In this document: in pieces, positions 1 through 64,000 of the stretch | Numbering within the stretch: the stretch's first letter is position 1 | Layout of the letters: every line of letters starts with the position of its first letter | From: Flavobacteriales bacterium | Lineage (GTDB): Bacteria > Bacteroidota > Bacteroidia > Palsa-965 | Assembly (NCBI GenBank): GCA_040377305.1 | Contig: JBEIPA010000006.1 | Span: 128,001-192,000 of the forward strand | Length of the DNA: 64,000 bases | Reading direction: 5' to 3' | The notes under the pieces: model-generated | What the model was told of the DNA's origin: nothing | Seen by the model: only the letters and a program-made list of their open reading frames with translations | Database searches by the model: none | Program-made: the position numbers and the translations under genes

Positions 1-25
1 TAATGTGCTCCGGTTAAATCTATAC

Positions 26-1186
26 TTACTCTGTAGTCCAACCGACAACTGAACAAAGATCGCTATCTCCGGTGGTTTTCCACTTAGAAGTTTCGCCCGA
101 CCAGTATGCAGCGCCCTGAAGGTAGTGTTCCGACTCCATAACGATTTCGAAAGGGAATGAAATTCCGTCTTCGGTAGTGACTGCAAGCTTTGGTGTACAA
201 AAGTAGTAACCAATGGATGATCCGTTGTGTTTAATTTCATTGCCTTTGCCTGCGGTTTCTTCCATCGCAATTTCGAATCCATGACCGACTTTGAAGTATT
301 TCATCTCCTCTACCTCGTTCTTTTTCGTGTCGATGCGGAAATAACCGCGTGAGCAGTTGTAAACTACATTGCCGTCGAGGTCTGTAAGAAACTCGGTGTA
401 CTTTCTATTCTCTGGTAACTGATCAATCACGCCAACTTTCACTTGCTCGTGCGTGACGTAATTGACCTTGTAAATTGTGGCTACTGTGTGAAGTGAATTG
501 TAGTAGGGGTAGACAAACGTGACGTTATCAATCCAGAACATCGGCAAGTGCGCCTTACCGCCGGGAATGAGCGCATAATCTTCGCCATAGCCAGCATCCT
601 TCACCACTTCCACTTTCGGCTTTGATGCGGGATAATACCAGATCTTGTAATTGCGCTGAGAGCAATCTGTTTCCACACCGGCACCGGGAAGCGGATTGTA
701 ATCGGGATGTGCTGCTTGAGCGTACGCACCGGTTTTCAGATCGAGGATGGAGAAAAATTTTCCGCGAGCAATATCATTGGTGTAAATCACAATGCTGTCG
801 CCGGAAGCTTTTACAAACTGATCGTGTGTGTCGACCAAAACTTTTTTGCCGATCATATCAATCACCTGTCCGTACGCCGTGATGATATAACGGTTATTGT
901 AAATCTGGTTTCTTCCGAGATCAAAACGAATGCGCGGAACTTTGTCGCCAGCTTGCTGAATGACAACATCCATTATTTTTTCGCGTGCGCCGGGAATTCC
1001 GTCTGTGAAAGGAATGCGTACAATGTGAACCGTGTGATTGGCTGCAGCCGCAACATCGTATTCAGCTACAATGAGAAAACGCTTCTTACCTGCGGGAAGG
1101 AGATTCATCCCGAAAGAAATCAGAACCGCCCCCGTGAAAAGGCAAGCGACGATTTTTGAAACTGTTTTCCTGCCGAAGCTGAACAT
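26..1186 (-). CDS. Hypothetical exported/membrane-anchored protein
   Basis: Long ORF. ATG at 1186 directly follows the pepA stop. N-terminal basic plus hydrophobic segment; no recognisable catalytic motif. Confidence 0.7.
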   Translation of the reverse strand: MFSFGRKTVSKIVACLFTGAVLISFGMNLLPAGKKRFLIVAEYDVAAAANHTVHIVRIPFTDGIPGAREKIMDVVIQQAGDKVPRIRFDLGRNQIYNNRYIITAYGQVIDMIGKKVLVDTHDQFVKASGDSIVIYTNDIARGKFFSILDLKTGAYAQAAHPDYNPLPGAGVETDCSQRNYKIWYYPASKPKVEVVKDAGYGEDYALIPGGKAHLPMFWIDNVTFVYPYYNSLHTVATIYKVNYVTHEQVKVGVIDQLPENRKYTEFLTDLDGNVVYNCSRGYFRIDTKKNEVEEMKYFKVGHGFEIAMEETAGKGNEIKHNGSSIGYYFCTPKLAVTTEDGISFPFEIVMESEHYLQGAAYWSGETSKWKTTGDSDLCSVVGWTTE

Positions 1187-1187
1187 T

Positions 1188-2624
1188 CTATCCTTTGTAG
1201 TCGGAGAGGAAGTCAATCATGAGACGAACTCCAACTCCTGTTCCACCTTTTGTACGATACGCATCTTTCGCTGTGATGAAGGCCGGCCCTGCAATGTCGA
1301 AGTGTACCCACGGAGCTTTCACAAAGTGTGCCAGAAACTTGCCGGCAGTAATTGCACCCGCATAACTACCGCCAAGATTTTTGATGTCAGCAACGGAAGA
1401 GATTATGTCTTCACCGTATTCATCCCAGAATGGAAATTCAGCAAGACGTTCGTGAACACGCAAGCCGCTCAGATCGAGTGATTTTTTCACGGCAGCAGCT
1501 GCAGTTCCCATGGAAACAATTCCGTGTGGACCAATAGCGACCATCGCCGCTCCAGTGAGTGTTGCGAAATCCATCACCAGTCCTGGTTCGAATTTCTCTG
1601 CGTATGCAAGTGCATCAGCGAGAATCAATCGTCCTTCTGCATCTGTATTGAGTACTTCAACAGTCTTGCCGTTATACATCGTAATTACATCGCCAGCGAC
1701 ATAAGCGTTTCCGTTGATACGATTATCCGTTGCAGGAACAATTCCAATGACGTGAACATTAAGCTTCGCTTTCGCGATTGCCCACATGGTAGCACCAACT
1801 GCAGCGGCACCAGCCATGTCGCACTTCATCGTTTCCATTCCGGTACCCACTTTTACGTTGTATCCGCCTGTATCGTACACGACGCCTTTTCCAACCAACA
1901 CCACAGGTTTCTTGTTGCGTGGACGAGCAGGTTTGTGTTCCATGATGGTGAACGTAGGAGGAAGATCGCTGCCTTTGTTCACAGCAAGTAATCCGCCCAT
2001 TTTCAAAGCGGTGATCTTTGCTTTGTTGAGTACTTCCACTCTGAAGCCTGCATCTTTTCCGAGTCTTTTGAATTCATCGGAAAGTGCTTCGGCGCTGAGC
2101 GTAATTACTGGTTCGTTCACGAGATCGCGTGCAATAAACGTCGCTTCCACAGAGATGCGGAGTGCGTTTACCTGTTGTTCATTCAATCCCGTTCCAACGA
2201 GTGTAATCAGATCGAGTGAATTTTTCTCTTTCTCGCCGCCATTCGATTTATACTTGAGGAACTGATAATTCGAAAGAAGAATTCCTTCTGCAACCAACAG
2301 GAGATGTTCGTTGTTCGCTGTCGAATCGGCCACTTCAACCGAATCGCATTTGTTGTCGTTGAAGTATGGAATAAGAGCAGCGCCCGCTTTGCGAAGACTT
2401 TCAGCAAGCTTGTTTCGCTCTGTTTTCTTGTCTTTGAAAATTACGACGAGGCATCCCTGCGGCGTTGTGATTGAGACCGACTTGCGTTCATTTGCCGCAG
2501 CATTGCGGAAATAGTCGATATCTGTTGCGGAAAGGTTGAATTTCTTCAGCTCATCGGCGTTCGAACATACAATTACAAGGCATTTGCTGTCCGAAAGCTT
2601 AGCCGCGCGTTTAATGACCGTCAT
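1188..2624 (-). CDS. pepA: Leucyl aminopeptidase, peptidase M17
   Basis: M17 motifs VGKGVVYDTGG, MKCDMAGAA and NTDAEGRL. Confidence 0.95.
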   Translation of the reverse strand: MTVIKRAAKLSDSKCLVIVCSNADELKKFNLSATDIDYFRNAAANERKSVSITTPQGCLVVIFKDKKTERNKLAESLRKAGAALIPYFNDNKCDSVEVADSTANNEHLLLVAEGILLSNYQFLKYKSNGGEKEKNSLDLITLVGTGLNEQQVNALRISVEATFIARDLVNEPVITLSAEALSDEFKRLGKDAGFRVEVLNKAKITALKMGGLLAVNKGSDLPPTFTIMEHKPARPRNKKPVVLVGKGVVYDTGGYNVKVGTGMETMKCDMAGAAAVGATMWAIAKAKLNVHVIGIVPATDNRINGNAYVAGDVITMYNGKTVEVLNTDAEGRLILADALAYAEKFEPGLVMDFATLTGAAMVAIGPHGIVSMGTAAAAVKKSLDLSGLRVHERLAEFPFWDEYGEDIISSVADIKNLGGSYAGAITAGKFLAHFVKAPWVHFDIAGPAFITAKDAYRTKGGTGVGVRLMIDFLSDYKG

Positions 2625-2663
2625 GTTTACTAATTTTGCAGTGCTAAATGTAGGTAATTTGTG

Positions 2664-2759
2664 GTTGCCTGCGGCGCTTTACACGGCGACAAAGCGTAAC
2701 GGAGCCCGTTGTTTTCTACGTGGTTTCCTACGAGGAACGGTGGCTCGCTGAAGCGATCT
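2664..2759. repeat. Dispersed ~100-bp intergenic element, copy 1
   Basis: Shares GCCTGCGGCGCTyTACACGGCGrCAmAGCGwAACGG ... AACGG ... TCGC..GCGATCT with 11190-11290. Confidence 0.75.
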
Positions 2760-2782
2760 TAAACATCTGAATTTTGAACGAG

Positions 2783-3907
2783 ATGAATACTGGAGAATTA
2801 TTAAAACGAGGATTGAACCAGGAGTTTTTGACTGCTGAAGAGGGTGTTCATTTGTTTGAAAACGCTCCGACTACTGAGTTGATGTGGGTCGCGAATGAGC
2901 TCAGAAAACAGAAGAAGACAGACGGAAAAGTGACGTGGATTATCGATCGGAACGCCAATACCACTAATGTGTGTATTGCGAACTGCAAATTCTGCAATTT
3001 CTATCGTATTCCGGGCCACGCTGAATCGTATATCACCGACCTTGATACGTACAAACGCAAGATTGAAGAAACGTTCAAGTATGGCGGAGAACAGTTGTTA
3101 CTGCAAGGCGGACATCATCCTGATCTGGGATTGAAGTTCTATGCTGATTTGTTCCGAAACCTTAAGCAGATGTTTCCGAAACTGAAGTTGCATTCACTCG
3201 GACCTCCGGAGATTGCACACATCAGTAAACTGGAAGGAATGACTCACGCGCAAGTACTTTCTGCGTTGATGGAAGCCGGACTTGATTCATTGCCAGGCGC
3301 TGGTGCAGAAATTCTGAATGATCGTGTTCGTCGGTTGATTTCGAAAGGAAAATGTTCCGGTCGTGAGTGGCTCGATGTGATGCGCGCCGCACACAAACTT
3401 GGATTGACCACATCTGCGACAATGATGTTTGGTCATATAGAAACACATTACGAACGCTTCGAGCATCTCGTTTGGTTGCGACAGGTGCAGAGCGAGAAAC
3501 CAGAAAACGCAAAAGGTTTCTTAGCATTCATTCCCTGGCCGTTTCAGGATGACGGAACATTACTTCGTCGCGTGAAAGGCGTGAAGAACACCGTGACAGG
3601 TGATGAATACATCCGCATGATTGCGATGAGCAGAATCATGTTGCCGAATATTGAGAATATTCAGGCTTCGTGGTTGACTGTTGGAAAAGAAACAGCACAA
3701 ATGTGTTTGCATGCAGGTGCGAATGATTTCGGTTCTATCATGATTGAAGAGAACGTTGTTTCTGCCGCAGGTGCTCCGCATCGTTTCACGTACAAAGGAA
3801 TTATGTCGGCGATTGAAGAAGCGGGATTTGAACCGCAGTTGAGAACGCAGCAGTATGAATATCGTGAGCTGCCGAAAGATATTGTGGAGCAGGTTATTAA
3901 CTACTAG
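2783..3907 (+). CDS. mqnC: Cyclic dehypoxanthine futalosine synthase (radical SAM, CofH/MqnC family)
   Basis: IIDRNANTTNVCIANCKFCNF (CxxxCxxC), LLLQGGHHP, PGAGAEIL, SATMMFGH, NIQASW, GANDFGS. Confidence 0.9.
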   Translation: MNTGELLKRGLNQEFLTAEEGVHLFENAPTTELMWVANELRKQKKTDGKVTWIIDRNANTTNVCIANCKFCNFYRIPGHAESYITDLDTYKRKIEETFKYGGEQLLLQGGHHPDLGLKFYADLFRNLKQMFPKLKLHSLGPPEIAHISKLEGMTHAQVLSALMEAGLDSLPGAGAEILNDRVRRLISKGKCSGREWLDVMRAAHKLGLTTSATMMFGHIETHYERFEHLVWLRQVQSEKPENAKGFLAFIPWPFQDDGTLLRRVKGVKNTVTGDEYIRMIAMSRIMLPNIENIQASWLTVGKETAQMCLHAGANDFGSIMIEENVVSAAGAPHRFTYKGIMSAIEEAGFEPQLRTQQYEYRELPKDIVEQVINY

Positions 3908-3964
3908 ACGGGAGACGGGAGACGGGAGACGGGAGACGGGAGACGGGAGACGGGAGACGGGAGA
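3906..3964 (+). repeat. Perfect heptamer tandem repeat (AGACGGG) x8 plus AGA
   Basis: Directly visible, starting at the mqnC stop codon. Confidence 0.97.
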
Positions 3965-3994
3965 AAATATTATTACTTCATACTAACCGACATC

Positions 3995-4534
3995 GTGCGA
4001 ATAATTATTCCCTTTTTGGTTTTCCTCTTGGCAGGATGTAGCGTGACAGTTCCGGATTACACATCTGCAGAAGAAGACAATCTTTCGCCGTGGATTGATG
4101 TGTATGGTGATACGATGAAAGACTTTGCAATCTATGTTACGTATTCGGACGGAGTAGTTGTTGCGTCGATTTCGGGATACGCACATCCGGACAGCATAAA
4201 TGTCATTGAGGATATTGATGTTTCGATAACGGAGTTCAGTGATCAGGACCCTACACTCATGATTTGCTACGGCGTTTTTCCAGGCACAACGAACGAGTAT
4301 ATCGAATCACGCGATTACAGCTCAGTTGCAGACAGCGTCGTTGCGGGTTGCGACACGCTTGATGGAGATCAGATTGATTTTCAAATGACACGAACATATT
4401 CCGCGCTACAAGACAAGCTCCCCGAAACACTCGAGTTGAATTACGAGGTGAAAACTATTTACGGCAGTAAAACAGGGAAGCATGTTTTCAGGAAATATGA
4501 GAAAGAGTACGAGCAGGTGATGCGATTACATTAG
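3995..4534 (+). CDS. Hypothetical lipoprotein
   Basis: GTG start, signal peptide ending in LAGC lipobox, acidic body. Confidence 0.75.
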   Translation: MRIIIPFLVFLLAGCSVTVPDYTSAEEDNLSPWIDVYGDTMKDFAIYVTYSDGVVVASISGYAHPDSINVIEDIDVSITEFSDQDPTLMICYGVFPGTTNEYIESRDYSSVADSVVAGCDTLDGDQIDFQMTRTYSALQDKLPETLELNYEVKTIYGSKTGKHVFRKYEKEYEQVMRLH

Positions 4535-4569
4535 TGCGTGATCCTGAGACCTAAGATTGTAGCTTAAAT

Positions 4570-4599
4570 TTTGCCGCAGATTCGCAGATTCCGCAGATT
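4570..4599. repeat. Short tripartite CGCAGATT repeat element, copy 1
   Basis: TTTGCCGCAGATTCGCAGATTCCGCAGATT; 29 of 30 nt identical to 9906-9935. Confidence 0.8.
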
Positions 4600-4665
4600 G
4601 ATAAATTAAAGAAGAGTGTCTGTAATCGTAGTCTTTTCCTAACATATTGCTCTGGGATTTTGACT

Positions 4666-4673
4666 TACATTTG
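4666..4673 (+). promoter_or_regulatory. Bacteroidota -7 promoter element
   Basis: TACATTTG matches TAnnTTTG, upstream of the 4754 start. Confidence 0.5.
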
Positions 4674-4753
4674 CACTGCAAACAAAATACTTTCGTGTAA
4701 TCCTGACGTTCACAGTCGCGATTCACGAATTCAAACGCTGAAAATAAACTGTT

Positions 4754-6256
4754 ATGATTAAACGACTACTGGTGCCAGCATTTTTGCTGATCAGCGCTGC
4801 TGCAAGTGCACAGTGCAATGATTTGTTCTTCTCTGAATACCTGGAAGGGGCGAGCAACAACAAAGCCATTGAAATTTACAATCCGACATCATCGGCTATC
4901 AATCTCACAGATTATGTGATTTACCGTTACAACAACGGATCTCCAACACCAACAGACTCTTTGTTTCCACTAGACATTCTTGCTGCGGGAGATGTTTGGG
5001 TTGCCGGAAATCCATCCGCTGTTGCCGCGATATTGAGTGAGTCGGATACGCTGCACACCATCACCTTCTTCAATGGTGATGATGCGCTGAGCCTGAAGAA
5101 AATTTCATCAAACACGGTGCTTGATATCATTGGCATAATCGGCGTTGATCCCGGCACCAATTGGCCTGTAGGTACAGGGGCTACCAGTGAATTCACGCTG
5201 ACCCGTATGATCGGAACTCAGCAGGGAAATTTAACATGGTCGACTGCAGCCACTGAGTATAATGTGCACCCGCAAAATACTTTCGATTCACTTGGATTTC
5301 ATACAATGACATCTTGCTGTGTTGCACCAACACTGCAACTTTTGACACAGGTTGATGTTTTGTGCAATGGTGGCAATGACGGGTCGATTCAGGTGAACGC
5401 AACAGGTTCAGGTCCTATCACTTTCTCATGGGTGAATCGTCCGGAAACAACTCCATTTCTCACGGGGATACCTGTAGGCACCTATTCTGCCGTAGCTACA
5501 GGAGCATGCGGTGCAGATACTATGACGTTTACAATTAGTGAACCAGCGTTGTTAACGCAAACACTTACGGCGTCGACTCCATCAGGATGCACATTGGCTG
5601 ACGGCTCACTTACAGTAACTCCTAGCGGCGGAACACCAGGTTATACGTATATGTGGTCAAACGGATGGATAACTGCAACGACTTTCGGTTTGAACGCAGG
5701 CATCTATACTTGCACCGTAACATGCGCAAACGGATGTACAAGTGTTGAGACGTATACGGTTCAGAATACACCACCACCAACTGTGAATGTTTCATTGAAC
5801 CTTGATACAGCGTGCACGAGCTCAGTAAGCATTGCACTTTCAGGAGGTTCACCAGCCGGTGGTGTTTATTCAGGTGTAGATGTAACCGGAGACTCTGTGT
5901 TCACGCCAAACATCGTTGGATACAGTGTGGTGACTTACACATTCACTGACACTAACGGTTGTACTGCTTCTGCAATGGACAGCGTTTGGGTGGATGGTTG
6001 CATGAGCATTGGCGAAATTGCTTCGAATGACTTCCTGCTTTCACCAAATCCATTCACGGATGTGTTGACGATCCAGTTTGCAGGTAGTGATAATGTCGTT
6101 TCCATTTTCAACATGCAGGGTCAACTGGTGTATAGTGAGAACACGCCTGGAACTACATCACGAATTTCACTGGCGCAATTGCCTGCCGGAGTTTACACGA
6201 TTCAGGTTGTAAATGCGAATGGCGTTGTAACGAAGAAGATACAGAAGGCTGATTAA
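4754..6256 (+). CDS. T9SS type A cargo protein with lamin-tail domain and SprB-like repeats
   Basis: LFFSEYLEGASNNKAIEIYNP (lamin-tail domain), CNGGNDGSI and SGGTPGYTYMWSNG repeats, C-terminal SPNP...GVYTIQV...KKIQK sorting domain. Confidence 0.85.
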   Translation: MIKRLLVPAFLLISAAASAQCNDLFFSEYLEGASNNKAIEIYNPTSSAINLTDYVIYRYNNGSPTPTDSLFPLDILAAGDVWVAGNPSAVAAILSESDTLHTITFFNGDDALSLKKISSNTVLDIIGIIGVDPGTNWPVGTGATSEFTLTRMIGTQQGNLTWSTAATEYNVHPQNTFDSLGFHTMTSCCVAPTLQLLTQVDVLCNGGNDGSIQVNATGSGPITFSWVNRPETTPFLTGIPVGTYSAVATGACGADTMTFTISEPALLTQTLTASTPSGCTLADGSLTVTPSGGTPGYTYMWSNGWITATTFGLNAGIYTCTVTCANGCTSVETYTVQNTPPPTVNVSLNLDTACTSSVSIALSGGSPAGGVYSGVDVTGDSVFTPNIVGYSVVTYTFTDTNGCTASAMDSVWVDGCMSIGEIASNDFLLSPNPFTDVLTIQFAGSDNVVSIFNMQGQLVYSENTPGTTSRISLAQLPAGVYTIQVVNANGVVTKKIQKAD

Positions 6257-6278
6257 TCAGTTTTCACACTCATACAAA

Positions 6279-6307
6279 GAAAGGCTCGGTGAAAATCGGG
6301 CCTTTCT
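6279..6307 (+). terminator. Probable intrinsic terminator
   Basis: AGAAAGGCTCG-loop-CGGGCCTTTCT hairpin after the 6256 stop. Confidence 0.6.
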
Positions 6308-6361
6308 AATTAGTTGATGAGCGAATTAGTTGATTAGTTGATGGTAGAGTATATTTGAGAA

Positions 6362-7711
6362 GTGACTACTAATCAAAGCCTTCCTCTCTCCAAGCAAATC
6401 GCGTACGCCTTCGGCATGATGGGATGGGGAATTATGATCAACCTGATCAGTGTGATCATTGTTTATTTGTACGTACCACCGGATGCAAGTGGGTTACCGA
6501 CATTAATTACTCAAGCAACAATCTTCGGAATATTCAATGTGATAGCGATTATTACGGCGAGTGGTCGATTGATAGATGCGGTGTATGATCCATTCATTGC
6601 GCAGTTCAGTGATCAGAGTAAAAATCCAAAGGGAAGAAGAATTCCGATTATGAAATGGGCGATCATTCCTTCGTTCATTTTTTGCGTCCTTGTGTTTTAT
6701 CCCCTGACAGATACGGAGAGCACAACCAACATTGTATGGCTGGTTATAACGCTTGTGCTGTTCTATGTTTCTTCCACGAGCTACATTATTCCGTACAATG
6801 CGTTGTTACCCGAACTTGCTCATGATTCTGCGTCGCAGGTGAAATTAGCAACATGGCAATCGGTTGGATATGTTGTTGGTATCGGAGTAGCATCGAATGC
6901 ATTCAATCTGACCGATGTTCTTCATGTGGGACTTGACATGAGCTCGCGACTGAATGCCCTGCAACTTACTGTTGTAATTCTAGCAGCAATTGGAGCTGTT
7001 TGTATGCTAATTCCGGTTCTTGCGATTGATGAGCGAAAATACGGATCTAAGAAACCACACGCTGTGCCGATGCGGGAAGCCTTGCGGGAAACACTGACGA
7101 ACAGAAATTTTCTATTATTCGTAGTTGCCGATTTTTCGTATTTCATCAGCGTAACGTTAATTACGTCCGGTCTGCTCTATTTCGTAAAAGTGCTGTTGCA
7201 GTTGCCTGAATCGCTTGGGAATAAACTGATGATTACGATGGTCCTGGTTTCGTTCCTGTTCTATCCCGTTACCAACATCTTAGCTGGTAAAATCGGAAAG
7301 AAGAAAATCGTTCTTGCGTCGCTACTTTTGCTTTCCGGCATTTTTCTGGGTGTGTATTTTCTGGGGCGATCCGATCTTGATCCGTACGTTCAGATATTCG
7401 GATTGATTGCGTTGGCGGCTATTCCATTTGCTGCGTTGAATATTTTACCGAATGCAATTCTTGCGGAGATCATTCAGAAAGACATTGAAGAAAGTGGTGA
7501 GAATAAAGAAGCGGTATTTTTCGCTGTGCGATACTTCTTCGTGAAGATTGCGCAGACATTCGGCATTGCTTTGTTCTCCATGTTTCTGATTTATGGTAAG
7601 GATGTTGGAGATGATGCTGGAATCCGGATGAATGGATTGTTGGGCTGTGGATTGTGTCTGCTTGCTGCGCTGGTGTTTACGCGGTTTCGTGAGAAGAAAG
7701 ATAATGGCTGA
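6362..7711 (+). CDS. MFS transporter, GPH/MelB-like
   Basis: About 12 hydrophobic segments; DAVYDPFIAQFSD..GRRIP and PYNALLPEL motifs. Confidence 0.88.
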   Translation: MTTNQSLPLSKQIAYAFGMMGWGIMINLISVIIVYLYVPPDASGLPTLITQATIFGIFNVIAIITASGRLIDAVYDPFIAQFSDQSKNPKGRRIPIMKWAIIPSFIFCVLVFYPLTDTESTTNIVWLVITLVLFYVSSTSYIIPYNALLPELAHDSASQVKLATWQSVGYVVGIGVASNAFNLTDVLHVGLDMSSRLNALQLTVVILAAIGAVCMLIPVLAIDERKYGSKKPHAVPMREALRETLTNRNFLLFVVADFSYFISVTLITSGLLYFVKVLLQLPESLGNKLMITMVLVSFLFYPVTNILAGKIGKKKIVLASLLLLSGIFLGVYFLGRSDLDPYVQIFGLIALAAIPFAALNILPNAILAEIIQKDIEESGENKEAVFFAVRYFFVKIAQTFGIALFSMFLIYGKDVGDDAGIRMNGLLGCGLCLLAALVFTRFREKKDNG

Positions 7712-7838
7712 CATCCGTTGCAGAATGGTACGCTGAAAGAACGGAAAATACAGATCAAAACGGATTTGTGAGAACCAGGATCGTGGCTTCAAATTTTAAC
7801 CGCAAAGTCGCAGAGGCGCAAAGTCAAAGCAAAGAAAT

Positions 7839-9071
7839 TTATCGCGTAATATTATTCGGGCGGGCGTAAATCATTTGCATGACGTTGATATTACGCATAG
7901 CAAATGCAGCTTCGCAATAACACAAGTAATAATTCCACTTGCGGATGAATGCGTCGTCGAAGCCAAGTTTTTTTACGTTGGGAAGATTTGCATTGAAGCG
8001 ATCGCACCAGGTGTTGAGTGTACGCGCATAATGCAAGCCCATGTCCTTCAGATCGACGAGAGTTAAATCACCGGTTTTGTTGATGGCATCATTGAGTGCA
8101 CCAACTGAAGGGAGTAGTGATCCCGGGAAAATGTGTTTCTGAATCCAATCGACACCATGCCTGAGATTTTCGAAACGTGAGTCCGGACATGTGATGACCT
8201 GAATACCGAGAAGACCGTCCTTCTTCAGAAGTTCGTGGCACTTTTTGAAATACGGTTCGAGATATTCTGCGCCTACCGCTTCGAGCATTTCAATGGAAAC
8301 AATCTTGTCGAATTTGCCGGTGACCGTGCGATAATCCTGCACCACCACATTCACTTTGTCGGTGAGATTGTGTTGTGCTACGCGTTCTATGGCTAGCTTG
8401 TGCTGTTCTTCTGAAATTGTGACGGTCGTAACTTTGCAGCCATACTTAGATGCAATATGAATTGCGTTTCCGCCCCACCCGCTTCCGATTTCAAGAACGT
8501 GATCTGTCGGTTTCAATTTCAATTGCTGACACAGGCGGTCATATTTTTCATACTGCGCCTGTTCCAAATCGAAATTATCGTCTTTGAAATAAGCCGAGGA
8601 ATAGGTCATTGACGGATCCAGAAACAAAGCGAAGAAATCGTTGTTGAGATCGTAATGCGCTGAAATATTTTTTCGTGATCCTTTCACGCTATTCGAACGG
8701 CGTAAATGACGAACCGTGTTGAATGCTTTCAGAATATTCACAATTGCAGATTGAACAGAACTGCCCGAAACGCCCGGTACATTTTCCACATTCAGCAAAA
8801 ACCATTTGATAACATTGGTGATGTTGTCTGTTTCCCATTCGCCTTCAACGTATGCTTCACCAAATCCAACGTCACCATACAAAATACAACGCTTGAAGAA
8901 ATACTTGTCGTTGATTTTTACATTAGCAACAATCTGGCCTTCGCCGTTTCCAATAACTGTTTTCGACCCATCGGGAAATGTAACATTCAGCGTGCCGAGA
9001 TTCATGTTCTCGAGCAGCTTCATCACTTGTTTGTGATAAAAACCGGGCTGGTATGGTGTGTTCTTAGGCAT
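7839..9071 (-). CDS. cfa: Cyclopropane-fatty-acyl-phospholipid synthase family SAM methyltransferase
   Basis: NISAHYDLNN, DPSMTYSSAYF, VLEIGSGWGG, SIEMLEAVG, HIFPG, HYARTL. Confidence 0.9.
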   Translation of the reverse strand: MPKNTPYQPGFYHKQVMKLLENMNLGTLNVTFPDGSKTVIGNGEGQIVANVKINDKYFFKRCILYGDVGFGEAYVEGEWETDNITNVIKWFLLNVENVPGVSGSSVQSAIVNILKAFNTVRHLRRSNSVKGSRKNISAHYDLNNDFFALFLDPSMTYSSAYFKDDNFDLEQAQYEKYDRLCQQLKLKPTDHVLEIGSGWGGNAIHIASKYGCKVTTVTISEEQHKLAIERVAQHNLTDKVNVVVQDYRTVTGKFDKIVSIEMLEAVGAEYLEPYFKKCHELLKKDGLLGIQVITCPDSRFENLRHGVDWIQKHIFPGSLLPSVGALNDAINKTGDLTLVDLKDMGLHYARTLNTWCDRFNANLPNVKKLGFDDAFIRKWNYYLCYCEAAFAMRNINVMQMIYARPNNITR

Positions 9072-9863
9072 TTATTTGTCTCCGTATTTACGCATAACGT
9101 CGCGTTGCAGATTTGCGTGCGCGCCCTTTTTATGGAACGGAATCTTCTTGAACCATAATATTAAGGCATTCCAGTGAATCAAAAACATGATCTGTAACGG
9201 AATTATCGGGAAACGCAGGAAATACTTCAGCAAATTCCATCCAGAGAAGGCTTTACGATTTCCGGTGAGTGTGCTGATAAAAAATCGACGACCGTCTTTG
9301 ATGTCGTCAATACGGATATTTAGCTTCTCGCCGGGAACACCAACCACGAATTCAAAGTTTGCGTCGTGATCGATGAAAGGTGAAACGTAGAAATACTTGG
9401 TGGTGTTGAGGATGAATTTTTCGTCTTTCTTTTCAGTCACCAGATACGTTTTCATTTCACGATACGTGTTGCAGACTTCAACGATGGAGCAAACTACATT
9501 ATCGTTTTTGTCGTGACAGATGTAAAACGAAACCGGGTTAAAGTTGTAACCAAGCACCGCCATGTTAGTGAGCAACATGATTTTACCATCGGCGTTGTGA
9601 ATGCCGTTTTGCGCGAGATAATCGAGTATATGTTGTTTGGTATTCTTCGATTGATCCGGATTGTCGGCCGGCAGTTGCAGGTGTTCCCGATCGCGGTATG
9701 AAAAGAAGTTGAACTTGTTGCGGGAGAACATGAGGTGTTTCTTCGCAAGCCCATCGAGCTCATCCAGGTCAACGTAAAACATAAAGACGCTGTAATGAAA
9801 CCGATGAACCTTTGGTTCGAGGCGGTTGTGCATCACGAGGGCTTTATACAGGCAAGAATTCAA
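9072..9863 (-). CDS. DUF1365 family protein
   Basis: Probable TTG start giving MNSCLY..VMHNRL; FNPVSFY, EVCNT and KYFYVSPF motifs. Confidence 0.85.
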   Translation of the reverse strand: MNSCLYKALVMHNRLEPKVHRFHYSVFMFYVDLDELDGLAKKHLMFSRNKFNFFSYRDREHLQLPADNPDQSKNTKQHILDYLAQNGIHNADGKIMLLTNMAVLGYNFNPVSFYICHDKNDNVVCSIVEVCNTYREMKTYLVTEKKDEKFILNTTKYFYVSPFIDHDANFEFVVGVPGEKLNIRIDDIKDGRRFFISTLTGNRKAFSGWNLLKYFLRFPIIPLQIMFLIHWNALILWFKKIPFHKKGAHANLQRDVMRKYGDK

Positions 9864-9905
9864 GTTCGCTTTGTAGATGATTGCTGACCCGAATCTGGAC
9901 TTTTC

Positions 9906-9935
9906 TTTGCCGCAGATTCGCAGATTACGCAGATT
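9906..9935. repeat. Short tripartite CGCAGATT repeat element, copy 2
   Basis: TTTGCCGCAGATTCGCAGATTACGCAGATT, next to the 9943 stop codon. Confidence 0.8.
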
Positions 9936-9942
9936 AAAATTA

Positions 9943-11187
9943 TTACAATTTACTGCACACTTCCACTGCAGACATGTACGCATCTTCGTGAAAACCGTAG
10001 CGGAAATAGCTGCCGCAAAAGTAAACCGGACCGGATTCGTTGAGTTTGTGCAACTCTGCCTGGGCATTCATAGCCGATACGTCAAACAAAGGGTGCGTGT
10101 AGTTGATGGATCGAATCAATTTCTTCGGATCGATGCTTCCTTCGATCGGATTTATAGAAACGAAATAGTTTTTCTTGTCGGAAACACCCTGCAAACTATT
10201 CATCCAATAAATCGTTGTTGGAACAGGAACACCCTTACGTTCTTCGATACGGTAGTTCCAGCTGCTCCACGTTGATTTCGTTTTCGGCATTACAGATTCA
10301 TCGGTGTGAACGGCTGCGATGTTTTCCTGATACCTGAAACAAGACAACAAACGAGATTCTTCGGCTGTCGGTTGTTCTAACATCGCGAGCGCTTCATCGC
10401 CATGAGCAGCAATTACCACCTTGTCGAATGTGTGTTCTTTGCCGTCCTGTGTCGTTACAATTGCTTTCCCGTTCTCGCGACGAACAGATTTCGCGCCGTT
10501 GTTGATCACGAAACGATCTTTGAAAGGAGCGATGAGAATTTTCTTGTACGATTCGCTTCCGTTGATGAGCGTGTACCACTGGTGTTGCGTATCCAATCCG
10601 AGAAATCCGTGGTTCTTAAAAAAACGCACGAGAGATACGATTGGAAATTCAAGCATCAGTTCCATTGGTGTGCTCCACACGGCGGAACTCATTGGAACGA
10701 GATACTTCCACAGCATGTCTTCGCCGTAACCGAATTCCTTGATGTATTCCCGTACCGAGTAGTTGCGGTACTTTTCCTGATCGAGAATTTTCACGCTCTC
10801 TTTGTTGAAGCGGGAAATCTGTTTCAGCATTTTAATGTAGCGGAAGTTGAAAATATTTTTGCGTTGAGCGAATAATCCGTTCAATCCGCTGCCGCAATAC
10901 TCGAGTCCGGAAGGAACGTGTTGTACGCTGAACGACATGCTGGTTTTCTTTACTGGCGCGTCTATCTCGGCAAACATTTTCGTGAGATGCGGATACGTTT
11001 CGTAATTGAACACCATGAAGCCCGTGTCCATGTGCACCTGCGAATCGCCTTCGGGAACTGAAACGGTATTGGTGTGTCCACCGATGTAATCGTTTTTCTC
11101 GAACAGAGTGATGTCGTACTTCTTGTGCAGAAGATGACCGCAGCCCATGCCGGCGATTCCTGTTCCTATGATTGCTAATTTTTCCAT
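9943..11187 (-). CDS. FAD-dependent oxidoreductase (NAD/FAD-binding protein of cfa/DUF1365 clusters)
   Basis: IIGTGIAG Rossmann motif, GGHTNT, DTGFMVFN..TYP, WSSWNY, GFHEDA. Confidence 0.9.
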   Translation of the reverse strand: MEKLAIIGTGIAGMGCGHLLHKKYDITLFEKNDYIGGHTNTVSVPEGDSQVHMDTGFMVFNYETYPHLTKMFAEIDAPVKKTSMSFSVQHVPSGLEYCGSGLNGLFAQRKNIFNFRYIKMLKQISRFNKESVKILDQEKYRNYSVREYIKEFGYGEDMLWKYLVPMSSAVWSTPMELMLEFPIVSLVRFFKNHGFLGLDTQHQWYTLINGSESYKKILIAPFKDRFVINNGAKSVRRENGKAIVTTQDGKEHTFDKVVIAAHGDEALAMLEQPTAEESRLLSCFRYQENIAAVHTDESVMPKTKSTWSSWNYRIEERKGVPVPTTIYWMNSLQGVSDKKNYFVSINPIEGSIDPKKLIRSINYTHPLFDVSAMNAQAELHKLNESGPVYFCGSYFRYGFHEDAYMSAVEVCSKL

Positions 11188-11189
11188 CT

Positions 11190-11290
11190 GTTGCCTGCCT
11201 GCGGCGCTCTACACGGCGGCACAGCGAAACGGCGACGTACTTTGTATTTCGAAGCCCACGCGGCAACGGCGTGATCGCCATGGCGATCTG
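11190..11290. repeat. Dispersed ~100-bp intergenic element, copy 2
   Basis: Homologous to 2664-2759; fills almost the whole gap between two co-oriented genes. Confidence 0.75.
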
Positions 11291-12322
11291 TTATCGTTTT
11301 CTAAATAAATAATGGCTCACGATCCATTCATCGCCCTTGTTGAATCCCCAGAGTTCGGCGCAGGCCATGTAGAAAATTCTCCAGTAGACCCACCACTTCG
11401 TAGCCTGTTCTTTGCCGTAGGTTTTTTCGAACAGCGGCATGATCTCAGTTTTGTGCGCGTCCATGTTTTCCAGCCAGGCTTCTGAAGTCTTGCTGTAGTG
11501 CATTCCGCTCACTTTCCAGTGCTGCTCCTTCACAAGATCATCGTCGAAATAGAAGAGCAAATCATCGCTCGGCATAATCCCGCCCGTGAAGAAATACTTG
11601 CTCATCCAGTCGCTTTCGTCGATCACTTCAAATTTGTAAGCAAGTGTTTTATGTGTGAAGATGTGCACGAACAGTTTTCCATCGGGTTTGAGCGCATCTG
11701 CAACCAGCTTCATCAATTTCTGATAATTGCGCATGTGCTCGAACATCTCGACAGAAACTACCCGGTCGAATTTTTTGCTGATGGAAAATTTATTGATGTC
11801 GGAAGTAATTACTTCGAGGTTGGAGATGCTGCGCTTCTTTGCAATTTCGTCGATGTAGATTTTCTGTGTGCGCGAATTAGACACAACGGTAAATCTGCTA
11901 TTCGGAAATTTCGCCGCCATGAAAAGCGAAAGCGATCCCCAGCCACATCCGAGCTCCATTACATCTTGTCCGTCTTTCAATTCTGCGCGCTCACACGTAA
12001 GTTCAAGCATGTCGTGCTCGGAAGTGTTGATGTCAGTTACACCATCCTTCCAGTAGCCACTGCTATACTTGAGATGCCTGCCGAGACAGTATTGATAAAA
12101 TTCGGTGGGGACCTCGTAATGCTGTTCGTTCGCTTCTGCTGTATTGATTGCAATTGGCGACGCTTTCAGTTCTGTAATAAGCTGGAGAAGGTTTGCTTTG
12201 TTCGCTTCGGGTGAACCTTTGTCTTCGTCGCGGAGACGTTGCCGTAGTAAAGCACGAATGCGATTGCGGATTAAAAAATCAGGAACCAGATCCTTCTCTA
12301 CAAACTTATCGTACCACATCAC
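11291..12322 (-). CDS. SAM-dependent methyltransferase (cfa / coclaurine N-methyltransferase-like)
   Basis: ANEQHYEVP, KYSSG, MELGCGWGS, SVEMFEHMRNY, YFFTGGIMPS. Confidence 0.9.
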   Translation of the reverse strand: MMWYDKFVEKDLVPDFLIRNRIRALLRQRLRDEDKGSPEANKANLLQLITELKASPIAINTAEANEQHYEVPTEFYQYCLGRHLKYSSGYWKDGVTDINTSEHDMLELTCERAELKDGQDVMELGCGWGSLSLFMAAKFPNSRFTVVSNSRTQKIYIDEIAKKRSISNLEVITSDINKFSISKKFDRVVSVEMFEHMRNYQKLMKLVADALKPDGKLFVHIFTHKTLAYKFEVIDESDWMSKYFFTGGIMPSDDLLFYFDDDLVKEQHWKVSGMHYSKTSEAWLENMDAHKTEIMPLFEKTYGKEQATKWWVYWRIFYMACAELWGFNKGDEWIVSHYLFRKR

Positions 12323-12362
12323 GTGTTATTTTAACCGCCAAGACGCCAAAACGCCAAGTCCT

Positions 12363-13142
12363 TTATTTCTTTTTAGGCAATGGAACGAAAGCACTTGTCG
12401 TACGTTGATACTCGCGGTACAAGTCTCCTTTGCTGCGGACTGCTTGTTCTTCCGTCATTGGAATTCCTGTGACTTTGAAAATGAGATAGCCGATAGACAA
12501 AGGACAGATGATTGAAATCCAACCGTAAGGACTTGGCAATGCCATGATGAAAACAGAAACCCAAATCATCAGCTGAAAAAAGTAATTCGGGTGACGTGAG
12601 TAATACCACAATCCGTCTTCACAAACTTTTCCTTTGTTAGCCGGATTCTTTTTGAATGCCGCGAGCTGATAATCAGAAAGACCTTCGCCGATAATTGCAA
12701 TTGCCCAGAGTGCGGCACCGATGTATTCGATCGTGTGTATTTGCGGATCAGTATTCAGGGCAATCAGGAAATACGGGATAGCGAGCATTACATTTGAAAA
12801 AGCTTGTCCCTGGAAGAAGAAAAAGAAAACCGTGTCGCTCCATTCTTCACGTAGTGCTTTGTAGCGACCCTCTTCGACTTTGAGGTGGCTACCAACGCGA
12901 ATGAGCAGATAAATTCCTAAACGCAAACTCCACAATGCAGCCAATCCGCATACCAGCATTTTCCGGTGTTCGTTTCCTTCAGCGAGAAACCAAATGATAC
13001 CCGCGATTACCAAAAAGTTAAACGCCCAGAAAATATCGACGATACCATTGTTCTTAATGATCCGTCCCCAAATGTAGATGAGGATCATGATGAACGAAAC
13101 TGCAGCGAAAGAAATCAGCGGTAGTGATAAGTAAGGGCTCAT
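12363..13142 (-). CDS. DUF1295 membrane protein (steroid 5-alpha reductase-like)
   Basis: VDIFWA, WSLRLG, GLWYYSRHPNYF, YQRTTSAFVP. Confidence 0.9.
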   Translation of the reverse strand: MSPYLSLPLISFAAVSFIMILIYIWGRIIKNNGIVDIFWAFNFLVIAGIIWFLAEGNEHRKMLVCGLAALWSLRLGIYLLIRVGSHLKVEEGRYKALREEWSDTVFFFFFQGQAFSNVMLAIPYFLIALNTDPQIHTIEYIGAALWAIAIIGEGLSDYQLAAFKKNPANKGKVCEDGLWYYSRHPNYFFQLMIWVSVFIMALPSPYGWISIICPLSIGYLIFKVTGIPMTEEQAVRSKGDLYREYQRTTSAFVPLPKKK

Positions 13143-13202
13143 GAGTGAGGAGGGCAGAGGGTGGAGGTACGAGTTTGGATGGAGAAATTACATCATTACT
13201 AG

Positions 13203-13937
13203 TTATGCCGTGACTTTCCTAAGCTTGATTATGCCGACCCAATTCAGCGCGATGATAATCGGATAACTTGGATCAAGCTCAAACCATTTTTTCCCAAAGT
13301 TCGGGCTGTTAGGACTTTTGTGGTGATTGTTCTGCAACAGTTCTCCCATCAGGAAGAAATCGAGAGGTACGGTATTCTTGCTATGATCATCGTTCTCAAA
13401 AGAGCTATAGCCGTATTTATGTCCGCACCAGTTTACGATTGCACCTTGCACAGGTCCCATGAAGAAGTGAATTGGCAGTAATGCGAAGCACCAGTAATAT
13501 GGAGCAAATTTGAGGTAGAATAAAAAGTAGAGTACTCCGAATGCTACACGCACGAACCACATATCAGAAATCTTGTCGAGCAATTTCCATTCGGGATAAT
13601 TACCCTGAAAAGCTTTCTCCGGCTGCGCACCGTACTTCGCGTAGTTGAGGTAAATGTCTTTGGTCTTCATCGTCATGTGCCATACGTCTTTGAAGAAGTG
13701 TGGAGAATGCGGATCCTTTTCTGTATCGCTATACGCATGGTGCATTCGATGCATGATTGCATAAGCCCGGGGATTGAGGAAAGAAGATCCTTGCGTGATG
13801 AATGTGAAGAAGTAGAAGAATTTTTCCCAAAAAGGGTTCATTGCAAACATCTTATGCGAAGCATAGCGATGGAGGAAAAAGGTCTGTGCGAAAAGCGACA
13901 AAAACCAATGTGCGAGGAAGAAGATTACTATATACAT
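13203..13937 (-). CDS. Membrane fatty acid (acyl-CoA) desaturase
   Basis: Histidine boxes HRYASH, HRMHH and QNNHH; DPHSP; NWCGH. Confidence 0.9.
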   Translation of the reverse strand: MYIVIFFLAHWFLSLFAQTFFLHRYASHKMFAMNPFWEKFFYFFTFITQGSSFLNPRAYAIMHRMHHAYSDTEKDPHSPHFFKDVWHMTMKTKDIYLNYAKYGAQPEKAFQGNYPEWKLLDKISDMWFVRVAFGVLYFLFYLKFAPYYWCFALLPIHFFMGPVQGAIVNWCGHKYGYSSFENDDHSKNTVPLDFFLMGELLQNNHHKSPNSPNFGKKWFELDPSYPIIIALNWVGIIKLRKVTA

Positions 13938-14007
13938 GAATTGAGCGAAGCGCTATTTGAACGTGAGTGCAAATATCGGGACTTAATTGCCAAGATATAC
14001 GTGTAAA

Positions 14008-14177
14008 TGGTAATTGGGGATTGGAGGAATGGGGATTGGGGCAATGGGGAATTAGGGCAATGGGGCAATGGAAATTAAACACGTGAGATAACTCTCAGGG
14101 ATGCAGATATTTTCACAGCTATATATCGCAATAGCCTAGTACCCAATCGCCCTATCCCCTATTTCCCTAATCCCTTA
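14008..14177. repeat. Opposed G-rich and C-rich degenerate 7-8-mer arrays in a divergent promoter region
   Basis: GGGGATTGG/GGGCAATG units at about 14008-14070 and CCCTATCCCCTATTTCCCTAATCCC units at about 14133-14177. Confidence 0.7.
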
Positions 14178-14209
14178 TTTATTATATTCGTAACCTACAA
14201 GAATTTACT

Positions 14210-15043
14210 ATGCCTACAAACAACCATTTTCTGGTACCTACTGATTTTACCGCGGTCGCTGATTGCGCCCTGCAACACGCATTATCTGTTGCAAAAACTG
14301 TTAACGGACATGTTACGCTGCTCCACGTTATCGGTAAATCCGGTGAGCGTGTCAGTGCTCAAAAGAAGCTTGCAGAAATTGCACAGAAGGCCGCACAGTG
14401 GTCGGGTGTAACGATTGAAACTGTTGTGAAAGAAGGCAACATTTTCGACGACATTGGTGGAGTTGCAGAATCACTTGGTGCGAAACTCATTTTCATGGGA
14501 ACTCATGGCGTGAAGGGCATGCAACATATTACAGGAAGCCATGCGGTGAAAGTATTTACGAATTCAAATGTTCCTTTCGTTGTTGTACAGGAGCGTGGAA
14601 TCCGTAATGGCTATAAGAACATTGTACTTCCCATGGACCTGAGTAAAGAATCGAAACAGAAGCTTGATCTCGTTATCAAGATGGCTGCTTACTTCGGATC
14701 GAAGGTTCACATTTTCTCTCAGCATGAAAACGATGAGTTCATCAAGAAGTCGATTATGCTGAATACGAATTACGCGAAGAACGAATTGGTGAAACATAAA
14801 GTTGACTTCGATATTCAGGAAGCAACAGAGCAAGGGAATTTCGTAAAGCAGATGCTTGACTACGCGAAGAAGAGTGATGCTGACCTGATTGCAGTTGTCA
14901 ACTCTCAGGAGCGCGGCGTGCACGAATTACTTCACGGCACAGCGGAGCGTGAAACGATCACGAATGAAGCACAGATTCCGGTAATGGTTGTTAATCCGAT
15001 CAGTGTAACGAACGCGAAGATTGCGTATTTCATTTCGGGTTAG
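14210..15043 (+). CDS. Universal stress protein with tandem USP domains
   Basis: LVPTDFT, IFMGTHG, NIVLPMDLS, IPVMVV. Confidence 0.9.
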   Translation: MPTNNHFLVPTDFTAVADCALQHALSVAKTVNGHVTLLHVIGKSGERVSAQKKLAEIAQKAAQWSGVTIETVVKEGNIFDDIGGVAESLGAKLIFMGTHGVKGMQHITGSHAVKVFTNSNVPFVVVQERGIRNGYKNIVLPMDLSKESKQKLDLVIKMAAYFGSKVHIFSQHENDEFIKKSIMLNTNYAKNELVKHKVDFDIQEATEQGNFVKQMLDYAKKSDADLIAVVNSQERGVHELLHGTAERETITNEAQIPVMVVNPISVTNAKIAYFISG

Positions 15044-15087
15044 TAGCTGGAAGCAGTCCGGACGCTAAGTTGAGATACTGATCGCTG

Positions 15088-17223
15088 CTATTTGATTTCC
15101 AATCTGGCGATCGTAGAAATGTGCTCTTCGCTTCCTGTTTCGAGATAGAGCTGGCAGCGTTCGAGATAAATTGCAGAAACAATATCGGTTGGTTCGAGGG
15201 CAAGTGCATGTTCGAATTTTTCTTTTGCCTGCGCTATCTTCTTCTCACGATATAATTCGATACCGTCGTTGTACGCAGAAAGCATTGCGAAATAATTTCC
15301 GGAAACATTTTCCTCGCTCTTTCCGATTATTTGCCAGATCTGAACCGGTTCGTGTTTTCCTTTCGCCATTACGTTGTCTACGAAACGCGTCCGGTAAATC
15401 GATGCGTCTTCGAGTGCAAGAATGGTATCGAGACTGGTGAGCACTCCTACTCCATACATTTTCGTCATGCCCTCGATGCGCGAGGCAAGATTCACAGCGT
15501 CACCAATTGCCGTGGAATCCATTCGGTCATTCGCGCCGAGTGTTCCGATGATCACATTGCCAATATGTAAACCGATACCCATGGCAAGCGGCTCCTTTCC
15601 GTCTTCGGTGCGATGTGCATTGTATTGCTGTAACCCGATTTGCATTTGCAACGCAGCGTCAATGGCAAACTTCGCACTACGGGTCGACTCCGTTTTTTCG
15701 AACAGCGCCATGATTCCATCGCCCATGTATTTGTCAATGAAGCCATTGTTCGCTGTGATTGGTGGCTCTACGTACGACAAATATTTATTGAGCATGCTGA
15801 ACACATCTTCCGGCGACATTGTTTCAGCAATTGACGTGAATGAACGAATGTCGCTGAACAGAACTGTTACTTCATCACGTTCAGCATTGCCCGGTTTAAT
15901 GGAATGAATTCCGTCTTTCGCTATGCGCGTTAAAAACTGTGCGGGCACAAATTTCCGAAATGTGCTCGCATACATCTCTGCCTGGAAAAAAGCGCCGGAG
16001 AAACGTGAAGAGAGGGAGAAGGATTGCGCGAATGTAACAATGAGGAGCCCGGCGGAGAGGTACAGCCCGGTGTGAATGAACTCCATCTGATTTAAAGTGT
16101 CGTTTACAATTGTGAGCAGGAAAAATAATGTTGTTGCAAGAAATATTCCTGCGCCGTCCAGTTTTTTGCGAAGCGCTTTGACAAAAACCCAGATGGTGAT
16201 CATGCCTACAATCCATGCGTATCCGGTGAAGACATACGACGTATTGGTGAAGATTGTGGTTGGCGTTACAATTACAAATGCAATCAATGCCAGACCAAAA
16301 CCTGCAATGCTGCGATAGATGATTCTGTTCCACTCCGTAGGGAACAATTTTCTGCAGAATGCGACGTAAATTCCGGGACTCGTAAAGGTTAGAATGTATT
16401 CGATTTTGCGAGCGAGATGCCAATCCATTCCCGGGAAAATATGATTGATGAGAATTTCTCCTGTGAGCAGACTTCGGACACTGATTACGAAACACATGAG
16501 TCCGAAGAATAGCGTAGTTGAATCTTTTCTGCGCAAGACATATAAACCAAAATGGTAAAGCGCCATCATGAAAAGACATCCGAACAAAAACATTTCAGTG
16601 AGTACACGCGAGTCGCGATTCGACTGCACTTGCTGCACTTCGCCAAATTCTATTGGCAACCAGAATCCGCCTTTGCAGTGATCGAAGTTGGAAATCTGCA
16701 TTGTGAGCGTAATCTCATTTGAATCGGGGACGAATGTTACAACATGCGGAGCGTATTGTGGCTGTGAAATGTCGGAGTTGTCTCCCACTGTTCCGTTTGT
16801 AGCGACAAGTTTCTCATCGATATAAAATCTGTACGCGTTGCTCACGGTAAGAATACTGATTGCGCGCATGTCTCCGGAGTCAGGAAGCTTTACGTCAAGC
16901 TTGTACGTTGCAAATCCTTTCGCCGGAAGCGATGGAATAGTCTGAAAAGACTTGTTGTTCCAAATGCCCGGCACAGGCATGAACGTTCTCGAGTCATACG
17001 AAGGTTGAGTTGGATCCACCAGTTCTTCCCAATGGAACGCCCAATCTCCGTTAAGCCGAACAGAACCATTTTTGAAATCCCACTGGCGCAGATCGATGCT
17101 ACCGTTCTTCGCTACGGGTCGTGAAACTTCCTGTGTTTGATTAAACAGCGCATAAATAAGCACGCACACCGGTAAAAAAACGATGAGCGAAGAAAAAAGT
17201 TTTCGGGCGCGGGTATCAGTCAT
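15088..17223 (-). CDS. Membrane adenylate/guanylate cyclase with periplasmic sensor and 7TM-DISM domains
   Basis: LNGDWAFHW / VPGIW sensor region, seven TM helices, class III cyclase motifs VLFSDIRSFT, DKYMGDG and GDAVNLASRIE. Confidence 0.9.
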   Translation of the reverse strand: MTDTRARKLFSSLIVFLPVCVLIYALFNQTQEVSRPVAKNGSIDLRQWDFKNGSVRLNGDWAFHWEELVDPTQPSYDSRTFMPVPGIWNNKSFQTIPSLPAKGFATYKLDVKLPDSGDMRAISILTVSNAYRFYIDEKLVATNGTVGDNSDISQPQYAPHVVTFVPDSNEITLTMQISNFDHCKGGFWLPIEFGEVQQVQSNRDSRVLTEMFLFGCLFMMALYHFGLYVLRRKDSTTLFFGLMCFVISVRSLLTGEILINHIFPGMDWHLARKIEYILTFTSPGIYVAFCRKLFPTEWNRIIYRSIAGFGLALIAFVIVTPTTIFTNTSYVFTGYAWIVGMITIWVFVKALRKKLDGAGIFLATTLFFLLTIVNDTLNQMEFIHTGLYLSAGLLIVTFAQSFSLSSRFSGAFFQAEMYASTFRKFVPAQFLTRIAKDGIHSIKPGNAERDEVTVLFSDIRSFTSIAETMSPEDVFSMLNKYLSYVEPPITANNGFIDKYMGDGIMALFEKTESTRSAKFAIDAALQMQIGLQQYNAHRTEDGKEPLAMGIGLHIGNVIIGTLGANDRMDSTAIGDAVNLASRIEGMTKMYGVGVLTSLDTILALEDASIYRTRFVDNVMAKGKHEPVQIWQIIGKSEENVSGNYFAMLSAYNDGIELYREKKIAQAKEKFEHALALEPTDIVSAIYLERCQLYLETGSEEHISTIARLEIK

Positions 17224-17429
17224 TAACCAATAGAAATCAGCGAATAGACTACCAAAATAAGCAATCGGTTAATGAAATGGTGAAAAATCAGACCGAACGA
17301 AGCATTTCTGCGGTAAGAATTCCCCAGTGAGAAACAGGCAAACATACTTGTTGAGAAAAAGAAACTCAGTAACTTGCGAAACGGCAAATTTTCAAGCGTT
17401 ATAGTGTCTTAATAAACAAACCCAAATCG

Positions 17430-20400
17430 ATGAGAAAACTTTTCCTCCTCTCACTATTTTCCTTTTCTGCATTTCCGGTATTCGCACAACTTTCAGGAAC
17501 CTATTCCATAGACGGAAGTTCTGCTGCGAGTGCAACGAACTACGTAACTGTTGGCGATGCAATCTCTGACATGGTCTCGGGCACGCGTGCTGATGGTGGA
17601 CCTATTAACGGACCCGGCGTTAGTGCAGCAGTAACGATCAGACTGGAATCGGGCAGTGGTCCATATAGCGAACAACTAATAATTCCTGCGATTTCAGGCG
17701 CATCTGCAACCAACACAATCCGTATCACAGGTGGACCCGGACGAGAGATGATTACGTATAGCGCTACTACTACAACCGATAGGCAAGTGGTGAAACTCAG
17801 CGGTGCACGTCACATCATTCTGGATAGTCTTACGTTTGTGAACACCGGCGCAACATACGGTTACGGTGTGCACATTACCAATGGTGCTGACAGTAACGTT
17901 GTTTCGAATTGTTCTGTAATTACCAATAACACTGCGACTACCAGCAACTTTGCCGGAATTACAATATCCGGTGCAACGGTGGCAGCGAACGGAGATTTCG
18001 GGGACGACAACCTGATCATGAATAACAACGTGAACGGAGGTTATTACGGTATCACGATGCGCGGTACGGGAACTACGGTTTTCAATCGGCGTAACGCAGT
18101 AATCGGAAACATCGTTCAGAATTTTTACTACTACGGCGTATATTGTTATTATCAGGATTCAACAATTATCAGGGGAAATACAATTTCTGCACGCGTAGCA
18201 GCAACCGCTGCCGGCTATGGAATTTACCTGAATTACATTGACCGTTTCAGTATTGAGCAGAACCGTCTTTTCAATCTGGGCGGGAATGGTATCTATGGCA
18301 CGAGTGCAAATTACCAGGGTGGAACCGGAACCGCGCGTTCAAGAATTGTAAATAATATGATTGGGGGAGGTTGGATAGATGCAACATCTGCTTATGGAAT
18401 CTACCTGCTTACCAATACACGCTATGTCGACATCTGGCACAATTCAATTTCGATGACGGGCAGTGGCCCGCGCGCAATCTACCTTACAGCTGGCCTCGGC
18501 AATAACATTCAGAATAATTCGTGTGCTGCATTTGGTTCAACAACCGGCTATGCACTTTACGTCACTTCTGCTGCGACTGTAACCGCAGTCGATTACAACA
18601 ATTATTATGCTCCCGGATCCTCGAATTTTATTTACGTAGGGGCTGCCTTTTCCACCGCAACCTACGTTGGAGGTGGAGGATTCAATGTCAATTCGCGCGA
18701 TGGTGATCCGGTTTATCAGAACAACGCAACGAACCTGCATACTTCTGCGTTACAGTTGTTCGATGCGGGAACCAATGTTGGCATCACAACTGACTTCGAT
18801 GGTCAGACGCGACCAATGGCGCCAACTGCATTTTACGATATCGGTGCTGATGAATACGTTCAGGTTCTGAATGATGCGGGAGTTGTTTCTTCTACAAGCC
18901 CAGTGCCTCCATTCGGTCCCGGAGTTCAGAACATCGATGTCGTGTTGTTCAACTACGGCTCCGCTACACTAACGAGCGCGCAGGTAAACTGGGATGTGAA
19001 CACGGTATTACAAACACCGTTTGCATGGACCGGAAGTGTTCTGACCTATACCAGTTCATCGCCTGCAACAATCGGAACTTATAATTTCATCTCGGGAACT
19101 ACATACAATATCCGTGTGTGGACAAGCAATCCGAATGGTGTTTCCGATCAGCAGATACTGAATGACACTTTGTATTTCACCGTGTGTACTGCACTCAACG
19201 GTGTGTATACTATTGGAGGCGTTGGCGCTGATTATCCAACTATCAATTCCGCAGTAACTGCGATGAGTTGTGGTGGAATTCTTGGTCCGGTGACTTTAAA
19301 CTTAACGCAGGGTGCTGGTCCTTTCAATGAGCAGGTAATCATTCCAGCCATTGCCGGAACAAGTGCAATTAATACCGTACGTCTGAACGGAGGTGCGAAT
19401 CGTGAAATCGTTGAATACACAGCTACACTTACAAATGAACGTGCTGTAATTAAACTCAATGGTGCCGATCACATCATTCTCGACAGTATGCGCATCATCA
19501 ATAACGGAACTACCTACGGGTATGGTGTGCAGCTAACTAATTCAGCCGACGATAATGTGGTGAGAAACTGTATCGTACAGGTGAGCACCACAGCTACAGC
19601 CAGCAACTTCGCAGGCATTACGCTGTCGGCGGCCACAGTTGCTACCGCAGCTGATAATGGCGATAATAATCTGATTGAAAATAATACGGTTAATGGTGGA
19701 TACTATTCTGTTACCATGCGCGGCCTGAGCACAACGGTGTTTGATCAGAATAATATTGTGCGCAACAACACGCTGTATAATTTCTACTACTACGGCGTGT
19801 ATTGCTATTCACAGAATCTGCCGGTGATCGAAAACAATAGTATATCTGCACGGCCAACTGCAACGGCATCCGGGTATGGTGTTTATCTCTATTACGCAGA
19901 TCGTTTTATTGTTGAGGAAAATGATCTTGACTCGATCGGTGGCAATGGTATTTACTGTTACTACGGAAACTATCAGGGCGGAACAGGCACACAACGTGCC
20001 CGCATTGCCAATAACATGATTGGTGGATCGTGGCGTGACGCTGCCTCAGCGTACGGTATTTACCTGACCACTAACAGCAGATATATTGATGTGTGGCATA
20101 ACTCCGTTAGCATGAACGGAACCGGGCCACGCGCATTGTACATTACAGCCGGTACAATGCATGATGTACGCAATAACTCTTTTGCGTTGTACGGCGCAAC
20201 TACCGGTTATGCAGCATACGTGACGAACACTACGTATGTTTCGCAATTCGACTATAACAATTTCTACGCTCCCGGTTCTGCAAACTTCGTTTATGTAAGT
20301 GCCGCCTACTCCACTGCGACTTATGTTGGCGGAGGTGGATGGAACCTGAACTCCCGCGATGGCGATCCGATTTACACCGACCCGGCGAACGATCTGCACG

Positions 20401-22670
20401 CAACCGGTCCTCAGTTGTATGACGGAGGAACGAATGTCGGAATCACAAATGATATTGATGGTGATGTCCGCCCGCTTGCACCTTCAGTTGGTTACGACAT
20501 AGGGGCTGATGAATATCTCGTATTAAGCAACGACAATGAATTGGTGCAGATTATTTCTCCGGTGTCGCAGGCGTGTGCGAACAGTGCAATGAGTGTAGAA
20601 GTTGTAATTACGAATTATGGAGTGAGTACCATTACTTCAATGCCAATCACCGCCCAGATTACGGGTTATGTAAATACTACGCTTAATGCAACGTATACCG
20701 GAAGCCTTGCGTTCGGACAATCGGATACTGTATTGGTGGGAACATTCAATTCGAATCCTGGCGGAACATTAACGATCACCGCATATTCCACGTTGGTGGG
20801 TGATCAGAATATTACGAATGATACTGTCAGCGTTTCGCTAGTGATCACACCTATTGCACCAGTAGCGGTTGGTTCAAACACTTCAACATGCATTGGCGAT
20901 TCGGCTACACTCAATGTGACTACAGATGGCTTCCTTCATGCGTGGTACGATGCTCCGGCAGGCGGCAATTTGCTGACCACGGGGGATACACTCACCACCA
21001 GTGCGATTACGGCAAGCACAACTTACTATGTTGAATCAGCGAACACGACCACCAACAATCTTGTTACCCAATACACAGGCGGCAACGGATGCGATGGTGC
21101 GATGTTTGACATTGTGCCCAACGTAAATCTCACGGTAGATTCATTCGCGATTAATATTGGAAGTGTAATTGCTGAACAAGTCCGCATTTACGTATGCACT
21201 ACCGGAACTTATGTAGGTAACGAAACAAATCCAGGTGCATGGATCATTGCTGGAACTGTGGCTGTTACCGGGCAAGGTGCAGGCAACCCAACGATGATTC
21301 CTATCGGGAACATTAATATGATTGCAGGACAACCGTATGGTATCTATGTTACTATGCTGTCGGCCAACCTTGATTATACTACTGGCAGCCAGTCGTTCAG
21401 TAACAGTGATATGACCATCAATACAGGCGCGGGACTTTGTGCTTTGTTTGCTACCGTGAACGCCGGAAGGATTTTTAACGGTACTGTTTATTACTCCACC
21501 AGCGTATGTCCGAATCCGGTTCGTACTCCGATAACCGTAACCGCACTTACTCTTCCAACTGTTTCACTTGGAAACGATACAACTGCGTGTGAAACCTTGG
21601 TTTTAGATGCAGGCAATCCTTCAATGACATACATCTGGTCAACTACTGAAACAACACAGCAGATTACCGCAACTTCAAGCGGACAATACAGCGTTGCAGT
21701 GAACGACGGCACATGTAATGGTCGCGACACAATCAATTTGACAATCAACCCGAATCCGGTGCTCACCACTTCTATTGCCGACGGAAATCTTTGTATGGGC
21801 GAGAGTGATACGATGTATGTATCCGGTGCAATGCTATACAGTTGGAGCAGCGGTGGAGTTGGAACCATGGAAATAGTAACCCCGTTTACTACTACGCAGT
21901 ACACCGTGTATGGACTTGATGCGAACGGATGTACAGATACGGATACGCTGCTCATTACGGTGAATGCAATTCCTGTAGTCTCTGCTACAGCTGCCGATGG
22001 AGCAATCTGTCTGGGAGCAAGCGATACCTTGACGGTTACCGGAGCAACAAATTACAACTGGAGCAGTGGTGGAACAGGGACGATGGAAATAGTATCTCCA
22101 GGCACGACTACAACTTACACAGTCAATGGAGTTGATGCCAATGGATGTACTGCAATGGACACGGTGATGGTAACTGTTAACCCAATTCCGAATGTTACAG
22201 TAACCCTTCCGTTGGACACTGCGTGTACTACGGGGGGATCCATTTCTCTCTCCGGTGAAACACCATCAGGAGGAACATGGAGCGGGACGGCAGTTACAGG
22301 AAATAGTTTTGATCCGCTGGTTGCCGGTGTTGGAATGCACGCAATCACTTACCTATATACCGATGCTAACGGTTGTTCAGCGAGTGCGGTAGATAGCATG
22401 TGGGTGGATTTATGTAGTGACATTGCTGTAGCGGAGCATGCAATCATCGGATTGTACCCGAATCCAACGAGTGGAGAATTCACCTTGCAGTTGGGCGGAA
22501 ACACTCCGGTAACAGTAACCATTGTTGATGCGATCGGACAAGTTGTTGTTTCGGAACAGAAATCTCCGGGTACACATCGCTTCACACTTCCTTCTACAGG
22601 AGTATATCTCTTGATTGCAAGTGATGAAAGCGGGAACCGATGGACGCGAACAATTATTTCAGAACAATAA
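17430..22670 (+). CDS. Large T9SS cargo protein with duplicated parallel beta-helix modules and Ig-like repeats
   Basis: 1746 aa with signal peptide; two copies of a ~450-aa Asn/Tyr/Gly-rich module each ending DIGADEY; C-terminal LYPNP...GVYLL sorting domain. Confidence 0.88.
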   Translation: MRKLFLLSLFSFSAFPVFAQLSGTYSIDGSSAASATNYVTVGDAISDMVSGTRADGGPINGPGVSAAVTIRLESGSGPYSEQLIIPAISGASATNTIRITGGPGREMITYSATTTTDRQVVKLSGARHIILDSLTFVNTGATYGYGVHITNGADSNVVSNCSVITNNTATTSNFAGITISGATVAANGDFGDDNLIMNNNVNGGYYGITMRGTGTTVFNRRNAVIGNIVQNFYYYGVYCYYQDSTIIRGNTISARVAATAAGYGIYLNYIDRFSIEQNRLFNLGGNGIYGTSANYQGGTGTARSRIVNNMIGGGWIDATSAYGIYLLTNTRYVDIWHNSISMTGSGPRAIYLTAGLGNNIQNNSCAAFGSTTGYALYVTSAATVTAVDYNNYYAPGSSNFIYVGAAFSTATYVGGGGFNVNSRDGDPVYQNNATNLHTSALQLFDAGTNVGITTDFDGQTRPMAPTAFYDIGADEYVQVLNDAGVVSSTSPVPPFGPGVQNIDVVLFNYGSATLTSAQVNWDVNTVLQTPFAWTGSVLTYTSSSPATIGTYNFISGTTYNIRVWTSNPNGVSDQQILNDTLYFTVCTALNGVYTIGGVGADYPTINSAVTAMSCGGILGPVTLNLTQGAGPFNEQVIIPAIAGTSAINTVRLNGGANREIVEYTATLTNERAVIKLNGADHIILDSMRIINNGTTYGYGVQLTNSADDNVVRNCIVQVSTTATASNFAGITLSAATVATAADNGDNNLIENNTVNGGYYSVTMRGLSTTVFDQNNIVRNNTLYNFYYYGVYCYSQNLPVIENNSISARPTATASGYGVYLYYADRFIVEENDLDSIGGNGIYCYYGNYQGGTGTQRARIANNMIGGSWRDAASAYGIYLTTNSRYIDVWHNSVSMNGTGPRALYITAGTMHDVRNNSFALYGATTGYAAYVTNTTYVSQFDYNNFYAPGSANFVYVSAAYSTATYVGGGGWNLNSRDGDPIYTDPANDLHATGPQLYDGGTNVGITNDIDGDVRPLAPSVGYDIGADEYLVLSNDNELVQIISPVSQACANSAMSVEVVITNYGVSTITSMPITAQITGYVNTTLNATYTGSLAFGQSDTVLVGTFNSNPGGTLTITAYSTLVGDQNITNDTVSVSLVITPIAPVAVGSNTSTCIGDSATLNVTTDGFLHAWYDAPAGGNLLTTGDTLTTSAITASTTYYVESANTTTNNLVTQYTGGNGCDGAMFDIVPNVNLTVDSFAINIGSVIAEQVRIYVCTTGTYVGNETNPGAWIIAGTVAVTGQGAGNPTMIPIGNINMIAGQPYGIYVTMLSANLDYTTGSQSFSNSDMTINTGAGLCALFATVNAGRIFNGTVYYSTSVCPNPVRTPITVTALTLPTVSLGNDTTACETLVLDAGNPSMTYIWSTTETTQQITATSSGQYSVAVNDGTCNGRDTINLTINPNPVLTTSIADGNLCMGESDTMYVSGAMLYSWSSGGVGTMEIVTPFTTTQYTVYGLDANGCTDTDTLLITVNAIPVVSATAADGAICLGASDTLTVTGATNYNWSSGGTGTMEIVSPGTTTTYTVNGVDANGCTAMDTVMVTVNPIPNVTVTLPLDTACTTGGSISLSGETPSGGTWSGTAVTGNSFDPLVAGVGMHAITYLYTDANGCSASAVDSMWVDLCSDIAVAEHAIIGLYPNPTSGEFTLQLGGNTPVTVTIVDAIGQVVVSEQKSPGTHRFTLPSTGVYLLIASDESGNRWTRTIISEQ

Positions 22671-22674
22671 AGAG

Positions 22675-22707
22675 AAACGGGATGAAGCTACTTCATCCCG
22701 TTTTTTT
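22675..22707. terminator. Intrinsic terminator between convergent genes
   Basis: AAACGGGATGAAG-CTA-CTTCATCCCGTTT followed by a T tract. Confidence 0.85.
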
Positions 22708-22710
22708 GTA

Positions 22711-24072
22711 CTATTCGTTTTCTTCGAGGAAAAACATTTCGATTTTCCCTTTGTTCTTCACTTCAATTGGTCCGCGCCCGAAGCATTTATATTTCTGCCC
22801 GATCAACTGATACACATCGCCGGAGATATTAATCTTACCCGGCTCAGAACTTTGTTCCATTCGTGAAGCAACGTTCACGGTATCTCCCCAGATGTCGTAT
22901 TGAAATTTATGTCGTCCGACAACACCGGCGACCAGTGTGCCGGTATGAATCCCGATTCGGATGTCGAATGCATCCGGAGATTTCAGTTTTTGCTCGTTGA
23001 CGAAGTGCAACATTTCCAGTGCAGCTTCCACCGCATCAGCAGCATGTGTTTGGTTTGCAACCGGTAATCCACCCACCGCCATGTATGCATCGCCAATGGT
23101 CTTTATTTTTTCAATGTTGTGTTTCTCGGCAATGTGATCGAATGCCGTGAAATACACATCTATGCGATTGATGAGTTCCTCCGGTTGCAGTAACTCAGAC
23201 TTTGAAGTAAATCCAACAAAGTCAGCGAACAAAACGGTAGCAGAGTCATAGCGCCTTGAACTTGCTTTGCCGGAATTCATGAGTTCATCTGCTGTTTCCT
23301 CCGGAAGAATGTTCAGCAATAATTTTCGCGATTTGTTCTTTTCTTCTTCGAGTTCAATATTCCGCAGGCGGAAAATTTCGTTGTCTCGCTCCTTCATCTG
23401 CAATTCAAAGGTGAGTTTATCCTGCTCCGCCTGCTGTTCGAGTAAGGCAATCTCTCGTGTACGCTTTGCGAGAATAATTTCTCCGCGATAAATAGCCACA
23501 TTCAGATACAATGCCCACAACCCCACAAAGCCGAAGGCCATGACGATGTTCGTAATGTTGAAAAGCATCAATGGCGATTCGGCCAGCGTGTATACTGGTG
23601 TTACCTTGCTTACATACAATTCAATAAACAGGAATCCTGCTGCACACATCAGCAACAACCCACTCTTGAGGAATATATTTCCCCGCGGCTTGAGAAACGG
23701 AAATATGGCAACAACGGGAATGAAATACTGAAAGCCCGACATAGCACCTAACAACCATACTGCAAGGATCTGATGCGCGACAATTTCCATAAGTGAAATT
23801 GTCATGCTCGTCATGTGATAACCTTTACGGTTAGTTAGAATTGCCATAACGTATGCCAGCACACTGAGCACCTGTATCCATGCCAAAGGATAAATCTCCA
23901 GGTACCAGAATGTAAAGAGCCACCACAGGTGCGCATTCCAGGCCAGCGTCTGTGCAAGATTCGAAACTGTATAGAAACGTGAATTCTCCAACTCAACCCC
24001 TTTGGGCAGTGTGTCGAAGTGCCTGTAAATTGCGACAATACCAGTGCGCAGGAAAATCAGCGGCCGAAGCAT
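22711..24072 (-). CDS. Membrane adenylate/guanylate cyclase
   Basis: Multiple TM helices, coiled coil, LLLNILP, VLFADFVGFT, KIKTIGDAYM, YDIWGDTVNVASRME. Start could alternatively be 24087. Confidence 0.9.
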   Translation of the reverse strand: MLRPLIFLRTGIVAIYRHFDTLPKGVELENSRFYTVSNLAQTLAWNAHLWWLFTFWYLEIYPLAWIQVLSVLAYVMAILTNRKGYHMTSMTISLMEIVAHQILAVWLLGAMSGFQYFIPVVAIFPFLKPRGNIFLKSGLLLMCAAGFLFIELYVSKVTPVYTLAESPLMLFNITNIVMAFGFVGLWALYLNVAIYRGEIILAKRTREIALLEQQAEQDKLTFELQMKERDNEIFRLRNIELEEEKNKSRKLLLNILPEETADELMNSGKASSRRYDSATVLFADFVGFTSKSELLQPEELINRIDVYFTAFDHIAEKHNIEKIKTIGDAYMAVGGLPVANQTHAADAVEAALEMLHFVNEQKLKSPDAFDIRIGIHTGTLVAGVVGRHKFQYDIWGDTVNVASRMEQSSEPGKINISGDVYQLIGQKYKCFGRGPIEVKNKGKIEMFFLEENE

Positions 24073-24140
24073 AGGTAAAAGTAGCATTTAACCTATGGCT
24101 GGCAAATCAACATCAATACAAAGATGCTGTATCCTAAAGA

Positions 24141-25022
24141 TCAGTTATCCGGAACTTCTCTACCGAATCCAGGGCGATCGAGATCTTTTCTTCCGCCCGC
24201 CGAAAGTGACATTGTAACGCCCATTCTCAAATAGCCATTGGAAAACCGGTTTTCTTCGTTGAGTTCGTAACGGATTCCAGGTCGCATTCCCACTTCCATC
24301 ATCCATCCGATTTTTGCGCCCATGCGTGAATCAAATATGAGTCGGAATCCCCACTTGCGGTCCTTGATTCCTTCGAGTTCGTAGGTCGTAGTCTGCTGCT
24401 GGAACATTCCTTGCGTAGTGATGTCTAGCGTTCTGGAATATTCTATTTCCGGCGCAAACATTCCTTCGAACTTGCAATTGATCCAGCTCCAGCATTCACC
24501 AACACCCCTCCAGTAGTTCTTTGTTTTAAAACGACCGCCGAATGAAATTCCGAATGTGTACGAAACCATTTTCTGCGGCATAGTGAATCCGTCAAACTTA
24601 TCGTACCCCTCATATTCACCGGTTGATGTGTTTTTAAATTTGATGTGTTCGAATGTAGAATCCTTATTCAGGAAATAAGTTCTATCACCAAATTCCGCTC
24701 CCGCCGTGAAAGAAACAATGTTTCCATATCCGAGATTCACATCATACAGGCGGTCGCCGTAAAAGTGCTGATACATGGTTCCCGTCATGTTGAACTTCCT
24801 GATGTGTATTCTTGTCTGCGCGAGATAGCAGGTACTTTGCTTGCCTCCGGCCAGAATTCCACCGGTGAGAATCACCATGAATTTCGGCATGTCGTCGCTC
24901 GTGGTTGTTGAATTCAGCAATCCGAATTCTAATGCAGGGACAGGGGTGCGCGCGTGAGTTATTGCAGGAATCAATATTGAAACTGTAAATAACGCTGCGA
25001 ATATATTCTTAGTTACGTTCAT
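24141..25022 (-). CDS. Hypothetical exported, possibly outer-membrane beta-strand protein
   Basis: Signal peptide and amphipathic beta-strand pattern. Confidence 0.65.
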   Translation of the reverse strand: MNVTKNIFAALFTVSILIPAITHARTPVPALEFGLLNSTTTSDDMPKFMVILTGGILAGGKQSTCYLAQTRIHIRKFNMTGTMYQHFYGDRLYDVNLGYGNIVSFTAGAEFGDRTYFLNKDSTFEHIKFKNTSTGEYEGYDKFDGFTMPQKMVSYTFGISFGGRFKTKNYWRGVGECWSWINCKFEGMFAPEIEYSRTLDITTQGMFQQQTTTYELEGIKDRKWGFRLIFDSRMGAKIGWMMEVGMRPGIRYELNEENRFSNGYLRMGVTMSLSAGGRKDLDRPGFGREVPDN

Positions 25023-25030
25023 GGCAGTGG

Positions 25031-26209
25031 CTATTTGGAGTTTCTTAATTGACGGTAACGATATGCAACCCGCTCAATCGGTATACGATATTGGAATGCG
25101 AAATATTTCTGATCGTCGAACTTCTCGTTGAACGCCTTGTTCACTTCGTAAGAAAAGGCGCATGCACCGAACTCAAGACTGCAGAACAGGTTCATAAATT
25201 CTCCATTCTCAGAGTGAACGTATGGACTGTCTTTCGTGAACCAGTTGTAACCAATACCACCTCCAATCATGAAGCGTGTGAAGAATGTATTGCTCCCTTT
25301 CGACACATTCAGGTTAATCGACAAGCGACCCATAGCACGAGTTGCACTCAAATCATCGCCGTCCGGAGTTGTGATCTTTCCTGTCTCTGCGATAAGATCG
25401 TATCCAAAGTTGCCCGCTCGTCCGGATTGTGTAAGACCATACATCAACGTCTTGTTGTTTCCGTTCTTCAGATTCCAGCTGCACACACGTGGTCCTAATG
25501 AAATATGTGCACCGATATTTCTGCGATATACATCTTCCGTAAATGGGACATAATACGTTGTCCATTCTGTGGTGTTATAATCTATTTCTCTGCCTTCACT
25601 CCAAACGTAGTATCCGGAGTTGGTGTGATCGAAACTCAATTCCGGATCCATGACTTCCATCAAGCCATCGAACTGAAGGACTATTGCAGGTGCAATCATG
25701 AATTTGCTTCGCTTCAATCCGGGAACGTTGTCAAATCCAACTACAGCATTCACTTTGAAATCAATTACAACGTAAGGCAACTGCAAGCTTATTCCCGGAG
25801 AGAAAGTTCCTTGGGCACTTTTTTGTCCGTCGCTTCCCATTATTCCAAATCCACCAGCAAGGAAAGGAACTACACTGGCTCCTTTGATACCATACTGTCG
25901 TCTACCGAAGCCAAGAGCGCGTATCGGAAAATTAACACCGAGGTAGACATTATAAAACAATTTCTGGGAGTCAAGTGGGGTTGTGAATTTCCCAGCGTAA
26001 TAACCCATCTCAACAACTTTGGTGCGGATATTAATACCGCGCAACGGCTCGGAAGAATAACCGCTGCTGAGCGTCTTAGGGATGACGTAATTAAATCCCG
26101 CTGTGTTGCGCGCGTATGGAATCTGTGCATTCACTGCAGCGCAGGTTAACATGAGCAACATCAGAATAAGATGTACGCGCTTCAATTTTAAGGAGATGAA
26201 TTTTTGCAT
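25031..26209 (-). CDS. Hypothetical exported, possibly outer-membrane beta-barrel protein
   Basis: Signal peptide ending AVNA-Q; Gly/aromatic-rich beta strands. Confidence 0.65.
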   Translation of the reverse strand: MQKFISLKLKRVHLILMLLMLTCAAVNAQIPYARNTAGFNYVIPKTLSSGYSSEPLRGINIRTKVVEMGYYAGKFTTPLDSQKLFYNVYLGVNFPIRALGFGRRQYGIKGASVVPFLAGGFGIMGSDGQKSAQGTFSPGISLQLPYVVIDFKVNAVVGFDNVPGLKRSKFMIAPAIVLQFDGLMEVMDPELSFDHTNSGYYVWSEGREIDYNTTEWTTYYVPFTEDVYRRNIGAHISLGPRVCSWNLKNGNNKTLMYGLTQSGRAGNFGYDLIAETGKITTPDGDDLSATRAMGRLSINLNVSKGSNTFFTRFMIGGGIGYNWFTKDSPYVHSENGEFMNLFCSLEFGACAFSYEVNKAFNEKFDDQKYFAFQYRIPIERVAYRYRQLRNSK

Positions 26210-26210
26210 G

Positions 26211-26933
26211 TTAGTCTTTTACACAACGTATGTAACATCCGTTGTTATATGGAAAATCAAGAAACTCGTGTTCTGGTAAAGCGAGTGTAGGATCGAGATC
26301 ACTTGTTATTTTCGTATACCATGCATGCGGATATCCTGGCGAAGATGGCAGATAATGCGTGGATGACCAGAAGTAACAATTTGTACGCATGTCATAGAAA
26401 TCTCCATACGGATCGCGATAGCCTCCGGGGAGCGCAGCAAATCCATATTCGTCGGTTGCTTCTTCATTGTTCACGAGCCAATGCTTGAATCCAAACTCAC
26501 GCAAGCGATTTCCGGCATCCGCATTTCCGCAGTAAGCCATGAGACCTATCCATTCATAATATGAAGGAACATGCCATCCGGGAGGAGCAATGCCACGCGG
26601 ATCATTCACCGCATGAAAATTGTACATAAGTCCGTAAATCGATTCCGCTTCGTGGTGATGTGCATAGGAGCACAAGGCGCCGCTGTCTGTTTGATCCCAA
26701 TCGGAAACGAACTCCACATACTCAATCGAATCACCGTTATTATATCGTGTTGACCGAAGATTTTCTGCCATCCACTCCCGTCCATTGATGTTCACGGTGC
26801 GGTATACATTACCCTGCAGATCGACCACAGAATCCGTATACAAGAAAGGTGTGTGTTCCGGAACCGGGGTTTCTTCTTTGCAACTGCATAAAGTACAAAC
26901 GAATAATATCGGAATGAGATATTTCAGCGGCAT
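26211..26933 (-). CDS. Fibrobacter succinogenes major paralogous domain (FISUMP) lipoprotein
   Basis: DLQGNVYRTV.I..REWMAENL, YGLMYN, PPGWHVPS, GFAALPGGYR, IRCVKD; lipobox near CSC. Confidence 0.9.
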   Translation of the reverse strand: MPLKYLIPILFVCTLCSCKEETPVPEHTPFLYTDSVVDLQGNVYRTVNINGREWMAENLRSTRYNNGDSIEYVEFVSDWDQTDSGALCSYAHHHEAESIYGLMYNFHAVNDPRGIAPPGWHVPSYYEWIGLMAYCGNADAGNRLREFGFKHWLVNNEEATDEYGFAALPGGYRDPYGDFYDMRTNCYFWSSTHYLPSSPGYPHAWYTKITSDLDPTLALPEHEFLDFPYNNGCYIRCVKD

Positions 26934-26942
26934 ACGTTGGGG

Positions 26943-28655
26943 TTATTGTTGTTTAACTATGCGGATCACTTCCGACGAATCGTCAGTATACAACTTTACA
27001 ACATACATGCCGTCTGCGTAGGGAGTGAGGTCCAACGAAAGTAGTAATTCACTGCCTCCAGTTTTCTGGTCAGAATAAATAATCTGTCCGGTTGAATTCA
27101 TCACTTCAACTGTTGTAACTGGTGAAGTAGAATTCTTCATCTGAAGATTTACGCTGCCTGTGGTTGGATTCGGGTATGCCGTGACATTCTGCATTGCATT
27201 TGCTTCAGCAACGTCAGTGGATAACTGGTTCAGTTTTATAATATACGGATCGCGGAAGAAGCCGTTACCAAGAAGCATCGTAACACCGGATCCCGGATCT
27301 GCATCCATTGAAAATCGGAACGTGCCTGTAACGTATACGTTGTAAGCAGCGTCTGTCGCTATACAAAATGCATCGTCCTGTGCCTGATCTCCCGCTGCGA
27401 AAGCCCATGCAAAACCACCCGCAGAATCTAACTTGCAGACGAAAAGATCAGTAGCAGATTGAGTGCCCGCGGTAATGCTGTAAACTCCAACACCCGGATC
27501 AAAATCAGTTGTGCCACGATAGGCGCCGACCACGTAAATTGCGCCTGACGCATCTGTAGCGATGCTATATGCTTCATTCAGACTTCCGCCGGAGAAATTT
27601 TTTGCCCAAATCAAATTTCCAACCGCTGAGAGCTTCACGACGAAAATGTCTCCACCAGCCTGCGATGAAGCTGTATAAACACCTGGTCCCGGATCAAAAT
27701 CAGTTGAAGCTCCAAAAACTCCTGCCAGCACAACATTACCACTAATGTCTACTGTGAGTGTCCAGCAATAAGAATTTGTGTTGGGCCCGCTGATCTGTTT
27801 TGCCCAAACAAAATTACCAGCATTGTCGAGCTTGCTAATGAAAACATCCTGCAATCCGGTTGGTGTGAGATTGAATGTTGCCGCACCCGGATCGAAATCA
27901 GTGGGTGATATAAATCTTCCGGCTGTGTAAACATTTCCCGAAGCATCGAGCGCAATATCAAATGCCTCAACGTTTCCATTAGCATAGAACTGCGAAGCCC
28001 AGACAAAATTTCCGGAAGCATCCAGTTTACTCACATACGCATTGGGCGGACCACCAGCAGATAAAACCGTTACACCTGCACCTGGATCGAAATCCACACC
28101 GCCCGCAAACCATCCGGTGGTGTAAACATCTCCGTTTGCATCTACTACAATTCCATGACCTTCCTGGTAATCGGAGCCACCCAATTGCGCAACCCACACG
28201 AGAGCGCCGGAAGTATTCAGTTTACATACAAAGATGTCCGATACTTGCACCGATGTGAGAACATTGGATCCTGCACCGGGATCAAAATCACCAATACCTG
28301 TAAAACATCCGGTGACATGGATATTACCCGATTCATCTACGTCGATTGCGTACGCGTAACAATCACTGCCCGCTCCCAATTGCACTGCCCACAGAAAATT
28401 TCCTGTCGCGTCAAACTTGCTTACAAAAGCTGCAGATCCGACGGTGGTGCTCATATTAAAAACAGCCGGGCCCGGATCAAAATCGACTGTGTCTGTGAAG
28501 TCACCGATCGAATAAACGTTACCGCTAGAATCAATATCAATTCCTTTGCCGTGATCGTCACTCGTGCCACCCCACGCGCGAGCCCACTCGAGATTTTGAG
28601 AAGTTGCCTGAACGGCTATAAAAATGCCGACACATAGAAGAAGATTCTTTATCAT
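26943..28655 (-). CDS. SBBP-repeat beta-propeller T9SS cargo protein
   Basis: Repeated D.SGNVY..G.F....DFDPG and SKLD..GNF.WA units; C-terminal AYPNP...DGMYVVK sorting domain. Confidence 0.9.
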   Translation of the reverse strand: MIKNLLLCVGIFIAVQATSQNLEWARAWGGTSDDHGKGIDIDSSGNVYSIGDFTDTVDFDPGPAVFNMSTTVGSAAFVSKFDATGNFLWAVQLGAGSDCYAYAIDVDESGNIHVTGCFTGIGDFDPGAGSNVLTSVQVSDIFVCKLNTSGALVWVAQLGGSDYQEGHGIVVDANGDVYTTGWFAGGVDFDPGAGVTVLSAGGPPNAYVSKLDASGNFVWASQFYANGNVEAFDIALDASGNVYTAGRFISPTDFDPGAATFNLTPTGLQDVFISKLDNAGNFVWAKQISGPNTNSYCWTLTVDISGNVVLAGVFGASTDFDPGPGVYTASSQAGGDIFVVKLSAVGNLIWAKNFSGGSLNEAYSIATDASGAIYVVGAYRGTTDFDPGVGVYSITAGTQSATDLFVCKLDSAGGFAWAFAAGDQAQDDAFCIATDAAYNVYVTGTFRFSMDADPGSGVTMLLGNGFFRDPYIIKLNQLSTDVAEANAMQNVTAYPNPTTGSVNLQMKNSTSPVTTVEVMNSTGQIIYSDQKTGGSELLLSLDLTPYADGMYVVKLYTDDSSEVIRIVKQQ

Positions 28656-28755
28656 GGATTTTGGTTGTTTAGCGCAACAGATTCAGCATCCGAAGCGAAA
28701 CAAATATTGTCCAAAAACCAAAGCAGGAAATCAGTAATGTGCGGTATTCAGAGCG

Positions 28756-28771
28756 TACGTGTTTTCACGTA
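28756..28771. promoter_or_regulatory. Palindromic putative NarL/LuxR-type operator
   Basis: TACGTG-TTTT-CACGTA between the response regulator gene and the SBBP operon start. Confidence 0.55.
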
Positions 28772-28784
28772 GCGACACTTGTTC

Positions 28785-29426
28785 TTAGAGTAAGCGATTT
28801 TCGAATGCGTACTTCATCATCCCCACTGTTGTCTTGCAACCGATTTTGTCGAGAATGTTTCTGCGATGCGTTTCAACCGTGCGCGCACTGAGACTTAGTT
28901 TATCTGCAATTGCGGCAGTATTCAATTCGTCGGCAACGAGTTTCACGATTTCAATTTCACGCGGAGAGAGAACCATCTGCGTGGTGAGCTTCTGCTTCAT
29001 TCGTGACTTCACCATGATCTCCATGATCTCGCGGCTATAGAACGTTCCGTTGTCGGCAATCTGATCGAGTGCTTTCTGTAATTCTTCCTTGCCCGTATTC
29101 TTGAGAATATATCCTTCGGCTTCCGCCATCAGAATTTCTTTGATGGTAGCAAGATCGTTGTACATGGTAATGACAAGCACTCGTGTTTCGGGATACTCAG
29201 TCTTCACGTGGCGTGCGAGTTCTGTTCCGCGCATCCCCGGCATACTTACGTCGGTGATAACAACATCCACAGTAATTTCTTTGAGCTGGCGCAATGCATC
29301 TTCGCCACTGTTTGCTTCACCCACAAATTCAAAGCGCGATTCACTTCGCAATAACGATTTGAGGCCATCGATGAACATCTGATGATCATCAACAAAGAAT
29401 AAGCGGATGGGTCCGAGCGGTGACAT
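28785..29426 (-). CDS. NarL/FixJ family response regulator (REC plus LuxR HTH)
   Basis: VDDHQMF, DVSMP, GYILK, LSPREIEI..SARTVETHRRNI. Confidence 0.93.
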   Translation of the reverse strand: MSPLGPIRLFFVDDHQMFIDGLKSLLRSESRFEFVGEANSGEDALRQLKEITVDVVITDVSMPGMRGTELARHVKTEYPETRVLVITMYNDLATIKEILMAEAEGYILKNTGKEELQKALDQIADNGTFYSREIMEIMVKSRMKQKLTTQMVLSPREIEIVKLVADELNTAAIADKLSLSARTVETHRRNILDKIGCKTTVGMMKYAFENRLL

Positions 29427-29429
29427 GTG

Positions 29430-32400
29430 TTAATGGAAAGATACGGATAGAAACACAGAAGTCCCCTTCCCTTTTTCAGATTTTACATCGATTTCTCCAT
29501 TGAGGATTTCAACGCGAGAATAGATGTTCTTCCAGCCAATTCCCTCTGAAGTGGCAATTGTAGATACATCGAAACTTCTTCCGTTATCAGCAATGTGGAG
29601 CTGAAGGCGTGCATTCACAATTTTCATGTCAATGGTGATCTGATCAGCGCCCGAATGCCTGATCATGTTGTTCAGAATTTCCTGTACAATGCGATACACG
29701 GCAATCTCAACAGTCTCCGGAAATCGCTGTTCGAGTTCGGTGTTAAACACAACCTGAATTTTTCCGGAATCGTTGATCTTATCGGCAAGATCGTTCACGG
29801 CCTCAATCAGACCGGAACGAATCAACGCACCCGGCATCATGTTATGTGAAATCGTTCGCACTTCAGAACAGGCTTCATCCAACAGCGCGAGTGAATTCTT
29901 CCAGAGCTGTGCATCTTTATCAGGCAATGGCGAATCAACTGCGGAAATATTGAGTCGTGCGGTAGATAACAACTGACCGAGCCCATCATGCAATTCTTCG
30001 GCGATGCGTTTTCGCTCTCGTTCTTCCGTTTCAATGATTGCGTTCATGCGCGCACTTTGCTTGAGGCTGAACTCATGTGTTTGAGTGCGCACTTGCCTGC
30101 GGAAATAATAACGTACTGTGACTACCATGAACAGCAATCCGAGAACTATTGCTGACACAATGAACCAAGCAGTTTGCCAGAACGGTGGTGTAATTGTAAT
30201 GCGGAGCTCATGCGGCATATTGTTCCATACTCCGTCGTTGTTCGCTGCTGTCAACTGAAACGTGTATTTGCCGGGATCAAGATTTACAAAACGTGCGAAG
30301 CGTGCATCTTCTGCTTCCACCCAATTTGTATCGAGTCCCAGCAAGCGATAACGAAATGTGTTTCGGGCAGGATCAGAATACTCCACGGCCGTGTACTCCA
30401 GCAGGAGATTATTATCCGTGTAGTCGAGTTCAATGTGCGTTTTGTATTCAATTGTTGAGTCCAGCGCGAAAGGCTTGTCGAAAATCTTAAATCCGGTGAG
30501 CACGCATTCGGGTGCATACGGATTGTCTTTGATCGCATCGGGATAAAAATGATTGAAGCCATTTACGCCACCGAAATATAATTCACCATCAGTTGTTTTG
30601 TAAAATGCGTTTGTGTTGAACTCGTTGGATTGCAATCCGTCCGTCACCGTGTAATTCCGGAATGATTCTTTCGCAGGATCAAAACGGGAGAGTCCTTTGT
30701 TCGTGCTGAGCCATAACTGGTCTTCTTCATCACCCAGGATTCCGTACACAAATGTATTCGGCATTCCGTCTTTCTCCGTGTACATTCTGCTGATAGTACG
30801 GGCTTGTGCATCAACTCGTCCCAATCCGTGATCAGTTCCTGCCCACATGACATTATCGTCCGACTCGTAAAGACATTTCACCATGCCGGTATTCGGAATG
30901 AAAAGTTTCAACTCATGCGGATCACCATTCATGCTATAATAAATTCCGTGTGAAGATCCCATCCACAAGCCCCCGCTATGATCCGTGCAAAAGCACTCTA
31001 CGTTTGCCCGCACGTTGACGGGATCGTATACGTACGAATTCACAATCGGTTTGATACCATACAGTCCGTTGAAAAGACCAACCAGAATCGTACCGTTATT
31101 CATTCTGTAAATCGTTTTTCCCACACGGGTAGTCACACCGCTGTCCCCTTGAACAACCGGACGAGCAAGCTGCGATGATCCCGGCTCTGCTACCATGATT
31201 CCGTCAAGTGTACATGCCCAGGTTCGTTTCATAGAATCAACAACCACATTGTAAATCACCGGTTGCACATTTCCAGAAGTGGTGATGTAACGGTAATCTC
31301 CTGTGTGCGTATTCACCACGTTGATTCCCTGGTCGTACGTTCCGATCAGCATTTCATCTCCCATCTGCGCAAAGCATTTCATAAAATTGCTCCTCAGTCC
31401 ACCAACCGATGCCGCGTTACGGCATGTGTGGTTGAATGGTTTTTGTTTTGTATCGAATCGTTGCAGACCTGCCGGATCTGTTCCGACCCATACATTTCCT
31501 GAACGGTCAAGAAGCATAGAGATGATCCGATGTCCGATACCACTCATCGTTTCGGCAGGATTGCCTTTCAATTCTATTTCACCGGTGACCTCATTGATCC
31601 GATATATAAATCCATCGTTGCTTCCGCACCACGTACTGTTCTCGTTCTCTACTAACAAAGCTGTGATTAGACTTGCATTTTCCGGCGCAACAGGCATTGT
31701 GTAAATCGTAGTCGCCCCCGTGCCAGGATGATAGGCAATCACTTTTCCTTGTGATCCGATGCGTAAGGAACCGTCGGCAGATTGCAGGAGTGCACACACT
31801 GGCATAGTATCAGTAGAACCCGGCTCCATCAATACAACCTCACGATACGTTTTGTCAACGAGAGAAAATGAACGCACCTTCGAGTGCAAATTGTTCGCGT
31901 ACCAGATTTCGCCCGCGACTGAATCGTAACAGCAGAGGCTGTTTGCCGGAAAAGAATGAAGTGCCTGAGGAAATTGCTGAATAATTTTGTGCTGTGATAT
32001 ACTGAGGCCGACCACGCCATGGTTCGTTACCAGGGTCCACAGTGTGTCTCCAGATAGATGAAATGGACACACGTCTCCGTAACCATTCTGTTCGGGAAAA
32101 TCATAAATCTGTTCGACGTCCCCAGTTACCAGATCAATGCGCGCGACCACCATGGTTTGCGAGCCCGTGACCCATATCGCGTCTTTGGTTTGAAAGAGAT
32201 TGCGCAATCGGGTTAGTCCGAGTGGGAAAGAATCGGTGAGCGTGCTGCTGAAGACTTCGAAGTTATAGCCGTCGAATCGATTAAGTCCGTCGGCAGTAGC
32301 AATCCAGATAAAACCTTTATCGTCCTGGGCGAGATCAAAAACACTTCCCTGAGAAAGGCCCTCATCGACACCGAGGCGCGCAACCGCGTGTCGCTCCTGG

Positions 32401-32483
32401 CTGGCAACCACGAGAAACAACAGAATGAGCCCAAAAACCAGGAAGTAACGGCTTGTTGAACGGCGATTAGGGGAAACGAGCAC
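29430..32483 (-). CDS. Sensor histidine kinase with beta-propeller, Y_Y_Y, HisKA_3 and HATPase domains
   Basis: GLSQGSV..QDDKGFIWIAT.DGLNRFDG, NLDPGKYTF, TPPFWQT, ERKRIAEELHDGLGQ. GTG start at 32483 preferred because a TATATTTA -7-like element lies just upstream. Confidence 0.9.
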   Translation of the reverse strand: MLVSPNRRSTSRYFLVFGLILLFLVVASQERHAVARLGVDEGLSQGSVFDLAQDDKGFIWIATADGLNRFDGYNFEVFSSTLTDSFPLGLTRLRNLFQTKDAIWVTGSQTMVVARIDLVTGDVEQIYDFPEQNGYGDVCPFHLSGDTLWTLVTNHGVVGLSISQHKIIQQFPQALHSFPANSLCCYDSVAGEIWYANNLHSKVRSFSLVDKTYREVVLMEPGSTDTMPVCALLQSADGSLRIGSQGKVIAYHPGTGATTIYTMPVAPENASLITALLVENENSTWCGSNDGFIYRINEVTGEIELKGNPAETMSGIGHRIISMLLDRSGNVWVGTDPAGLQRFDTKQKPFNHTCRNAASVGGLRSNFMKCFAQMGDEMLIGTYDQGINVVNTHTGDYRYITTSGNVQPVIYNVVVDSMKRTWACTLDGIMVAEPGSSQLARPVVQGDSGVTTRVGKTIYRMNNGTILVGLFNGLYGIKPIVNSYVYDPVNVRANVECFCTDHSGGLWMGSSHGIYYSMNGDPHELKLFIPNTGMVKCLYESDDNVMWAGTDHGLGRVDAQARTISRMYTEKDGMPNTFVYGILGDEEDQLWLSTNKGLSRFDPAKESFRNYTVTDGLQSNEFNTNAFYKTTDGELYFGGVNGFNHFYPDAIKDNPYAPECVLTGFKIFDKPFALDSTIEYKTHIELDYTDNNLLLEYTAVEYSDPARNTFRYRLLGLDTNWVEAEDARFARFVNLDPGKYTFQLTAANNDGVWNNMPHELRITITPPFWQTAWFIVSAIVLGLLFMVVTVRYYFRRQVRTQTHEFSLKQSARMNAIIETEERERKRIAEELHDGLGQLLSTARLNISAVDSPLPDKDAQLWKNSLALLDEACSEVRTISHNMMPGALIRSGLIEAVNDLADKINDSGKIQVVFNTELEQRFPETVEIAVYRIVQEILNNMIRHSGADQITIDMKIVNARLQLHIADNGRSFDVSTIATSEGIGWKNIYSRVEILNGEIDVKSEKGKGTSVFLSVSFH

Positions 32484-32599
32484 GAGTAAATATACTAAAG
32501 CACTACGTAGTTTCCGCAAAATCAAAATACGGAATACTACGGACAAACACGTACTGGTATCGTGGTAGGTTTGACTATAACCAGCAAATCACTACACAG

Positions 32600-32860
32600 A
32601 TGTTAGCACCCCTCACTCCCCGTGAAAAGGAAATTGTTCAGCTCATCGTGAACGAATTTTCTTCTACGCAAATTGCAGCACAGTTCGAACTTAGTGTACG
32701 CACTGTTGAAACGCACCGCAAAAACATTTACCGGAAGACGCACACGCAAAATCTTGTTGGACTGATGAAGTATGCAATTCGTGAAGGATATCTTCAGGAA
32801 TATACTTACATCGTGCCGAAAGTGGAAACGTCCATTCGTGTTTTGCAGGAAGTCGGATAA
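32600..32860 (+). CDS. Stand-alone LuxR-type HTH regulator
   Basis: LTPREKEIVQLI..SVRTVETHRKNI with no receiver domain. Confidence 0.85.
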   Translation: MLAPLTPREKEIVQLIVNEFSSTQIAAQFELSVRTVETHRKNIYRKTHTQNLVGLMKYAIREGYLQEYTYIVPKVETSIRVLQEVG

Positions 32861-33658
32861 TTACTGTTTGATTTCAACGCCATTCACAAACACGCGAACG
32901 ATTACCAGTTCTCCCCATCGGTTGTAAATGGTTTCTGTTCCGTGTCTTTGATCGTTGTGAAATTCGGTGACGCAGAACAGTTCTCCTGAATCGTAATACT
33001 GTTTGTCAACACCTTCTTTCTTATTATCCGCATAATTCGTTTCACGGACGAGAATTCCTTTGTCGTTCCATTCTTTCGTCACTCCTGTTCTGTAGTCTTC
33101 CAGAAAACTCGTTTCGCGTCGCACGCTTCCATTGTCGTAGTAGTCCAGTTCTTTTCCCGTGCGACGATCGTTTCGGCAAGTGGTCACTGAAAGAATGGCT
33201 CCGTCATTATCGTATGTGATCACAGCACCATTCACTTTTCCGTTGACAAAAGGTTTCACTTGCATAAGCTCACCCGTCTCATAGTACAGTTTCGCGGTGC
33301 CCACCGGCATTCCGTGTTCGAATTGGGTTTCCTGTAAAAGCGCTCCGTTCTCGTAATACACGCGCTGAATTCCATTGCGCATTCCGTTAGAGAAAGTGTC
33401 TACGCCCAACAATTCGCCATTCTCATGAAATGATTTTTGAACGCCGTTGATTTGTCCGTGATTATAAAATGTTTCTTCCCGCAACTGTCCGTTTTCGTAG
33501 TAGCAGCTTTCAACACCATGCATCTTCCCATCTACAAACGGTGTTGCACACGCAAGTTGTCCATTGTCGTAGTAGTTCTTCCTGATCGTGTCTTGTCCGA
33601 AACAAATTGCACTCACACTAAGTGCAGATAGCAGAAAGTTGAAGCGTGGCTTTTTCAT
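32861..33658 (-). CDS. MORN2-repeat (YwqK-like) exported protein
   Basis: Repeated YYENGQL..E..F..G...G units. ATG at 33658 is followed by a signal peptide. Confidence 0.85.
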   Translation of the reverse strand: MKKPRFNFLLSALSVSAICFGQDTIRKNYYDNGQLACATPFVDGKMHGVESCYYENGQLREETFYNHGQINGVQKSFHENGELLGVDTFSNGMRNGIQRVYYENGALLQETQFEHGMPVGTAKLYYETGELMQVKPFVNGKVNGAVITYDNDGAILSVTTCRNDRRTGKELDYYDNGSVRRETSFLEDYRTGVTKEWNDKGILVRETNYADNKKEGVDKQYYDSGELFCVTEFHNDQRHGTETIYNRWGELVIVRVFVNGVEIKQ

Positions 33659-33782
33659 ACAGCGGTTTTGCAAAATTGGGTTGCATGATTTGAGCCAAAG
33701 GCAACTACGTGAAACCAATTACTACGAAATGGGGAGCGGAAAAGCCGTAAATTCGCAGTCCGTTAGGTCCCGTAGTTCAATG

Positions 33783-34148
33783 CCCGCCCGGCCGAACGGT
33801 GACGAAAGAATGGCCCTGTAGTTCAATGGATAGAACGAAAGTTTCCTAAACTTTAAATCCAGGTTCGATTCCTGGTGGGGCTACAAATTTTTATTTGATG
33901 GCGTACTATGTTTATGTCGTGAGGAGCTTACACAAGGACTACGTTTATAAAGGACACTGCGAAGATTTAAGTAAACGGATTGAAGAACACAATTCTGGTA
34001 TGACGAAATCTTTGCGGCCTTTCATTCCAGTTGAATTGGCCTACTTCGAAAAATTTGATCTACTGAAAGAGGCGATCGCTCGTGAAAAGTATCTGAAGAC
34101 GTCTGCTGGCAGAAGATTTCTAAAGCCTAAATTGGCCGTTCGGACGGG
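33783..34148 (+). mobile_element. Inverted-repeat-bounded insertion in the tRNA D-loop carrying tRNA-Arg and a GIY-YIG nuclease
   Basis: Left end CCCG-CCCGGCCGAACGG, right end CCGTTCGGACGGG (12 of 13 complementary). Precise removal restores a canonical tRNA. Confidence 0.7.
33812..33883 (+). tRNA. tRNA-Arg(CCT), intact inner copy
   Basis: GGCCCTG-TA-GTTC-AATGGATA-GAAC-G-AAAGT-TTCCTAA-ACTTT-AAAT-CCAGG-TTCGATT-CCTGG-TGGGGCT-A forms a full cloverleaf with anticodon CCT and three G-U pairs in the acceptor stem. Confidence 0.92.
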
Positions 34149-34158
34149 GATAGAATAG
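33898..34158 (+). CDS. Stand-alone GIY-YIG nuclease (UPF0213/SLX1-like)
   Basis: YYVYVVRS..YVYKGHCEDL..RI.EHN.G...EAIAREKYLK..GR; stop codon lies inside the outer tRNA 3' half. Confidence 0.9.
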   Translation: MAYYVYVVRSLHKDYVYKGHCEDLSKRIEEHNSGMTKSLRPFIPVELAYFEKFDLLKEAIAREKYLKTSAGRRFLKPKLAVRTGIE

Positions 34159-34205
34159 AAGTTTCCTAAACTTTTGATACAGGTTCGATTCCCGTCGGGA
34201 CTACA

Positions 34206-34233
34206 GAAGGCTGCTTAGGCAGCCTTTATTTTT
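34206..34233 (+). terminator. Intrinsic terminator after the tRNA
   Basis: AAGGCTGC-TTAG-GCAGCCTT followed by TATTTTT. Confidence 0.85.
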
Positions 34234-34236
34234 GTA

Positions 34237-34356
34237 GACGGGAATCGGTTCGCTGCGCGAAAATCAGACGCTAAAAATGTCCACAGGACATTTTCTTTAC
34301 GCGTCTTCTCCCGTCGGGACTACAGAAGAAAAAGCGTCTCATATTGATGCGCTTTT
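34237..34356. repeat. tRNA-linked repeat: inverted T-arm copy, central hairpin, direct copy of the tRNA 3' end and a second hairpin
   Basis: GACGGGAATCG is the reverse complement of CGATTCCCGTC; AAAATGTCC-ACA-GGACATTTT hairpin; CCCGTCGGGACTACAGAAG repeated at about 34310-34328. Confidence 0.75.
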
Positions 34357-34396
34357 GTTATTTTGTACTAACGTGTCCCCAATAGCACATATAAAA

Positions 34397-35146
34397 TTGA
34401 ACCTCCGTTTCGCGATCGGCGTTGTTGTCCTTTGCCTGCTCCATGCCTGCTCTTCGTCACATGTACCGGAACGTACAAATGGATATATTGAAACAGATAG
34501 TTGCAGTATTTATTACGAATCAATCGGATGCGGTACTCCGATCATTGTTCTACATGGACTTGGTTTTGATCACACGTATTTCAGTCCGCACCTTGATACA
34601 TTGGCGTACAACTACCGTTTGATCTTCATCGACATGCGCGGGTCTGGAAAATCAATCGACAGTTCCCTCATTTCTTTACAGCAGGTTACATTGGATATTG
34701 AAGCTGTGAGGAAATCGCTTGGACTGGATTCGTTTGTATTGATGGGACATTCACTTGGCGGACTTGTGGCTATGAAATACGCAACTCTGTTTCCTGAAAA
34801 ACTAAGCGCGATGATTCTCGTTGCTCCCAATGCAGCCATCGCCAAACCGGATTCCATGGTTTCTCCGGCACCAGCAAAATCAAAAGGTAAACTCAAAGCC
34901 AACAATCCTCATTACGACAAGTCTTTTGAATCTTATAATCTCCTGCCTGAACTCTCGAAGGTTAGTACAGCAACTTTATTAATAAGTGCAGAACGAGATC
35001 CTATACCAGCCAGCGTTCATGTTCAGATAGCATCGACTATGAAAAACTGTACCCACATTACAGTAAAAAATTCCGGACATTTTGTTTTTGCTGATCAACC
35101 TGCTGAATTTTGTTTGGAGGTAAATAATTTTAGCCAAAACAAGTAA
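34397..35146 (+). CDS. Alpha/beta hydrolase, probable lipoprotein
   Basis: VLHGLG, DMRGSGKS, GHSLGG nucleophile elbow, SGHF; LHAC lipobox. Start uncertain (TTG at 34397 preferred). Confidence 0.8.
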   Translation: MNLRFAIGVVVLCLLHACSSSHVPERTNGYIETDSCSIYYESIGCGTPIIVLHGLGFDHTYFSPHLDTLAYNYRLIFIDMRGSGKSIDSSLISLQQVTLDIEAVRKSLGLDSFVLMGHSLGGLVAMKYATLFPEKLSAMILVAPNAAIAKPDSMVSPAPAKSKGKLKANNPHYDKSFESYNLLPELSKVSTATLLISAERDPIPASVHVQIASTMKNCTHITVKNSGHFVFADQPAEFCLEVNNFSQNK

Positions 35147-35177
35147 GAGGGTCATGTTTTAAGCAAATCTGACAGTA

Positions 35178-35237
35178 ACAGGTTCGATATTTGTCCGCTT
35201 GGGACTACAGAAGGCTGCTTAAGCAGCCTTTATTTTT
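35178..35237 (+). repeat. Degenerate direct repeat of the tRNA 3' end plus terminator
   Basis: ACAGGTTCGAT...GGGACTACAGAAGGCTGCTTAAGCAGCCTTTATTTTT matches 34179-34233. Confidence 0.85.
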
Positions 35238-35886
35238 ATTGCGCAATCCCATTCTTCACTGCATACATCACCAATCCCGCGATATTCCGCACACCAACTT
35301 TTTCCATGATTCCGGATCGTAAGCCTTCCACCGTTCTGGCACTGAGAAATACCTTTTCTCCTATCTCCGCAGAGGTATACTCCTGGCAGATCAACTGCAG
35401 AATTTTCGTTTCCCGCTCATCCAATTCGACTACTGGTTTGAAGCTCGGTGCTGCGATATTTTTACTCATGATATTTTTCAGCATGGTGCTGCTCACCATA
35501 TCGTTGAAATAATAATTTGTTTCAACTACGCCGTAAATTGCTTTTTTGATTTCGGATGGATCCGCGTTCTTGAGTAAGTATCCGTTTGCACCGGCTTCCA
35601 GCATGTGGAGAATCATGTGTTCTTCATCGTGCATGGTGAGAATCAGAATTTTTACGTTCGGATAGTTCGCACGGATTTCTTTAGTTGCTGCGAGGCCATC
35701 CATTACCGGCATTTTAAGATCCAGCAAAATAACATCCGCTTCATTTCCTTTCAAGATCTGCAGAAGTTCTTCGCCATGTTCGGCTTCAGCTACGAAATGT
35801 AGCCCGGGATCGTCGCTGAGGACAAGACGTAATCCTTCACGAAATATTTTGTGATCGTCGGCTATGATAAATCGGATAGTTGCCAT
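35236..35886 (-). CDS. NarL/FixJ family response regulator
   Basis: ADDHKIFREG, DLKMPVMDG, GYLLK, LSARTVEG. Confidence 0.93.
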   Translation of the reverse strand: MATIRFIIADDHKIFREGLRLVLSDDPGLHFVAEAEHGEELLQILKGNEADVILLDLKMPVMDGLAATKEIRANYPNVKILILTMHDEEHMILHMLEAGANGYLLKNADPSEIKKAIYGVVETNYYFNDMVSSTMLKNIMSKNIAAPSFKPVVELDERETKILQLICQEYTSAEIGEKVFLSARTVEGLRSGIMEKVGVRNIAGLVMYAVKNGIAQ

Positions 35887-35890
35887 ATAG

Positions 35891-36670
35891 TTACAAGAGA
35901 GTTGGAATTTTTAGCTCGGTAATAAATGAATTAGCGCTTTGCTGTGTGAATGCGATCTGACCGTTAATGAATTTTAATCGTGTCGAAATGTTTTTCAATC
36001 CTATGCCCCCTTTTTGTGCGAGCAATGTGTTGAACGAATCGTTGTTCAGTCCGCTTCCATCGTGCTGCATGGTCAGAATCATTTCTCCGCTCATAGCCGT
36101 GATCTGCAAAACAATGAAGTTTGCTTTCGAATGTTTCAGGATGTTGTTCGTGAGTTCCTGCACAATTCGGTATGTATGTAACTCACGATGCGCATCGAGT
36201 CGTGGCAGATTACTTGCAGGCAAAACATCAAACTGAATACTTCCACTACGCTTGTAAACATCCGATAGCGCCTGCAAAGCAGTGTGCAATCCGAGTGTCT
36301 GCAACGTTCCCGGCTGTAGCTTGTGACTGATGTCGCGCACCTTTCGAATCGAATCGTCGACCAATTGTCCCGATTGCATAATCAGTTCGGGTGACGTAGA
36401 ATACTTTTCCGCCTGGTGCAGAAACATACGTGCAGAAGAAAGAGTTGCTCCAACATCATCGTGCAGTTCAGCAGCAATGCGTTGACGTTCTTCTTCTTCA
36501 CTTTGCGCAGCGGCCTGAAACAATTCGATCTGTTTTTTCGAATCGAGTTCGTTGAGTTCGAGTTGGTGGCGGATGACGCGGCGTTGGTGGAGAATGACGA
36601 AAACGATAACTGCACTGGCCATTAATGTCATAATGCCAATTGCAATAATTATTAGATATTCAAGTTCCAC
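35891..36670 (-). CDS. Short HisKA_3 histidine kinase with a single TM helix
   Basis: EEERQRIAAELHDDVG, YRIVQELTNNILKHS, GIGLKNI; probable GTG start. Confidence 0.9.
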   Translation of the reverse strand: MELEYLIIIAIGIMTLMASAVIVFVILHQRRVIRHQLELNELDSKKQIELFQAAAQSEEEERQRIAAELHDDVGATLSSARMFLHQAEKYSTSPELIMQSGQLVDDSIRKVRDISHKLQPGTLQTLGLHTALQALSDVYKRSGSIQFDVLPASNLPRLDAHRELHTYRIVQELTNNILKHSKANFIVLQITAMSGEMILTMQHDGSGLNNDSFNTLLAQKGGIGLKNISTRLKFINGQIAFTQQSANSFITELKIPTLL

Positions 36671-37277
36671 TTTTCTCCGTTTTATACAAACCAACACCTA
36701 TTAATATATAATGAAGAATATTTACTACAGTAAAAAAACTTCCCCATACCGCCATGAATAACAAATACGATTCACGTTTAAGATAGGTCGCAAACAAAAA
36801 CACCAGGCAGTTTGAGGCTGCATAAATGAAAAACGACGTACTGATCCAAAATAATGTTGAACGACTAAGATATAATTCCTCCGGCTTACGCAATAGCTTG
36901 AGATATCCCATTAACCCATGTATGATATAGAAAAGACAAAGAACACTCGCCCCTAAAATATTCAAATTAGAAATTCCCATATAAATTGTATGAATACAAA
37001 ATCCAAGTGCAAAACATGCCACAATCCAAAGGTACTTTGGAGAAGAGGTGAACAACTTTCGCTTGTAGTATAACGAGATGCAAATAAGTTCAGCCAATAA
37101 AAAAATGTTCCCCAACACATATGGTCGGATTTCATAAGCACGAAGCGCCATTCCCGCATTATCAATAATTAACCCTGTTGCAGCGTACAGCCACAACAGG
37201 GTAAAACGTTGCCGCCATCCGATTACAATCGTAAATAATGGAGACAGAAGCGAAATGTATGTAAGAACTAATGTCAA
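36660..37277 (-). CDS. Polytopic (6-7 TM) membrane protein coupled to the kinase
   Basis: Hydrophobic throughout, FWISTSFFIY motif, overlaps the kinase start. Confidence 0.8.
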   Translation of the reverse strand: MTLVLTYISLLSPLFTIVIGWRQRFTLLWLYAATGLIIDNAGMALRAYEIRPYVLGNIFLLAELICISLYYKRKLFTSSPKYLWIVACFALGFCIHTIYMGISNLNILGASVLCLFYIIHGLMGYLKLLRKPEELYLSRSTLFWISTSFFIYAASNCLVFLFATYLKRESYLLFMAVWGSFFTVVNILHYILIGVGLYKTEKSGT

Positions 37278-37846
37278 GGTAAATACTCCTGCCCTGGAGC
37301 GATCGGTTGCATACTGGTCAGATCACCACGGTATTTAACTAATCTTCCATAGTTTACAATCTCGATCAAAACGGTGTCGGGAAAAATACTATTGGGACGC
37401 AGATGTGGCAATGCGACTTTCTTTCCTGATTCAACTCCCTTTCGCATGCGTATTTCAAGTATACCAATATCGCTCTCCAGCTTGTTGAACAATACGTCTG
37501 AATAATAAACTTTGTTTTCAGCTGATTTTTTTGGTTGAAATTTTGGACGCTTATTACCCCATGGAACAACGGATACTGAGATATCTTCATTACTTGTAGT
37601 AATAGTCGGATCGAAAGAAATTTCAATCAGGAAATCTCCACATCCAGTTGGGTCCAATGAAAGGCCATCAAAACTTACGATGCGAGGCTCAATGTCTGGG
37701 TTAAAAATCATCGCGCGATGTTCGTCCTTTTCTAGAGAGTGTTTTGTCTTTACGCACTCTTTAAAGGAGGTTGTACAAGAAAATGTGGTTGGGTCTGAAT
37801 TTGAACATTCTTCAAATTTTGAAGATCGGGTTTTGCTTTTAGCCAT
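37274..37846 (-). CDS. Hypothetical protein
   Basis: 190-aa ORF overlapping the downstream start by 4 nt; AT-rich segment; no recognised motif. Confidence 0.6.
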   Translation of the reverse strand: MAKSKTRSSKFEECSNSDPTTFSCTTSFKECVKTKHSLEKDEHRAMIFNPDIEPRIVSFDGLSLDPTGCGDFLIEISFDPTITTSNEDISVSVVPWGNKRPKFQPKKSAENKVYYSDVLFNKLESDIGILEIRMRKGVESGKKVALPHLRPNSIFPDTVLIEIVNYGRLVKYRGDLTSMQPIAPGQEYLP

Positions 37847-37913
37847 AGGTATAGTTTGTTAGGTTGATCAAATATATGTGGTTAGGCCTCCTACACGACT
37901 CAATTTTTCAAAT

Positions 37914-37974
37914 CGCGTAGTTTTCTGGATGCTCTTGCGTAATTCTACGCTCGCAACTCAGGTAGTTTCCCGCA
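37914..37974. promoter_or_regulatory. Three phased putative response-regulator boxes
   Basis: CGCGTAGTTTTCTGGA, TGCGTAATTCTACGCT and CAGGTAGTTTCCCGCA at 22-23 bp spacing in a divergent intergenic region. Confidence 0.45.
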
Positions 37975-38086
37975 TCACATTCAGTAGCCTTAACTGGAAT
38001 TACACCTTCCATTCTCCAATGTTTGCTCAAGCTAATCCCGGATGCTGAAAAGGGTAAAGAGTAAGCACATTCTAAAACTACGTGTA

Positions 38087-38569
38087 ATGCCTACACCAAT
38101 AATTGGACACGTTATCTCCTCGTTCTTAGATTGCGATCACCTTATCACTGCAACAGGTGATCCGATTGTTATCAATCCTGCAGTGACTAAGTGGATTCCG
38201 TGTGATGGTCGCTCCATCGTTGGTTCACAACTTGCACTGCAAAGCGGGATGACACATGCGCCCGATTTGCGCGGCAAATTTATTCGCGGTCTCAATCAGA
38301 TTTACGGAATTGGAGAACCAATTCTCAATCAGTCACAAGCCAATCCGCAGAACATGCAGATTGGAGCGTATCAGGAAGATCGTGTTGGTTCACACTCACA
38401 CCCATTCCCAACAAATGATGATGGTACTCCGGTAGGTGGAGCCCACCGCGCGCTCGGATATCCAAAGAAACCGGGACCATCTGTGGCCACCGCTGAGAAT
38501 GACAATGACCAGCGGGAAACGCGACCGAAGAACATTTCGGTGTACTTCTACTTGCGCATCAATCCATAA
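38087..38569 (+). CDS. Phage tail-collar / tail-fibre-like domain protein
   Basis: WIPCDGRS..PDLRGKFIRG..GAYQED..SHSH..ETRPKNISVYFYLRI. Confidence 0.8.
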   Translation: MPTPIIGHVISSFLDCDHLITATGDPIVINPAVTKWIPCDGRSIVGSQLALQSGMTHAPDLRGKFIRGLNQIYGIGEPILNQSQANPQNMQIGAYQEDRVGSHSHPFPTNDDGTPVGGAHRALGYPKKPGPSVATAENDNDQRETRPKNISVYFYLRINP

Positions 38570-38601
38570 CGCATTTCATAAATGAAGGTTGCCTGTAACA
38601 T

Positions 38602-38754
38602 GAAATCCCGGTTGTACCAACCGGGATTTCAAAATTAAACAGAATGCGGACTCTGCTAATGTTTCATTCTGCCAACGCTTGTCCTGAGCCCTGTCGAAGT
38701 GTGCAGGGGAACGTACCTTACATCTTGATAATCTTAAACTCGGTTCGACGATTT
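38602..38754 (-). repeat. Duplicate of the OmpA-family gene 3' end, 3' UTR and terminator
   Basis: Near-identical to 40085-40225, encodes NRRTEFKIIKM-stop, and carries an extra 24-nt insert at about 38678-38701. Confidence 0.88.
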
Positions 38755-38945
38755 CAACCACGTAGTTTCCGAATCTTCTAAAGTGGTGACTGATACCGAA
38801 AGCCTTCAGCAAAGTAGAATTACTTTCTCACTCTGCCCTTGTCATTTCACAAACACCACATTCAATTGGCATTAATCACTGGAATTGAATGATTCGTTCG
38901 CTGGTACATTTCTTGAATCCTCTCGACTAAGAAAACATACGAATT

Positions 38946-39335
38946 ATGAAAACGAGATACATTGTGGGCGCTTTGCTCTTTATCATTTCAGGGATTGCAG
39001 TAGCATGTGGTGGCGAGTCTTCCGATGCAACACCAACGGAACTTATTGCGGGCGAAGGAAGCAAAGAGTGGAGGTTGAAGAGAGAACCCGGTTTGGAGAA
39101 TCGCGCCACTCCGCTTGAAAAAAAAGAAGCTATGGTGTTTGATACGAATTACACTTTCGTTAGTACATCGCTGAGTGAAACAAGATCCGGACACTGGAAT
39201 TATGACGGCACGAACCTCACATTGCAATATCACGACAATGGAGAAATGCGCGTATTCGAAATGCTGGAACTTAAGGAGAACAAGATGCACTGGAAAGACG
39301 TGGCTGAAGCGGAATTCGTGCTTACAAGCGATTAG
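38946..39335 (+). CDS. Lipocalin-like lipoprotein
   Basis: AVAC lipobox; LIAG..SKEWRL, SGHWNY and L.EN.M strands. Confidence 0.75.
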   Translation: MKTRYIVGALLFIISGIAVACGGESSDATPTELIAGEGSKEWRLKREPGLENRATPLEKKEAMVFDTNYTFVSTSLSETRSGHWNYDGTNLTLQYHDNGEMRVFEMLELKENKMHWKDVAEAEFVLTSD

Positions 39336-39336
39336 T

Positions 39337-40041
39337 CTATTTGCTCAGAATAGTTTGCAGCAACGTATTAATCTCTTCACCCCTCGTAAGTGTCATCATG
39401 TGCGAGCCACCCTCGATCACATAATCCGCTTTGATATTTCTGATGGGCAACGTGTGGTCATTTGTGCCGTGAATGTGAATGATGCTCTTGTTCGGCTTGC
39501 TTCTCGCCCAATTCAAAATCAGGTTGACTGTACGTTTGTAGTACGTAGGAGATTTGCTGGCGAGCATGCTGTTGAAAATCTCTGCGTGTAGTTCCCTGTC
39601 GGGTTCAACAATTGGTTGCAGGAAACGCGCTCCCGACTTCACCAGTTTTTCTGGAACGAGCTTATTGAGCGGAATAATTCTCTGAAATCTGTACCGATGC
39701 GGTAATTCACTTCTGCATTTTGCACTGGAGATGATGATGATCTTATCGGGTTTCATGAAATCTGCAAGTTCCGAACAGATCATTCCTCCTAGTGAAACAC
39801 CAATGAAAATGAAGCTTCCGGTTGTGTCGATTTGCGGACTGATTGCCTGCGCGTATTCTTTCATGCTTGCGCCCTCTTCTGGCGTGGGCAATGAAACGTG
39901 CACGACAGTGTAGTTCGTGTCTAACGAAATTTTCGAGAAGATCCGTTCGTCAGATCCTTCACCGGGAAAAAGATAAACCGTCGTTTTTGCCATAGCCGCA
40001 CATCCAATCAGGAGAAAACAAAGTAAGAAGAGGTTCTTCAT
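39337..40041 (-). CDS. Alpha/beta hydrolase
   Basis: GVSLGG, HIHGTNDHTLP, GGSHMM. Confidence 0.88.
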   Translation of the reverse strand: MKNLFLLCFLLIGCAAMAKTTVYLFPGEGSDERIFSKISLDTNYTVVHVSLPTPEEGASMKEYAQAISPQIDTTGSFIFIGVSLGGMICSELADFMKPDKIIIISSAKCRSELPHRYRFQRIIPLNKLVPEKLVKSGARFLQPIVEPDRELHAEIFNSMLASKSPTYYKRTVNLILNWARSKPNKSIIHIHGTNDHTLPIRNIKADYVIEGGSHMMTLTRGEEINTLLQTILSK

Positions 40042-40188
40042 CTCTTCTTAGACGTAAGATGTGGCAATAGGTTGCATCAAAAGCGAAATCCCGTCTCGTC
40101 AAAGTCTTGTCGAGATCGGGATTTCATACTTAAACAGAATGAGGAGTCTGCTCATGTTTCATTCTGCCAACGTGCAGGGGAACGTACC

Positions 40189-43041
40189 TTACATCTTAAT
40201 AATCTTAAACTCGGTTCTACGATTTTTCTGGTGCTCATCCTCAGGGCAAGTTGACTTCACTGCGCCTTCGCATGCACAACCGTTAACGAGCTGAGCTTCT
40301 CCATAACCCTTACCGTAGATGCGATCCGGATTTGTAATGCGCTTCTTGATGTATTCTGCGGATGCTTTCGCACGACGATCAGAAAGCGCCATGTTTGATG
40401 CAGCGCTTGAACGACAATCGGTGTGTGAACCCAACTCGACTACCATGTTCGGATTCTCATTCATCACCTTTACAATCTTGTCCAGCTCAATTGCAGCATC
40501 CGGGCGAATGATGGATTTACCAAGATCGAAGTAAATGGGTTTGATGTCGATGATCTTCGCAAGGTCCAATCCAACCGCAATCTTGTCCATTGTTTCAGGA
40601 ACAGGAATCTCACCTTCTTTTTCAATTGCCTGATTGACGGTGATTGTTTTCGCGAGATAACCCGGACGCTCAAATACAACATTGTAGCTGATGCGATCGC
40701 CAATCTTTTTATCAGCAATCGGATTTCTATATTCGCCGTAAGTCGTAGTAACCACGTTAGCTGTTTGTGTGCCCGTGATGTTGTCCGTGATTCTGATGTT
40801 CACACTGTCAAGCGGCAAACCACTCACTTTGTCTTTCACGCTAACGTACAGCGATAATCCCGGATCTTTTTCCAGATCAACATCACGCTTCAATTCTGTC
40901 TTGTCGCCGAAATCAACTGCATTCACTTTTGCGCTACCATCGAAGTATTTGTCCTTTGCGCCAACAATAGAATAATCCGTTCCCTGTTCAACAGTGAAGG
41001 AATAAGAACCATCGATTCCTGTTGTTACGGTTTCTACGACTTTTCCGGTTGCATCTTTCAAAGAAACTTCAACACCCGCGAGAATCACGTCAGCTCCTTT
41101 TTGCTTTGCAATTCCGATAACCTTATAGACAGGCTTCATCGGACGAGCTACGGTGATTGCATAAATGTCATCGTCACCCTTTCCGCCTTCTCTGTTCGAA
41201 CTGAAGTAACCTGCTTTATTTTCTCCGTCAAGTACCAATGAAAAATCATCGGAAGGACTGTTCAATGGCAATCCCGGATTGATCGATTTTCCGAAACTGC
41301 CTTTTCCATCAGCCGGTGAATAGAAAATATCAAGACCTCCCAATCCAAGATGTCCATCTGAAGCATAGTAGAGATTTCCGTCTTTGTCAACGAACGGAAA
41401 CATTTCTTTCCCTTCTGTGTTTACGTTGCCGGCAAGATTTTCAGGTTGCCCCAATGATCCATCGCCATTCAGCGCAACACGCCAGATGTCTGTTTCGCCT
41501 TTTCCGCCGGGCATATCACTAGCGAAATACATCCAGGCACCATCTGCAGACAAACACGGATGTCCAACCGAAAACTCATCACTGTTGATCGAGAGATTTT
41601 CTTCCGTCCACGTTGTGCCGTTCCATTTCGCGCGGAATATTTTCAGGTTGTTGATGTCTTTAGAAGACTTGCCATACTTTCCGTTGAAGAAATTATTACG
41701 GGTGAAATACATCGTCTTTGCATCGGCACTGAAACAGGCAGGACCTTCATGATACTTTGTAGAAACACCAGCATGCAAAAGTGAAACACCGGTGAGCTGA
41801 CCATTGACATCGCGATCTGCCTGATACATGTCGAGGAAAGGACTTCCATTGTAGCTGTGAAAATTTTGTTTTGAAACACGATACGGACGTGCTGACGCAA
41901 ACACAACACGACTGCCATACCAGCACGCACCGAAATCAGATTTCTCGCTATTCACATCGAGTGACTTGATGGAGAAATAAGGTTCCTGCGACTGAATCGC
42001 TTCGTGGAAATCCGGATTCTCTGTGTGCTCTTTCGCACGCGTGTCACTTCCCGACATCTGATAGAAGCGCGTCATCTGCTGATTGCTCTCTTCGTATTTA
42101 CCGTTGCTGCGAAGTGCCTGTGCGTAATAGTAAACTACTTCCGCAGTAGGATTCGGACCTGTTGCGAGCTTGCCGTACCACTGCTCTGCTCTGCCCCAAC
42201 GACCGGTAAGACGATAACAATCGCCAAGGTGTGCATTACCTCCACCTCCACCATTTGCAGGAGCTCCACGTCCGTACCGTCCATTTAAAGCTCCATCATA
42301 GTCAGCTTGATAACCAACGATACCTTCGCCTTTCTCTGCTCCATCAGTATTAACTGTGCTGCGAAAGACATTAATTCCAAAGTCTGTACTGTTATCTATT
42401 GCTCCCCCGCGATACCCAATTCCGTTAGCAGTAATTGAACCGTCAACAATGGTGTTTCCGTTTACTTCACAAACCACAACTCCGCCTGTTCCGGCAACAT
42501 TTCCCCATGCACGACCAGTTAATGATCCTCCGGCGTTGATCGTTAAGGAACTCAAACGCGGAACACGGATAACCTGCACTCGTTCGCGACCACCAACGTT
42601 GTAGGTATTTAAAAGACTACATCCGGAAGAAAGAGTTATCACGTTGCCTGCAATACTTCCTACTTCTACAAACTCATAGACACCTACGTTGTTGTAGTTG
42701 GAAACAGTACCGTATGCTGCTGTGTTGGTAGTGTTAATGTCAGCACCCTGCATTTTTACGATCATCAAAAGATCACAGGGCGATAAAGCTGCAGTAGCGT
42801 ACGGGTTATTTGACCCGCCAGCAATTGCACCCGACGCGAGATCAGCTATGTTCCCAACGGTGATAGTTGTCGCTCCAGCAACGGCAGATGCAGACAGTGT
42901 TGCATACCGGTTAAAAATGCGGTTAGCATTTGTAACTGTCTCGGCACCATCTTTACTTTTTTGCGCGTGGAGCGTGATTCCACCAACAATCAAAAAACTA
43001 AAGAGGGTCGCAATAATTCGTGTGAACGAAATTGATTTCAT
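40189..43041 (-). CDS. Apparent fusion of an adhesin-like N-terminal domain to a TPR/PD40/carboxypeptidase-regulatory/OmpA (PorE-like) protein
   Basis: N-terminal MQGA..VQVIRVP..GGGGGNAH, then LGDCYR TPR, MYFASDMPGG.G..DIW PD40 repeats, and OmpA domain IYFDLGKS..GSHTD..LSDRRA..NRRTEF. Confidence 0.8.
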   Translation of the reverse strand: MKSISFTRIIATLFSFLIVGGITLHAQKSKDGAETVTNANRIFNRYATLSASAVAGATTITVGNIADLASGAIAGGSNNPYATAALSPCDLLMIVKMQGADINTTNTAAYGTVSNYNNVGVYEFVEVGSIAGNVITLSSGCSLLNTYNVGGRERVQVIRVPRLSSLTINAGGSLTGRAWGNVAGTGGVVVCEVNGNTIVDGSITANGIGYRGGAIDNSTDFGINVFRSTVNTDGAEKGEGIVGYQADYDGALNGRYGRGAPANGGGGGNAHLGDCYRLTGRWGRAEQWYGKLATGPNPTAEVVYYYAQALRSNGKYEESNQQMTRFYQMSGSDTRAKEHTENPDFHEAIQSQEPYFSIKSLDVNSEKSDFGACWYGSRVVFASARPYRVSKQNFHSYNGSPFLDMYQADRDVNGQLTGVSLLHAGVSTKYHEGPACFSADAKTMYFTRNNFFNGKYGKSSKDINNLKIFRAKWNGTTWTEENLSINSDEFSVGHPCLSADGAWMYFASDMPGGKGETDIWRVALNGDGSLGQPENLAGNVNTEGKEMFPFVDKDGNLYYASDGHLGLGGLDIFYSPADGKGSFGKSINPGLPLNSPSDDFSLVLDGENKAGYFSSNREGGKGDDDIYAITVARPMKPVYKVIGIAKQKGADVILAGVEVSLKDATGKVVETVTTGIDGSYSFTVEQGTDYSIVGAKDKYFDGSAKVNAVDFGDKTELKRDVDLEKDPGLSLYVSVKDKVSGLPLDSVNIRITDNITGTQTANVVTTTYGEYRNPIADKKIGDRISYNVVFERPGYLAKTITVNQAIEKEGEIPVPETMDKIAVGLDLAKIIDIKPIYFDLGKSIIRPDAAIELDKIVKVMNENPNMVVELGSHTDCRSSAASNMALSDRRAKASAEYIKKRITNPDRIYGKGYGEAQLVNGCACEGAVKSTCPEDEHQKNRRTEFKIIKM

Positions 43042-43419
43042 AAAATTTCAATTAATGGGGTATGCGAAGGAAAATAGATTGTGATTGGTCTTTATAAATG
43101 ACCGAAGTGAAGACATGATTGGTCGTGAAATCCCAACAGTGATGCAGGGAATCATCTGAGTACTTTGTCTATGAATAAAACTCATACTAGCACGCGGGGG
43201 TTAATTCGGCTTCTCCCTATTCATGGATCAAGCTGCAGAAACTGACTTTTGATTTTCAGTTGCGGATTGATGAGAAATCGAAAAGAATTTGCCGCCGCGA
43301 AGGTATGGGATCAATGTCAGCAACTCAGAACGAGAGGCCGGACAAACATAAGACATGAATTAAATCATATACTGATTATCAGAATATTGCACTTTTCGAT
43401 AACCGGACAGACCTTGAGT

Positions 43420-44283
43420 TTACAAGGAGTTAATATGCCGCTCCAAACTCTCGGAAGAATCGAGTTCGAACTTTTTGCGGATGCGGTAACGCTTTTTCTC
43501 AATTGCTGCAGGAGTAATATTGAGCAATGAGCTGATGTCTTTGGATGACATCCCTAAACGCAGTAACAAACAGAATTTTTGCTCGGAGAGAGAAAACTCA
43601 CCGCGATGTTGCGCCAGTAAATCGAGAAACACTTTATCGAAACGATTGAAACGCTGGAAAAATTCATCCCAGTACGCTTCACCTTCAATGATCTTATCAA
43701 TATGATCGCCAGCAACTTCTTTTTCACCGGTGAGAATCAGATCCCGTACTTCTGCTAGCACTTCATTCTTTCGTGCAAGCTGAGCCAGATAACCACTCAA
43801 TTCGCTGCGCAGATTTTCAATTTCATTCTGCAGAATCTGGCTTTTCATCGAAGCGTTTTCCTGCTCCAGTTGTAGGCGCGCACTGAATTCAACATTCAAA
43901 CGCAATGCCGACTGAATTCGTGCTATTAACTCAATTGGTTCGGTAGGTTTGCGAACGAAATCTGTTGCACCTTCTTCCAAGGCTTTAACGAGATTTCCTG
44001 TTGACGTCATTACGCCGGTATAAATAATTACCGGGATGAACTTTCCCTTTTCGCTGAGACGAATTTGCTTGAGTGTTTCGAGTCCGTCGAGTATGGGCAT
44101 GTCCCAATCGAGCAGAACAGCATCAACGTTGCGCTTCTCGATGATCTCCATCACCTTGCTCCCGTCTGCTGCAGAAAGAACTTTGATTCCCTTTGCTAAT
44201 CCCGACATGGTGCTAATCACCAGTTCGCGGTTGCCCGGATCATCATCCGCTACAAGAATTGTTTTGTTTTCAAAAACCTCCAT
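43420..44283 (-). CDS. Response regulator (REC, coiled coil, LuxR-like HTH)
   Basis: ADDD, DWDMP, DFVRKP, LLRLGMSSKDI..KKRYRIRKK. Confidence 0.9.
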   Translation of the reverse strand: MEVFENKTILVADDDPGNRELVISTMSGLAKGIKVLSAADGSKVMEIIEKRNVDAVLLDWDMPILDGLETLKQIRLSEKGKFIPVIIYTGVMTSTGNLVKALEEGATDFVRKPTEPIELIARIQSALRLNVEFSARLQLEQENASMKSQILQNEIENLRSELSGYLAQLARKNEVLAEVRDLILTGEKEVAGDHIDKIIEGEAYWDEFFQRFNRFDKVFLDLLAQHRGEFSLSEQKFCLLLRLGMSSKDISSLLNITPAAIEKKRYRIRKKFELDSSESLERHINSL

Positions 44284-44284
44284 A

Positions 44285-46621
44285 CTATCTGCTTGCTGCC
44301 TCGATCAGCACTGCATATTTATTTTCATCTGCAAGATACACGGATTGCAGCAAATCTTTACGCCATTTAGTGATGTTTTCCGTCTCTCCAACTATTGGTC
44401 TCTCCACTACTGTTCTGATTTCAGTCGCATCAAATAATTCGTAGTCAGACAGCTTAACCAGCAGTTCTGATAACAACTTTTTCTCAGCGACAGATAACGC
44501 ACTTTCTATCTTCGGCAATTCAGTGTTGCCCGATATCACTTTCCCTTCTCCTGCATTCGGTAATGCCACTGCAACGCGTGCGCCGCTACCCTTCACATTT
44601 TCTGCGGTAATTGTTCCTCCGAGCAATTCCACAAACTGCCGCACAAGCACGAGCCCAAGTCCACCCGCTTTCTTCGCAGTTGCAACTCCTTGTCGTTGAC
44701 TCATGAGCACAGCCAACTCGGCTTCAGGAAATCCGTCTCCGTTATCTTCTACAACTAACATCAGCACATTATCGTTATTCACACATGACACTTTGATTGT
44801 TCCTCCTGATGGCGTGTACTTCACCGCATTTGAAATCAGGTTGCGAAGTATAACCTGCAACAATGTTTTATCGGTGTTCAGTCGTTCAACGCAAATGTCT
44901 TTTACAATCGTCATGTTCCTGCTCAGCGATTGTTCACGAAGCAAAAACAAAACCTCTTCGATCACGTCATCAGCCGGAACTAATTCCTTGCGCACAACAA
45001 TATTGTCTTTCTGAATACTAACCCACTGCATGAGATTGTCGAGTAACATAAACGCTTTGCGCGAAGCTTCATTAATCTGTTCAGCATTCTGTTCGACATT
45101 AATGAAGTTTCCATGCTTTGCGTTCTCACGAAGCAAATCAGACATTCCAATCAGAGAGTTGAACGGATTTCGCAAATCGTGACTGATTACGGAAAGGAAC
45201 TGTTCCTTCGTTGCGTTAGCTGATTCAAGCTCGCGGTTGTACTTTTCAATCAGTGCGTTTTTCTTGCGTAACTGCAACACGGCCCAGACTGCTAATGCAA
45301 CCAGCAGTAACAACGCAACTGCTACAATAATCAAACGCACACGTTTACGCTCCGACTGCACGGCTTCAAGATCCTGTTGCGCAATAGCGGCGCGTTGTTG
45401 TTCAATCTCTGCCTTATTTTGCAACTGTAGTACCCGCGAGGCAACTACCATCGTTTGCTCCTTACTACTACTTGCCTGTATGGAATCACTGATCTTGTAA
45501 TATTTCAGCTGATACTCCTGCATCTCGCTGGTTTGTCCTTGCCACTCGAACCAGTCAGCGTATAGTTGATACAAAGTCATCAGCGACGATGGATTTTCCT
45601 GAGAAGTATACGCTTCAGATTTCTTCAGGTACTCCCACGATCTCGCAGCGCTTTTCTCCTTGATATAGTGACGGCACCACGCATTGTATAATCCCGGCAA
45701 ACGGTTGTTGTATCCGGATTCGAGATAGATTTTTTCTCCCTTTCCGAAATAATATTCCGCACTGTCGTTTATACCTTGTGCAGAATAAATTATTCCCAAC
45801 GCGGTATAAGCGCCCGAGAATTCCTGACGCAATGCAATGTGATCGGTGTGCTTGTCAACTCGTCCGCTTTCAATATCGCTGATGATTTGCCATAAGTAAA
45901 TTCTCGCTGAATCATATTGCTCACTCCTTCGGAAAACAATCGACATCAGGTACATGCTTTCATGGGCGAGAATCGGATCTTTCAACTGAATTGCCCGCAC
46001 GTTGTATGACCTGCGCAACCACTTCAACGCACTGTCAGCTGGACTTTGCAGGTTCATGTGCCTCTGCGCATGGTTGTTGTAGATCGTACACAGACCCTGA
46101 AGAACTCCGTCTCTTTTGAAAATTTCCTCCGCGTGATTATAATTTTCGGTTGCTAACCCGAACATGCCAAAGCTGAAATACACGTTGCCAATGTCGAGAT
46201 AAACGTAACCGTCGCTTTTATTGATTGCAGCCAATGCTTCCGCATACGATTCCAACTTGACCAACACGCTGTCGGCTTGTCCCAGTATCTCGTAAATCCC
46301 TGCTTTGTACCGATACTTTGCTTCATAAGCACGCACCGTGTCCTTCACTTGCATGAAAACATCGTGCAACGTATCACACAACAACAACGCGCCTGCGGGA
46401 TCTGAATATTTTACGGATTGCAGCAGCGTTCCTATTGCTCCTGCCTTATGATCGAGGTACTTTGCGTCGTTTTTATCGAGACTCGCGATTTCTTTTCGGA
46501 TAGAATCGGCGATCGGCGTTTGTGCTTGTGCTTGCGAAGCGTGTCTAGTTGCTAAAAACACGGCCAGCGCCAACCAAAAGAGACATCTCGTTTTCACGTT
46601 GGCTGGGTTCGTTCTGATCAC
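44285..46621 (-). CDS. TPR-containing sensor histidine kinase
   Basis: TPR-like helices, TM helix, ISHDLRNPF, NLISNAVKYT, DNGDG, GLGL. Confidence 0.9.
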   Translation of the reverse strand: MIRTNPANVKTRCLFWLALAVFLATRHASQAQAQTPIADSIRKEIASLDKNDAKYLDHKAGAIGTLLQSVKYSDPAGALLLCDTLHDVFMQVKDTVRAYEAKYRYKAGIYEILGQADSVLVKLESYAEALAAINKSDGYVYLDIGNVYFSFGMFGLATENYNHAEEIFKRDGVLQGLCTIYNNHAQRHMNLQSPADSALKWLRRSYNVRAIQLKDPILAHESMYLMSIVFRRSEQYDSARIYLWQIISDIESGRVDKHTDHIALRQEFSGAYTALGIIYSAQGINDSAEYYFGKGEKIYLESGYNNRLPGLYNAWCRHYIKEKSAARSWEYLKKSEAYTSQENPSSLMTLYQLYADWFEWQGQTSEMQEYQLKYYKISDSIQASSSKEQTMVVASRVLQLQNKAEIEQQRAAIAQQDLEAVQSERKRVRLIIVAVALLLLVALAVWAVLQLRKKNALIEKYNRELESANATKEQFLSVISHDLRNPFNSLIGMSDLLRENAKHGNFINVEQNAEQINEASRKAFMLLDNLMQWVSIQKDNIVVRKELVPADDVIEEVLFLLREQSLSRNMTIVKDICVERLNTDKTLLQVILRNLISNAVKYTPSGGTIKVSCVNNDNVLMLVVEDNGDGFPEAELAVLMSQRQGVATAKKAGGLGLVLVRQFVELLGGTITAENVKGSGARVAVALPNAGEGKVISGNTELPKIESALSVAEKKLLSELLVKLSDYELFDATEIRTVVERPIVGETENITKWRKDLLQSVYLADENKYAVLIEAASR

Positions 46622-46755
46622 GACTTAAAGTTAATAGGAAATAGACGACAGGTGATAGTTTCATCTGATTTGGACAATGGAATGCGGGCTTTTTGACGCC
46701 ACGAATTACTATTGACTATTTCCTATCGCCTATTTCCTATTTGCTATCTTTGAAA

Positions 46756-47979
46756 ATGCCCCGCTGTATACTCACTCTAATCGGAATGCTCACGTTCGCG
46801 CAACTATTTGCCGGCGGATTCCAGATTAATGCGCAAGGACAACGTCAGCTCGGAATGGGTCACACCGGAACCGGACTATTGCACAACGATGCAACGTACT
46901 TATTCTTCAATCCGGGTGCAGGAATTTACATCGATCGTCGTGTTTCCATAACAGCAGGAGTTTCGTTCCTGAAACCACGCGTAGTTTATCTCGAACCTGC
47001 GCCGGGACAATACACTGCTGAAATGGTGCACAACACCGGAACTCCTTTTGAATTTTACGCTTCGTATCGTACCGGGAATTTTGCATTCGGTGTTGCTGCG
47101 TATACTCCGTTCGGAAGTCGCGCACAGTGGCCCGATGAATGGAAAGGTCAGTTTATGATTCGTGAAATCAATCTGAAAACCATTTGCATTCAGCCAACGG
47201 TTACTTATAAACTCGGTGATTACATTGGCATCGGTGCCGGATTTATTTACGCTACCGGTGGATTCACTTTGCGCAAAGGTGTTCCAACACAAAATCAGAA
47301 TGAAGAAAACGGAGAAGGAACGCTCGATGGTTCTGCGAGTGGCGTTGGTTACAACGTTGGAATTTACTTCCGCGCGAATGAAGTATTCAGCGCCGGAATA
47401 AGTTATCGCTCGAGTATCAATGTGACGGTTGAGGAAGGAGCTGCAGACTTCAGAGTTCCATCTTCACTTGCAGAATATTTTCCGTCGACCACTTTCAACA
47501 CGGCGATAAAGCTACCTGCAGTATTGAACGCCGGAGTTGGAATCAGCACCGGCAAGTGGAAATTTGCAGGTGACTTCAACTACGTTGCGTGGTCGAGCTA
47601 CGATTCACTTCGGATTGATTTTGCAGACAACACAGATAAGCTGAAAGACATTTCATCTGCACGCATGTATGAGAATTCATGGATTGCACGGGTTGGTGTG
47701 CAGTATCAGCCGGTTTCGCGTTTCTATTTTCGCTTGGGTGCATACTACGATAAATCGCCCGTGCAGGACGGATATCTTACACCTGAAACTCCGGATGCAG
47801 ATCGCATTGGAATCACAGCCGGAACAACTGTAGTACTTGGCGACAATCTTAATCTCGACTTATCATTTTTGTTTATAGAAGGAATGAAACGCACCGACAC
47901 AAATCTTGAAACAGAATTCTCCGGAACGTACAAATCGCGATTGCTCGCGCCCGGTTTCGGAATCACTTATCAGTTTTAA
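46756..47979 (+). CDS. fadL: FadL/OmpP1 family outer-membrane long-chain fatty acid transporter
   Basis: GGFQINAQG...GMG, FFNPGA, YTPFG, TPETPD, C-terminal YQF. TATCTTTG at 46745-46752 supports the ATG at 46756. Confidence 0.88.
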   Translation: MPRCILTLIGMLTFAQLFAGGFQINAQGQRQLGMGHTGTGLLHNDATYLFFNPGAGIYIDRRVSITAGVSFLKPRVVYLEPAPGQYTAEMVHNTGTPFEFYASYRTGNFAFGVAAYTPFGSRAQWPDEWKGQFMIREINLKTICIQPTVTYKLGDYIGIGAGFIYATGGFTLRKGVPTQNQNEENGEGTLDGSASGVGYNVGIYFRANEVFSAGISYRSSINVTVEEGAADFRVPSSLAEYFPSTTFNTAIKLPAVLNAGVGISTGKWKFAGDFNYVAWSSYDSLRIDFADNTDKLKDISSARMYENSWIARVGVQYQPVSRFYFRLGAYYDKSPVQDGYLTPETPDADRIGITAGTTVVLGDNLNLDLSFLFIEGMKRTDTNLETEFSGTYKSRLLAPGFGITYQF

Positions 47980-48051
47980 ACAGTAAGCACACGACCCACA
48001 TGAAGAAATCGCTCTGCGATTCATGAATACAAAAATTGAAAACAAAATCCT

Positions 48052-49320
48052 ATGAATAAACTTTTTACTCTCGCAGCGCTGCTTGGAATTTTCGTAGCAG
48101 AAACCGCTTCAGCACAATGCACTGGTTTGCGTTATCGCGACATCATGTTCGACGACACAACTATTTCGAACATCGCTTACGGATCGAACGTAACGCTTTC
48201 TAATGCCGCGACAACCTTGCGACTGGATGTGTGGATGCCGAAGAACGATACAGTTACCAATCGTCCGTTGATCATTATCGCACATGGTGGAAATTTCCTT
48301 GGCGGATCGAAAACCGGTGGTGATGTTCTTCAGTTCTGTAACGACTTTGCAGACATGGGTTACGTTGTTGCGTCAATCGACTATCGCGTAGGCATGACCA
48401 ACTTTCCTTTCCCTGGTCCCGATAGCACAGATGCAACAGAAGCGGTTATCCGCGCAGTACACGATGCAAAAGCTGCCGTGCGTTTCTTCAAGAAAGATTA
48501 CGCAACCATGGGTAACACGTATGGCATCGACACGTCGAACATTTTCTTCGCGGGTGTTTCTGCTGGAGGATTCATGGCCTTGCAGGTTGCTTACCTCGAT
48601 GAAGAAAATGAATTTCCATCATGGGCCGATTCAACAAATCAGTACGGTTTGCACGGAGGCATTGATGGCCTGAGCGGAAACCCGGGTTACTCTTCACAAA
48701 TTCGTGGTGTAATCAATATTGCAGGTGCGCTTGGAGATACTGCCTACATCCATCCCGGAGATGAGCCTTGCATCAACTTCCACGGCGATGCAGATCAAAC
48801 TGTTCCTTATGGTTCTGATATGATCTTTCTGGTTGGAGTTTATCCGCTTCTGCAAGTCGACGGATCTTATTCAATCGACGCGCGTCTCGATCAGTGTGGA
48901 ATCACCAACTGTTTCGAAACATACGAAGGACAAGATCACGTTCCTCACGTTGGAAGTGCATTGTACTACGACACTACGCTTACACTCACGCGTAACTTCC
49001 TCGTGCATTTCCTTTGCGGAGATCCGCTCGACTGCAGCTATTCCAATCCAATTGGCGTGAATGAAATGCCAACGATTTCTTCTGTGCTGCAAGTTTATCC
49101 GAATCCTGCCGATGAGAATCTGAATGTGAATACGACGCGTTTGGTTGGAACTGATTACGTTGTAGAAATGTACAACGCACAAGGAGCACTTGTGAACACG
49201 CAGGCGGCTGATGTGGATGGAACTACAACCATTAACACAGAAAATCTCGCGCCAGGAATTTATATCATGAACGTTACCAACGGCGCGCAACTCTGGACAC
49301 AAAAAGTGTTGATCAAGTAA
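48052..49320 (+). CDS. T9SS-secreted carboxylesterase/lipase
   Basis: HGGNF, GVSAGG, HGDAD.TVP, GQDHVP; C-terminal VYPNP..GIYIM sorting domain. Confidence 0.9.
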   Translation: MNKLFTLAALLGIFVAETASAQCTGLRYRDIMFDDTTISNIAYGSNVTLSNAATTLRLDVWMPKNDTVTNRPLIIIAHGGNFLGGSKTGGDVLQFCNDFADMGYVVASIDYRVGMTNFPFPGPDSTDATEAVIRAVHDAKAAVRFFKKDYATMGNTYGIDTSNIFFAGVSAGGFMALQVAYLDEENEFPSWADSTNQYGLHGGIDGLSGNPGYSSQIRGVINIAGALGDTAYIHPGDEPCINFHGDADQTVPYGSDMIFLVGVYPLLQVDGSYSIDARLDQCGITNCFETYEGQDHVPHVGSALYYDTTLTLTRNFLVHFLCGDPLDCSYSNPIGVNEMPTISSVLQVYPNPADENLNVNTTRLVGTDYVVEMYNAQGALVNTQAADVDGTTTINTENLAPGIYIMNVTNGAQLWTQKVLIK

Positions 49321-49321
49321 A

Positions 49322-50686
49322 ATGAAATTTCGTCCGCACATAATTTTCGGAATTACAGCTTCTGCTTTTGCAGTCTTCAGTGTTATTGAAGGCTGCACAC
49401 CCGAACTTTCCAATCCCAAGCCTCAACCCGGCACTGCCAACTTCAAAAGAGTGGTTGCTATTGGTGGAGATTTCATCGCAGGCTATCAGGACGGTGCGTT
49501 GTTCGCAGATGGTCAGGAGAAAAGCATTCCAGCTTTGATGGCACGCCAGTTTGAGTTTGTAGGTGGAGGAGCATTCAACCAGAATTTAATGGCAAACGGC
49601 GCACAAGGTTACGGATGGAACAGCAAGCCCTGGGAAAGTTTGTTTGTGGGCGCATCTCATCTCGGTTATCGCGTGGATTGTGAAGGTGTTGAATCTCTCG
49701 GGCCGGTGAAAGATTCATTGCCTTGGAACATCGCGGTCATGTGTGTGAACCACAATTTTGTACCAAATAATAATTGGGGGGTTCCCTACGCAAAAACAGC
49801 CGACTTGTTGAATCCACTTATCGGTCAGTCTCCTAATGGCTATCCTAATTCGTTCTATTACCGCATGTGCTCCAGTCCAGGTTCTTCGACTGTGACGAGT
49901 GATGCAGCAGCTGTAAATCCAACATTCTTCACCGCGTGGATTGGCATGGAAGACATCTTCGAATATGCGCGTTGTGGTGGAGAAGGAACGACGATTGCTT
50001 CTTCCGCGCAGTTCTCGCTTCACCTGGATTCAATTCTTGGTGCACTCACTGCGAACGGAGCAAAAGGTGTGATTGCAAACATTCCGGATTTTCGTGAGTT
50101 TCCATATTACACACTCGTACCCTGGAATGGTGCAGAGCTATCGGCATCGACCGCAGATTCGCTGACTGATTATTATTCTCTCACGCTTCCGCACATTCAA
50201 TTTCACGAAGGCAATAACGGATTCATGATGGCCGATGTGAATCACCCAACCGGCTATCGTCAGATCCGTCGCAATGAGTACATCACGTTAAGTGTTCCGC
50301 TTGATTCTATGAAATGTGAATACATGGGAATTCTCTTCGAAGTGTTGCCCGATCGTTATGTACTCGACAGCACGGAAGTTTCTTTCATTGATCAGATGGT
50401 GGCCGAATATAATTCAGTGATTGCCATCAAAGCCGCACAATACGGATTGGCGCATGTGGACATGAAAAATTATTTCCGCTCAGTGAATGCCGGCATCAAA
50501 TGGGACGGTGTTGATTTCAACGAAACGTTTGTGAGTGGCGGATTTTACTCGCTGGATGGTTATCACCCGAATCAAAAAGGATATGCCCTGATTGCGAATG
50601 AATTTATTTATGCGATCAATGCGAAGTACAGCGCAACAATTCCGCCGTTGAATTGTTTTGATTGTAACGGAATATTGTTTCCGTAA
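49322..50686 (+). CDS. SGNH/GDSL-like lipoprotein with an atypical active site
   Basis: IEGC lipobox, AIGGDFIAGYQDGAL, NPTFFTAWIGMED, GGFYSLDGYHPNQKGYALIAN. Confidence 0.8.
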   Translation: MKFRPHIIFGITASAFAVFSVIEGCTPELSNPKPQPGTANFKRVVAIGGDFIAGYQDGALFADGQEKSIPALMARQFEFVGGGAFNQNLMANGAQGYGWNSKPWESLFVGASHLGYRVDCEGVESLGPVKDSLPWNIAVMCVNHNFVPNNNWGVPYAKTADLLNPLIGQSPNGYPNSFYYRMCSSPGSSTVTSDAAAVNPTFFTAWIGMEDIFEYARCGGEGTTIASSAQFSLHLDSILGALTANGAKGVIANIPDFREFPYYTLVPWNGAELSASTADSLTDYYSLTLPHIQFHEGNNGFMMADVNHPTGYRQIRRNEYITLSVPLDSMKCEYMGILFEVLPDRYVLDSTEVSFIDQMVAEYNSVIAIKAAQYGLAHVDMKNYFRSVNAGIKWDGVDFNETFVSGGFYSLDGYHPNQKGYALIANEFIYAINAKYSATIPPLNCFDCNGILFP

Positions 50687-50698
50687 CACCATCCTGCC

Positions 50699-51145
50699 TT
50701 GGCACAAATAATCATTTTCTCTCTGATCTCCCTGGTTTGTCTAGGGATGAGCGGCTACTTCGGCTACATCCTCTGGAAATCAATCGCGTGTTTCTGGTGG
50801 CCGCATACGATGGGAAGAATACTTGGAAATGGTCTGAAACAAACCGGTCGGGCGCATGGAGTTCCTATTTACGGAACAAGAATCAGCTATGCGTATGCTG
50901 TTGCTGGTGAAGAGATGATTGGAAGAAAAGTTGATTTTGTGCAGTATGACAACGCGAATGTGGTCAAGCTATTTACTTCGGGGAAATATTACGAGTTGCA
51001 ACAAGTGAAAGTGTATTACAATCCGAAAAAACCATCAGAAGCTGTTTTAGAAAGAGGACCGAAGTTAAAATACATCTGGCCGTTTTTCTGTGGATTGTTA
51101 TTTCCGGTTGTGGCGGTGTGCGCTTTTATTTACGGGCGCGATTAG
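50699..51145 (+). CDS. DUF3592 membrane protein
   Basis: TM, WPHTMGRI, YAYAVAG, VKVYYNPKKPSEAVL, TM. Confidence 0.8.
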   Translation: MAQIIIFSLISLVCLGMSGYFGYILWKSIACFWWPHTMGRILGNGLKQTGRAHGVPIYGTRISYAYAVAGEEMIGRKVDFVQYDNANVVKLFTSGKYYELQQVKVYYNPKKPSEAVLERGPKLKYIWPFFCGLLFPVVAVCAFIYGRD

Positions 51146-51167
51146 CGATAGACCTACAACCCTGTGA

Positions 51168-51692
51168 TTACTTCAACGCCTTCGAAAGATTGCTGAAGTA
51201 CACAGTGTCACCTTCCGGTCCAACATAAAATTCCGGAGTAACGCCGTTACGATCGTAAACATGATCGATCATGCAATTCGCACCAAAGCCACAGTTGCGC
51301 TCTGAGTTTTCAATCTGCACAAAATCTTTTCGGAAGTAGAATTTGATTTTGCAGGCTTCCACTTCATCGGGAACTTCGTTAAAGTAAATTCCAGTGTCGC
51401 CAACAATTGTTCCGCGACCAGCAAGCAATGCCATGTTGTACGACGGTGCGCCTCGATTGAAGTCGATGTGAAACAAAAATGTAGAATCAGTTTCGGGATA
51501 AACAAAAAGTGTTCCTACTGCCTCGACTTCCGGATTGCTTCCGAAAGAATACACACCGCCCATTGGAGAATCGAAAACCGTGGATTGAACGTTTGCGCTG
51601 TCCGAGTTTGCAGAGTCGCTGTTTGAGTTCGTGTTATCGCTGGAACAGGCAACGAAGAATATTGCGAATAATATTGGGCAGATGTATTTCAT
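51168..51692 (-). CDS. Hypothetical lipoprotein
   Basis: MKYICP...FVAC lipobox and Ser/Asn linker. Confidence 0.7.
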   Translation of the reverse strand: MKYICPILFAIFFVACSSDNTNSNSDSANSDSANVQSTVFDSPMGGVYSFGSNPEVEAVGTLFVYPETDSTFLFHIDFNRGAPSYNMALLAGRGTIVGDTGIYFNEVPDEVEACKIKFYFRKDFVQIENSERNCGFGANCMIDHVYDRNGVTPEFYVGPEGDTVYFSNLSKALK

Positions 51693-51854
51693 GAAAATGG
51701 ACTTACGTTTCAATTCTCGCGTCGCCTTGCCATCCCTCGGTACGCCCAAGTATTTGGGCAAGTCGCTCCGCGTTTCATTCAGGCTACTCTGACTGACAAT
51801 TAGTTGCTACCACAAAAGTCCTTTAGCACATTAGCAGACTAACCCATTAGCACA

Positions 51855-53984
51855 TTACTTCACCGTGCTTCCGTTATTCTGATTATTCTTCGTCGGCGCT
51901 ACAAAACTCAATTCTCCTTTATCGTTTTCCGACATGAGAATCATTCCGTTCGACTCAATGCCCATCATTTTGCGCGGTGCGAGATTGCACAGAATAGTTA
52001 CCTGCTGACCAACGATGTCTTCCGGTTTGTACCACTTCGCAATTCCACTCAACACGGTGCGTTTGTCGATGCCGGTATCGATTTCGAGTTTCAGCAACTT
52101 GTCGCTCTTCGCCATTTTCTCAGCGGAGAGAATTGTGCCGATGCGAATATCCATCTTCGCGAAATCGTCGAACGACGTAGTTTCTTTCTGCGGTTCGAGC
52201 GGATTGGTTGGCTGCGAATTGTCAGACCGAGCGGAGTCGAGGGCGGACTGCGCTTTCTCTGCTTCTTCCTGTTCCTTGCGAATTGTCGCCAGCTTGTCGA
52301 GCTGCTTCTTCATCAGCTCAGGATCAACTTTCGCAAACAACATCACCGGTTCTTTCAGCTGGTGTCCCGACTGCAAATGATTTGTGCTCTTCGCACTGTT
52401 CCATCCAAGCTGACCGATGTTCAGCATGCCGCGCAATTTCTCCGAAGTAAACGGAAGAAAGGGCTGACAAAGAATGCTGAGGTTCGCGCAGATCTGCAAC
52501 GAAACATTCAGAATCGTTTTCACGCGTTCCGGATCAGGATTCTTCCACGGCTCGTTATCGGATAAATATTTATTTCCAACGCGGGCGAGATTCATCATCT
52601 CCATCTGTCCTTCGCGGAATTTGTATTGTGCAATTGCATGGCCAATGCGCTCCGGATATTTTGTAATCTCCTCGAGCACGAGCAAATCTTCCTTTGTGTA
52701 TTGTGTTGCTTCCGGAACTTTGCCGGCGAAATTTTTGTGCGTCAACACCATTGTGCGGTGAACGAAATTGCTGAACACAGCAGTAAGCTCGTTGTTCACA
52801 CGTGCTTCGTAATCGCCCCAAAGAAAATCACCATCGCTGGTTTCGGGAGAAATTGCGGTCAGTACATAACGCAATTCATCCTGCTTGCCCGGCATCTCCT
52901 GCAGATATTCGTGCAACCAGATTGCCCAGTTACGCGAAGTAGAAATTTTTCGGCTCTCGAGATTCAGGAATTCATTCGCAGGAACATTGTCCGGCAAAAT
53001 ATATCCGCCGTGAGCCATGAGCATCGCAGGGAAAATCAAACAATGGAAAACGATATTATCTTTCCCAATGAAGTGAACGAGTTTCGTTTCCTTGTCTTTC
53101 CAATACACTTCCCAGTTGTCGCTTTTCGGTTTTCCGCCGTACGACAATGCGTTGCGTGTTTCCGGTTGCTCGAACCATTCTTTACTTGCAGTGATGTAAC
53201 CAATGGGCGCATCGAACCACACGTAAAGAACCTTTCCTTCAGCATCTTTCAACGGAACTTTCACGCCCCAGTTGAGATCACGCGTCATGGCACGTGGATG
53301 CAATCCGTTTACCAACCAGGATTTACACTGACCGGCAACATTCGCTTTCCACTCGGGATGCGATGAAATATATTTTTCAAGATCGCCCTGCATCTCATCG
53401 AGTGGCAGGAACCAATTCTTCGTAGGCTTTTTCACCGGCGCTGTTCCCGACAAAGCAGAAACAGGATTGATCAGTTCATCCGGAGATAAATCTGATCCGC
53501 AATTCTCGCACTGGTCTCCGTACGCTTTCGGATTCTGACATCGCGGACACGTTCCAACGATGAAACGATCGACGAGAAACATTTTTGCCTGCTCATCGAA
53601 ATTCTGTTCAGTCGTTTTCTCACGGAAATAGTTCTTGTCGTGAAGCGTCGTGAAAAAATCAGAAGAAAATTTATGGTGAACCGGTTTGCTTGTGCGTGAA
53701 TAAATATCAAACTCGATTCCAAAATCTTTGAAAGACTGGTCGATGACTTTGTAATATTTGTCCACCACTTCCTGCGGAGATTTTTTCTCCATGAATCCGC
53801 GGATCATAATCGGAACACCATGTTCATCGGTTCCGCTTACAAACAACACATCTTCTCCGGTTGAGCGGAGATAGCGCACGTAAATATCTGATGGTAGGTA
53901 ACAGCCTGCGAGGTGACCAACGTGGATTGGGCCATTCGCGTAAATGAGGGCTGCTGTGACGGTATATCGCTTAGGATTATTCAT
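51855..53984 (-). CDS. metG: Methionine--tRNA ligase
   Basis: YANGPIHVGH, GTDEHG, Zn knuckle, YVWFDA, GKDN, KISTS, C-terminal tRNA-binding domain. Confidence 0.97.
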   Translation of the reverse strand: MNNPKRYTVTAALIYANGPIHVGHLAGCYLPSDIYVRYLRSTGEDVLFVSGTDEHGVPIMIRGFMEKKSPQEVVDKYYKVIDQSFKDFGIEFDIYSRTSKPVHHKFSSDFFTTLHDKNYFREKTTEQNFDEQAKMFLVDRFIVGTCPRCQNPKAYGDQCENCGSDLSPDELINPVSALSGTAPVKKPTKNWFLPLDEMQGDLEKYISSHPEWKANVAGQCKSWLVNGLHPRAMTRDLNWGVKVPLKDAEGKVLYVWFDAPIGYITASKEWFEQPETRNALSYGGKPKSDNWEVYWKDKETKLVHFIGKDNIVFHCLIFPAMLMAHGGYILPDNVPANEFLNLESRKISTSRNWAIWLHEYLQEMPGKQDELRYVLTAISPETSDGDFLWGDYEARVNNELTAVFSNFVHRTMVLTHKNFAGKVPEATQYTKEDLLVLEEITKYPERIGHAIAQYKFREGQMEMMNLARVGNKYLSDNEPWKNPDPERVKTILNVSLQICANLSILCQPFLPFTSEKLRGMLNIGQLGWNSAKSTNHLQSGHQLKEPVMLFAKVDPELMKKQLDKLATIRKEQEEAEKAQSALDSARSDNSQPTNPLEPQKETTSFDDFAKMDIRIGTILSAEKMAKSDKLLKLEIDTGIDKRTVLSGIAKWYKPEDIVGQQVTILCNLAPRKMMGIESNGMILMSENDKGELSFVAPTKNNQNNGSTVK

Positions 53985-54011
53985 AAAATTCAGAGAGCGA
54001 AGATACGGAAA

Positions 54012-54109
54012 TGGGTATTAGGGGATTAGGGTATTGGGGTAATCGGGTTAAACTTAGATTGCCTAAGTCCCCTATTTCCCCAATCCCTTAATTCCCATTC
54101 CTATCTTTG
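54012..54109. repeat. Opposed G-rich/C-rich octamer arrays ending in a -7 promoter element
   Basis: GGGTATTA/GGGGATTA units, then CCCCTATT/CCCCAATC units; TATCTTTG at 54102-54109. Confidence 0.65.
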
Positions 54110-54114
54110 CTTCC

Positions 54115-55020
54115 ATGACCGCACGTAAACCAGAGCCACTTAAAGCCGGAGACTCCATCGGCATTTGTTCACCCGCACGTAAAATTCCTGCTGAGGATAT
54201 TGAATCGGCTGTAACCATGATTGAAGAGCAAGGATATTTTCCTGTCCTGGGAAAGAACATGTTCAACGAGCATCACCAATTTTCGGGAACAGATGATGAA
54301 CGTGCGGAAGATCTTCAGGTGTTTCTGGATGATCCGAATATCAAAGCCGTGTTGTTTGCACGAGGCGGATACGGAACGATGCGCATCATTGACAAACTCG
54401 ACTGGACAGAATTCGACAAGAATCCGAAATGGCTGATTGGCTATAGCGATATAACGGTGTTGCACAATCACGTTCACACGAAACTGAATGTGGAAACGCT
54501 TCACGCCACCATGCCGATCAACTTTGGAAAAGATTTACATTCTACAGAATCACTTTTCAAAGTGGCGACCGGTCACGCGATGATTCACGAAGCGCCGAAC
54601 GAAGGTTCTGTTCCGAATCGTGCAGGAATAGTAACCGCGCCTATTATCGGAGGAAATCTCTCTTTGATTTTCGCGTTGCAAGGATCTGTTTCTGATCTCG
54701 ACACCAAGGGGAAAATCCTCTTCATAGAAGATATTGATGAATATCTATATCATATAGACAGAATGATTCTGGGTCTGAAACGTGCCGGAAAACTTTCACA
54801 GCTGGCGGGGCTTGTTGTCGGCGGAATGACCGACATGAAAGACAACGCGGTTCCGTTCGGACAAACGGCAGAAGAGATTATTGAATCACACGTCGCTGAA
54901 TATGATTTCCCGGTGTGCTACAATTTCCCGGCAGGACATGATTACAGGAATTATGCGCTGCCATTGGGAAGAACTGTGCATTTGCACGTTGAGCAATCAT
55001 CGGCTAAAATTGAATTTTAA
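54115..55020 (+). CDS. ldcA: LD-carboxypeptidase, peptidase S66
   Basis: ARGGYG, IGYSDIT, GGNLSL, LFIEDIDE, PAGH. Confidence 0.9.
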   Translation: MTARKPEPLKAGDSIGICSPARKIPAEDIESAVTMIEEQGYFPVLGKNMFNEHHQFSGTDDERAEDLQVFLDDPNIKAVLFARGGYGTMRIIDKLDWTEFDKNPKWLIGYSDITVLHNHVHTKLNVETLHATMPINFGKDLHSTESLFKVATGHAMIHEAPNEGSVPNRAGIVTAPIIGGNLSLIFALQGSVSDLDTKGKILFIEDIDEYLYHIDRMILGLKRAGKLSQLAGLVVGGMTDMKDNAVPFGQTAEEIIESHVAEYDFPVCYNFPAGHDYRNYALPLGRTVHLHVEQSSAKIEF

Positions 55021-55170
55021 GAATCAAGTTTGCTCGTTCCCGGTTCCCGGTTCCCGGTAGTGCCATACTTAATTTGTTGATTTCCACATTCTACTAACGG
55101 GGAACCGGAAACAAGGGAACTTAAACGTTTGTAAACGGCTATTTCCCAGCCACTTGTCTACCTTTGTTCC

Positions 55171-55536
55171 ATGATGAACGAGAAGCAAGCACTCGGCAAA
55201 TGGGGTGAATTGGAGGCGATCCGTCTGCTGAAAGAGAACGGACTCGAAGTAATTGAAGCGAACTGGACCTTCCTGCATTTGGAAATTGACATTGTTGCGA
55301 AAGATGGCGACACACTCGTTGTTGTTGAAGTGAAAACACGATCAACCGATGCATACGGCGAACCCGAAATGTTTGTCTCGAGAGCGAAACAGAAGAAATT
55401 GATTCGTGCGGCGAATTGGTATTTGCAGAACAAAAAGCTGAACAATGAAGTGAGGTTTGATGTGATTGGAATTGTTAGATCTGGCGATCAAGTGATTTCC
55501 AAATATGTACAATGTGCATTTAGTGCGATTGGATAA
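55171..55536 (+). CDS. yraN: YraN family putative nuclease
   Basis: GKWGE, EIDIVA, VEVKTR, RFDVI; TACCTTTG promoter element at 55159-55166. Confidence 0.92.
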   Translation: MMNEKQALGKWGELEAIRLLKENGLEVIEANWTFLHLEIDIVAKDGDTLVVVEVKTRSTDAYGEPEMFVSRAKQKKLIRAANWYLQNKKLNNEVRFDVIGIVRSGDQVISKYVQCAFSAIG

Positions 55537-55634
55537 TTGCGTTGATTTACTCCGAATTCGTGCAAGCAAACCCTACTGAGTTCATGCAATCGTACCTGTA
55601 ATACCACTATATTTAGTACAGGCAAAACCCCAGC

Positions 55635-57245
55635 ATGAAATCAGCACTACTCACCAGTATTTTTGTAATTACAGGTCTTTCTCTGTTCTCGCAATCGACA
55701 TTTTACCGGAATATTTTCGGCGACCGCTATCCAAGCGCAAACAATCAAGCACCGCAGTTTACTGCACTGGACACCCTTTCTGACGGAGGCTATATTCTTT
55801 CAGCAAGCATTGGTCCTGGTGCACAGTTCTGCACATACATGCGTCTGGACAGTTCGTTCAATACGCTCTGGACCAAGTCGTATGCAACAACGCCCTCAGC
55901 AGCATTATATAATGCAGCCGAACTGGACGATCACGGTCATGTCGGAATATTTATTGATTCAGTTCAAACATACTTTCTGAAGACCAACGCCAACGGGAAT
56001 GTGGCCTTCTGCAAGTACTATACGCTCGGGCCCAATGGCGTAGTAAGTACTGGTTGTGTAAAAAGATCAGCTGAAGCAGATTCCGGTTTTGTTTCCGTAC
56101 TCGGAGAGTGTGCTATGGCATACGGCATTGCGAAATTTGATAAGTACGGAGAAACAGAATGGGTGTCGAATTACACTTCACCACTCGGATTTCTGGGATC
56201 GAATGTATATGATCTTCATCCTGCATTCGGTGGAGGATATATTTCAACCGGTCAGCTTCTGAATTCAAGTGATCTACAAAGCAGTGCCATTATTATTCAT
56301 TCCGGAAATCAAGGTCAGGTTATTTCAAGTCGGCGTATTCAGTTCGATTCAGCTGCAGGTATCCATACACGCATAACTGAGTTTACCTGGTCACCATCTG
56401 AGCAGTGTTATTACGCTACTGCCGGAACGTTTTACGGCGTTCCGTATGTGAACCACAAGTATTTCTACCTGCTTAAACTTGACACCGGACTGAATGTTAT
56501 GAATGCGTGGCGTATTAATGCTCCGAATGCATCTACAGAAATGCTCATACAGAACATGATCGTTGCTGCTGACAGTGGCGTTGTGATCAATGGCGTGATG
56601 CAGGATTCAACAAACGGCCTGTACAAATTTTTTATGATCAAATTTGATCCTGCAACCGGAGTGATCGAATGGAGCAAATCAATCCGAGGTATCACGAGTC
56701 CGCAGTGGTACTTTGCCTCCAGTGCCATCAAAGGCATCGGTTTGTTCGGACCCAATAACGACATTCTATTCGGCGCAACGGTAAACAATGACGGCTGTGG
56801 TCTTGCATCTATTCATTCGGATGGAACGGGACTTTGCGTTGCAATTGACACGCTGATCACCAGTTCTTCTGCTTCCAACTGGATTTGCAGAAACACCACA
56901 ATCAATAATGCGCCTACTTCGTTCATCTCCTACACGCGTAGTCTTGCCATTCTGGACGAAACGTTCAACGACAGTTTATTCTGCGGAACATGGACTTCAG
57001 TGCCTGAGCCGGAAAAATCTGAGCCCACCTTATTCACAGCTAGTTCATCGTGGGGAATTACAACGCTATATTCAGCCAGCCCAGAACAGCTGACGATCGA
57101 GGTTTTCAGCAATACCGGTCAACTGATCCTGAAAGAAGCACTTTCGCCATATTCCGTCACTTCCTTCTCAATGCAAAGTGAAGGGATGTACATAATCCGT
57201 GCAAGCAATCAGGTAAATTCCCAGACAATGAAGCTCATCAGGTAA
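55635..57245 (+). CDS. Exported protein with probable T9SS C-terminal domain, beta-propeller-like
   Basis: Signal peptide, repeated K.D..G...W units, C-terminal NTGQLI...GMYIIR...KLIR. Confidence 0.75.
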   Translation: MKSALLTSIFVITGLSLFSQSTFYRNIFGDRYPSANNQAPQFTALDTLSDGGYILSASIGPGAQFCTYMRLDSSFNTLWTKSYATTPSAALYNAAELDDHGHVGIFIDSVQTYFLKTNANGNVAFCKYYTLGPNGVVSTGCVKRSAEADSGFVSVLGECAMAYGIAKFDKYGETEWVSNYTSPLGFLGSNVYDLHPAFGGGYISTGQLLNSSDLQSSAIIIHSGNQGQVISSRRIQFDSAAGIHTRITEFTWSPSEQCYYATAGTFYGVPYVNHKYFYLLKLDTGLNVMNAWRINAPNASTEMLIQNMIVAADSGVVINGVMQDSTNGLYKFFMIKFDPATGVIEWSKSIRGITSPQWYFASSAIKGIGLFGPNNDILFGATVNNDGCGLASIHSDGTGLCVAIDTLITSSSASNWICRNTTINNAPTSFISYTRSLAILDETFNDSLFCGTWTSVPEPEKSEPTLFTASSSWGITTLYSASPEQLTIEVFSNTGQLILKEALSPYSVTSFSMQSEGMYIIRASNQVNSQTMKLIR

Positions 57246-57337
57246 GAGATCTAACTGTCAATATCATTGATTTCTGATCTGTTCCCGGAGTATCGAATTG
57301 TAAGAAGCAACGTCAGTGGACGCCGGCTGTTATTCCG

Positions 57338-57345
57338 TACCTTTG
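57338..57345 (+). promoter_or_regulatory. Bacteroidota -7 promoter element
   Basis: TACCTTTG about 20 nt upstream of the 57366 ATG. Confidence 0.6.
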
Positions 57346-57365
57346 CGGCTTAATTAACAAAGCAA

Positions 57366-59246
57366 ATGGCATATTCAGGACGCTCCGGATCGCGTAAACC
57401 GGGTGGAAACAGCGGAAATAGAGGGAAAAGTGGCTCAAAGCCACCATTTAAGCGTGGCGGAAGCTCACGTGGCGACGACGATCGTCCGGCATTCAAAAAG
57501 AAATCTTACGGGGATCGCGACGACAAACCGGCGTTCAAGAAGAAACCATTTGGTGATAAGCCAGCATTCAAACGTCGCGATGACGGAGATGATCGCCCGA
57601 GAAAATCATACGGCGACAAACCGGCATTCGGTGATAAACCAGCGTTCAAACGTCGTAGTTCTGACGGTGATGATCGTCCGAGAAAATCATACGGCGATCG
57701 CGATGACAAACCAGCATTCAAACGTCGTAGTTCTGACGGTGATGATCGTCCGAGAAAATCGTACGGTGATCGCGATGATAAACCAGCATTCAAACGCCGC
57801 AGTTCTGACGGTGATGATCGTCCGAGAAAATCGTACGGTGATCGTGATGATAAACCAGCGTTCAAACGCCGCAGTTCTGACGGTGATGATCGTCCGAGAA
57901 AATCTTTCGGCGATCGCGATGATAAACCAGCATTCAAACGCCGCGAAGGTGGAGATGATCGTCCGAGAAAGTCGTACGGAGATCGTGATGATAAGCCAGC
58001 ATTCAAACGTCGCGAAGGCGGTGATGATCGTCCGAGAAAATCGTACGGTGATCGTGATGATAAACCAGCGTTCAAACGTCGCGAAGACGGTGATGATCGT
58101 CCGAGAAAATCATTCGGAGATCGTGATGACAAACCAGCATTCAAACGTCGCGAAGGCGGTGATGATCGCAGACGCAGTAGCTCTGATCGTCCTGCGTTCC
58201 GCAAACCATTTGGGGATCGCGGAGCAAAACCATCGTGGAAACGCGGTGATAGAAACGAAGGTTCATACGGAGATAAGAAACGTGGTGGTGGAGATGGTGA
58301 ATGGAAAACATTCGACAACCAGGACGAAGCAAGTGCTTTCAAGAAAAGTTATACGCCGAGAAAAGCGCATCGCGGACAAGAAGATGAAGGTGATGGATCA
58401 ATTCGTCTGAACAAATTCGTTGCGAATACAGGTTTATGTTCACGTCGCGAAGCTGATGAAATGATTGAGGCTGGTGTGATCAAAGTGAACGGTGTAATTG
58501 TAACGCAGCTTGGAACGAAAGTGAATCCCGGCGATACAGTTCATTACGGCGATCAGCTTTTGCGTCGTGAGAAATTGGTTTATGTTCTCCTGAACAAACC
58601 GAAAGATTACATCACTACAACGGATGACCCACAGGAACGCAAAACAGTTCTTGATCTCGTGACTGGTGCAGGTGAAGAAAGAATTTATCCGGTAGGTCGT
58701 CTCGACAGAAACACAACCGGAATTCTGTTGCTCACAAACGACGGCGATCTTGCTGAACGTATGATGCATCCGAAGTACAACGTTGAGAAAATTTATCAGG
58801 TGAGTCTCGACATGAATCTTCGCAAAGAAGACTTCGACAAAATTCTCGAAGGAATCGAACTCGAAGACGGTTACATCAAAGCCGACGATCTCAGTTTCGT
58901 TGGCGATGGAGAAGATCACAAAGAAGTTGGAGTTGTTCTTCACTCAGGCCGCAATCGTATTGTGCGTCGCGTGTTCGAACATCTTGGCTACACCGTAAAA
59001 GGTCTCGACCGTGTTGCGTATGCAGGACTCACCAAAAAGAACGTTCCGAAAGGAAAATGGCGCTTTTTGGAACCAAAAGAAGTTGGTTTCCTGAAAATGC
59101 AGGTTGGTGGCGACAAGCAAAAAGGTCGCACTAGTGAAGGCGGAAACAAAAACGCGGGCCGCGGAAAACGTGGTGTTGCAGAGAAACCGGCACCTGTGAG
59201 AAAGACGAAGAAGGTTAAAGAACCGGATACGGATACAGAGGACTAG
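57366..59246 (+). CDS. rluB: 23S rRNA pseudouridine synthase (RluB/RluF/RsuA family) with long repetitive N-terminal extension
   Basis: S4 domain IRLNKFVA..CSRREAD, LNKPKD, YPVGRLDRNTTG, GRNRIVRR. Confidence 0.85.
   Translation: MAYSGRSGSRKPGGNSGNRGKSGSKPPFKRGGSSRGDDDRPAFKKKSYGDRDDKPAFKKKPFGDKPAFKRRDDGDDRPRKSYGDKPAFGDKPAFKRRSSDGDDRPRKSYGDRDDKPAFKRRSSDGDDRPRKSYGDRDDKPAFKRRSSDGDDRPRKSYGDRDDKPAFKRRSSDGDDRPRKSFGDRDDKPAFKRREGGDDRPRKSYGDRDDKPAFKRREGGDDRPRKSYGDRDDKPAFKRREDGDDRPRKSFGDRDDKPAFKRREGGDDRRRSSSDRPAFRKPFGDRGAKPSWKRGDRNEGSYGDKKRGGGDGEWKTFDNQDEASAFKKSYTPRKAHRGQEDEGDGSIRLNKFVANTGLCSRREADEMIEAGVIKVNGVIVTQLGTKVNPGDTVHYGDQLLRREKLVYVLLNKPKDYITTTDDPQERKTVLDLVTGAGEERIYPVGRLDRNTTGILLLTNDGDLAERMMHPKYNVEKIYQVSLDMNLRKEDFDKILEGIELEDGYIKADDLSFVGDGEDHKEVGVVLHSGRNRIVRRVFEHLGYTVKGLDRVAYAGLTKKNVPKGKWRFLEPKEVGFLKMQVGGDKQKGRTSEGGNKNAGRGKRGVAEKPAPVRKTKKVKEPDTDTED
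57475..58200 (+). repeat. Coding tandem repeat of 69-72 nt units
   Basis: About eight units of DDRPRKS(Y/F)GDRDDKPAFKRR(SSDG/EGG). Confidence 0.92.
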
Positions 59247-59253
59247 GCTCAAT

Positions 59254-59445
59254 GGAACGCGGATTTTGATGTCCGTTGTTTTCTAGTCGTTCCACCGGAT
59301 CATTTCGGTAAATTGAAAAACTAGGTTTCGATTTTATGAGATAAGCTTGAGTTTATCTCATAAAATCCAAATTCACGGTTATTGTATTTACAACACTGAA
59401 CAAAAAACCCACCTAACCCCCCACGGACACCAAAACCCGCGTTCC
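59254..59445. repeat. Intergenic segment bounded by ~23-bp imperfect inverted repeats (MITE/REP-like)
   Basis: GGAACGCGGATTTTGATGTCCGT ... ACGGACACCAAAACCCGCGTTCC. Confidence 0.6.
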
Positions 59446-59536
59446 CATCCCACCTCCCAATTAACATTTGGCTCTTAATACTTCCACAGCAGGTATACGA
59501 AACCGCGACTAACGCCGTTCTAACTTTACCTGTCCG

Positions 59537-62206
59537 ATGGAAGAAACGCTGCAAGAGGTAGATCAGGTAAGCAAAACGCGCCGACCGTGGTGGAAGAAAA
59601 TCTTCCGCGCGTTCTTCTGGTTGGGCGGAATCGTCACTTTTCTTTTTGCGTTACTCATCGTTCTCACGTTTGTGTTTGAGGATGACATCAAAAAATATGT
59701 CACCGAAGAACTGAACACACATCTCAACACGAAAATCATTGTTGCTCCTGATGATATCAATCTCACGTTCATCAAAGATTTTCCACTCGCTTCAATTGAG
59801 TTCGAAAATGTAACTGCACTTGACGCGACGAACGACACCATTTCCCGCGACACATTGTTCAGTGCCGGCGAAGTGTCGTTCTCATTCAGCATTCTCGACA
59901 TCTTCCGCGAGAACTACACCATCCGGAATATTGCGCTCGAAGACGGAATGGTTGATGTGCGCGTTGATAAAAACGGAAACGACAACTACCACTTTCTGAA
60001 ATCAGACACGCTAGCAACAGCCAGCGATTCCAGTGAAGTTGCATTCGCCCTGGAAGAAATTACTTTCACGAATGTTGATTTGGGTTACAGCGATGCTCCT
60101 TCCGAAAGCATGTACAAGCTGCATGTGAATGATCTGGTATTCGCCGGAGATTTTGCCAGCGGAGAATTTGCTCTGGAAACCGAAGCCGACTTTCTGATCG
60201 AAGAACTGAAACAGAAAGATGTTTCACTCTTCAAAGGAAACTATGGTCACCTCAATCTCGGGATGAACATTAACACCAAAAGCGGAAGTTACGCAATCAC
60301 TACCGGCGAATTGCAGATCGCAGAATTCATGCTGGATCTTTCCGGCAACATTCAGGACAAACAGAACAATTATCTCGTCGATCTGCTCATCAAAGGTCAG
60401 GACGTTGATATTGCTTCTGCGATTTCACTTCTCCCCGACTCTGCACGCACCAACATTGCCGACTTCGAAAGCACGGGAGAATTTTATTTCGAAGCCACTG
60501 TGAAAGGATTGTCGGGCGATACGCTTACGCCGGATGTTGAAGCCAACTTCGGTATTCGCAATGGCGCAACGTTGACGAAGAAGAATTCCGGAATTACGTT
60601 GAGCGACATTAGTCTTGCCGGTTTATACTCCAACGCTAACAACAGCGATCGACTCGAGATTTCAGAATTCACTGCAAGCACATCAAAGAGTAAACTCAAA
60701 GGATCTTTCTTCATGAAAGGAAAGAATCCGGAGTATGCTGCTTCACTCAGCGGAAATATTGATCTGGCGGAGCTGCAGGAAATCTTTGAATTTGACACCA
60801 TCGACGCGATGAGCGGAAAGATGGATATACACTTTGACGCTTCGGGCATGCAGGTCGATCCGGGTTCACTTACCGCTGCTGATTTGCGCAAATTCAAAAC
60901 GTGGGGCGATCTGAAACTCACGGATGCAATGTTCAGGACGAAAAATTCTTCACTCGACGGTGATAGTCTTAACGGACAACTCACCTTTGACGGAAATAAT
61001 GTCAGCATCAAACAATTCTCCGGCAATTACAGCGGAAGTGATTTCGTAATCAGCGGTTCGGTTAAAAATCTCCTCGGTTTTGCTTTCACTGATGAAGAAA
61101 TACTGGCCATAGACGGCGAAGTGACTTCGAGAAACCTGAATCTTGATAAATTGCTCGCGAGCGATCAAACAGCAAGCAACAACAATTCAGCTTACGAACT
61201 TGTTCTTCCTGAACGGCTGAAGCTTCATCTCAATGCAAATGTGAGACATACCAAGTTTTGTCGCTTTGAAGCCGACGCAATTACGGGCACCGTCGACATC
61301 AAAAACAAAACGCTGTATGCGAATAATGTCAGCTTCCGTTCCATGGAAGGAATTATTACAGGAAACGGAACGATAGATGCAACCGGCGATTCATTGCTGA
61401 TTACGTGCAATTCGAAAATCTCCAATGTAAACATCACCAAAATGTTTTACGTGTTTGAGAACTTCGGACAGGATTCGCTGAACCCAACACTTGGCGACAA
61501 AAACGTAAGCGGCATTCTGAATTCCGATGTTACGTTCGCATCCATGTGGGATACGAAGCTCAACGTGAACGAAAAACAGATTTACACCTTTGCCGATGTT
61601 TCCATTGAGAAAGGTGAACTGAGAAATTTCGAACCACTCCTGGCACTATCACGTTTCATCAGTGTGGATGAGCTCAAGGCAATTAAGTTCAATACGCTCA
61701 AGAACACGATTGAAATTAAGAACCGTGTTGTGAGTCTGCCGAAGATGGAAATCAAATCTTCTGCTGTCGATCTTGCCATGAGCGGCACGCACGACTTTGA
61801 TAATATGATCGATTATCACTTTGTTGTTTCTCTCGACGAGCTACGTGCGCGCAAAGCAAAGACATCCAAAAAAGAGAATGACGAGTTCGGTGAAGAAGTG
61901 GAAGAAGATGGTTCACGTCGCTACAAACTTTATGTTGCCATGAAAGGTCCCATCGACGATCCGAAAATTACTTACATGGATCGAAAAGGTTTTATTGAGC
62001 AGAAGAAAGAAGAAATCCGTCAGGAGAAACAAAACCTGAAAGAAATCCTGAACAAGGAATTCGGCTGGTTCAAGAAAGATTCTACGATCAACCAAGAAGA
62101 CGAAAAAGATCCGAAAGACAAGAAGAAGAACAAGGACGACAAAGGTACCATCGACTTCAAGAAAGGGAAGGATGAAGAGGATGCGCCTGAGGGGGATGAT
62201 TTTTAA
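59537..62206 (+). CDS. AsmA-family protein
   Basis: N-terminal TM anchor, NGNDNYHFLK, long beta-taco-like body, SGTHDFDNMIDYH near the C-terminus. Confidence 0.82.
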   Translation: MEETLQEVDQVSKTRRPWWKKIFRAFFWLGGIVTFLFALLIVLTFVFEDDIKKYVTEELNTHLNTKIIVAPDDINLTFIKDFPLASIEFENVTALDATNDTISRDTLFSAGEVSFSFSILDIFRENYTIRNIALEDGMVDVRVDKNGNDNYHFLKSDTLATASDSSEVAFALEEITFTNVDLGYSDAPSESMYKLHVNDLVFAGDFASGEFALETEADFLIEELKQKDVSLFKGNYGHLNLGMNINTKSGSYAITTGELQIAEFMLDLSGNIQDKQNNYLVDLLIKGQDVDIASAISLLPDSARTNIADFESTGEFYFEATVKGLSGDTLTPDVEANFGIRNGATLTKKNSGITLSDISLAGLYSNANNSDRLEISEFTASTSKSKLKGSFFMKGKNPEYAASLSGNIDLAELQEIFEFDTIDAMSGKMDIHFDASGMQVDPGSLTAADLRKFKTWGDLKLTDAMFRTKNSSLDGDSLNGQLTFDGNNVSIKQFSGNYSGSDFVISGSVKNLLGFAFTDEEILAIDGEVTSRNLNLDKLLASDQTASNNNSAYELVLPERLKLHLNANVRHTKFCRFEADAITGTVDIKNKTLYANNVSFRSMEGIITGNGTIDATGDSLLITCNSKISNVNITKMFYVFENFGQDSLNPTLGDKNVSGILNSDVTFASMWDTKLNVNEKQIYTFADVSIEKGELRNFEPLLALSRFISVDELKAIKFNTLKNTIEIKNRVVSLPKMEIKSSAVDLAMSGTHDFDNMIDYHFVVSLDELRARKAKTSKKENDEFGEEVEEDGSRRYKLYVAMKGPIDDPKITYMDRKGFIEQKKEEIRQEKQNLKEILNKEFGWFKKDSTINQEDEKDPKDKKKNKDDKGTIDFKKGKDEEDAPEGDDF

Positions 62207-62216
62207 CCCCGGAAGT

Positions 62217-62271
62217 GGGAGCGCGGATTTTGAAGTACAGCCGTTGTTAGTTCTTCAAAATCCGCGTTTTT
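62217..62271. terminator. Hairpin between convergent genes, related to the 59254 repeat
   Basis: CGCGGATTTTGAAG ... CTTCAAAATCCGCG followed by a T tract. Confidence 0.7.
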
Positions 62272-62305
62272 CATTTCACATAACCCACGTTGCCTTTTAG
62301 AACGA

Positions 62306-64000
62306 TCAGAATTCAATCCTGTAACTCAACACCGGAATCAAAGGAGCCTGATAATTCCACTCCACAGAATTTTTATCGGCATCATAGTATTTGTTGAATA
62401 CGTTTTTTCGATTCGAAACATTCTGAATGTCGAGTGAAACAGTGCTTGTCCACTTTGCGTAGTTGCGCTTTACACTCACGCGAATATCAGTGCGGAAATA
62501 GTCGGGCATTTTTTCCGTGAATGCATTCACTTCGTCATACACCGTACTTCCTTCCATTTGCGATTGCGTGAGATTGATCGGACTGTCGTAGTAACCTCCT
62601 GCGTAAATGAACTTGACGTTGCATCCTATTACACGTCCTTTGCGCTTCTCGCTTAGTGTCCACTCTTTACCACCCGTGAAGGTTACGAGATACTTTCCGT
62701 TGTAGCGGGAATTGCGCCAAACACCTTCCAGGGTTTTGTAATTGGAATTGAACAACGAGCCCGACCAGAGGAAGTACGATCCTTTGCTGAAGAACTTTTC
62801 GAACGTAACTTCGAGTCCGTAGTTTCTACCCTTGCCTTCCGACACCAGACTATCGCGCACACCATCCCAGATTTCATTCGAAAGGGAATATGTACTCGAC
62901 GCGCTTGCTCCAACCGGAAGATTGTACAACCACTGATGATACGCTTCCACTTTCACCCGCAAATCCTGCGCAATGCTTCTGTCGTATGACAACACCAGGT
63001 GGTGCGCCTTCAACAGATCGAGATCGGTGTTTGTGGTGATGGAAGTTCCGTCGGCGAAATTCGTTTTCGTAAAGTAAGCGGCGAGCGGAAGAACCTGGCT
63101 GTGTAAACCATATCCAAGACTCACAGATTGACGGTCGGTGAGCGCATAACGCACAGACGCTCGTGGCTCAACGGAAATCTTGTTGTTCAATGCCAGGTAC
63201 AAGGAATGAAATCCGCTATTCAGCGTAAGCTTTTCCGTTGGGCGATATTGCCATTGTGTAAAAGCCTGCAGCACTTGCGTTGTACCATTTGCATTCGTGA
63301 AGTTCTTCGTGACCTGATCCACTTCGTCGTAGTAGTGCCCGTTGAGCTTATAGCCCTGATGGCTTGCTATCACTCCGGAACGAAACGTGTGGTGTGTATT
63401 GACCTTGTTCGTCAACACCGCAGAAACGGTGAACTTATTCTGAGCGTACGAATTGAAAAATGTTTCACGCGTGGTATAATCGTTGAGCGTGTAAATTTCC
63501 TTATAGCCAATCGCCGTTGAAGATGCTACTGCTGCAACTTTGAGATACGAATGATCACTCATGGATTTACTCCACGTCATTCCCGACGCACCGGTGTTGG
63601 CGAAAAACTTGCTGGAGTAACGATCCCAGTCAGTTTCCCACAATGTTGAATCGTGTTTTGCCTTGTACACTTCGCTGCTTAATCCGCCGAAGCCGAAGAA
63701 AGTGAACGTTCCGTACTTGTCTGTTGGAAGAACAATGTTGTACGACAAATCCTGGAACGTAGTCACTCCTCCGTCGCCGAGAATCCCCATCTTCCCGAGC
63801 AAGCCCAATGTTGAATAGCGGTAATTTACGAGATAAGATCCACGATGCTTTCGCGACAACGGACCTTCTGCCGCAACATCCATTCCGAGAACCCCGGCCT
63901 GAAATGTAAACTCGGTTTGTTCGTTGTTCCCTTTGCGCAAACGCAGATCGAAAACTCCCGACGATGCATTTCCGTATTCAGAAGCAAATGCCCCCGTCAC
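62306..64000 (-). CDS. TonB-dependent receptor (5' part outside the window)
   Basis: TGAFASEYGNASSGVFD plug end, EPRASVRY, GKGRNYGLE, C-terminal SYRIEF. Confidence 0.9.
   Translation of the reverse strand: MTGAFASEYGNASSGVFDLRLRKGNNEQTEFTFQAGVLGMDVAAEGPLSRKHRGSYLVNYRYSTLGLLGKMGILGDGGVTTFQDLSYNIVLPTDKYGTFTFFGFGGLSSEVYKAKHDSTLWETDWDRYSSKFFANTGASGMTWSKSMSDHSYLKVAAVASSTAIGYKEIYTLNDYTTRETFFNSYAQNKFTVSAVLTNKVNTHHTFRSGVIASHQGYKLNGHYYDEVDQVTKNFTNANGTTQVLQAFTQWQYRPTEKLTLNSGFHSLYLALNNKISVEPRASVRYALTDRQSVSLGYGLHSQVLPLAAYFTKTNFADGTSITTNTDLDLLKAHHLVLSYDRSIAQDLRVKVEAYHQWLYNLPVGASASSTYSLSNEIWDGVRDSLVSEGKGRNYGLEVTFEKFFSKGSYFLWSGSLFNSNYKTLEGVWRNSRYNGKYLVTFTGGKEWTLSEKRKGRVIGCNVKFIYAGGYYDSPINLTQSQMEGSTVYDEVNAFTEKMPDYFRTDIRVSVKRNYAKWTSTVSLDIQNVSNRKNVFNKYYDADKNSVEWNYQAPLIPVLSYRIEF

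Follow-up and report, generated by a model that had tools for sequence, protein, structure and literature searches.

How a tRNA gene could come to hold, within its own D-loop, a second tRNA gene with the same anticodon together with a nuclease gene is the question raised by a locus in the 64,000-nt stretch of DNA analyzed here, which we refer to as the window. The initial annotation of this DNA interpreted the locus as a possible minimal homing-type selfish element that cuts or invades a tRNA gene and brings its host a substitute. Our analyses indicated that the locus is real and is a rare nested form of a widespread tRNA-parasitic nuclease cassette, for which cutting and mobility are predicted from sequence. 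In the following, G-labels denote genomes (G000 being that of the window) and L-labels denote loci.

The interrupted tRNA gene and its insert

The elements of the locus, all on the forward strand, are arranged as follows.

33766..33782, +, outer tRNA-Arg(CCT) 5' half, positions 1-17, ending at the first D-loop G; the joined gene equals the G010 and G018 genes
33783..33798, +, left palindrome arm made up of four NNYG tetramers and abutting the junction; this arm type also occurs on contig C28 and in stand-alone palindromes
33799..33811, +, 13-nt spacer, which may derive from the loop of an older palindrome or from flanking DNA of the donor
33811..33815, +, TGGCC, first of two copies of a 5-bp direct repeat that bounds a 322-bp tRNA and nuclease unit
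33812..33884, +, inner tRNA-Arg(CCT), intact
33898..34158, +, gene for an 86-aa single-domain GIY-YIG nuclease of the YKGHC clade, with Y6, Y17, G19, R27, H31 and E63 present
34133..34148, +, right arm of the palindrome, four CRNN-type tetramers with one change, flush with the junction and starting with the second TGGCC
34149..34204, +, outer tRNA-Arg(CCT) 3' part, positions 18-73
34206..34234, +, intrinsic-terminator-like hairpin and T run 3' of the outer gene (consensus match only)

The description of a tRNA-Arg(CCT) split in its D-loop around a 366-bp insert (33783-34148) proved right in its coordinates. The two outer halves rejoined, without target duplication, into a 73-nt gene that ARAGORN called as tRNA-Arg(cct), and over 72 nt the joined gene matched its intact counterparts in the same-genus genomes G010 and G018 without a single mismatch, while those of G003 and G013 each showed 1 mismatch. 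Based on these matches, the split is not a chance resemblance and the outer halves represent the native allele. The outer gene also owns the upstream flank and the terminator-like hairpin. A sigma-70 scan of the locus identified no promoter, and a near match to the Bacteroidota -7 box is present at 33748-33755.

The inner gene was likewise called as tRNA-Arg(cct) by ARAGORN and scored 64.9 bits against the Rfam tRNA family. As had been claimed, it is an intact but diverged gene with the same anticodon, differing from the outer gene at 12 of 73 positions; to the gene of G028, a genome from another family of the same class, it had 1 mismatch. ARAGORN identified 52 tRNA genes in the assembly, and no other of these was an intact Arg(CCT). 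At this site the inner allele appears imported and the idea of a substitute tRNA being brought in held up. A tRNA-Arg(TCT) can also read AGG, and compensation by the inner tRNA may not be essential because the genome has a tRNA-Arg(TCT) as well.

Inverted repeats do bound the insert; their extent was misjudged, the arms being imperfect terminal inverted repeats of 16 nt each, flush with both junctions, rather than a 13-nt pair lying 4 nt inside. As an RNA duplex the arms would pair with -18.7 kcal/mol. The claim that the nuclease ORF lies wholly within the insert failed, as the ORF passes through the right arm and has its stop codon inside the outer tRNA 3' part, leaving the insert with no stop codon of its own. 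The TGGCC copies at 33811 and 34133, 322 bp apart, enclose the tRNA and nuclease segment. In agreement with the annotation, no integrase or transposase was found in the insert, where the GIY-YIG gene is the sole ORF, and an Rfam search over 33600-35300 (E<=5) matched no group I, group II or other intron or ribozyme family.

Three neighboring ORFs that we scanned encode a MORN-repeat protein, a hydrolase and a LuxR regulator, with no integrase among them. The hydrolase gene lies between a 20-bp repeat of the tRNA 3' end at 34309-34328 (within 34235-34333) and, at 35180-35240, the remains of a tRNA 3' end that has the same terminator; repeats related to these are arrayed in tandem in G014 (L008). 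The tRNA-3'-end repeats around the hydrolase gene suggest repeated integration at tRNA-Arg.

Sequencing reads gave partial support to the assembled structure, as no independent run extended 31 letters to either side of a junction. Run X1, which may be the source sample, tiled the locus without differences: one contig ran from the left flank through the insert to 34163 at a depth of 16.3, and the right flank had a depth of 16.2. Run X2, an independent run from another study, matched 33300-33808 with one indel at a depth of 3-4, the nuclease gene being outside its coverage. Of the two junctions that the annotation proposed checking against reads, the left one is crossed by X2 by 26 letters, short of formal bridging, and the right one by X1 with under 31 letters on one side. 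Against a collapse of tandem tRNA-nuclease repeats during assembly stand the unbroken X1 contig at the depth of the right flank, the left junction in X2 and the 12 sites that separate the inner from the outer tRNA. The stronger case for a real locus is the recurrence of the nested layout in unrelated assemblies, described below, and we consider an assembly artefact highly improbable.

The nuclease and its relatives beside tRNA genes

The 86-aa ORF is a GIY-YIG protein, as annotated (PF01541, E 1.8e-11). The residues Y6, Y17, G19, R27, H31 and E63, which we take to have catalytic roles in GIY-YIG enzymes, were conserved in a 31-row alignment; the sites mutated in SsnA are Y6, Y17 and E64 (PMC11893778). 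The predicted fold had a mean pLDDT of 88, and a fold search placed structures of UPF0213, Slx1 and At-HIGLE at ranks 1-13, a single one of its matches reaching E<=0.001. The nearest folds, UPF0213 and Slx1, ranked above UvrC and I-TevI, and there were weak sequence matches to 1ywl and 1zg2. By sequence and modeled fold, the nuclease is a catalytically intact-looking, Slx1-like (UPF0213) single-domain GIY-YIG protein. Stand-alone Slx1-like proteins form a prokaryotic GIY-YIG family, and the Slx1 lineage cuts branched DNA (PMC1564403). The 86 residues make up one domain, with no C-terminal DNA-binding module (NUMOD or similar). Based on this lack of a separate DNA-binding domain, and by analogy with the Ssn nucleases (PMC11893778), it is reasonable to suppose that the protein may recognize a folded single strand. 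Searches with the nuclease matched no NCBIfam family and, in the ESM Atlas, unnamed GIY-YIG clusters only.

Relatives of the nuclease are common, with profile matches in 108 of 401 sampled genomes of the class. Our census comprised 135 distinct nuclease loci from protein and profile searches, among the matches listed and including 80 further fetched regions, and 113 of these 135 listed loci had an intact tRNA gene on the same strand within 350 nt. This distribution agrees with the proposal of a selfish nuclease cassette of tRNA genes. Extra broken tRNA pieces were present in 109 of the 113 tRNA-adjoining loci, as a raw count taken without a shuffled control. A CCYG-type palindrome was found at 54 of the 135 listed loci, compared to 5 of 2000 random G000 windows scanned with a slightly stricter pattern. 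The two dominant layouts were mirror images of one another, a broken 5' part, nuclease and intact tRNA (28 loci) and an intact tRNA, nuclease and broken 3' part (32 loci); the looser order of 5' piece, intact tRNA, nuclease and 3' piece was seen at 13 of the 113. Most relatives are tandem forms, consisting of an intact tRNA, a nuclease and a palindrome-broken copy, and tandem arrays reach 12 nuclease copies.

The longest array is the 12-repeat L208 (G512:C2:364427-369132), and L129 (G488) is a 5-repeat array. The genome of the window has a further GIY-YIG gene at a contig end (G000:C21:1-450, L233), between a tRNA 3' part and a repeated 3' part with a T-loop palindrome. In addition, it has 15 tRNA genes on one strand at G000:C7:88552-97060, with second copies of several types, a cluster that may be an acquired tRNA array.

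Nuclease lineage followed tRNA type; the annotation had proposed a related check, of the cargo anticodon against the target anticodon. On a tree from a quick search (108 proteins, 76 columns, many open forks; 27 loci with no nearby tRNA or a short or broken match were omitted), the tRNA label required 16 changes, compared to a mean of 61.6 when shuffled (0/200). The clade of the window's protein (13 members from 10 host families, SH-aLRT 97) sits only at tRNA-Arg genes, CCT in 10 cases and CCG in 3. Based on these sequences the nuclease clades track tRNA type, although clustering of this kind demonstrates neither that the two co-evolved nor which way transfer ran. Among 13 other YKGHC loci, 5 have an ORF whose stop codon falls at positions 8-10 of the following tRNA copy; the ORF of L070 ends in TTG GCC CTG TAG. 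The window ORF retains the TTG GCC start of a tRNA copy and then switches into the right arm.

A foreign substitute tRNA is not supported as a general rule: in most of the close relatives checked, the intact tRNA by the nuclease is identical in sequence to the broken copies and is thus a duplicate. For the same reason we rejected the notion that the neighboring intact tRNA is, as a rule, an immune replacement allele.

None of 38 candidates from a protein scan of viral contigs was confirmed. All 17 viral matches to the junction pattern were without a tRNA or nuclease and were dropped, as they look like chance. A literature search covering the main texts of largely open-access papers gave no account of the cassette, nor any of five palindrome strings. 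The cassette is widespread and apparently undescribed.

Recurrence of the nested form and its palindromes

Searching for the outer 5' half followed by the left arm and an intact D-arm identified 6 loci in GTDB genomes and 9 in metagenomes, and the nested form, for which the annotation had proposed a search, was found again among them. Four of the nine metagenome loci (L055, L056, L058 and L060) have the exact order of the window, with a broken nuclease ORF 46% identical to that of the window. These four are 99.3-100% identical to one another and thus represent one organism, and at 46% identity their nuclease is not a close copy of ours. In L034, one of the six GTDB loci (a Chitinophagaceae bin), the arms enclose an intact tRNA-Arg within a split one, without a nuclease. 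The outer copy has decayed in both lineages, through a changed D-arm, a second insert and the broken ORF in L055 and through a changed anticodon loop in L034. L059 and L061 are intermediate, having a 5' half with the left arm, an intact tRNA, a nuclease and a complete palindrome-broken copy; the other eight of the 15 loci are tandem or arm-only forms. The left junction alone had 17 occurrences, spread over 11 of the 401 genomes of the class (none for a reversed control), and only the one in the window is nested. In L203 the order is palindrome, tRNA, nuclease, palindrome, and the outer pieces join exactly at 15|16.

A strict test for nesting, by unpaired arms whose removal rejoins a tRNA, identified at least 1 of the 135 census loci among the matches listed, this being the window itself; the count is a lower bound because the test missed L055 and L034. 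Other unpaired matches to this test were dropped, as the arm motif lay within the tRNA's own 3' stem or the flanking motifs were there by chance. Inverted-repeat-bounded nesting is accordingly an exception and not the general layout.

A second nested unit was found in the same genome at G000:C28:36139-36252 (L232, L238). Here near-identical arms, with the same junction motif as in the window (CAATG|GWTAG), interrupt a small non-tRNA hairpin-plus-terminator and enclose a diverged intact copy of the hairpin with its own terminator, without nuclease or tRNA. The corresponding site in G015 (G015:C132:3837-3937, L250) is uninterrupted and has the same flanking genes (85%, 81% and 37% protein identity), making C28 and G015 the only true filled and empty pair obtained. 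Nesting is thus not limited to tRNAs. The C28 hairpin matched no Rfam family and is possibly an unknown small RNA. Its outer stem varies among three copies, yet pairing is kept.

The strict nested form is rare, being found in one other lineage with a nuclease, in one without and at one non-tRNA site in G000. Judged from these sequences, nesting around a copy of the target arose at least four times (the window, the L055 group, L034 and C28). For the window's own site, no syntenic form of the empty allele that the annotation asked for was found in relatives: genes related to the MORN gene were distant (29-35%) in 35 family genomes, and none of the loci fetched from other genomes shared the four neighbors tested around the site.

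Stand-alone palindromes that insert without cargo make up a family to which the arms of the window also belong; the tetramers of this family are NNYG in the left arm and CRNN in the right. Among 43 clean palindrome insertions in relatives, all without target duplication, 24 were in loops, 16 at loop edges and 3 in stems, compared to 44% stem junctions in the background; the 43 represent 27 distinct site types and are not independent, and the test counted clean insertions only. Palindromes have reused the same D-loop position across families. Palindromes with these ends also occur apart from tRNAs and nucleases, with 16 matches of up to 116 nt in G000, compared to 2 and 6 in two controls, and 0 of 12 long-arm matches outside G000 enclosed a nuclease or target copy. 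Palindrome lengths were multiples of 4 in 20 of 41 distinct lengths and 4n+2 in only 2, and in long palindromes the inner tetramer pairs follow a parallel rather than a nested order.

Origin of the nested locus and comparison to known systems

Taking these observations together, we give a probability of about 55% to the following reading: a native tRNA-Arg(CCT) gene was split by a palindrome that now encloses a foreign-looking tRNA and a nuclease, likely as the product of a selfish cassette with predicted tRNA-gene cutting and repair copying. The nuclease would cut folded, probably single-stranded, tRNA-gene DNA near a loop, and repair would copy the cassette in and duplicate the tRNA, with the palindrome staying in the displaced copy. 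One 322-bp TGGCC-bounded unit from another lineage, a single repeat of a tandem cassette, would then have recombined through the short TGGCC match into a palindrome in the native D-loop, in a single event or via an intermediate like L059 and L061. The inner tRNA would be processed from a read-through transcript and do the work, the outer halves being a pseudogene. Once formed, the locus could spread as a unit, with its outer halves serving as homology for repair, and the foreign tRNA would thereby stay within native halves. In favor of this reading are the proximity of the nucleases to intact tRNAs, broken pieces and palindromes, the tracking of tRNA type by nuclease clades, the ORFs that end in the next tRNA copy (5 of 13), the L059/L061 intermediate, the 13 loci with the looser order, the loop bias of insertions, the decay of outer copies in other nested cases and the intact catalytic residues with their Slx1-like fold. 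Counting against it, the intact neighbors usually equal the broken copies, so that self-protection from cutting lacks an account; TGGCC at both joints partly follows from the tRNA start and the arm sequence; no direct repeat as clean is present in L055 or L034; the C28 unit, whose arms surround a target copy but neither a nuclease nor a tRNA, fits only as action in trans; and the window's own site has no syntenic empty allele.

In an alternative reading, the 16-nt arms would be true mobile ends and the 366-bp insert an autonomous minimal element (arm, cargo, nuclease, arm), with short palindromes as deleted derivatives and each unit carrying an intact copy of the structured RNA gene that it breaks. 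The flush arms without target duplication, the same nesting in the L055 group around a 46% identical nuclease and in L034 around none, the outer pieces of L203 and the C28 unit with its syntenic empty site in G015 are as such a reading would have them. Strict nesting was, however, detected at no fewer than 1 of the 135 loci, in the window only and by a test that missed two known positives; none of the 12 long-arm matches outside G000 has cargo; the ORF stop lies outside the arms; and GIY-YIG enzymes are hydrolytic nucleases for which we know of no strand-joining activity. We therefore do not take this as the leading reading and consider it possible but unlikely. Equally tentative is the wider proposal of a new minimal class of mobile element, in which a nuclease of about 80 residues, Slx1-like, would cut the loops of structured RNA genes in folded single-stranded DNA, with tetramer-armed palindromes as ends, no target duplication and a foreign intact copy inside, whether tRNA or not (the last point from two cases in G000, the window and C28). 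If true, RNA gene alleles would be swapped between lineages without integrase, transposase or intron. That palindromes and nucleases are two independent parasites, the former moved by another enzyme into any hairpin loop and surviving only in spare tRNA copies, the latter arriving separately with its tRNA and nested by a recombination accident, is suggested by the palindromes away from both tRNAs and nucleases in G000 and by the 81 of 135 listed nuclease loci without a CCYG-type palindrome, the only type counted. The enrichment of palindromes by the nuclease, the D-loop position reused across families and the four or more occurrences of nesting with a target copy make such independence rather improbable. 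Finally, the unmutated state of the outer gene relative to G010 and G018 and the pairing of its arms could mean that the RNA loses or tolerates the insert, as with an intron or a split tRNA, and that the outer gene still gives tRNA. Given that no Rfam ribozyme family matched, that outer copies have decayed in L055 and L034 and that nearly every broken copy adjoins an intact one, we see very little prospect of this.

With the cassette reading preferred, the locus points to a likely job for the many 80-residue GIY-YIG proteins of Bacteroidota that lack annotation and to a way of parasitizing tRNA genes without intron or integrase. A whole tRNA allele has apparently moved from one family to another. 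Provided that each clade cuts the tRNA type it accompanies, the nucleases would be a source of very small site- or structure-specific nucleases. The window is a good test case, as 440 bases of it contain the native allele as target, the diverged inner one and the two arms, and the same genome has a second nested site with an empty allele.

By the features tested, the system is outside classical homing endonucleases, Ssn systems, insertion sequences, introns and integrase islands. Integrative elements at tRNA genes keep the tRNA working by duplication, a trait common to both; the insert of the window carries no integrase, its junction is in the D-loop, and what is duplicated may be a 5' part, a 3' part or the whole gene. 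Insertion sequences and MITEs share terminal inverted repeats with the window, which has neither a transposase nor a target-site duplication. REP/RAYT and IS200/IS605-type hairpin elements have short palindromes, no target duplication and one small linked enzyme; unlike theirs, the window's enzyme is not a HUH tyrosine transposase, and its palindrome copies are low in number (the 16 matches in G000). Both types of element are mentioned in the Ssn report (PMC11893778).

A closer parallel is provided by the mORFs of fungal mitochondria, in Allomyces macrogynus atp6 and Glomus atp6, atp9, cox2 and nad3, where an endonuclease ORF also lies inside a gene along with a foreign copy of the displaced part, and close relatives resemble the displaced native part more than the inserted one (PMC3630166). 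The window has the same signature, with 0 mismatches between outer and same-genus genes, and in the inner gene 12 differences from the outer one and 1 mismatch to the gene of another family. It differs in its bacterial host, tRNA target, replacement of a whole gene, 86-aa Slx1-like domain and palindrome arms bounding the insert. SegB of phages T4 and T6 is a free-standing GIY-YIG homing endonuclease by tRNA genes that cuts inside them, drives inheritance of the region and can yield tandem tRNA and nuclease repeats, as many census loci show (PMC2330249, PMC13096335). SegB is, however, a phage enzyme with a C-terminal NUMOD3, and as described in these sources its wild-type locus has no tRNA split or duplicated around itself, whereas the window protein is a bare Slx1-lineage domain of which our two viral scans found none. 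Classical homing endonucleases (SegB, I-TevI) in general have a C-terminal DNA-binding module that the window's protein lacks.

The Ssn proteins are ssDNA nucleases associated with SRM/NTS hairpins, for which a repeat-gene-repeat layout was proposed to be mobile, and they share with the window a single small GIY-YIG domain tied to hairpin repeats (PMC11893778). The main text of that report mentions neither tRNA nor the string Bacteroid-, and the window's repeats, unlike those associated with Ssn in the report, insert inside tRNA loops. The published SRM pattern matched 0 of the 135 census loci among the matches listed and nothing within 500 nt of the window's gene; the pattern is not fully sensitive because it also missed an Ssn-looking gene on contig C56 of G000. 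That gene (G000:C56:71525-71716), with no SRM pattern match beside it, is a longer GIY-YIG gene with a likely start frameshift and a C-terminal extension that resembles the Ssn type.

Follow-up and report, generated by a model that had tools for sequence, protein, structure and literature searches.

The tRNA-Arg(CCT) gene resident in this Flavobacteriales genome was split between G18 and G19 by a selfish-looking break-and-replace cassette, which brought a replacement tRNA together with a minimal GIY-YIG nuclease gene and most likely left the outer halves of the old gene as a non-functional scar. The nearest named protein matches come from Lacibacter and Daejeonella, making a Bacteroidota host likely. 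The locus lies in a 64,000-nucleotide stretch of contig JBEIPA010000006.1 (positions 128,001 to 192,000 of the forward strand), referred to below as the window. Comparisons with relatives carrying the intact gene, with homologous cassettes in other genomes, and with a second bracketed insert elsewhere in the same genome are presented below. Features of the locus are collected in Table 1.

Anatomy of the interrupted gene and its replacement

Table 1. Features of the interrupted tRNA-Arg(CCT) locus, in window positions.
Feature	Positions	Strand	Basis
-7-like promoter element TAAATTCG, likely the native promoter of the tRNA gene	33748..33755	+	pattern match
Resident tRNA-Arg(CCT), 5' piece, 17 nt, tRNA positions 1-18	33766..33782	+	halves joined equal the intact genes of G010 and G018
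Entire insert, 366 bp, between G18 and G19, without target duplication	33783..34148	+	comparison with intact relatives
Left arm of the family GC palindrome, CCCGCCC-X-GAAC type, X = GGCC	33783..33799	+	same arms elsewhere
Intact foreign-type tRNA-Arg(CCT), without encoded CCA	33812..33883	+	tRNA calls, sequence comparison
Stand-alone GIY-YIG nuclease ORF, 86 aa	33898..34158	+	PF01541; right arm and tRNA 3' half supply the last codons
Right palindrome arm; GGCC at 34134-34137 is the likely deletion joint	34132..34148	+	homolog comparison
Resident tRNA-Arg(CCT), 3' half, G19 to A73, with genus-typical A-C T-stem pair	34149..34203	+	comparison with sister genes
Intrinsic terminator-like hairpin	34206..34227	+	terminator scan

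When joined, the outer halves are identical at 72/72 positions to the intact tRNA-Arg(CCT) genes of two genomes of the same genus (G010 and G018), and the trailer of the 3' half shares 87% identity with G010 across 152 bp. These matches demonstrate that the outer gene is native, that the insertion is precise and that a target duplication is absent. The orthologous gene is uninterrupted in G010, G018, G013 and other relatives. Compared with the intact sister genes, the outer halves are free of decay, as expected after a recent event, though also compatible with selection. The original prediction had read the A-C mismatch of the outer T-stem as a hint of decay. Instead it is inherited, as intact sister-species genes carry the same pair; it occurs in 6/69 distinct intact tRNA-Arg(CCT) loci, all of the same genus (one is the unpublished genome G012, and the other five are independent).

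The placement of a -7-like element before the unit and a terminator hairpin after it was confirmed. The element follows what we take to be the Bacteroidota-type -7 consensus, and the pattern TAnnTT[TC]G is enriched no more than 40 nt upstream of comparable genes, being present at 14 of the 20 orthologous genes checked and at 11/37 tRNA calls (contig C7 left out), with approximately 0.015 expected per gene. Within 34186-34345, a sequence complementary to the T-arm sits after the terminator and the final 20 nt of the window tRNA are repeated at 34309-34328. A diverged tRNA end with its terminator is repeated near 35178 (35178-35237). Trailers like these two regions are also found in G010, G013, G014 and G024, and resemble tRNA-linked repeats.

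Contigs from sequencing run X1 show zero differences to the window, with two contigs meeting at 34163, 15 nt beyond the right junction. In run X2, a near-identical strain covers the left junction and the right flank and leaves the ORF uncovered, a gap that carries no weight at a depth of 3-5. The joints seen in X1, X4 and X5 are short palindrome-plugged copies of other organisms, and a search of viral contigs for the left junction gave 0 matches.

The insert carries a foreign, intact replacement tRNA, separated from the left arm by a 12-nt spacer. This inner tRNA-Arg(CCT) has 12 differences from the outer one and a single difference from a gene of G028, which belongs to another family. It is the sole CCT tRNA among the 52 tRNAs called in the genome, where a TCT isoacceptor of tRNA-Arg is present on contig C24 and AGG makes up 3.8% of the Arg codons of long ORFs. 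Because an intact CCT tRNA sits within the insert, there is no selection to rescue the outer tRNA. Run X2 also contains a tRNA identical to the inner one in another contig, with other flanks and followed by an apparent GIY-YIG start, an arrangement consistent with the tRNA and nuclease travelling together.

The GIY-YIG gene, its stop codon and tRNA processing

The ORF of the insert encodes a GIY-YIG domain, matching PF01541 (E 1.8e-11, 44.6 bits against a cut-off of 22.6) over residues 3-69 of its 86 aa. There is no further Pfam match, so a separate C-terminal DNA-binding domain is absent. GIY-YIG homologs are mostly 79-85 aa long. The match to the UPF0213 structure 1YWL is weak (E 0.013), and an NCBIfam search with the ORF returned a sub-threshold match only.

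As originally proposed, the ORF reads through the right inverted repeat and takes GAA-TAG of the host tRNA 3' half as its last codon and stop. This stop is atypical and is not conserved. The comparison covered 46 distinct homolog ORFs lying close to tRNA-Arg sequence. Of these, 24 end inside the next tRNA copy, at its TAG of positions 8-10, and 16 terminate before reaching that copy; two lack a neighbouring copy, and only four use GAA-TAG. In one homologous locus (L101), the same nine bases as at window 34129-34137 are followed by the in-frame TAG of a spare tRNA copy, and the GGCC at the right joint of the window is also the start point of the downstream spare tRNA copy in homologs. The shared frame and context of this GGCC suggest that the read-through to GAA-TAG is likely a deletion product, a spare 5' piece and left arm having been lost between two GGCC words.

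The ATG of the ORF lies 14 nt past the end of the inner tRNA, and the corresponding gap is 1-19 nt in 14 of 19 homolog loci having an intact tRNA at most 300 nt upstream. A simple scan found no terminator between the inner tRNA and the ORF, and both RNase P RNA and RNase Z are encoded in the genome. Given one promoter, one terminator, these two processing activities and the 14-nt gap, it is likely that the nuclease is co-transcribed with the tRNA and that its mRNA is freed by tRNA 3' processing. On these grounds we retain, as an inference, the earlier suggestion that RNase P and 3' processing release the nuclease mRNA and couple its expression to tRNA maturation; the functional outer tRNA attached to that suggestion is not retained.

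The idea of nuclease-tRNA coupling was already proposed for phage T4 SegB. In the available portion of that report, SegB is a GIY-YIG homing endonuclease whose free-standing gene lies in a cluster of tRNA genes; two controls on its expression were proposed, namely that it is transcribed as part of the tRNA precursor and that the message is cut as tRNA-Arg matures, this processing limiting expression (PMC2330249). Both systems place a GIY-YIG gene among tRNA genes, its mRNA being part of a tRNA precursor in SegB and probably so in the window, and SegB is described as spreading with neighbouring tRNA genes (PMC2330249, available portion), which for the window protein we propose by analogy. According to the same portion, SegB binds DNA through a C-terminal NUMOD3 part and recognises a T-loop motif in phage DNA (PMC2330249), whereas the window protein consists of an 86-aa catalytic domain alone and is chromosomal, beside a palindrome-plugged displaced tRNA copy. 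By this analogy, the cassette may work like SegB minus the DNA-binding domain.

In homologous loci, including L017, L120, L129 and L142, the commonest palindrome sites are G18/G19 and C56/G57, the two halves of the tRNA elbow. One idea is that a plug blocking RNase P could protect the ORF stop where that stop sits inside the next tRNA copy.

A mobile GC palindrome in and outside tRNA genes

The arms bounding the insert are the two ends of a mobile GC palindrome, and the cassettes that carry it form a family of loci in many genomes. The original prediction described a 13-bp GC-rich stem emerging exactly from the D-loop. While the two repeats are indeed complementary, the 13-bp register (33787-33799 with 34136-34148) forms 12/13 pairs with one G-A mismatch and begins 4 nt into the insert; an alternative register that does begin at the D-loop spans 8 bp with 7 pairs.

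Elsewhere in this genome (G000), about nine further sites carry closed palindromes of this family, mostly away from tRNAs, and the palindrome is also found in T-loops and intergenic DNA. The closed copies off tRNA-Arg genes are at C11:39829, C17:220773, C17:27389, C19:92756, C19:56666, C22:26223, C39:24186, C60:139629 and C60:140427. In L150 and in one X5 contig, arms of the GGCC subtype seen in the window enclose a loop of 39-58 nt. Across the family the arms covary (ACTG/CAGT, ATCC/GGAT, ACCG/CGGT, GCCG/CGGC). The covariation expected of the inverted repeats among homologs is thus present, but it is a property of the mobile palindrome and extends to a site on contig C28 that is not a tRNA. 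Since the same palindromes lie mostly outside tRNAs, their covariation argues for a hairpin element rather than a tRNA clamp.

A metagenome scan for the right junction yielded 48 loci, which with the loci from genome searches gave 67 distinct D-loop junctions outside this genome; these loci are related, the scan pattern required an intact anticodon arm, and the nearest 5' piece often doubles as the last codons of the ORF. The 5' piece is visible at 59/67 junctions, whose inserts are closed palindromes or short tandems measuring 20-122 nt, and enclosure of a tRNA was seen at 0/59 of these other junctions. A script assigned the 67 to classes with a complete 3' half (26), a second palindrome further along the tRNA, often in the T-loop (20), truncation (19) or a contig end (2), although two of the 26 "complete" junctions proved on inspection to be one second insert and one truncation. 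The acceptor stem is paired at 6/7 positions or more in 9/22 complete copies with a 5' piece, compared to 69/69 intact genes, a difference that partly reflects overlap of the spare copies with the ORF end rather than drift.

At 5/52 other loci, the cassette is flanked by an outermost 5' piece and a final 3' half that still form 6-7/7 acceptor pairs, but in all five the right arm pairs locally with a partner of its own. An intact tRNA preceded by the left arm alone was found in 1/400 other genomes of the phylum, plus G001. Intact and plugged copies within one locus are often nearly identical, and a simple sequence-specific homing model therefore falls short. Three loci (L103, L104 and L109) were chance matches of the class search and were excluded from the element counts.

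Several related arrangements were also observed. On one strand of G036 contig C3, a left arm with an intact tRNA (52863, L005) and a GIY-YIG gene with a plugged tRNA (103335, L021) are 50 kb apart, as would result from a larger insertion into one cassette. In this genome, a second GIY-YIG gene at C21:1-450 (L190), with 42% identity, is flanked on both sides by copies of a tRNA 3' portion that resembles tRNA-Met(CAT) on C33, the downstream copy carrying a closed palindrome in its T-loop. In G210 (L170), a long tandem array of short repeats lies between an intact tRNA-Arg(CCT) and a partial copy of the 3' half.

A new finding here is that this genome holds a second replacement insert bracketed by palindrome arms, in a small-RNA-like locus that is not a tRNA. 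At C28 36139-36252 on the minus strand (L189), a 114-bp insert with matched palindrome arms contains a diverged intact copy of its own target and no nuclease gene. The target is an unannotated hairpin-plus-terminator unit following a LuxR-type regulator gene. A syntenic empty site is found in G015, target duplication is absent, and the stems of both C28 copies and of the G015 empty site covary. The target has no Rfam match above the gathering score. A similar target is found in 1/26 other genomes of the genus, and other matches to the C28 motif in 34 genomes of the order lacked the hairpin-terminator context. A further partial left arm lies just upstream of the insert. The window and C28 targets both read CAATG^G(A/T)TAG. 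Because bracketing with a replacement copy occurs here at a site that is not a tRNA, it is explained as a DNA-level product for which no tRNA biology is needed.

Fate of the outer halves and relation to known systems

The insert breaks the tRNA within the G18/G19 elbow, adjoining A20. In the sources as available, the elbow recognised by RNase P, RNase Z and the ribosome is built from G18, G19 and C56 (PMC4810234), and A20 is the main ArgRS determinant (PMC9976931). Folds were predicted with ViennaRNA for a 476-nt precursor, in which the outer acceptor stem has P of about 0.75 and the distal seven pairs of the inverted repeat have P 0.36-0.54. The D-loop-proximal pairs are predicted at P of 0.06 or less because the right arm (34143-34151) pairs instead with the T-arm strand (34188-34196; P 0.75-0.99). 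This hairpin is stronger than 496/500 arm shuffles. Covariation between the right-arm base and its T-stem partner was not evident (A/T 13, A/C 4, G/T 3, G/C 1), and an anti-T-arm pairing as a selected family trait was rejected for this reason. In the predicted dimer of the processed pieces, with the inner tRNA removed, the inverted repeat is unused. Forcing the outer cloverleaf together with the inverted repeat in a linker model costs 7.2-7.5 kcal/mol, compared to 3.3 for the uninterrupted tRNA. For that control tRNA, too, ViennaRNA fails to recover the D- and T-stems (P 0.02 and 0.01), so zero D- and T-stem probabilities were rejected as evidence and the forced-fold difference alone counts, modestly. 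Short closed D-loop palindromes are predicted to be fold-compatible, with mean D-stem and T-stem probabilities of 0.84 and 0.77 over 21 copies. The expectation that the outer cloverleaf could still fold is thus borne out in part: in prediction, a secondary cloverleaf is kept with short closed palindromes and the precursor can form the acceptor stem, but the inverted repeats do not contribute to the dimer.

A functional outer tRNA, either split or protein-spliced, had been envisaged, and the evidence goes against both forms. The arms are a generic mobile palindrome, the other junctions do not share the arrangement, the stop codon is unconserved, and the inner CCT tRNA is intact. Splicing by protein would require the GIY-YIG protein or another endonuclease to cut at the exon edges and an RtcB or Rnl2-type ligase to join them, a new kind of bacterial tRNA intron. 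Despite precise exon boundaries and the presence on contig C7 of two RtcB genes and one PF09414 (Rnl2-type) RNA ligase, we regard this as highly improbable. The BHB-type (archaeal-type) splicing endonuclease PF01974 was not found in the 99.99%-complete genome, a bulge-helix-bulge at the exon junction is absent from the sequence and folds, and no component was found in the genome that would cut precisely at the two exon boundaries. The ligases are located next to a tRNA array on a different contig, RtcB is common (10/14 control genomes), and an intron would have no reason to bring its own tRNA copy. The cleavage sites of RNase P and RNase Z are distant from the junction, and these enzymes leave ends other than those used by RtcB. 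As far as the available text states, RtcB ligation starts from cyclic- or 3'-phosphate and 5'-OH ends, and bacterial tRNA introns are self-splicing group I introns (PMC3400036). For the group I ribozyme core, an Rfam scan of 33600-34400 gave tRNA-type matches only, and the insert is filled by the tRNA and the ORF. We also consider it improbable that the pieces act as a non-covalent two-piece tRNA or tRNA-like RNA, held together by the acceptor stem, D-stem and inverted repeat and serving as a charged tRNA, an anticodon-nuclease decoy or a stabilising mRNA tail. The intact halves, the predicted outer acceptor stem, the covarying arms, the predicted secondary cloverleaf of D-loop palindromes and the 6-7 acceptor pairs in the five bracketed loci would all accord with such an RNA. 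Nevertheless, the covariation belongs to the mobile palindrome and recurs at C28, the break falls inside the elbow beside A20, the processed pieces are predicted to leave the inverted repeat unused, roughly 265 nt of mRNA would dangle from the D-loop, and the long-range arrangement is unmatched at the other junctions, with its left side in 1/400 other phylum genomes.

Another reading, which is compatible with the outer halves being a scar, concerns how the arm-bounded form arose. The whole unit of left arm, replacement gene, nuclease and right arm might move in one step as a tiny TIR transposon, with the closed 20-120 nt palindromes as its non-autonomous derivatives. We consider this rather unlikely. 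Matched arms with precise edges at both the window and C28, a C28 cargo that is again a diverged intact target copy with an empty site in G015, the common target motif and a palindrome loop length that varies freely are what a one-step unit would produce. Against this, both arms lack inner partners in no other of the 52 tRNA loci, the right-joint GGCC context seen in L101 points to deletion from the common three-part array, and palindromes within one locus are usually of one subtype anyway. Stated in full, this would be an autonomous, very small transposon in which two arms enclose a replacement copy of the RNA gene destroyed and a bare GIY-YIG as the only enzyme. Its insertion site would be CAATG^G(A/T)TAG, entered without duplication, within the loops of structured RNA genes that include but are not limited to tRNAs. 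The C28 insert would be a sister lacking the nuclease, in a small RNA gene not yet annotated, and tRNA maturation would release and meter the transposon's own mRNA. Judged from sequence, we think it rather unlikely that this full form applies.

Under the preferred reading of a break-and-replace cassette, a single transcript would run from the native promoter to the terminator, and RNase P and RNase Z would excise the inner tRNA, which would then decode. Two by-products would stay unligated: a 5' leftover of 46 nt, and the nuclease mRNA tailed by a tRNA half. In the modelled fold, the right arm would pair with the 3' half itself, at its T-arm and acceptor strand, rather than clamp the 5' piece. 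The GGCC-GGCC deletion likely took the spare 5' piece that provides the stop in most homologs, giving the read-through to GAA-TAG. By analogy to SegB, the nuclease likely spreads the cassette via putative cutting of tRNA-gene DNA, with the palindrome plugging the displaced copy.

The locus was also compared with other known systems. Archaeal split tRNAs (Nanoarchaeum, Aeropyrum, Staphylothermus) are likewise made in two pieces with flanking GC-rich complementary arms of approximately 13-14 bp; in the text available, they are joined through a bulge-helix-bulge cut by the archaeal splicing endonuclease and derive from the cell's sole gene for that tRNA (PMC3218864). In the window, complementary leader and trailer arms are present (12/13 or 7/8 pairs), although as a generic mobile palindrome, while the bulge-helix-bulge is lacking, the enzyme was not found, and an intact tRNA-Arg(CCT) lies within the insert in addition to the TCT isoacceptor elsewhere. 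We conclude that, by the criteria tested, the window locus is not a split tRNA. Contig C7 (86000-103000, L191) contains about 15 tRNA genes, the two RtcB genes, the PF09414 ligase and a release-factor-H-like ORF beside one RtcB, and looks like an integrated element with RNA repair genes.

REP/REPIN sequences with RAYT and MITEs are, in the partial sources consulted, short GC-rich palindromes that are similarly dispersed and clustered around a small nuclease-type gene. In those sources, REP/RAYT pairs (REPtrons) use an HUH Y1 transposase, whereas the enzyme linked to the window palindrome is a GIY-YIG. Compared with the MITEs and IS elements described there, the terminal inverted repeats here are imperfect and target duplication is absent at the two sites with an empty-site comparison. 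The main targets of the window family are tRNA loops, which also sets it apart from REP/RAYT and MITEs as they are covered in these sources. tRNA-targeting integrative elements insert in a tRNA gene and restore its function by element-borne sequence. The cassette differs from these in having no integrase, no att duplication, a whole foreign tRNA and a break in the D-loop. In the titles and abstracts of the mainly open-access literature searched, no description was found of a cassette family that combines a replacement tRNA and a minimal GIY-YIG with a GC palindrome placed in the tRNA elbow.

If real, a split or enzyme-spliced tRNA would be the first in bacteria; the window case is best explained without it. 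To the cassette family, this locus adds that the arms can bracket a whole cargo and that the break-and-replace pattern extends to a non-tRNA target in the same genome. The family could explain what small UPF0213-like GIY-YIG proteins do, and could be a source of dispersed GC palindromes.
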